From assembly GCA_025201805.1 (NCBI GenBank), contig MU619322.1:99172-139750 (forward strand): a stretch of 40,579 bases of DNA, given 5' to 3'. Shown in pieces: positions 1 through 40,579 of this stretch. Each line of letters starts with the position of its first letter. The stretch's first letter is position 1. The notes below the pieces were generated by a model, which made no database searches, was not told the DNA's origin, and saw only the letters and a list, made by a program, of their open reading frames with translations. A program made the position numbers and the translations under genes. Origin of the DNA: Parasitella parasitica NRRL 2501 (taxonomy: Eukaryota; Fungi; Mucoromycota).

Positions 1-338
1 CCAATCATACTTATGCATAAGAATAGACTTTGCGTCTGAATTCGTGATAAAACGCTTGTTGACGGATACAAGTACGTTTACATCTAATCGATTGTTAACG
101 GGAGGCATTTTAATTACTATTTTTGGAAAAAAGTGAAGTTTCTTTGAAGGTAAATGCAGTGAAAGTTTATAAACAAAACAAATTCGAATCATTTAAAAAA
201 TATCTTTGTATGCAATAAACTTTGTACGCGTAGAGCGTAATTGTAAAAAATCAAACCCTCATCCATTCAAAAATCTTCATTTAGCATCGGCCCAACTGGG
301 CTGAATCGGCCCAAATGGGCCGACCTAATCTATACTTG
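1..338 (+). mobile_element. Probable 3' end of a Helitron (rolling-circle transposon)
   Basis: Perfect 18-nt GC-rich palindrome TCGGCCCA-AA-TGGGCCGA (306-323) lies 11 nt upstream of CTTG|T (335-338), the usual Helitron 3' geometry. A second, near-identical hairpin sits at 287-304. Bases ~50-113 read with a frameshift as ...IVN/REAF*, loosely like a RepHel helicase C-terminus. Confidence 0.45.
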
Positions 339-831
339 TTAATAAAGTCATGTATAAAGTTAACATTTTTTTGAGTAGATAATTTTTTTATATGCTTTAC
401 GCATAACTCTTATTTAATTAAACGAATAAAAAACCAAGGATTTTATTGATTGAATTATGGAAGTTTTCTATCATTTAATTAATGGTAGCCCTGGATGGTT
501 TGTTTTGCACTTTAGTGGATTACTCTAGCATCCTTGAATGAGATATTTGAAGGTTATTAAAGGCCATGCTTCTCACCATTACATTTTCAAACCAAAGTAT
601 GGGCGCATTGGCGAATATGTACAATTGATTTATACTGCATGTTAGTTCACAGTTGCATAAGCAAGTTTACAAAATGGTTTTAACACAATCACACCTTTGC
701 CTAAAGAGCAACTTATTTAATTATAGTATCGATTTTTAATTGCGAGTGAAAAAAGAGTGGGTAAAAAAAACAGAAGAAGAGAAACGAGACGATAATACTG
801 TTTGTACGAAATATTTATCATAATCTGTTTT

Positions 832-1888
832 CTAATTTGTCAATGAAACGCTTTCTTCCTCCTTTTCCTCTTCCCATTCGAATTGGTCCTCAATATCCTC
901 AATATCGGATTCATCTTCAAGATCAGACACAAATTCAACATTCTAAGAATTAAAGGTTATTAATACAAATCGAAGAAAATCATTCAGAGTTAGAACACTA
1001 ACCTCATCATCGTCTTCATCTTCTTCGGCTGCATCTTCATCGTCTTCATCAGACTCATCTTCTTCGGCATCTTCGAGTTCCTCATCCAGGATTTTTTGCC
1101 AAATTTCTTCATTCACATTCAATGGTGCATCGCCGTAAGCCTTGCTCTTCAATCTCTCAATCAATTCCTTTTCAATCGATTTTTCTATTCGTGCAGCTGC
1201 CTCCGCCTTACGTTCACGATTTGTTTCACGCCTCTCCAACTTTTTCTTGATACCAATTAACTGTGGTCTATCACTATATAAAATGGTTAAAAATGATTTA
1301 TAATCAAAGTGCTATAGGAAACTTACTTTTCTTTCAGTTTCAATTTACGCATACGAATAAGGTATTGAGTGATCTTGGTAAGACGTTGTTTACACTTGTG
1401 AGACAAAAAGTTGGGCCAATATTGTAACTCTTTATCAATCTAGTATGTATTAGCCATACATGTAAAATCATATTATCATTCCACTGATTTTACCTGTTCT
1501 AAGGCTTGTGCATAATTCTTGGAAAGCTTCTTTCTTTCCCACATCTTGGCAGGTGAATGTGCACGTTCAGGTGTCTTCATATACAAGTAGATAATACCTG
1601 TCAAATGTCAATTTTGTGAGTCTAGAAGATCTAATCAACCCCAGAAAAAACATTACCTTTTTCTTCTCTAATGGTAGCATATCTACTGTTTGCTAAAGGG
1701 CAAGACTGGCGATTACAAAGGCCAGTAACATTGTATTGGTTTCGACAAAATGTACCAGTAGCTGTTCTGAATAGCAAGTGTTAGATGATGGATCTAAAAA
1801 AATTTACTAATAACAAATCTACTTACTTGACCTTGTAAGAACAAAACTGCTGGTTAATAACCTGCCAGATAACTTCATCAGACTGCAT
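832..1888 (-). CDS. MAK16: Ribosome biogenesis protein Mak16 (6 exons)
   Basis: Spliced translation [21 protein letters not shown]...[27 protein letters not shown]...[18 protein letters not shown]...[18 protein letters not shown]...[18 protein letters not shown] plus acidic tail; stop TAG at 834-832. Confidence 0.95.
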
Positions 1889-2782
1889 GTTTTATTATTA
1901 TTGCAAGAAAAAAAATGAACAAAGCAGTGATATGCTTCGATACACCTTTTTTTTTTCTTTCTGAAAGGACTTCTTTAAGAAAGGATGTGACCCGCTTTAC
2001 CAAACAAAACGAAAAAAGCCACTTGTATTTGAGACTGAATCGAAATTCATGCTGTTGTATCCTACTTGGATACTCCTCATCTTCGAAGAAATGATTGAAA
2101 TGAATTATACATGGATGCTACTTGATTGACTTTTGTTGCCATGGCAACCTTTTGACAGCTGAGATTGAAGTTTTCAGGAACCATCTTTCTGTTTGAAAGC
2201 TTTTTCCATACCAGTATTCATAAAACATCTTTATCGCCATACAGTAACCGCATAATCAGCATTAATTAACACACATATATATATTATCTTTATCATTTGC
2301 CACTGCCTTAAATACATGTAACGAAATGTATCTGAGTAAAAATAAAGGTGTCTTCCAACATTTCTCACCTTACTACTGAGCATTCGACCCACCTGTAATG
2401 TATTCGCATGTTTACTAGCTCATGTTCTCATTTTTTGATATTAAAATGCCCACGATAACGACATGCAAGATGGTAACACATCTATTTATTAATTTTAATA
2501 GTTATTGTTATTTTGAATACACTATAAACAAAGGATTGTACCCTAGCTTAAGCCTCCAGGATGCATTGTTACCGTGTGATGTTCATTTAAGCACACTTCA
2601 GTTGTCTCGGTCAAAGATGCAAGTTGGGACGCGACATTAAATGAGTCACAATAAGCATCCTTTTCTGAAAAACCATACAAATTTACATAACGAATACCCA
2701 CTCATCTTTCGTTTCCTTTTCATAAAACCTTGCATAACACCGTATCAAGGCTAAAAATTCACATACTAGCAAGCAAAGCGAT

Positions 2783-5413
2783 ATGAGCGATAACGATGGG
2801 GAACTGAAAAGGTCTCAAGAGCCAGTTGAAATTGTTTCAACAGTTGAGCATAAAAAGCGAAAGACCAACAACGACCAACAGACACAGAAACAAGTTCCCC
2901 TTTTGCCCACAACTCTGGTTCTTGATAAAGTTCAAGAAGAAACTATAAATGATTTAGTCAAAAACAGTAATGCAGCCGCTTCACTACTTCAACGAAGCAC
3001 AGGTAAGTAGTGATCATTTACGGCATGATAACCTACCATATGAAAATGACACTTATTTGTATTTATTTATAGAAACGACGAATACACCAGGGAATTGTAA
3101 GTATATGGATTTTTTTATCCTCGAGATATTGCAATTAACATCTTTTTTCAAAGCAGCAGCAGAAACAAAGGACTCTAGTGATACAGTAGCAACGGAAACA
3201 CCATCAGCAGATGCAACCAAGGCGGTCACAGCATTATCAGGTATTTAACTCATTCTCAAAGCACATCCTATGTCATGCTTACATTTTTGTCCGCAGGGAA
3301 TGAAAAGACTGAAGAGATTTCTTTGTCCATAACTAGTGAGCAATTGTTATTTGCACTTACGTCTGTCCCTTCGTCTGAGAAAGAGGCAGAAGAACAGCAA
3401 GAAAAGTCCACAAAAGAGAACATTGATGCAAATCAAATTAAATCTATTACCGACAATTCGACAACAATAATGGAGGTTGCCAATGCGCCACCTGTCCCTC
3501 AACCCAAAGTGACATCTCCGCCAGCAGTGCCCACCTCAACACCATCTAACCTTGGAATTAGCCCTAAAAACATTCTACGTCCTTCAGAAGTATCAGTCGC
3601 TTCAACAACTCCAAATCCTGCTGTTTCTGAATCTGCAATCGCCCCAATTATAACTACAGCAACAACAGCATCTATATCACCATCGGCACTACCGCAAACA
3701 TCTCGAACCAATGACAATGCAAAAACCTCAGCATCTATACCTACCACTCTTCGAAAAGCCAATATCAGCAACAATAATAATACTTCTTCGACGGCTAATA
3801 GCCCATCCCTGTCCACAAGTGCGACAGCATCGGCTTCCAGTTTGGCATTTAGCAACCTACCAGATATTAGTGCAGCATTACGCCGTCTAAGTAGCACAAA
3901 TCCGTCTGTGATCGAACAGCTTTCATCCTCTCCTCGATTATCGTCGCACTTGAATGATCGTAAAGGGTCGTCTGTTGAAGCATCTCCTTCTGAAATTCTA
4001 GGGAATGCTTTGGCAGCTGTGGCTGCTAATGCAGCAGCACGATCCAACTCTAATAACTTGATAGCATCACCTAAACAACAACAGCAAAATGTAACCTCAT
4101 CAACATCATCAGCAGCAACATTAAATAACAACACTAACTACGGAGGTAATAGCAACAATACACAGACCACAGCAACAGCGACAGCAACAGCCATAGGTAA
4201 TTTAGCTGCTTTTACAGCAAACATTAGTAGCCTACTTAATTCTGGTGGATTTCATCGTAATTCATTCAGCCAAGAGGATACACAAAAACTTGCAGCTGCA
4301 GTAGCTGTTGCACGTAACCCTCAACAACGGCGCAAAAGCTCCATACAGGTTATGGGTAATGCATTTTCTAATATGATTGATCAAGCTATTTTGATGGGAA
4401 GAAATAAAAGCTTTAGTGAAGCTGCTAATAAACCTTTGCCGCCAACATCCAATACTAGTAATCCAACAGCGACATTGCCACAACCACCATCGTCGGCAGC
4501 AGTAGCAGCGGCAGCAGTAGCAACGCCTGTTGTACGAAAACCCAAACTCATAGTTAAAAATGAACAAGTTTGGAAATCAGTCGAGGGCATGGAAGAGAGA
4601 TCTCTAGGCTTTCAGCTGTATTCACCTCAGCTACTACTGCCCAATCTTGAAAGCAGCATCAATGGTCTGATGGAAATTCGAATACCTGCGCGGTTCTTGA
4701 CATTTGATAATGTTAAAGTCAAGAAAAAAGCCTTGTGGGGAACCGATATTTATACTGATGATTCTGATATTGTGGCCAGTAAGTTGAAGAGTTAGCATGA
4801 TTGTAATAATGATATTCACAATGTCCACAGTGGCCATTCATTCTGGCAAATATCAGCCTCAGTTTGTTGACCCTAAAATAGAAGCGACGGATCCTTTTGC
4901 ACTTGCTATAGCTGGCAAACAAAAGGAGTCCATGGAGGCAGCTAGACGATTGGCATTGAGCGGCAAGAAATATACACAGCATGATCAACATTTAATACCT
5001 GATCATGATTTAAAGGTGACTGTGCGCGTATTGCCAACATTGCAGCATTACTCTAGCTCGATTCGACACAAGTTAAAGTCAAGAGAGTGGGGTAAACATG
5101 ATGGTGTGAGTTTATATGTAAATGAAGTTGAAAAAATCAAGGTGAGCGTCGAGCATTGTTGTGAGGTTCCAGGTTACTTAATAGTTTGCAGAAGGGAGAT
5201 GCTCGATTAAAAGGTCGCAGTTCCATGAAATCTAATATGTTTGCTTACGAGCCCTACCGAAAACAAGCTTTGGGATCACATCACAACAAGAAATCATGTC
5301 CAACATCCACCATCGCATTGCCATCCACTCAAAAAGGTCGCATCAAGAAGTCTAAAAGAGTTTTGCGAATGTTTCAGGTACCTGTAGAGTTAAAACCCAC
5401 TAAATCAGCATAG
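2783..5413 (+). CDS. Rxt3-domain protein (Rpd3L histone deacetylase complex subunit-like), multi-exon, long low-complexity N-terminus
   Basis: Motif IRIPARFL...LWGTDIYTDDSDIVA|VAIHSG...DLKVTVRVLPTLQHYSSSIRHKLKSREWGKHDGVS typical of Rxt3; GT-AG introns join ORFs 2783, 3275, 4797 and 5186. Confidence 0.85.
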
Positions 5414-6066
5414 TAAAACTAACTGCATTCTACAGATACGTTCAGAATTAAAAAATAAAAATAATAAATAGATGCTCAATAAAGAAAATATAAAAACACA
5501 TGAAAGTGAAAACTACTTTGGCCATGTTTGCATTGGGGCTGTTTACCACTCATGCTCTCATGCTGTAGTAAAACTAGATATTGAGCATGAAGATGGAGTT
5601 TCTATAAATACAACATCTGCTAAAGTCTTATTTTCCAGTAAGTATCTATCTCTTTTAAAACTCCAATACGATGATGCCGAGATGTAGTTTCAAGATCCCT
5701 GGAGAGTTTCTGTATGAACTGTGTCTGTTTTGGGTAGTAGTGTAATTGTGCTTTTCTACTTTTGTGAGGCGATGCAAAATCTGTTTAGTGAAAAGAGGAC
5801 AGTACAACTGGGCCTATTTAACACCCTTTGGAGTAATAGCCAGGGTGCGAACCGAGACAACAACTGCTACTTTATCAGGCATTTGGTCAATAAAACCAAT
5901 ACATCATTGAAGTTTTGGAATGGCATTAGTTTGTATAATCATGACAACAGCAAATATATATATATATATATATATGTATAAATATATATATCTTCTCATC
6001 ATCATTGACACTCAGGGCGGTGATATACATAGTTTAATTGGAATTTACCCTAAAAATCTAATTTGT

Positions 6067-7782
6067 TCAAGCAGAGGAATTTTTAGCAACATTGGCTTTA
6101 GGTGGTATCGGTGAAGCAGGTCGGCTAGATCTTTTTCTTTTCTCTTTTTCAGCAACAACACCCGGTGGTTCTTGAGTAATGACAACCAGGTTATCTCTGC
6201 CCCAATTAGCTGGTGGTGCAGCTAACACATGATGAACATGCTTGATGCCTGGCTCGTGTACTTGACATACATCAATCTGTTGCACCCATCTATCTGCCAG
6301 CACTGTTTGTAAGTTTGATCTTCTATTGGGATCAATGTCCAAGATACCGGCCATCACTGGTCTTGCTTCACGTGGTAATAATTTAAGGAGTCTAAATTGT
6401 TGTTGATTTTGGTTTGTAGCATAAGCTCGGAACGAAGGGTCTGTTAAACGAGGTACCCTCCAAGGGAATCGGCGTATAGTCATGCATAAAAAGACGATCC
6501 CGCAAGACCAGACATCAGATAAGCGAGGATCGTACGTCGGTTGCGTATACTGTTCGGGTGCAATGTATGGGTCAGATCCAAAGATGCCATTTGTGTGAGT
6601 AATGTTATTTTCAAACGGGTATTTGTAAACGGTCGAACAACCGAAATCGATAATTTTGAGTATGCCAAGATGATCCAGGACAAGATTATCTAATTTGATA
6701 TCACGGTGAGCAATACCCATTGACTGCAAGTACTCTAATCCATTCAGCAGTTGCCGCCAACAGCATGCCACTTCTTCGCGAGACATCATTCCACTCATAA
6801 CAATGTTGAACAAATCGTTTGGCGCATACTCCATAATTTCGAAATAACTGGAGCCTTCTTGAATAATGTCCAGTGTTTCAATGACATTCGGGTGATGCAG
6901 GGTTGATCCTATACAGAATTCGGCTGTAACTTTCTTTATGTAGTCCTTTTCACTCTCGTGAGCCAATCTCTTTCGAAATTGCTTGACTGCAAACGTCTTT
7001 TGATCCGCCGAGCGTCTTATCAACCTTACAGAGCCGCCAGCGCCTTTTCCAATATATTTTCCTACACAACATGGTTTGTTAGATATGTTTCCCGCTAAAA
7101 GACGCAGTATTTTACCCCATGTGCCATATCTGCCTCCAATGTCTTGTCGAAACTGATTTGCAAATGTGTCTGATCTGGCTGTATTTTCTGTGGTAGCCTG
7201 ATTAGCCGATGATGTTGATGAATGTGTGGGTGACACAGAGCACTGCTGTGTATTCACAAAGAACCGACGCAAATCAGACCAAGCCAAAAGCAAATCTTTA
7301 CGCTCTTGAGAAGATTGAGGTTGCTGATACTTGTCCTGTTTATTGCTTCGATGAAAATGAGTTTGGTGATATCTTTCGTCGTATTCTGGCTTTTTGAAGA
7401 TAAACTGAGATGGGGTAGAACATGTACTGGCAGGGCGGTGTGATAAAATAGGGCGGGGCTGCTGTTGAGAGAGAATTGGTGCTGCTGCATTGGAATTAGT
7501 ACAGAAAGTAGGCTCTGCAGATGACGTAGAAAGAGTAGGCGATGGTGGTTTAGACGACTGGAATAATTGCGATCGAGGTCTAGGGTTCTTTTTGGTGGTA
7601 TTGGTTGCTAATAATTTTGATAATTCAGACAAATCTACAGCGGAGGAATCCAAGGATTTCCTCTCAGGCTTGCTACTGGTTGCAATTGTGTGGGTTACAA
7701 CTGCCGGCGACAAAGATGGGCTAGATGGAACCGATCTCTCTGGCGTCACAATATCATACCTTTGGTTGACAAGGTGAAGCAT
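6067..7782 (-). CDS. HAL/NPR-family (Sat4/Hrk1/Npr1-like) Ser/Thr protein kinase
   Basis: [67 protein letters not shown] at 7782 (MLHLVNQRY); 54-nt in-frame GT-AG intron at 7062-7115. Confidence 0.92.
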
Positions 7783-8101
7783 GATTCTGTTTCTAGTTGC
7801 AAGAAAATTATGAAGAAAAGAAGGGAAGAAAAGAAGGAAAAATTTTGTTTGGATCCAATATTTTATAGTCTCTCTCTTAACTCGGGACACACACACACAC
7901 ACCCACACACACGCACACAAAAAAAAAAAATAACATGTCGAATATATTTGGTTTACGGAGTTGTATCAGGATTTTAGGCATTACATATATATCTGCTAGA
8001 TGTTCAAATTGTGCGTAAGGGGGGAATAGATGGCTGGCAAGTATTTAAATCGATTTCTTGTTTATTTCATTTGCTCTTTTCCTTCCAGGTTCTTTATAGA
8101 A

Positions 8102-9313
8102 ATGTTTCGCAAGTCTGTTTCCATTGATTTAGTGGAACCGATTGTTTGTTTACGAGGCCAACCGAAAGATAAACAGACAATCAATATTCTTCGTGGTGCA
8201 GTTAGATTGCAATTATCACACAGCGTCATGATTCACACCATCACCATCCAATTTGTGGGTGTATCGAAAACGCTATGGCCCGAAGGTAAATGTTGCTATA
8301 CATGACTGAGCAATGGCTCATGCTCTTTTCCAGCATCCCAGCATTGGGATACGCATATTTTGGTAGATTCCACCATTCCCATTTGCAAAAACTTAGTACT
8401 ACTCAAAAAAGGTACACATTCGTTCCCATTTGAAATTCTGTTGTCCAATGCACTCTCAGAATCAATCGAATGCGGACTAGGAAACGTTCGCTACAAACTC
8501 CTTTGCCAGGTGCATGTGAAACCAAGGCTCATGTTCCTCAATAAATCAGTGCTTCACACCCAGAGGCCTGTTGTCCTGATGCGATTACCCACACTGGACA
8601 GCCAACAGCAGTGTATCACTCAAACGCATGTTATTAACGATTGTGGTGGGCAATTGACATTGGTCATTGAAAAATCCCATGTAATACCTGGTATACTACT
8701 GCCAATATCGTTCTATTTCAGCTCTTCCTGTCATGTCCGCGCCGTAGAACAGGTGGGTGTAAAGTTGATTGAACGTCAAAAGTACAGAGCTCCTTCAAAA
8801 CAAACAAACCGTATTCTGCACAGTGAAATTGCGCTCTGCTCGTCACCGTCTGCACCCTCAGCTTTGTCAGAGAACCAGTTGCGCTGTGTTTACGCTGTGC
8901 CAGATAAACACACAATCCAAGTGCGTGCATCAACTTCCCATCCAAATATTCGCGTTCGCCATTGGATTCAAATCTACCTAAGGCTCGAATTGAAAGATCA
9001 AACCACAAAAGATCTGCAGATGGATGCACCTATTTCAGTTTTGTTAGCATCCGTCGACGATTATTTAAATCTGCCTGTTTATAGCAGTAAAAGCAATGGC
9101 GGTAATACTGCATTATGTACAACATGTCGTTCTACTTCTTCTTCTTCTTCTGCTTCCTCCTCAGTGTGGCTACAGAAACTATACCCAATCAAATACAATC
9201 AAAACGCTGCATCCATAAACATGTATTCTAGCTATAGCCATCATTTAATGAAACTAATCACCGCACCACCACCATCATACGAAGACATTATCTTTCAAAA
9301 AATAACTGATTAG
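8102..9313 (+). CDS. Alpha-arrestin (ART-like ubiquitin ligase adaptor), 2 exons
   Basis: Arrestin_N signatures (LRGAVRLQLS, GTHSFPFEILLSNALSESIE, VRYKL), Arrestin_C (IRVRHWIQIYLRL) and C-terminal PY motifs LPVY and PPPSY; intron 8286-8333. Confidence 0.88.
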
Positions 9314-9533
9314 ATAGCGAAGTTACTACCTATAATTGTAACACCAAAAGATAATAAAAAACTCCCCCCCCCAGGATTTTGCCACTGAATCTATCGAAGA
9401 CGTAGGAAATTACACTCCCATGCAGTACATTGCATTTTGCCAAGAACTTTACTTGGGTCAGAAAGAGCTTTTAAGGAGCTTTTCTTTATTTCGACACGAT
9501 GGTTCGTGTACTCCTACGTGACAATGACGACAT

Positions 9534-10336
9534 TCAGCAAAACCACCATAAACAAATATTGAATATTATAATAACAAGTATGGTTGCAAAATCAAAAAGT
9601 GTTGGCTGATCTGCGATTTGTTGCACCAACCTGTCAGCTGCCGCCATTTTGTCTTTGTATTTGGTAATCTGCACGGCATGTTTTACACAAATATTTTGAT
9701 ATAAATGTCGTGAAATTGATCATTTACCTCGAAAACGGCAGGACTACTAGATATGCTGGAAGTATCTGTAACTGTTCCTTGATAAAGGCAAGGAATCAAA
9801 ACACTCTTAATAGCTTGGTCAGGTCTAGTTTCAATCTGTTGCCACTAAAAATCTCAATGTACCATACTTAAGTAAGCATTCATGCCTATTTGCAAGACAA
9901 AGATCAAATGTTACCATAGAGTCGATCGACTTCTTTATATCAGCTATGTCTACGTAAGCTATCAACACCATAAACTTGTCATTAAATTTCAGAGTGATAT
10001 CAGGCTCTTGCTTGATGGCAAACTTTTTTACTACGATTCCGTTATGCTGTTAACGATGTTTTTCCATCGATAATACAAAAATACCTAGAATTACTTGTTC
10101 TGAGTTGGGACTTATGATTCCATTGGTTGGAAGAACGCCATAGCTCTTTGGCGATGTCGTTTTAATCTTGAAAGCAAGAAATCTATGTCCATTATTTTCT
10201 ATACGCATCCTGCGTACAAGACGTGAAGTCAATGGCCCTTTTATATTGTGAGTACATTCAGTTAATTATAGAATATCCATAAGCTATGCCAGTTACCTTT
10301 AAAGACAAATGTAGCAGGACTTATTCTTATTGACAT
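9534..10336 (-). CDS. VAP/Scs2-like MSP-domain, tail-anchored ER protein (186 aa, 5 exons)
   Basis: Exons 10336-10297, 10237-10085, 10030-9915, 9844-9728 and 9668-9534 splice in frame (561 nt): MSIRISPATFVFKGPLTSRLVRRMRIENNGHRFLAFKIKTTSPKSYGVLPTNGII...EPDITLKFNDKFMVL...WQQIE...FATILVIIIFNICLWWFC*. MSP signature plus C-terminal TM helix. Confidence 0.85.
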
Positions 10337-10570
10337 TTTGAGGTATAAAGAAAAAGAGGTTATTTCCTACATTTCTCATCTATTGTAGAAANNNNNNNNN
10401 NAAAAAAAAAAAAAAAAAAAAAAAAAACTTGGATTAGTCTAGTAATTAATCACTCAAGTAATATACAAAATGATTATGCCATCCAAACATGCTGGCTCAA
10501 CCTGATGGTTTCCAGATTTGATCTCGGTTCTGTGGTTTATTTTGCAAAAGTTATAACCAAACGACTATTA

Positions 10571-12164
10571 AGAGCATCTCCAACGGAGGTGCTAATTTTA
10601 CAAAATTTCCAAAAGAAAATTGGTGAGAGGATGATACTTTCTTTTTTTTTTTTTTGGACAATTTTACTCACCTGTAATGGTGTATAGGATAAATCGAATA
10701 CCCATGGCGTATCAAAGAGTAATATCAATGACACACAATGCTTGCAATTATTCTTTTGATTCAGAACGCTGGAATGGTGAAAGACGAGCGTCATTGTTTC
10801 TTGCTGCATGTAAAAATATGTTGAGGATGTTTTTTTGCAGCCATCATATCGCAATTCCAAATAATATTATAAGCGGTTTCTTGACACTGTAATATAGAAT
10901 GTACTCTTCGCTTTGCTGATCGTTGCACAACGTTTTCAACATTTCTTTTTTCGCAGTTGTTGCAGACTTGACTGGTGAGGTATTCGTCTAACATTTGGAC
11001 TGTAACACCACGATTTTCTTTACATTTTTGAAGAGCTTTTATGATAGTCTTTGTAGGTCCAGATCTTTTGCCTCTCATGGTAGGTGAAAATCTTCCATCT
11101 CCATAGGCAATGATGGTTTTATTTGCCTTAACTGATCCATCAAGTGGTGGAGGGCGGGAGTAAGAATTGTTGTTTCTCGTTGTTGTCTTCACATTGGTGG
11201 ACGCACCCGTACGATATTTGATGCTATCATGAGTAAACATCTTGACTATTTCGCTGAAGGCTTTTTGCTTCTTTCTATAACATCTAAACTTTAATTTTGA
11301 AGACCTATTCCATTTGGTTAACACATTTTTAAAATATGTACGAGAGTTTGCTACACTTACCAAAGGCCTCTGTTATAAAATTCATACATTGTATCGTAGG
11401 ATTGTATACACTTTCTGCAAGCAATCAAGAATTTTGAAACTTCTTCGGTTTTTAATGAATCCAGTTCTGTTATCACTCTATGAGTGTTTGTGTGCTTCGC
11501 TTGATGAATCTTTCGAATGTGAGCTGCATCATTAAACCCACACAGTGATAATACTCCTTTTGACTAAGTGATCTCACTCTACCAGCTTGGTCGTCTATAG
11601 TAAAAACCGTGCTAATTCCAGGGTCTACCACCCACACTTGGCACCCATTGTCAATATCTGTTTTCAGGTCAGATGGCTTTACGGGAAGAGAGTCTTTCTT
11701 CTTTTTTGCTGTAATTCTTGAGAAGACAAAAGAAACTGAATAACCATCCGTGTAGATAACATTCCTAATATAACTTGATAAGTTCTAAGGCATTACTAAA
11801 TTAAAACTATATGAACTTACTTAAAGATCTTCTTTCCATTGTATAAAGTTTAACTAACTATACAAACTTTATTAACATTTTCTAAAATGGCCAGTACTTC
11901 TGTTCTGAATGCTCATCTTAATGTTAAAAGTGTGAGGTTTATAGTATGAAATATATAAAAGTGGGTTGAATAAAAGTAGTGAGCACCAGCTCCTGTTTTG
12001 AAAGTAGAACGACTTTGCAGAAAGAAGAAAAGATAAGAATAAAATAGTAAAAGAGAATACAATGGATTCAAGAGCCAAGGGAGTAATTCAAAGAGCTTCA
12101 GAGACAGAAAAAAAAGGGATGCTTTAAATGGCTTTTTGTTTAGCATCTCTGTTGGAGATGCTCT
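10571..12164 (-). mobile_element. Non-autonomous TIR DNA transposon (PIF/Harbinger-like termini) carrying a Fanzor gene remnant
   Basis: 25-bp TIRs at 10571-10595 (AGAGCATCTCCAACGGAGGTGCTAA) and 12140-12164 (reverse complement AGAGCATCTCCAACAGAGATGCTAA), 23/25 identical. Flanked by TA on both sides (or TAA/TTA if the TIR starts at GAGC). No transposase inside. Confidence 0.85.
10748..11850 (-). pseudogene. Fanzor1 (eukaryotic TnpB-like RNA-guided RuvC nuclease), N-terminally deleted and frameshifted
   Basis: Reconstructed: FKNVIYTDGYSVSFVFSR...VWVVDPGISTVFT (RuvC-I)...EYYH/LCGFN...SLKT...KLKFRCYRKKQKAF...IAYGDGRF...LDEYLTSQVCNNC (RuvC-II plus Zn finger)...LQCQETAYNIIWNCDMMAAK/NILNIF...RLSPFQRSESKE*. 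Two 56-nt introns; frameshifts near 11545 and in the A-run at 10830-10836. Confidence 0.9.
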
Positions 12165-12695
12165 TATTTATCTAATGCTGTTAAGCTATGTTCATTTCTC
12201 CATGTATTTTCCTATTTTGTGAATTGCAGTTCCCGCTTTTTATAATTATGCCATAGATTTTTTGAATAAAAGCCCCTGAGAATTGTATACCGTACGCTGG
12301 GCTCAGTAGTATTTAGCATAAGTATATCATATAATTTTTGTTGGAAGCCAAAAGTTTATTTCATTTTCCTTGCTTTTTTTTAAAAAAAAAAAACAAAAAA
12401 AAAAGTGAAAAAACACATGTATCAAAGACATAATTCCGAGGGCTTCACTTTGTCAAAAGCAACCGGACTCAAAGTGCCTGACTTCTCTCACAGAGGTATT
12501 CCCATCACTTTATACAAAGATCAAAGAATCAAGACAACGAGTCACTCTTCAAAGATGTTACTACTCAGTAGACTCAAGAAATCTCCTCCCAACGGAGACA
12601 CGATACATTAGCAAAAGAAGATTTTTAGGCCCATGATACGACAACCGACTTGTGGGTTCTTGTTGTCGAAACCCTTCCTTGTTTATTATTTAGTA

Positions 12696-13727
12696 CTATT
12701 GTTTGCTGCTGCTAAGGTACACAGACAGCGCACTATCCTCCAGGCTTTGGTCGGTTCTGAGCCATAGCTCTCTCAGCGATCTCCTTGTTTGATCTTGGTA
12801 CTTTTTGCTGGTGACATGATAGATTTTTTGAACAGCATTCAGTGCCTGTTGGTCTTGGATGATGCGTGCAACATAGCAAGCACATACAAAGTTCAGGAAC
12901 ACTGTGATTGTATCGTACAAGTTGGTATCATTTGACTTGGCTAGAAGTCGGTATTCGATATACGTAATAAACGTTGCCATGTTTTCCCAGACCATCACTG
13001 CTACTTCGTTTTTGAAATTGGCTCCCAAACTGCACAAGAGACGAGTGGTGGCGGCTGAGAACGCTCGGGATTTGGATATGGTTATGGGCGATTGACGGCG
13101 AGACGACGCTGCTATGCCCCGACTGTTGACAAAGACAACATGGTGAAAGATGGTCTCGACAACAGTGCTCATGTTTTCTCGTACTATGCTCCGGACGATC
13201 TGATAGTGGAGCCTTCGCTCATTCTCAATAATGTAGTGGAGCCTTTTGCACTGGTATCTGATCCGCTCCATAGCAAACCCGTATTCGTTGCCTTCATCTA
13301 AGCCCGGCTCTATTGTAGGTGGGAATGCGTCTGGTGGCGACGGCGGCCTTGTCTCTGATATGGATTGGCAAGGAAGTGGGTGTTGGTAAATGGCAAGGTC
13401 ATACACTGTTGTGTCTGTCAATGTGAGAAACAGCCAATTTCGAGGGCTTTGTGGCAGTCTAGGTGGGAATGCGTATGGGTCGTATATTGTGATCCGCTTT
13501 ATGATTCTGTGGGATATGTCTGACGTAGCTATCATTGCAGCGTTGATTTGTGATCTGAGCATAGAGTTTGAGGAAATACACCATTGCTTCTTCAGCATAA
13601 GCAGTGCAATAGACCTCAGGTCTTTGGAAGCGCGGGTTAAAGTCCAGAGATCTGTAGGATTAAGGTATTGCTTTAATATATACAAAAGCACTTCGTGTGG
13701 CAATTTAAGCAGCAAGGACTGGTGCAT
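12696..13727 (-). CDS. F-box domain protein (343 aa), otherwise uncharacterised
   Basis: N-terminal LLKLPHEVLLYILKQYLNPTDLWTLTRASKDLRSIA fits the F-box consensus; single long ORF; ATG preceded by an A-rich context. Confidence 0.7.
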   Translation of the reverse strand: MHQSLLLKLPHEVLLYILKQYLNPTDLWTLTRASKDLRSIALLMLKKQWCISSNSMLRSQINAAMIATSDISHRIIKRITIYDPYAFPPRLPQSPRNWLFLTLTDTTVYDLAIYQHPLPCQSISETRPPSPPDAFPPTIEPGLDEGNEYGFAMERIRYQCKRLHYIIENERRLHYQIVRSIVRENMSTVVETIFHHVVFVNSRGIAASSRRQSPITISKSRAFSAATTRLLCSLGANFKNEVAVMVWENMATFITYIEYRLLAKSNDTNLYDTITVFLNFVCACYVARIIQDQQALNAVQKIYHVTSKKYQDQTRRSLRELWLRTDQSLEDSALSVYLSSSKQ

Positions 13728-13932
13728 TTTTTTTTCTTTTTTTTTTTGCAGTGCTTTGTGTGAGATAAGAAAAAACAAAGAATTGAAAAGAAAAGGGAGC
13801 ATGCATTGAAGCTGTATTTATGTGCATCATTGTTGCGAAATAAACTCGAGTCACTCGGAAATGAAAGGCCTAAAATTTCCAAGGTCGCTGTATACAAACA
13901 TGCGCAGCCTTTCTCCCTATTCCGTTCACATC

Positions 13933-15172
13933 ATGACAGACACCGAAGCAAAGAAACCGCAGATATTCGAGGAATCTTCGCAATACCAGCATTGGAGATT
14001 CAGCCCTGAGCAGCTGTGGGATATTCGCAACAAAAGGACCAATGAAGCCGTCAGTCGCGTGCAGAAGAACGTACAAGAAGAACAGGTCAGAAAGGTGAAA
14101 AGACAGCTTTTTTTTTTTTGGCATTGCGTTGACTGGTTTTGTAGCAAGAGAACAAACAAAATGACGACGAATCCAAGACAGAATATCTGTCGGCAAAAGA
14201 AGAGCTTACGTTGTGTCGATTTTACGAGATGCAGCTGCAGGTGATGAGCAAGCACTGCAAATTTGCAGACATGGTGATGGCAACTGCTGTCATCTACATG
14301 AAGCGCTTCTTCCTGCATAACACAGTGATGGACTACCACCCCAAAGATGTTTTGTAAGTCGCATGATTGGCTGGGTGCATTGCTTGCTAACCGTATAAAA
14401 AAAAAAAAAAAAAAAAAAGCTTGACATGTCTCTTCTTGGCAACAAAGTCAGAGAGCGAGCGGATCTCAATCGATGATTTTGGAAAGAACCTGAGGCTGCC
14501 GTCAACCAAAAATGTGCTGGATTTGGAGTTTACAGTCTCGCAGGGTCTTAAATTTCAGTATTACATCCACCATCCGTACAGACCAGCCTATGGATTCTTC
14601 CTGGACATGCAGGTAAGCCACTTGAATCGATGAGTCGAGGGCCGGACATTGAGCAGCTTTGTGCAGACTGGACCTACCGACCTCAAACTGTTGAAGGAAA
14701 CGTACAAAAGGGTGGACAAAGCAGTAGCAGAAATAGTGCTTTCCGATCTCCCGCTCATCTACCAGCCAGCGCAATTGGCTTTAGCGGCATTCATGTTGGC
14801 AGGAAAAGAGAATAAATTCGACCAGCAGGTGAAGCGATACATCACAGATAGGTTTGGACAGGACGCAGCATCACTGCTATCGATCATCGAGCGCATATTG
14901 GGATTATTAAAGACTGTGACGCCTGTGACGCAGGAAGAGGCCAAAAAGATTGACTACAAGCTACGGCTCTGTATGAATCCAGCCATGAATCCCGAATCAG
15001 CCATGTAAGATTGAGGGATTAGTTGTTTATTTACAAGAGGGTGTATATTAAATTGTATTTTAGATATAAAAAGAGATTAGCAGAGAAACATGAGGAAGAT
15101 GTCAGAAAAAAGAAAGCAAAATTGTCTTCGCCATCCACACCAGAGTCTACGTCTACCGCCAGCTCTACTTAG
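13933..15172 (+). CDS. CCL1: Cyclin H (Ccl1/Mcs2; CAK/TFIIK cyclin), 5 exons
   Basis: [88 protein letters not shown]; last exon 15064-15172 ends TAG. Confidence 0.92.
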
Positions 15173-16165
15173 AGCTTCTTTTTCTTTTTGAAATCAACTG
15201 TGCAATTCTTGCAGTACCATTTCCCCCGTGGCGGCGTCTTTAACCCAACGCATTCTAAATGGAACCATTCGATCTCGCACTAAATAAAATGCTTAGCACA
15301 TTTGCATTTGCATTTGCATTTCGTTTCGTTCGTTTTGTCTTACATCTCCACTATCACATGCAACCATCTCTCCAAACGATACCTGCGAACAGTAGCAGTA
15401 GAGTGGCTCATTGGGGTCGATTGGCAGATCGCTTAAAGAAGCAGCACTAGATGACGCATTTAGCAAATTACTGCGCTACGTCTTCCTCTCCCTACACTTA
15501 CGCTTGTGCCTCCTGTATAGCATCTTCTTGGGAAAATGTATTCTCATCCGCTCTGTTATCTGTGTGTGTTTTTCTGCTCTTTTTTCTGCCCGTCTGTCTC
15601 TTTGGCGGCATGTCCTCCATAGCCGAAGCGTCTCGCTTTGCTGGCGTGCTTTGAGAAATTGATGCAGTACGGCCTGGTCCTATCAATTGTTCATCCTCTA
15701 TTTTTTGCAGGTCGTTATCTAGTCTTGTACAGTGTCGGTCTACCTATATCGCAACTGTCAATGAAAAAAAAAAAAAAACCCCCCTCCCCCAACATGCAGA
15801 TAGTGTATATGAGTGCACCTACAGTGTCGTATGTGGATTTTGCTAGAGCTAGCTTCTCTTCTCCCTTCTTTAATGTCTCGTTCAGCAGTTGTCCAATGTG
15901 CTCTAAACGTTTTTTTCTCTCGTCTACTGTTAGCTTCTTCTGGCTTTTAGTTAAAGATGTTGATTCTGTCGCGACTTGAGCCATCAAGTCCTCTGCTCCC
16001 TCGTCTAGTTGTCGAATAAGTGTGTAGTTTCTCTGTAATTCCAAAGGCAGCGCTTCCACAGCTTTTGCAGAGTGTCAGTGTGTGATTTCACCAACAAACA
16101 ATTCCATGCTTACTATCTGAATACTCAGTCAAGTAACTGGCCACAATCTCTGGTTCTTTTTTCAT
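15169..16165 (-). CDS. ING-family PHD-finger chromatin protein (Yng2/Pho23/ING4-like)
   Basis: N-terminal ING domain ([18 protein letters not shown]...[14 protein letters not shown]) and C-terminal PHD ([24 protein letters not shown]...[26 protein letters not shown]); ends KKKKKL-TAA at 15171-15169. Confidence 0.93.
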
Positions 16166-16595
16166 AGTTTTAAAACCACTAAGGAAAGTTGAGAAAAAGT
16201 ATAAAAAATAAATAAAAAATTAAACAGCTATTAAATGCCAGATTGATGAAAGGAGCTCCCTTTGTGTCATCCAGTGAAATCTTTTGTAGCACATGAAATG
16301 TGTTAAATTTAGAACGATGGCCAGGACCTCCCTTTCATTTTTATCAGATCCTTGGAAGCGTCAATCCAACGACGATACAACCCATCGAAATGCCAGGCAT
16401 TGACACTGGTCAAGTTGAGAAAAGCGGCCGCTCTTTTCTGTGCTCCCCCCCCCCGCGCCTTGATCGCTATACTCTTGTTCTCGAAAAATAAAAAAATTAT
16501 AAAAAATAAAGATCAGATAAATAATTCCGATCTTATAAAAGGCCCTTCCATTTCAATTTTTCGTCTTTTCTCCTTTTTCTCATACAGACATAATT

Positions 16596-17631
16596 ATGTC
16601 ATCCTTCTTCAAATCCATAGGCAATCTCATTACAGGCAGCGATGCTGCTGCTCAAACTACACAAGACAGAAAGGAAAACAAGAGCCACGACCATCCACAA
16701 GTAGAGATTGATCAAGTGCCGCCAACCGACCTTATTGTCAAGGACTGTGCAGGCTGTCAGGAAGAGTGCGACCAACATCAAAAATACCCATCCTATCTGG
16801 AGCTTGATGATGAGAGTCCGCTGCTAGGTAGCATGTCCCCGTACGGCCGCCATTTCATGATCAGTACAGCCCAATGCGATTGGCCTCCACGCATAGAGGA
16901 GGATTACGGTACTTTAGCTGCCAATTTGCAGGCTTTAATAGTAAACAACCCAATGCCATGGAGGACATTTGTGACCAACACTTCGCTCATTGCTACCCAT
17001 TCAACCACTGTGAATTGTGGTCTTGACGTGATTGTTTTGCCCGAAAACATTGTGATTGGTAATGTCACTCCGGATGATGCCCAACTGCTGTATGACGTAT
17101 TTGTGAAGTTACCATTGCCCACAGCGGACACCACTGATATCAAAATGTTCGAGCAGTTTGACTTGCAAGAAATGGCCGTATATCCCAATCCATATGACTC
17201 CATGATCCTGATCTGCTCACACAGAAAGAGGGATAAGCGGTGCGGAGTGACAGCGCCCATTTTGAATCGTGAGTTCGACCACGTATTGAGAGATTTGGAC
17301 ATTCACGACGGTGAAGGTGGCACTTCGGTATTCATGGTGAGCCATGTTGGAGGTGGGTGGAATTCAGGTTTTTGTTGGGAAGGGTTGTTATGCTGATGAA
17401 ACGATTACACAACCAATTGTTTTAGGGCATAAATTTGCAGGAAACGTGATTTGCTACATACACAAAGGCAGGACTGGAATATGGTACGGGCGTGTCAAAC
17501 CCTGTCATTGTCGCGAGATTATAAAAGAGACAATCGTCGATGGTAAAGTGATCAAAGAGCTATACCGTGGCTCCATGAACCACAGTTTTGGCAAAGTTGA
17601 TGAAAGCCAATGCAACAGGATCAAATGGTGA
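16596..17631 (+). CDS. Sucrase/ferredoxin-like thioredoxin-fold 2Fe-2S protein (Apd1/Aim32 family), 2 exons
   Basis: ILICSHRKRDKRCGVTAPIL, SHVGG|HKFAGNVI, WYGRVKP, LYRG motifs (C-x8-C...H-x3-H ligand pattern); intron ~17354-17425. Confidence 0.92.
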
Positions 17632-18532
17632 CCCTGTTTCAATAAAAATGTCTGTCGTATTTGTACATATATATAAATCATTTTGATGTGTTTGTTCCTG
17701 TATTTACCTGCCGTACAACCAGTGGAATAAATGCCGAGATATTACACCAGTATCATCGATAGACATCAACCAACCTGCATGGGTGTTTTTGTAGCAGTTT
17801 TCCCTCTGACATTCAAGGAACGTGTAATGATATAATCTCAATTCACTGCTGACAGTAGTTGATGGCTAATACCCCCTAGCGCCTTGATTTTTTTTTAATT
17901 TTTTTTTTACCTTCCTCCCTTAAAATCTGCTCTAGCAATTTTGGAACATACATCACAGGTATTCGTATCTGTTAACTGCTCTATTGATGTTCTGTGAAAG
18001 TTATCATCCCTTTTCTTCCATGAACTTTTCCGTGCAGAGCTATTAGTTGTTGTAAAAGAATATATTGTTTTTGTGTACTCCAAGTTGCATTAATGTCCAG
18101 CAGCAAATTACGTGTTTGCTTTACATTGTTGTACAGAGCCCACAAAAAATAGACATCCACACCCTGAAACCTATAGTTCAGATCTTGGCATTGAATATTC
18201 CCTGTCAATTTTGATTTGAACAAGTCGTATCATAAAGCAGTTTAATTTCATTGGGTTCATTGAAAGCCACAGGCTACGAGGAATTCGAGAGAATAAATTG
18301 GTATTCCGCGAAAATCATCTATAATGTTGATATAGTGCGATGCCTGTTCTTTGAGAGTTGTCAAGAGTTGCAAACCCAATGAACCAGTGCGATTGTAATT
18401 AAAACGTGTGCTGGCTCTATTAAGCCAACTACTAACACATTAAACTAGATGCAATTGTTGGGATGGTTCGAATGTATAAAAACATCTCTGAAAGAGCCTT
18501 GCTTTTTATTTTTTAAACAAGCAAATCCATCG

Positions 18533-19337
18533 TTATTCGGTATTGCTTGCTTTTTTGAATGCAACGGTACAGATCTTTGATCCTTGCTGTCCACCAAATT
18601 GGAAAACAGGATACTTGACACTAGAGTGATAAGTGAGATCTACAACATTGACAAGCATCAGAAACTACAGTGTAAGACGAGTTTATGAATGTTTTTACAT
18701 TTAGAAAAGCTGTTGGTCAATTCTTCCTCGGTCCAGTTACAACTAGTTATTAGAAATAGACTATCAGGACCCATCATCCCGTAGACAGACTTTACATATT
18801 CTTCCCTTGGGCCATCGACAAGATCTTTTTTGGCTTGTACCTGATCCGGATTCAATGAAATGGCATCGTAGGTGCCTTTATCCAGTAGAGTATCAAATCG
18901 GCCTTTGGGAGGACTGGCTAAAAAGTCTACAGCATCGTATTGAATCCATTCTAATCCACGGTGCTCTGCAACTGATTTTGCAAGTGTAATGGCCGATTCA
19001 GAATAGTCAATGCCATGCAGGTTTTTGTAGCCCTCAGCACTTAATTCCAATAACAAGTGTCCATTTCCACAACCTAGATCAATTATGCGGCTTTCTGGGT
19101 CGCTCACATTTTCTGTCACCCACTGCACCATGCGTTCAACGCTGTCTTCACCAAACCAAATCTCTCCAATATCGCCAATTTCTTTGAAATTAGCATTTTC
19201 CCGGTTGTACACTGTATCCCAGCTTGATTTTCCCCAACTCGTTTAGTGATTGATCATAAAGAAAATGAATCAATACATTACTATGTTTTTGTACCTAATT
19301 CTGAAGCTTCAAAATCTTGCGCTTCTGGAAGCTCCAT
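18533..19337 (-). CDS. EFM4: eEF1A lysine methyltransferase Efm4/See1 (METTL10-like), 3 exons
   Basis: SELGTK..WDTVYNRENANF...GEIWFGEDS, IIDLGCGNGHLL, DKGTYDAISL, LITSCNWTEEEL, YPVFQFGGQQGSKICTVAF. Confidence 0.92.
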
Positions 19338-19810
19338 TTGTTATGAATTTGTGATTGCAACAGGAAAAAAAAAAGTCTAGCTGATAAATTTTTTTTTTTT
19401 AGCGCGGGCACGCAAATTTAAGCAGCGTGGAAATCGAATCCTTTGTTGGCAACTAAGAATGGTGCCTCAAAAATTAATATATGCGGGTTTATGTGTGATG
19501 TAGCACGGTGATATATAATGGAACCTTATAAAACATCAAAGAGTATATACTAGGTTATTCTACGGTAGCATTGTACTAATTGATGATTAATCTTGTGGTG
19601 AATTCCATCAATCTTTTTTGCTAGATAAAACTGATTCATTTTTTAGCCGAGAGAGACATGAGCTAAATATAAAACAATAATCAGATTCTTTTGGTTGAAA
19701 CTCCTTGGCTTTTGGTAGAACATCAAATATAAAACCGTGATTTTTTTTGATTTTTTTTTTCGTCTCTTCCTCCTCCCTTTCTTTCCTTCACTTTTCTTAC
19801 ACCACAAAAA

Positions 19811-21656
19811 ATGACATTCATTAAAACAGAACCTGATGTTTTGCAAGAAGAACAAGAAGACTTGATCATGTCTTACTTGAATGCGGATTATTTATCAGCC
19901 GATACGCCATTATCACCACCTTCAAGCACCTCTTCATCGTCAGAAACGACAGGCTCACCTGAAAAGAATTCAGTCGATGATTTTATGTTGGATATCCACA
20001 CAGATTTCCTAGCTAACGATCAGCAGGCCTGGGCGACAAACAATACAAACGGCCTATTTAACCCCTGTTTACCACAACAACATCATTCGTCCGACCTCCT
20101 GAATGCGTTCCCCTTTTTTTTGCCCTCCATGGATGTTGCCAATACTCAATTTATCCAACCGCTTCCTGTCACTTCATCTCCATCCAACGTAGCCAATGAA
20201 CTGCCCAAAAAACGGAGAGGAAGGAAGAAGAGAGACACTACTGCACCCGCTTTGTGCGTCCAGCAGGCTTCACTGCTGGCTCCAAAGCCTCTTGCGCCTC
20301 GGCCAGATGTGCAAATCAAGCAAGAGCCTACGGCAGTCGATATATCTAGCGCATCTCCGTTGGCTGGCCCAACAACCAAGGTGAATGAAACTGCAACAAT
20401 TAGTCAACTTGAACCTCAGCAACAAAACCAGACAGCAGCTGCGCCTACATCAATTGAAGCACAAAAACAAGCACAGATCCAAAAGAGACAGGAAAGACTG
20501 ATCAAAAATCGTGCTGCTGCTCTGCTATCACGCAAGAGGAAAAGAGAGCACTTGAGCCTCTTAGAAGATGAAAAGCAATCTTTGTTGATGGAAAACGAAA
20601 CACTGGCTCACAAAGTAGATGCGTTGGAAAGCAGAATTCAGTCATTGGAACAAGAAAACAAGGATTTGAGGGAGAGGTTGGAGCATACCCAATCCGTGAA
20701 TAACAGCAGCAATACCGTCATTCATATTGGCAGCAACAAGAAGAGCTTGGTTCAAAATGGCCAGAAGCCATCAAAGGCTACTGGTGTCGTGTTTATGGTA
20801 GGTCAGATGTGATTTTGACGTTTTTGCCACTTACTGACTTTGATGTAAAAAAAAAAGATCATTTTGTTCTCTTTTGCACTGTTCACTTTGCCTTCACGAA
20901 CTTCTGACCGTTTGACTGTGGGCGGCTCCTCGGTCTTGTCCAAGAAGCAGCTCCCTTTAATCGGCTCTTCGTCGTCTGAGTAAGTGTTTGATCATCATAT
21001 GGCGTAGTACAGATATTCTGACTATATGTGAACTTAGTGACATGGATTATTCAATCGAGCGGTTATGTCAACAACACGCGGAATACTGCGATGAGAGCAT
21101 GGAGGCCGCTTCCCCCGCTGCAGCTCCTAGCGAAAATAGCTCGACTGATCTTGTCCTCATTGACTCTGTGCGACCTCGTGATCTTCAAACGTGGATCAAT
21201 CACAAACTGGATGTCAGCAATAAAAGCCATGATAGCGATAACAAGCTGGTTAGCTGGCTCCCTAATAACGCTAATGACAGGCCTGGAAGCAAGGATTCAA
21301 ACGACGGTCATGTTTACCTGTATTCCAAGGAATTCTCGCAGCTGGCTTCAATGCACTCTACTCAAACATTGTCCAGAGACAAATCGCCCCCTACCATTTC
21401 TTTGATTTCACCGTACAATCAAACTGCTGCTGCTGCCCAAGACTCTTACTTGCAAATCGACGTTCAAGTCTTGCGCTCTCAGGTAATTAAGGGGCAGCTC
21501 ATGTCATTGCAACAATATGGCGCTGCTTCTACGGCTCTATTGGATGGCATGAAGAGGGACCTGATATCGTCCAATGTAACACGGCCCAATAAGAAGGAGG
21601 ACATGCTTGTTAAACGTGAAAAGCGTTCAAAGAAGATCTCCAGAGTCGTCATTTAA
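19811..21656 (+). CDS. Membrane-tethered bZIP transcription factor, ATF6-like (3 exons)
   Basis: bZIP KRQERLIKNRAAALLSRKRKREHLSLLE...; after splicing 20798-20857 a hydrophobic segment ATGVVFMIILFSFALFTLP follows; the putative luminal part has DLQTWINH and TISLISP...LQIDVQVLRSQVI. Confidence 0.8.
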
Positions 21657-22054
21657 CTCTCCATCCATATATACATACTTGTTCTAAAATATTATATACA
21701 TATATACCTTTCTGTTCTTTTATTCAACAAAAAACAAAATAAAAATTGTCTCCTCATTCTTACTTTCTGTCCGTCTTGGTACAACAACTTCAAACACGCC
21801 CTACCTACAAACCCAATGTTTGGCAAGCCATTGCGTTGAAAAGTAAGCGTTTGTAATAAATCGTGTTGTTCAAGGCCTCAAAACGCTTTATTTTTGCATT
21901 AAATGTTAATCAAAATGTACAGATTTGTTTTATTTTAGGATTACTCAAACAAAAAAGCAAAAGCCAAGTGCACTCCTCTTTTTTTCTTGTTTTTTTTTTT
22001 TTTTTTTTTTNNNNNNNNNNNNNNNNNNNNNNNNNGTTGTTTGTGTACAGAAAT

Positions 22055-23458
22055 TTACTCGCTCTCAAAGACAGCAGCCATACCCATACCAGATCCGATA
22101 CACATAGAAGTGACACCAATCTTCTTACCTTGACGTTTCAATTCAGGGAGAAGAGTGGCAATTTGGCGGGCACCAGTGCAGCCCAAGGGGTGACCAAAGG
22201 CAATAGCGCCACCCTTAGGATTGACCTTTTCGAGAGGGATTTGGAGCTTCTCAACAGAGTAGACGGCTTGAGAGGCGAAAGCTTCGTTGATTTCGTAAAT
22301 GTCAACATCGGAAATCTTGATGCCAGCACGTTCAACAGCAACAGGGATGGCATAGGCAGGGCCAACGCCCATGATCTTGGGAGGGACGCCAACGACGGCA
22401 GAGGTGATGTATTTACCGATAATAGGAAGACCCAACTTTTCAGCGGTCTTGCGCTTCATCAGCAAAACGGCGGCAGCACCGTCGGAAACTTGAGAGGCAT
22501 TACCAGCAGTGGTAGTACCATTTTCGTCAAAGGCGGGCTTGAGCTTGGCAAGAGTCTCGGGGGTGGTACCAGGGCGAACACCGTCGTCACGGTCAACAAT
22601 GACGGTGGTCTCCTTACCGTCCTTGCCAACAACAGTAGCTTCAAGAGGAACAATCTCATCCTTGAACCAACCGTTCTTTTGAGCAGCTACAGCCTTGGTA
22701 TGAGAAGAGGCAGCAAAGGCATCTTGCTTGGCGCGAGTGACATTGAATTCGGCAGCAACGTTCTCGGAGGTGATACTAGATGTACAATTATTTAGTCAAC
22801 AGTTTTGCATAAATGATTGTGTTTTGTTTGTAAACACACAAACACCCTCTCCAAGAGCAGCGTTAAAACTATACTTTACCCCATAGGAATAAGACAATCA
22901 GCAGCAGCAGCGCAAGAATCAGCAATCTTTTCAGAGGTAGTTGAAAGAGAGGCAGCGCCGTAGTTCTTGGTCATGGATTCAACACCGGCACCAATGCCAA
23001 CTTCGATCAAGCCGGTTTGAATGGCAGTGGCGATTTGGACAACGGCTTGGAGACCGGATGAACATTGACGGTTGCAGGTAGCAACAGAGCTGGATTCAGG
23101 GAAGCCAGCGTAAAGGGCGGCCATACGGGCATTGGTTGCTCCACCACCTATTGCATTCATTAGTAACCGACTCGGCAAAATGATCTGCACAAAACTCACC
23201 AGGAGGGAGGACACCACCAACAGAGATGTCATTGACAATGGCAGGATCAATGCCAGTTTGCTTAATAACAGCCTTGAAGACACCGGCAAGGATTTCTTCA
23301 GGCAAGGTCTCAGCAAAACCACCCTTACGGGCTCTAGTGATGGCAGAACGCAGAGCAGAGACGATAACAACATCCTCAGGTGACTTGACGCCAATCTTGT
23401 TAGCGACACCATCGGTGGGGGCCAGATGACCAGAAACTTGTTGGAGACGAGAAGCCAT
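22055..23458 (-). CDS. POT1: Peroxisomal 3-ketoacyl-CoA thiolase, 3 exons
   Basis: PTS2 RLQQVSGHL; NRQCSSGLQA, GAGVESM, NEAFASQ, GAIAFGHPLGCTGARQ, SMCIGSGMGMAAVFE. Confidence 0.95.
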
Positions 23459-24708
23459 GTTTACTATTCTAAGAGATATAATTGAGAAAAGAACATTGAT
23501 ATAATTAATAAGTCTATTTCTTTTATACAAATGCTGGTAAAAATGTGGAGTAAGCAACATTACGTGACCATTTCTCCATGAGAATCTGAGATTCACATGT
23601 GAATGATTATGCTTACGAATCAAAAATGTACCCAAATTCGTCGAAAAGTCAATGACAAAGGAATCAATGCTGCTGGCATTTAGCTTGGGTATGGGCGCAT
23701 AGCAACAGAGAACAGCCACTGGAAAGCACCTGCCATGAAAAAAGCGCTTGGAAGGTGGAGTCTGACCTTTTTTTGATGCCATTTGAACCAGCTCTTTCTG
23801 CCTGGGAAAACTATTATAAAACCCGAGCAGCCATTGACTCTTACAAATCGTAACGTTTGAATGACACAGTTGATAGGGGGGGGGGGCATTTTGGACCATC
23901 ACAGTTATTTCAACAACAATGGCTACGAAATTCAACAAGGACCATTTCCATGTGTTGATCTCCTCCCAGTAAACTCTCTTCAAACCTTCAAATAGCAATC
24001 AGCTGCCAGCGATCAAACGGATATTTTTCCTGATGCCTTCCCCGTGTTCCTATTGGAGCTTATTTTCAGTGAAATTAACGCAACCTTGTATGAGCTGCGT
24101 TGATTTTTCTCATACGGGGATCGTCATCATGGTATCCCGAATAATGGACAAACTGCTTCTTGAGCATGGAAAAGGCAATGGCTCGCAATTTGGAAAACTC
24201 ATATGTTACGCGGCCCCATATCCTTATTGCAGGCTAAAACAAGAAAAATTTATATATAATCATCTCATCACGTAGATACTGCAGTTTATGGCAGTCAATG
24301 AAAGCACTTTCTCAACAAGTTTTCGATGTAGTGCATTACATATCAACCAATCTATGATATCGAGGCTAATGACTCGCTGATTTATTGTTTGAAAAAAAAA
24401 AAAAAAAGAGTGGTATTCATACACTATAAATGTTTGTGGATCCCACATGCATATCAACTCAGCAGTAAAGCGTAGAAAGAAAGACATGATGGTGCTAGAA
24501 TGCCATACCATGATGGTTTTTTTATGCTTGACATGTCTGTCATTTTTATTATTCAAATATACTAGCTATTTCTCTTATGCATCTTGGTAATCTGTGATTG
24601 AAACGAGTGGAAAACATCCGCATTGAATGCATCGCCATGATTAAGGTCAAATAACACAAGCTGCCATAAAAGGTATATATTAGTCGAAAATTATACAAAA
24701 TTAAAAGT

Positions 24709-24967
24709 TGTATTCAGCTGCATGTTTAAATAATACTTCCCAAAATATCATTAATTTAAACAATGTAAACTGGTGTGTACATTTTACAGGCATTGATGAA
24801 AAGCTGAAGAAAAATCGAAAAAAAGCAGAGGCTCAATCATCACCAGCAAACACATTATTTTGCATTTCAAAATATTAAACTTTGAGATACTTGGACGAAA
24901 CTTTACGCCCTAACATTAAGCCTATATGAATGGCCCACTACTATCTTCACATACATTCGTATGCTTC
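24709..24967 (+). repeat. Dispersed direct repeat, copy 1 (copy 2 at 35926-36185)
   Basis: About 260 bp and about 95% identical by eye (roughly 11 substitutions and 1 indel). Confidence 0.95.
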
Positions 24968-25570
24968 AAGTACAAAATATCTGTGCGAGAACTTCGAATA
25001 AATTTTTTGAATGCTGACGAAATTGTAAAAAGTCCTTTCAACAACAATCTTCCAGGTATGCTTTCGTGCTTCCCGAATCTCAACAATTTGTTATTCTCCT
25101 TCCTTGTCCCTGTAGTATTTAGGGACATCTTGAGAGCCTGCCCAAATCTTTCGTATCTGAGGAAGCCCAATACTTCTATTGGTTGATACTTTGGTTCCTG
25201 CGAATAATTTGACTGCAGGAATGTCCCTTCTTATGCGAAGACACTTCGGGGCCCTCAATGAACTATCTATTTTCTGCAACCATAGAAACACTGGTTCATT
25301 CATTCATTAAAGAATTGACTTTTTTCTCTTGTGTGTTATTGCCGAGTTAGCCTATTCGAGTGTTCAGCATAAACGATAGAAACGAGGGAGCCTCCTGGTC
25401 ACTACACGTATTTCTGATGGTTCCCCAATGTCAACGATGAGAGGGTAAACAGGTGCAAGGATGATGTGAAGTTGATGAGGATCTGTTTGTGGTCGGTTCT
25501 GCTCCTTGAAGAGGTGGAAAAATCTTTATACACTTTGCAAGTTTGCAACATTTGGAACTCGTCTCCTCAG
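24709..25570 (+). pseudogene. Decayed fragment of a probable F-box/LRR-like multigene family member
   Basis: Broken frames containing FVCFKYKISVRELRI, LSCFPNLNNL, ILRACPNLSYL and FASLQHLEL (LRR-like LxxL units), with many stops and frameshifts; boundaries approximate. Confidence 0.35.
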
Positions 25571-28469
25571 TTTCTAACTTTTGTCAACAAATTGAATTCG
25601 ACGTTTAGAATTTTATAATTAAATCAGCTATATATTTTATTTATGCGTGTGCTTGGTATATCAATGATTTATTAAATCTCTTAGTATTTAGCGTTATTTG
25701 TATTTTTTATCTATACAAACTATGCAAGATAACTGATTTACAGAATTGATATAAATAATTGCACAAGTATTTCCAAGTTTTCAAGAGCTGCCCAAATTAG
25801 GTAATAGTTTTTTAATAACTTGGCTGCGAGTTTCGTGTATTCTGTCAATTTAGCTATACAAGTCTTATGAAGATCCCGTGCTTGAATTTTATGACAGTTG
25901 GTTACCTTATTTCTTTGTAATTCGCACCTAAAAATGACTTTTAAGGGCAGCCACAGCTAACAAGACAGGTTGATCAGGCACAGGAACCATGCTGACAATG
26001 ATGTATTTGACACCAAGAACCTGTCATTACCTTAAAAATTTTACTTGATATGGCTCAAGTTATTGTTAATTCTATATTTATGTTTTGGCACGTGCAAGCT
26101 CTGTGCTTGACAATAAATAAACTAAGGGTCAAGAATAGGCAATATTTGACATTTGGATTTCTTTTCCATCAAAAATAAATAACTAAAAATACACATACAT
26201 TGATTGCCATAGTCCATAATGTGGCCAGTCAAGAAAGTGAGAATGGTATCAATCAGTTCATCATTTATTATTGTATTATCTTGATAAAAAAAAACTGATA
26301 AGGATAACTTCAATTTTACAAAAAATGATAGCTAACAATGTGGCAACGATACGCTTCACAACGTTGTTCGGTGATCACATTTAGGGTCTGCTCACTTAAT
26401 TATATACATTTGTATAGCGATATAATTAAAATGTACTACAAGACTTTTATTCCAATCAATTTGGCCAAAGATTAGATCAAGTTTTTCATTTTGGAGCTTT
26501 CGTTTTTATCTGATTTTGATTGTTCCAATATCGGACCATTATCAAGTGAGTCTTTGAAATGCATGGCTTGCAGTTTAGCATCCGATATAGAGCATTGCAT
26601 TTCAATGTTACTACATATTATGTCAAAATTAATCGATCAATGTTTCTCAACTGTGGGCTTGGAATCCATGATGGATTTTTTTTTTTTTTTTTTTTTTTTT
26701 GATGGTATAACCAACTGTTTTTTTTTTATTTATTTATTTATGAGGCCTCATTTGACAAGATAAAGCTTGTATAAATTTACATGCTGTGTATGTTTTGATT
26801 TCTGAATCCTAACCGCATGAAAAACTGGAACATATAAACTTAAAGAAGTGACCAAATGCCATCGACGCAGGTATAACTTGGAGCTTATTTGTGTGAAGTG
26901 AGTGCCTAATTAATTAATATTATAAAACAATCTAGATATCATATCAAAATCCGCAGAACCCTTGGTATTATAAATCATTCCATGCAGCCATGATACTGTT
27001 GTATTTGTATGCGAATACGATACTATGCATCCCTCTATACCAATATCCACAACTGAAGTTTAGCCGCGTCCGGTACGACTTTTATCGAACTCCGTGCTGG
27101 GACTCTTGACATAATACCAATATTAAACCGGATGTTACCGGACATTGTGCCTGAATTTTGTGAAATTCAAAATAATATCGCCACCAACCCAAGATCAATT
27201 GTTTGTTGTACCTAATACAATGCTTGTTGTCGTTTTCATTGTTATATTACAACATAAAGAGACAATAGAGAAAGAGTGCGAGTGATTCCTCTTTGAATAG
27301 TTTACAAGGAGCTTTTAATGAGTATAAATGTTTAGTTTATTTACATTGATTTACTCTACTTTTAGTCATCTTGATTTTCCGTTTAAGCAGCCGTGCTTTC
27401 AATGGTCATATGCATGTGACCAAAAGAAGATAAAGTTTAACGGATCAACTCTACAGTGCAGATGAATTCGATGAAAATGAAAATCATCATCGTCATTGAT
27501 TCATCAACATAGCAAAGTGTCTTTTTATTTAGTAAATATTTGTTTTGAGTTTTATCGATCAAATCACCTATAAGTGGAGTCTTTCTGAAGTATGGCAGTA
27601 TATCGTAGTTGTGCACATGCTTAGGGATTCTCATATAAACACACAACAGAGCATAATGCATACAAACCAGTGTGGGTATATAGAAGCTGCTGGATCTGCA
27701 GCCTATCTTGTTGGTTCTAATGTTATTTAGTATTGTGAGATATGTATGCACAAACACATTCTGGACTTTTCTTTAGGAGGATGTCAATGTTTGGAGAAAC
27801 AATGTGAATTTTTTTTTTCAATGTTGGGTCTATTATACAACTATAATAATACGCACCTTTATCTCTTCTTTATGATACTTGAAATAGTAGTACAGGATCC
27901 ATGATCTGTGATGATACTGATTGGTGTAACAATATTGCCATGGGCCTTTGAAATAAAGAAATAGGGTAATGCACTGCCATAAAGGGTGCATGTCTTGGGT
28001 TCCCTTGCCTTTATTAAATCTACAAATCAATTGTGTGCGCTCTTTGTGTCATGTATGGGTTTAACTCATGGGCTCTGTTGATGTGGTTGATTCTGTTTGC
28101 TGGTTGATTATTTTTTGTAATTAAGAAAAAAAAAAAGGACTATGATGCTATTGCATAGAATCAGTAAGCAATGCACATATATTCACAATTACATGCTGCA
28201 TCAGAAAAAGAACACATATATATGGAAAGCTAGATGAGATGTTTAAATTTCCTTGCTTCCTTTTCCCCTTTCATCTGATTTTCTTTCTCTTTTCTTTCAT
28301 TCTCTTTTGACCTCTTCTATTCACCTTCAGGTACGTTGCTATATGACTTGTAGCCCCTTTGTTTTTCATTATTTTATTGCTTTCTCCTTTTTTGAGCGAG
28401 AAAACAGCTTGAATATATGTGCATGTATTAATACAAAAATTTGTGTAGAGCAAATATTAGATATAAACT

Positions 28470-29921
28470 ATGACGACTGTTGCAACAAGTGTACCTTATA
28501 GCGAAATTAACTACATGTAAGTCGGGAGTAAGGGAGTTTGGAAGTGGTTCACAGACATTCGATCACTTGCAATGACCCTTTTTGATTTTATTATATTAAC
28601 ACTAACCTGTTAAATTAGGCGACCTTTACAGAAAACTTCATACAAGGTATTAACGAAATAGTATAAAGTGTGCCTTTTACTAAAACATGTACGCAAACAT
28701 TATCTCTCTCTCTTACTCTCAACATAGCCTCAATCCAATGAAAAAACATCTGTTTCTATCGACTTCAAGAATCTTTATGTCAAAAATCTGGACCCCATTG
28801 TGACCAACGAAGATTTTAAAAACACTTTCCGTGTGTTTGGCAATGTCATCTCGGCTAGAGTGATGACCAATCCGCAAAACGGAACATCAAAAGGTTACGG
28901 ATTTGTAAGCTTTGAGAAAAATGAAGATGCAGCTTTTGCTTTGAACGCATTAAATGGAAAACAATTTTATGAAAAATATCTGCAAATAACTTATCATACG
29001 CCCAAGAAAAAGGCTATTAAAGGTAGTACCAAAAGTTTTAACGGTACAACTTGACATTAACATATACAACAAATAGGCCAGCCAGTTATTTCGAGAGCTG
29101 CCTATCAACACAATGATAATCCTTTGAAATTACAGGTAAACACAAGACATTTTTTTTTACTCAAAATATACTCAACAGAAATATTGTACCAGCCATCAAC
29201 CCCATCCCTTGCATCACCCGCAATAGGCACAGAATCAAACATAAAAACCCAATTTCGGTTGTTTGAAAAAGCTATCAGGCAATGTGGTTACCATAACGAT
29301 ATTTCTGACATTGTACACATGATGATGACACTGCCAAGAAAGGAGCGATCTTTATGTTTATTCAACCATGACTATCTTAAAGAGCACATTAAGCGTGCTA
29401 AAGAATCATTAGCAGTGTGTTCAAATGAGTATAGGTATGCTTTATTTCATGTGCATGTTATAACTCGGATCGACTGATGTGATTATAAAACAAGTATTTC
29501 TAGTTCCCCCAGATTGTGTAGCTCTCCCAAATCGTCTTTATCTGGCACTATCAGTAATTTTTCTTTTGATACCGATATATTCAAATTTCCTGGCAAATTT
29601 AGCCCTATACCCATTGTTAAACCCCCTTCTCATGCCCTAGATACGTCCAATTCTGCAAAAATCGAAGCGTTGTTAGCTTCATTGAAGGGAAAAACTCTAA
29701 ACCAGAAAAAGAACCTTGTAGGAGCTGCGTTGTTTCCATTAGTCAAGGCCATTGGTACTACCCACAAAAACGAGACGACAGTCTATATGTTGGATAACGT
29801 TCCATTAGAGGATTTGGTCAGTGCTATGTTTGACAATACAAAATTGAAAGCTCGCGTAAATGAAGCAAAGGCAAACTTAGAGGCTCTGGAAAAGTCAAAA
29901 TTGCAAGCTCAAAAAGTTTAA
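28470..29921 (+). CDS. RRM plus tandem MLLE(PABC)-like RNA-binding protein (Rrm4/PABP-related), 6 coding exons
   Basis: RNP2 NLYVKNLD and RNP1 SKGYGFVSF; middle LPRKERSLCLFNHDYLKEHIKRAKESL; C-terminal KKNLVGAALFPLVK...VYMLD...LKARVNEAKANL (MLLE-like). Exons splice in frame; probable 5'UTR intron 28331-28448. Confidence 0.8.
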
Positions 29922-30036
29922 GCACTCGCTACATAATAATCTATTTACCATTTATCATATTTAAGAAATAACTCTGCTGGAAGAGTATCTTTGCTACATG
30001 AAATAAAACACATGAATACACACACTATCTCAATTG

Positions 30037-30037
<1 letters not shown>

Positions 30038-30083
<46 letters not shown>
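30038..30083. repeat. Poly(T) tract, 46 nt
   Basis: Directly visible homopolymer. Confidence 0.9.
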
Positions 30084-30084
<1 letters not shown>

Positions 30085-30651
30085 GGTGGGGGCAGGGGGA
30101 GCAAGAAGTGTTTGGGATTGTAGCCAATGAGTGGGTTGCTCTTTACAAGTGTGTCGATTCGGGTGAGGACCTTATTATGTTAAATATCAATTGGGACATT
30201 ATGTACGATGAATGTAGAGGTAATGTACATGAGTTTAATGTGCCCATGTTGTTTCTTTCACAGCATACACATGAGTACAGGACATGGCGTCCGAGGAATC
30301 CAAGTAGAGCGACCGCAAATTAGCAGAAGAGCCGAATCTGCACAAGCAGAAACGGGCATGTTTAGCTGTGCACTTGTTTTCAAATCGAAAGCAGCAGTGC
30401 AGCAGTGCAGATGAGCTGAAGAGTACATTTGCTACATGCATGGATTGTGGCAGTCATTTGAGGGTAATTGAGGCAATGAGGGACGATAGTGGTCGAGTAC
30501 ATATTAACTAAAATGGATTTCCCGTAGTTTTTGCTGATACAGAATCAGAAAGACCAAGCTTTACGTTGTGACACATAAAACAGAAAACTCCTTTTTTGAT
30601 AAAAAAACACTTCTTTCTTTTCCATAAGATACAGTACAAAGAAAAACTATC

Positions 30652-33228
30652 ATGACAAACGACATTGATCATATGCTTCGTGACTTGGAGAAGCAAGTGC
30701 AAGATTTTACACTGGTAAGGGTTACAGGGAAGACGAGTAAATAAAACTGATAATATGGCACTCTATTTTTGTACCTCCTGTTTTTTTTATTTTTGCCCTT
30801 TTTCTTCTCTTCCCTTTTCCTTTGTTTTCTTTTTCCCTTTTAGAATATGAACGATCCTTCAAATACAGGTAAGTCAGATGAACTGGACCATGGAGGCATA
30901 GTTTGATGATGTCTGGCTTTGTAGAAAGACGCTATCGTGCAAGTAATACCGATAATGTTCCCCTGCAGCATTACAAAACGCGTGCGATGCCCCAAGCTGA
31001 TAGCAACGACGAAACTCCAGACGACAACATTTGTATAGGCAGCATAATGCAAAGATCAGCAACCGCTCGTCGTCCACCCAACGAAACCCCACTTGTTCAT
31101 CTCAGTCAATCAAAGTCATTAAGAAGCACAAGCAGTACAAGCAGTGCAAGTAGAAGAGCAAAGGGTCTGATTGCTCCGCCATTACCTACGCCAGAAGACG
31201 AAGAGCTTCGGTTTGCAATGCAGCGAGCTTGGGCAGTGTTGGATAGCGATGCTTTTGAAGAAAAAGCAGCAGTAGCAGAGGTATTGTTCGCATGACTCGG
31301 AACATGTGCATGTATTTACTTTACACAACATAGCCAACAGCTACAGCTACTGCTCCTTCCGAAGACTACAAACCTTCGAATATGGTTAGTACAGGTCGCA
31401 TACAAACGGTGCCATTAAAAACCTTAACAACCAGAATATACATTGACGATGCTAAAAACCATAAAGTTGTACAACTCAATAACCTTTTGACAACAGCGAT
31501 GGTTGTACAATATCTTAAAAAGAAGGGTTTGCTGGACAATACGGACGATTGGAGCTTGTTTGAAATTGATAATCAGAACGGCGTTGGTACGGATGGATTC
31601 TGCACTTGCACAAACAGCGGATTGATGGTTTTTTTTGAATTCCTGTAGAACGGCCTCTGCGTGAATGGGAAATTGTATTAGATGTTCTGAGTGTTTGGGA
31701 ACAAGATGCAAGCAATGCTCTCCTAGTCAAAAAGTATTCATACCATTACACTTTAACTTCAGAGGTAAGGAGTGTTGGTTTTAATAGGGAGTGAAAATCA
31801 GTATATTAAAGCTTGATATAACACACAGAGCATTTTGCAGAAGAAAATCCCTCCAATGCATGGGTGGTTATCCATCGAATATAAAAAAGGAAAATGGCAA
31901 AAGAAATATTGTTTCGTCAAAGATAATGCGATTTACCACTCAAAGGATAGCAAGGTTGGTTTTTTACGCACTGACTTGTTATGCATACGACACTAATGCT
32001 AAATTAAGGGATCCTCCTCGTCCATTTTGTGTCATTTGGCTACATATGATGTCTACACGCTTCTCCAGCCGTTGAGAATCAGCCCTACACCGTTCATCTT
32101 TGCGATCAGAGCACAGGATAGATTCAGCATTTTCGAAAAAGAAAGCGACTATATGCGATTCTTGGCTGTGGAGGATCAGGAAGACATGAAGAATTGGGTA
32201 CTTAGTATTCGTTGTGCTAAGGTAACACACAATTTAATACGCGAAAAACAGGCAAGAGCCTCACAACAAATAATTCATAGGGCAATATCCAATATCAGCA
32301 TCACCCCAATAGAGTGACAAATCCATTGGCCCATATTTCTCTAGACAGCACTGCAGATGATTCTCAAACTAATTTTGTGCGTAGGCATAAATCTGCAAGG
32401 GAATTGAAATCAGACGATCATGCGAAACATATTACAACAGTGTCTTCATCTGTCCCCAGTTTGCCTAGAAGTGAATCTACCCGTCGTGTAGAGCAAGATG
32501 GCCCAAAACGTCCGTTGGGCAGAAGCGGAACCACACGTGGTGGAATCACTGATGCAGAGAACCATCTCACTGCCGCCAATACACTCACAGAAGGGACTCT
32601 AATCAACTGCTTTAGTCAACCCACATTTGCTAAGGGATCATTACTGGCTAAAGACGAACAAGCAGAGCAAATTTCGCACAGACAACTGCAGCAACAACAA
32701 GAGCCATTACAGCAACAACAGCAGCAACAGCAGCAACAGCAACAACAGCAGCAACAGCAACAACAGCAACAACAGCAACAGCAACATGAAGAATCTTCCA
32801 CGCTAATTCAAATCGACGATCGCATTAAATTTGCTAAAGGATCATTACTTGACCAAAACGAGCACGGCGTCACAAAGATGACTAGATCAAGAAGCGTGCG
32901 AGAGGTCTCTTCATCAAATAGCAATGCTGGCGAGGAATCACCCTCTCATCGTCGCCATGCATCGCTTCGAAGAAAACCTACTGGAGGTAAAAGATCACAC
33001 CATGATGTTCCATTACCAAACAATGCAGCTATTGCATCGTTACCTACTTCTCCTCCACCTGCAACACCGCCCTCCGCTGCATCCTCCATGCTGAATAGTA
33101 ACAATAACGGTAACAATACACTATTACAATTGAACAATACACAAGAAAGATTTCATACAAGAGAATTGCATGCTAGAAATGTTAAACCACTGCTAAATTT
33201 TGACTCTCCCACCGCCACAAGAAAATAA
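30652..33228 (+). CDS. Ras-association plus PH domain adaptor (MRL/Grb7-like architecture) with polyQ
   Basis: RA-like TTRIYIDDAKNHKVVQL...DDWSLFEI...ERPLREWEIVLDVLSVW...LLVKKY; PH MHGWLSIEYKKGKWQKKYCFVKDNAIYHSK...DMKNWVLSIRCAK. First exon 30652-30714 splices in phase 0 to 30844. Confidence 0.85.
32710..32784 (+). repeat. CAG/CAA repeat encoding 25 Gln
   Basis: Directly visible; in frame with the RA-PH gene. Confidence 0.95.
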
Positions 33229-33265
33229 ATTTGTAAACATTTTTATATTTATTTATTTAAGCCTT

Positions 33266-33306
33266 TTATGTTTGAAGATTGATGTGTTGTTGAGACTGTT
33301 GCTGAG

Positions 33307-33349
<43 letters not shown>

Positions 33350-34069
33350 GTTAGATGGGGAAGGAGTAGTATTCTCTTTTGAAGCATTCAATCCATCATC
33401 TGTGGGTAATTTGCCAGATTTTTGCAATTCAGCGATTTCAGCAGCAGCTGTATTTTCGTTAATATGTATTGATAGAATCATACAAACAACTTACTCAAAA
33501 ATCGTCCACCTGGACCTCTAGGACGACGCATAGCATGCTTATGTCGGCTTTCATGGAGATATGGCTTTCTTGTTCTCTCTAATTTATGTAATTCCTCAAG
33601 CTTAAGACGAGCAGCACGTCTTTTGAGAATGCGATGATATTGTTTTGCATTTACGTATAGAGGCTCTTCCTCGACAACAGGAGCAGCAGGGACAACTGTT
33701 AAACAATCAGTATCTCGTCTTACACTGAAAAAAAATAAAATAGAAAAAGTACCTTGACCAGCTTGAGCAGTTAACATACTGCCAGGCTATTTCAAATTAT
33801 TTCAATAAATCATCAAGAAAGAAAAAATTTTCATTTAAATTTACCATGGCAACGTGTTGTTGAGGGAAACCAAGATGTGTTGGAGGCTGCTGTTGTACCT
33901 GTCTGTGATAAGCCAATGGAGAACCGTGAGCTTCAGTCTACAAACATTGCAAATGAGTTTCTCCTGCTCCCTTTCTCCTTCCCACACATACCATAGATTC
34001 TGAAGCAGCAGGTTGAGATGTGGCTTGCAACTGTTGGTTCTGGGCAGTGTTATCACTGTAATTATTCAT
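33266..34069 (-). CDS. HAP2: CCAAT-binding factor subunit HAP2/HapB (NF-YA), multi-exon
   Basis: [25 protein letters not shown]...[25 protein letters not shown]; polyQ C-terminus; ATG at 34069 (MNNYSDN). Confidence 0.93.
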
Positions 34070-34379
34070 TTTTTTCGAGTCTTTGCTTGGATCTATGCGA
34101 ATGCTTGATGGATATATTTTGCGGAGAGTGAGACCTGTCAAGTTTGTAGTGAAGAGCAAATGTGATAGGACAATGGTTTCTCCCAATCAAAAGAAAAACA
34201 AAATAAAAGAACAACAAAAGGAGGAGGGCCATCAGTTTTCAGAAAAGGCTTTTAATTCGACGAACATTGAATAGTCATTTCGCTAGACCAATATCATCAC
34301 GTCACCAGATGCGGTATATCATAGATCCATTCTCCTGAGATTGAACAATGCCAAGTGATACAGATGTTCCGTCTGGACA

Positions 34380-35605
34380 ATGGATTTTGACCGTTATCAG
34401 CAAAATCAACAGATTTTATCCCAAGTTACTCGCCATACAACTTCAAGCATCAAGATATTGCAAACCAGAGTCGCACAGTGGAACAATGCCACCGTGAAAG
34501 AAATGCAAGCAGACCTGGATTTGGTTCATTTTATTTTCAAACATGGTCGCGCATGTTGCTCCTCCTTTGCCTCCGCTTGTGCAGCTCAAATACTCTATCC
34601 ACAACTAGCTCGACTAGTTCTTGACCAAACTAACGACAAAAAAACAACCGCGCTGTCATATTCATTATTGGTGTGTATGGTTGATCTAGTCAAACAGGAT
34701 TCGTTATTCTCACTTACTTCATCGCAGTTGCTCAAATTTATCACTATGGCCTCTCCTCTATGGTTACATCACAAGATTTACATTTGCCGCAAATCCATGG
34801 AGTTATGCTACCGCTTGCTATATCATGCAATAGACGACAATCAAGGTAGCATTATTGTGAATAGCGTTGTTTTGTATATTCGCCAATGCCGAATACACAT
34901 GACACGAGCAGATGTGGAAAAGATCAGATCACATGAATACACAGAATTCTATTTCAATTATTTTAATGGTGTCGATACCTTGCCAATGATCTACGATCGC
35001 ACTACCATTACATGGCTCGTTCAAATCACATTTGCTTTATTTTTAAAGCAGGTTGGAAATCATCAAGCTCTGATAAAAGAAATCAAAGGTAGTTTACAAA
35101 AATCGTGTTGATATATAGGTCCTTGCTGATAGGATATCTAGATCTATATAAGAGCAACTGCCTGTACAACATGAGAGAATTATTATTTGACATTTGCTGT
35201 GCAAACGATGATGACACTGTGCAGTTTTTAGATACAATTCTGTCAATATACCAGCAGCCACAACAACAAACTGCTCAGTTTTTTTCAACAATAGACATCA
35301 ACCCACATAGTCTCTTCCTTTTTTTCGTTCAGAAATGTGGAAACACGCATGATATCCTAATAGACCTGCTTTTAGAAAACGATTCAGGATTCATTTCTTA
35401 TTTTCATCGCTACATCCTATACGCTACACGATACATGGATGCATTCAAGGACGCTATTCATAGCAGTGCGGGTACTGATTTGGATACGATACAAACGATC
35501 ATTACAAACACGATTCTTGTTTTGGAAAGAGACGGGTTTCCGTACAATGCAAAGCCATTGATTCGACGTCTTACTATTTTTGAGGAGAAACTGTTTGAAG
35601 GCTGA
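34380..35605 (+). CDS. Protein Lines (LINS1)-like protein, 2 exons
   Basis: NPHSLFLFFVQKCGNTHDILIDLLLENDSGFISYFHRYI and FPYNAKPLIRRL resemble Lines_N/Lines_C motifs; intron 35089-35132. Confidence 0.7.
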
Positions 35606-35925
35606 TGTATGATAGAGACTGTACCAGTACGGTCTTGAAATATGTGCAAAGCTACTTTTTTTTTTTTAATATGACTATTATGATAATAAATAACACCATG
35701 ATATTACCATTTCTATGGAGGCTATTGTTTTTGAAGCAGCAGAAGAAGGAAAACTTTATGTACTAACTAACACGTGTTTATAATGCTTAAATCTGATGGC
35801 TCAATTCACATATAATGCGGGTAACCCTAACAATCAAATTACTACTACGTGTCAGTAAACGGGTCTAATAAATGATGTGTATTAGTTAAAAATAACATAA
35901 TTTTTAGGTGATAATATGCAAAGGC

Positions 35926-36185
35926 TGTATTCAGCTGCATGGTTAAATATAACTTCCCAAAATATCGTTAATCTGAACAATGTAAACTGGTGTGTACATT
36001 TTACAGGCATTGATGTAAAGCTGAAGAAAAATCGAAAAAAAAGCAGAGGCTCAATTATCACCAGCAAACACATTATTTTGCATTTCAAAATATTAAACTT
36101 CGAGATACTTGGACGAAACTTTACGCCCTAACATTGAGCCTATATGAATGGCCCACTACTATCTTCACATACATTCGTATACTTC
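35926..36185 (+). repeat. Dispersed direct repeat, copy 2 (copy 1 at 24709-24967)
   Basis: About 95% identical to copy 1. Confidence 0.95.
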
Positions 36186-36272
36186 GCTTGATTGGTGTTC
36201 TTAACGTCTCGGACGAACTTATCGGTTATGTACTGATCAATATTTTGCAGCTCTTATGGAATCGGTATAAAT

Positions 36273-37110
36273 TGTTAAATATGTGAAATACATTCACCAT
36301 GATGATCTGCATTCCACTTCTAGATTCATTCAGTTACCTTAAATTGATATAAACTACATATGCGCACAGATAATAAGATGTGCAATACAGATTTATACTA
36401 TATAAGATATAAGCTAGAGACGGCACCATTAGGATGGATGACGCTATAGACTGATACTTATATCTCGACACGAGCCTTAGACATTTACTAGATTTAGAAT
36501 ATGCTACGAGCTTATGCTATATAAGATCTATCCTTCAGATGTGTATTCCCAGTTTCTAAATACGCATTACAAGACATATACTTATATCCATGATACTGGC
36601 TACAGATACATCATGTAATACAGACTTGTACAATATGTGCAATGCTATAGATATGCTTATGAAATGCTTAAGACATGCTACATATACCGATATATGCTAA
36701 GATGAATACCAAGTGATATACACTCAGACATGTACTATTAATATAGACTGGATAAGACTATACAAGGAATGATATACGCTTATGGATCGATATTAATAAT
36801 CTTCGCATAGAAGATTGATCTGGGTGCTACCTCGGTTAAAGTCTATCTCCTCACTCAAATAGATTTAAGTTATCTTGAGTCTGCTGATATGTAGCTTAGC
36901 ACAAAGTTAAGATGCTAGTTACGCATTATTGTCGTACATGTTAAATTGCGAGAATAGAATATTCATCCACAGTTGAAGTATATAAAGGTTCATCTACCTG
37001 GCCAGTAGATAAACTGGAGCTTTATACACCGGTCGATTTGATAATAAAACCTATACCTTTATCAAGTTGACTTTATTGTTTTTTTTTATTATAATTTTTT
37101 TCCGTGAATC
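36273..37110 (+). mobile_element. LTR-like unit (solo LTR), plus orientation, lacking its last ~9 nt
   Basis: Starts TGTTA; the inverted copy supplies the missing end ...CATATAACA (TGTTA...TAACA termini). TATATAAA at 36979-36986 and AATAAA at 37043-37048; non-coding. Confidence 0.55.
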
Positions 37111-37797
37111 TATTTTGTGGAATCGGTATAAATTGTTATATGGATTCACGGAAAAAAATTATAATAAAAAAAAACAATAAAGTCAACTTGATAAAGGTAT
37201 AGGTTTTATTATCAAATCGACCGGTGTATAAAGCTCCAGTTTATCTACTGGCCAGGTAGATGAACCTTTATATACTTCAACTGTGGATGAATATTCTATT
37301 CTCGCAATTTAACATGTACGACAATAATGCGTAACTAGCATCTTAACTTTGTGCTAAGCTACATATCAGCAGACTCAAGATAACTTAAATCTATTTGAGT
37401 GAGGAGATAGACTTTAACCGAGGTAGCACCCAGATCAATCTTCTATGCGAAGATTATTAATATCGATCCATAAGCGTATATCATTCCTTGTATAGTCTTA
37501 TCCAGTCTATATTAATAGTACATGTCTGAGTGTATATCACTTGGTATTCATCTTAGCATATATCGGTATATGTAGCATGTCTTAAGCATTTCATAAGCAT
37601 ATCTATAGCATTGCACATATTGTACAAGTCTGTATTACATGATGTATCTGTAGCCAGTATCATGGATATAAGTATATGTCTTGTAATGCGTATTTAGAAA
37701 CTGGGAATACACATCTGAAGGATAGATCTTATATAGCATAAGCTCGTAGCATATTCTAAATCTAGTAAATGTCTAAGGCTCGTGTCGAGATATAAGT
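36456..37797. repeat. Long inverted repeat: 655-bp arms (36456-37110 and 37143-37797) with a 32-nt spacer
   Basis: The arms are reverse complements with no mismatch in the segments compared by eye. Confidence 0.97.
37134..37797 (-). mobile_element. Second copy of the same LTR-like unit, minus orientation, 5'-truncated
   Basis: Intact TAACA end at 37134-37138 (minus strand); homology stops abruptly at 37797. Confidence 0.55.
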
Positions 37798-38676
37798 TGT
37801 TGAGGTCTGCAAGATCGAAATAAGAATCGTATAAAATAAAACGTTGAATTAACGAGATAAGAAAACTTGATTACTTTATTAAAGATTCAACTTTGCATCT
37901 GCTATTTACACTTTTCACAACTACATAAATTTTTGGTGACTGATTTAAAATACTAGTCGATACTAATCGATAAGAATAATTTGCAAGCAACATCATATCC
38001 TTAACAGGGTACGATGTATTATTATACTACAACGCTATTGATCTTTGATCTGACAGTACCTTATTGTTTGTCAATCATACAGATCTGTGTTGCAGAAAAC
38101 CTTCTTGATTTGAAACAAAAACTTTATTCTCCTATTTCGACAAGTATAAAAACACATTATTGGACAATCTCCAATTTTTAATTGAAGTACATTATCATGA
38201 TCTCCTATCCTACATTATGGCAGATCACAACTGAGAGAATTATAACTTATTGATTTATCATACACTAGTACATCAACATCAATAAGGTTTATACTTTTCT
38301 GATTTTATATGGTACGTAGCTCTAACTCTATTTATCACTTTGCCAATATAATATAATTTATAGAGACCGTTGTAATACTAGGATGTTGTTATGCGCAGAG
38401 GATATATAAATATGATCTGCTCAAAAAAATTTATAACTTTATAAACATAAAATCAGACACAAAAACTAATGACTTTATTGATAAGAAAATACCATCTTTT
38501 ATACTAGATTATATCTATTGTAACACTATTTGTCATCATGGTTAAACATTGAACTTGGTATGTAATACCAAGTTTATTACATGTTCTATTGTACATTAAT
38601 AGCTTATTCCTTGTCATTGTATACAAAGAATTACCAATCTAATAATTACTTGATCTCATGCCTTTCTGGCACAACA
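37798..38676. mobile_element. Possible second, unrelated LTR-like insertion
   Basis: Begins TGTTG exactly where the palindrome arm ends, and a CAACA lies at 38672-38676. AT-rich and ORF-free. No matching TSD, so the right boundary is tentative. Confidence 0.3.
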
Positions 38677-38758
38677 GATGTCAAGCAGGCTACGCTGCGG
38701 TAATAGTGCCGACAATCGTATGTGAATTCTAGCTGCAGAAATTTAGAGTATACTCGCG

Positions 38759-40579
38759 CATTTGAGTGGACAGCCAACAACAAAATGAAACAGATCTTCC
38801 GGAGCCAGACCACACAGAGCACAAAGAGGAGACGGAACTTTTGCTGGCACTATACGATGGCACCAAGATCGGTGAGCCACTTGATCATGTAACAATCGCC
38901 ACCAAGGTGTGAATGCTTTTGCAGGCGGGTCCAGGGACCAAAAAAAGACACCAATAAGGAGGAGGTAGTCGCAAATGGACAGGCAGAAGAAGTGGAGGAC
39001 CCATACTAGAGGTAATTATATCCTTTGCAGGATGCCAATACCTTCGCAGGGCGTTCAAAGACAAGCGAGCCACAGAAACAGAAGAACGAGAGGAATTGGA
39101 AATTGTCCAGTGTGAGCAATTTGGCATCCACGAAGAAGCATCATCAGAACGGGGCATAGTATGATAGTCTGCATGAGACAAGACTATCTTACTATCCATG
39201 ACAGGCGGGAAAACCAGAGAGACAGGACCAAGATCTTTGTTGACATCTAAATATACACGACGGACTTTTGTAGGCCACGCTAGAAGATGACAAATAACGT
39301 CCTCGATAATGCCAAGTTCAGACTGTCAAAAGCAAATGCCAGACACCAAGTAGCGAGAATCCAAAGTAGCATGATCAACCATCGAAGGAACTGATGACAC
39401 AGTACTGAGTACATAACACAATGAAAAATCAAGAAACCACCTGGCAGACCAACCAGAAGAAGGAACTAGCTTGGGTAGTTTTATCACGAGATTGATAAGA
39501 TGTTTAAGAACAGGCACAGAAGATACACGGAATTTGAACTTGTCTGGAAAAGAGAACCAAGGCAAGACAGATTTATGACCAGTGTTACTTGGAAGGCGTA
39601 AACCAACCAAGCAGTGACAAAATTAGAAGGAGAAGGTGGACGCAACAAGCGTTGCAAATAGACAAGATGCAGAGCCAAGCTCTGATCTGCTATATCCACT
39701 AAACCAACACCACCAAACTTGCGAGGAAGACATAAAGTTGACCAAGCAACACCAGGACGAAACGACACCAAATAGTCCCGAATTACTTTCTTGAGAGCCA
39801 TCACCCACGACTCAGTAGCAGGGCCACCAGGAACAACACGCAACACATGATAGACCTTGGACGACAGCAACGAGTTAGCCACAAGTCTAGCTCCCCGAAT
39901 GGAGAGATTTCTTTGCTTCAACAAGTTGCAGTGCCTTTGGACCTTTACTAATAAGTCATTTAGAAAATCACTCAGTTGACTATCAGTATGATACAAGGGA
40001 GAATCCAAGTATCGGACCGCACCACTAAGAGAGAGCATCATGCCACTGGGTATCAGCAGCATGCGCCAAAGCAACCCAAGTGGAATGCGGCCTACCAGAA
40101 AGAGATACCAGCACAGTCTTGCTAAGATTGGCCTTCGCGTTACACGCTCGGCCATATAGATCCAATAGAGACAACAAGACTGGCCACTCATCTGGGGACG
40201 ACAAGAACACTTCCAGATCATCAGCATAACTGAGGATCTTGACAGGAGACGGAGCACCAGTACGACTAGCATAGTCCAATTGTCGATTGCAGGAACCATC
40301 ACCAAGATCCACACGAACTTCCACCGGTGAAGGCTTCCATTTTTGTGGGATACTGACAGGCGAGAGGGTGACACCAGAAAGACCAGGACAAGCAAGCAGA
40401 GAACGAAGAAGTGGCTCAAACGCCAAATTGAACAGCAATGGAGACAAGGGATCACCTTGACGAAGACCTCGCAATTGAGGGACAGGAGCACCAAGCCAAC
40501 CATTGATAGACACCGAAATCTTTGTTCCAAAGAACAAAGACAACAAGCAAGACACCAAACCAGCAGGAAAACCAAAATG
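38759..40579 (-). mobile_element. Degenerate L1/Tx1-clade non-LTR retrotransposon ORF2 (RT plus CCHC), runs off the window end, 3'-truncated
   Basis: GLRQGDPLSPLLFNLAFEPL, SYADD, ANLSKT, VRYLDSPL, LSIRGARLVANSLLSSK, VAWSTLCLPRKFGGVGL and CALC-x4-EDLFHFVVGC. Several frameshifts; no poly(A) tail seen. Confidence 0.93.

Follow-up and report, generated by a model that had tools for sequence, protein, structure and literature searches.

A transposon copy occupies positions 10572–12163 of the window (the whole stretch of 40,579 nucleotides that was analysed). It is flanked directly by TAA on the left (10569–10571) and by TTA on the right (12164–12166). If these flanking bases are included, the copy ends in inverted repeats of 27 nt each (10569–10595 and 12140–12166) that are complementary at 25 of 27 positions (93%). 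An initial annotation of this DNA had described 25-bp terminal inverted repeats (TIRs) with both ends preserved, and the repeats of 24–27 nt that we find agree with it. The TIRs within the element are 24 nt long and lie at the 3' end of the gene that it carries (10572–10595) and at the 5' end of that gene (12140–12163). Besides being complementary to each other, they share a 24-nt core, GAGCATCTCCAACRGAGRTGCTAA, that has 61 matches in the 32.8-Mb genome versus none for the reversed control. Each terminus is also a near-perfect palindrome, with a stem of 9–10 bp and the loop AAC; the repeat next to the gene's 3' end reads GAGCATCTCC-AAC-GGAGGTGCT. Because the core is self-palindromic, either end of the element is able to fold as a hairpin. 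The assembly has a gap of 10 Ns followed by a run of about 25 As at 10393–10427, which is 140 nt upstream of the element.

On its minus strand, the element carries ~320 codons from the C-terminal part of a Fanzor1 (TnpB-like) nuclease, interrupted by two 56-nt introns and by two 1-nt frameshifts in homopolymers. The gene begins with a remnant of the 5' untranslated region or promoter (11876–12139), which matches positions 3281–3559 of locus L031, upstream of the ATG. (L031 holds a full-length copy of the element, and we use its numbering for the intron joints below.) The next segment (11821–11875) combines the stub of an upstream exon, about eight codons ending in YNGKKIF, with the junction of a 1.76-kb deletion and about 33 nt of filler. 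Intron 1 (11765–11820; GTAAGT...ATTAG) separates this stub from the middle exon (11361–11764), which encodes the end of the WED domain and RuvC-I. The middle exon includes the motifs TDGYSVS (11731–11751) and VVDPG (11617–11631), whose aspartate codon is at 11623–11625. After intron 2 (11305–11360; GTAAGT...AATAG), the last coding exon (10748–11304) encodes DEYLTSQ (10968–10988), with the RuvC-II glutamate at 10983–10985; CNNC (10953–10964) and CQETAY (10869–10886) of the zinc finger; and WNCD (10848–10859), with the RuvC-III aspartate at 10848–10850. The stop codon in the family's reading frame is at 10748–10750. All of these features are on the minus strand. The three RuvC acidic residues are thus kept, as was TDGYSVS, and the aspartate of VVDPG is exactly where the initial annotation had placed it. 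The zinc finger that it reported is present with three of its four cysteines, but the fourth ligand is changed from cysteine to tyrosine in this copy (10869–10871). The annotation had also proposed that a C-terminal protein of ~330 amino acids could be reconstructed. When we joined the two exons in the family's majority reading and translated them (for stop counts and codon positions), we found no stop in 319 codons.

The 3' untranslated region (UTR) runs on the minus strand from the family's stop codon to the TIR (10596–10747). It is conserved even in L075, a sibling with a Harbinger transposase, and the window copy has its own expansion of 4–5 As at 10651–10655. A third intron lies in this region (10592–10671, minus strand; GTGAGT...TTAG), with its acceptor inside the TIR. 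It is 80 nt long in the window and 76 nt long in L031 (316–391). For this intron, the joint 315->392 (with CT..AC ends) was seen in two contigs, from run X7 only, which is presumed to be RNA. Its removal would place the conserved hairpins of the 3' end next to the final 20 nt of the element. The joints of intron 1 (1441->1498) and intron 2 (977->1034) were likewise found in X7 contigs only and were absent from the DNA run X1. These observations fit the splicing of all three introns in transcripts of the family, given that X7 is only guessed to be RNA.

To describe the damage, we aligned the window copy with 14 sibling copies, and we found exactly two coding indels. Immediately after the EYYH codons, the middle exon has lost one T between positions 11545 and 11544, which shifts the frame by -1, and one A was gained in a run in the last coding exon (10830–10836), which shifts it by +1. 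As both indels are in homopolymers, they could be assembly errors. Two substitutions, the C>Y change of the zinc finger and an R>C change (NRD to NCD), affect columns that are at least 90% conserved among 60 relatives, and both count as damaging. The R>C change was seen in the window copy only; the aspartate of the motif is kept, and the sequence beyond it is frameshifted. Furthermore, the N-terminal REC/WED half of the protein is absent from the window, as the deletion removed the equivalent of positions 1522–3280 of L031; L031 itself retains this half in a frameshifted state. From these lesions we infer that the window copy can make no nuclease and can provide at most its ends plus a transcript. 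As a nuclease gene it would have no function. The initial annotation had called the copy dead because of a deleted N-terminus, two 1-nt frameshifts, and probable NRD>NCD and zinc-finger changes, and each of these was borne out.

Relationship to Fanzor1 nucleases

To classify the protein, we compared its exons and pieces separately. With the Pfam model PF07282 (Cas12f1-like TNB), the 190-aa piece from the last coding exon scores 24.4 bits, which is under the cut-off of 26.3 bits; its fourth cysteine is a tyrosine. The same model gives 36.9 bits for the sibling L031 and 31–41 bits across siblings and relatives. Searches with single pieces against the sequences in the PDB found nothing relevant, so profiles were needed. 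Profile A1 covers the C-terminal piece and was built from the window copy (first row), its siblings, and members of three further families in this genome. Its best matches in the PDB are SpuFz1 (3e-5), GtFz1 (7e-5), and PpFz1 (2e-4), followed by TranC, Fanzor2, TnpB, and Cas12. Among 1.8 billion representative proteins, A1 matches 2946, and the full-length matches all carry a TNB domain above the cut-off. All pieces of the family's full-length copy align collinearly with one relative, the 863-aa protein P0012 from Rhizomucor pusillus. We combined 16 full-length relatives with pieces of this family into profile A2, which matches SpuFz1 over nearly its whole length (1.2e-51), and also GtFz1 (7e-42), PpFz1 (1e-33), Fanzor2 (1e-9), and TnpB (3e-5).

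Structure prediction gave a similar picture. With an AlphaFold model of the window piece (pLDDT 73), the top seven fold matches in the PDB are Fanzor1 structures, and Cas12 relatives come next. In A2, the column of DPG hardly varies, and it is aligned to VIDPNKRD of SpuFz1. In DEYLTSQVCNNC, which aligns with LLDEYKTSSVCPRC of SpuFz1, the glutamate is followed by six residues and then by the first cysteine of the zinc finger. Fanzors are set apart from canonical TnpB by such a placement of the RuvC-II glutamate, about six residues ahead of the zinc finger (PMC13565253). Overall, these profile and model comparisons show a Fanzor1-like protein remnant that is closer to the solved Fanzor1 proteins than to Fanzor2, TnpB, or Cas12. 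This upholds the Fanzor identity proposed in the initial annotation, which had named profile and structure searches as a check.

The best match by both sequence and fold is SpuFz1, the Fanzor1 of Spizellomyces punctatus (PDB 8GKH and 9CEU–9CEZ; PMC10432273). It shares the motifs I.TDG, DPG, DEY.TS..C..C, and WNRD with the family, and it also sits in a transposon with TIRs. However, the two are only ~20–25% identical. The family is distinguished by its protein of ~816 amino acids, its three introns, and its TWA target sites and affinity to Harbinger elements, and the window copy is a truncated pseudogene. A Fanzor1 from Parasitella parasitica itself, PpFz1, has already been solved (PDB 9CF0–9CF3); it cuts DNA with a 5'-ATN TAM, and its FRI insertion binds cyclophilin (PMC11423790). 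PpFz1 thus shares the host species, the protein class, and an AT-rich TAM with the family. We rejected the idea that the window family is PpFz1, which scores 2e-4 with the C-terminal profile, is ~19% identical in the fold alignment, and belongs to a distant family. The TnpB of ISDra2 and those of IS200/IS605 elements have the same core of RuvC and TNB and a guide RNA at the 3' end of the gene. Their match to the family is limited to the C-terminal zinc-ribbon region (3e-5), and the RuvC-II glutamate of canonical TnpB is about 50 residues before the zinc finger, versus six residues in the family. Also, TnpB genes are without introns, TIRs, or duplications, whereas the family has all three.

Copies of the element and their putative transcripts

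We saw only one full-length copy of the element (C70:62495–66149, or L031 296–3950). It is 3655 bp long, and the family's protein of ~816 amino acids is derived from an element of this kind. The sizes in the family are 0.6, 1.5, 1.9–2.1, and 3.65 kb. The deletion junction of the window copy is also present in C122, in C74, and twice on C50, at other loci with other flanks, which implies that the deletion derivative transposed after the deletion arose. The derivative has thus reached at least five loci.

Over 1267 nt, the window copy is 1.3% diverged from the family majority (1.4–5.9% for the other copies). The family is probably fairly young by this measure, and the initial annotation had suggested the same from the few lesions and the near-identical TIRs. 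Substitutions among the family's copies are spread evenly over the three codon positions, with 79, 78, and 82 singletons and 15, 14, and 17 shared changes, which implies that the copies decayed neutrally. By this test we detected no selection on the protein among the family's copies.

The annotation had further supposed that an intact master copy exists, which the assembly does not support. No intact copy of the nuclease gene was found in it: the reading frame of the copy in C70 is broken in at least five places, and the other candidates are cut by runs of Ns. We discarded some long "open frames" from the genome search (up to 1266 amino acids) because they are due to runs of Ns and are not intact genes. 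At four of the frameshift sites in C70, a base is added or missing in contigs from the runs, and a better, less damaged copy may therefore exist. The depth of the DNA run indicates few copies of the N-terminal region versus some tens of ends, which suggests that full-length copies are rare.

A possible guide RNA from the 3' end deserves separate consideration. The omega-RNA scaffold would lie in the 3' UTR (10596–10747), as it does in known Fanzor1 loci. No part of the family is shared more widely than the TIR and the 3' 230 nt, and both are intact in the window copy. This raises the question of whether the window copy, although dead as a gene, is transcribed and supplies an omega-RNA with a locus-specific guide in trans to an intact nuclease of the family. 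Its closeness to the family majority would suit such a role, and so would a contig from X7 (joint 1521->3317) that carries the window-type deletion junction with near-identical filler. But 2 of the 33 filler letters in this contig are not those of the window, which makes a sibling copy its source. The evidence for RNA structure is weak as well: the fold of the 3' end has a z-score of -1.98 and just one covarying pair. As we also saw no intact nuclease gene in the family, we consider a guide role in trans to be rather improbable, and a dead copy that contributes at most its ends and a transcript is the reading that we prefer.

The carrier transposon and its target sites

To identify the type of transposon, we compared the flanks of 17 TIR-bounded copies. 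The 3-bp flanks are identical (TAA/TAA or TTA/TTA) in 12 of them, including all four of the MITE-like 0.6-kb copies. Among the 12 Fanzor-bearing pairs, eight have identical TWA flanks. A model with symmetric TA flanks fits just four of these 12 pairs and none of the four MITE-like copies. The non-identical flanks are those of the window copy (TAA/TTA) and of four other pairs. Beyond the duplication, the sequence tends toward ATT|TWA|AAT, which is a roughly palindromic and AT-rich target. The flanks of the window copy by themselves fit two readings, either TA plus one base or a 3-bp TWA. The TA flanks of the initial annotation can therefore still be read there, but a 3-bp TWA fits most copies better, and we take the TAA at 10569–10571 to be half of a TWA-type duplication whose opposite half reads TTA. 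A genome-wide search with the TIR, which the annotation had suggested, thus yielded Fanzor-bearing copies and a consensus for the duplication (TWA).

A sibling element links these ends to a transposase. It is 1859 bp long (C71:10963–12821) and has both TIRs, together with ~120 nt from the family's 5' end and ~280 nt from its 3' end (80% identity); the latter covers the final ~100 nt of the Fanzor open reading frame plus the 3' UTR. Its interior contains two relics that match PF04827 (Plant_tran; 78.8 and 75.5 bits), with DDE_Tnp_4 similarity and HARBI1-like relatives, and the transposase is truncated. A further TIR match, at C32:185333, has another Plant_tran match 1.2 kb away. We saw neither an intact Harbinger transposase between these TIRs nor an intact autonomous copy, and none of the seven DDE_Tnp_4 loci in the genome has a TIR of the family within 1.5 kb. 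A search for annotated Harbinger proteins of Parasitella, aimed at loci C98 and C32, returned only relatives from plants and metagenomes. The Harbinger-like carrier of the initial annotation is thus supported by the TWA duplications in 12 of 17 copies and by the transposase relic, but a complete transposase for it was not seen. Overall, we consider it probable that the family is mobilised by Harbinger transposase.

Fanzor1 genes have been described in several DNA transposon families of Mucorales (ROr, PBl, and MCi), and MCi-5 loci encode a Harbinger-type transposase (PMC3627910). MCi-5 was reported to be without TIRs and to have putative 6-bp duplications (ATTTAT), and its link to Harbinger was left open (PMC3627910). 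As far as the two can be compared by description only, the window family differs in having clear TIRs, a 3-bp TWA duplication, and a transposase relic in a separate sibling element. Given that the link made in 2013 was tentative, the TIRs, the TWA duplications, and the sibling relic appear to make this family the clearest case so far of a Fanzor1 that rides on PIF/Harbinger elements. The novelty that the initial annotation assigned to the nuclease was nevertheless overrated, since PpFz1 comes from the same species (PMC11423790) and the association of Fanzor1 with Harbinger in Mucorales dates from 2013 (PMC3627910).

The carrier might instead be of the Tc1/mariner type, with a TA duplication and a TIR that starts with AGAGC, and be moved by one of this genome's DDE_3 transposases. 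The flanks in the window can be read in this way (TA+AGAGC...GCTCT+TA), the genome has more than 130 DDE_3 matches, and Fanzor1 genes in Mariner elements are well known (PMC3627910). Moreover, at L032 (C2:171438–174944), which has the family's ends, the first 88 Fanzor codons run in frame into a partial DDE_3 gene. (This in-frame fusion may stem from template switching.) However, symmetric TA flanks are confined to four of the 12 Fanzor-bearing pairs, as described above. The DDE_3 sequence in L032 amounts to a 750-bp fragment that is 95.5% identical at the DNA level to copies in C74 that have other ends, and it shows that foreign inserts between the family's ends do occur. A DDE_3 gene of 439 amino acids at L033 is only 28% identical to that in L032; it is within a 9.4-kb interval between family-A ends, with a run of Ns inside, and it looks nested. 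On the pattern of duplications and the fragmentary, foreign nature of the insert in L032, we rejected a Tc1/mariner partner as very unlikely, and a Harbinger-type carrier remains our reading. We give almost no credence to the idea that the Fanzor fragment is a chance nested insertion in an unrelated TIR element: the MITE-like 0.6-kb copies and the C71 element do share these ends while missing most of the gene, but in ~20 TIR-bounded copies from different loci, Fanzor sequence has one constant orientation and register with respect to the asymmetric subterminal sequences, and even the C71 element keeps the end of the reading frame.

Proposed mechanism and other Fanzor1 families

Taken together, the segment at 10572–12163 is very probably a dead, internally deleted copy from a non-autonomous DNA transposon family of Parasitella parasitica whose cargo is an intron-containing Fanzor1 (TnpB-type) gene. 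We propose that a PIF/Harbinger transposase acting in trans would cut at the TIRs and that the element would insert at TWA within an AT-rich, roughly palindromic site. In an intact copy, the Fanzor1 protein would take up an omega-RNA that is transcribed from the 3' part of the locus and extends into the flank. Fanzor1 would then cut the emptied donor site, using a TAM that contains TWA and a guide from the 3' flank, and homologous repair of the cut site would restore the element. Such a cut-and-restore model has been proposed for TnpB and Fanzor generally (PMC13565253). It is unlikely, if a little less so than guide supply by the window copy, that an intact nuclease of ~816 amino acids, only distantly related to PpFz1, still acts in P. 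parasitica on Harbinger-type elements, with a TWA-containing TAM and a guide RNA matured by the spliceosome. In this reading, splicing of intron 3 would fuse the conserved hairpins directly with the element's final 20 nt and the guide in the flank.

These results add a well-delimited Fanzor1 family to a species in which PpFz1 has been solved. The family combines deletion derivatives that spread independently, neutral decay, and three introns that appear spliced in RNA-like contigs, the third with its acceptor inside the TIR. It could be used as a natural system to study how eukaryotic omega-RNA is made and whether Fanzor contributes to the persistence of DDE transposons.

The C-terminal profile matches the genome at least 94 times, and, not counting PpFz1, at least four Fanzor1 families are present in it. 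A second family (L049 at C25:19614–23421, with L047 and L050) has 45% protein identity to the window family, a 3.8-kb element, and TIRs of ~190 nt. It is much less damaged than the window family, with open exons of 357, 99, and 145 amino acids. Two further families are represented by L051 (C12), L048 (C9), L052 (C33), and L066 (C8); the open exons of the copy in C12 are 222, 262, 248, and 136 amino acids long.

Sequence similar to the element was also found in runs X8–X11, which are labelled as other organisms and contain 26–37% of the element's 31-mers. Contigs from X11 that are 90–99% alike cover most of the full-length element (L031 362–3417). No contig from X8 could be placed on it, although that run contains 37% of the sampled words. 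This signal could be due to related species, to mixed cultures, or to transfer by the mycoparasite. Lastly, at least nine pairs of identical DDE_3 genes are inverted and 5–9 kb apart (in C74, C29, C30, C25, C128, C46 (two), C66, and C4), and these pairs look as if they frame larger composite units.
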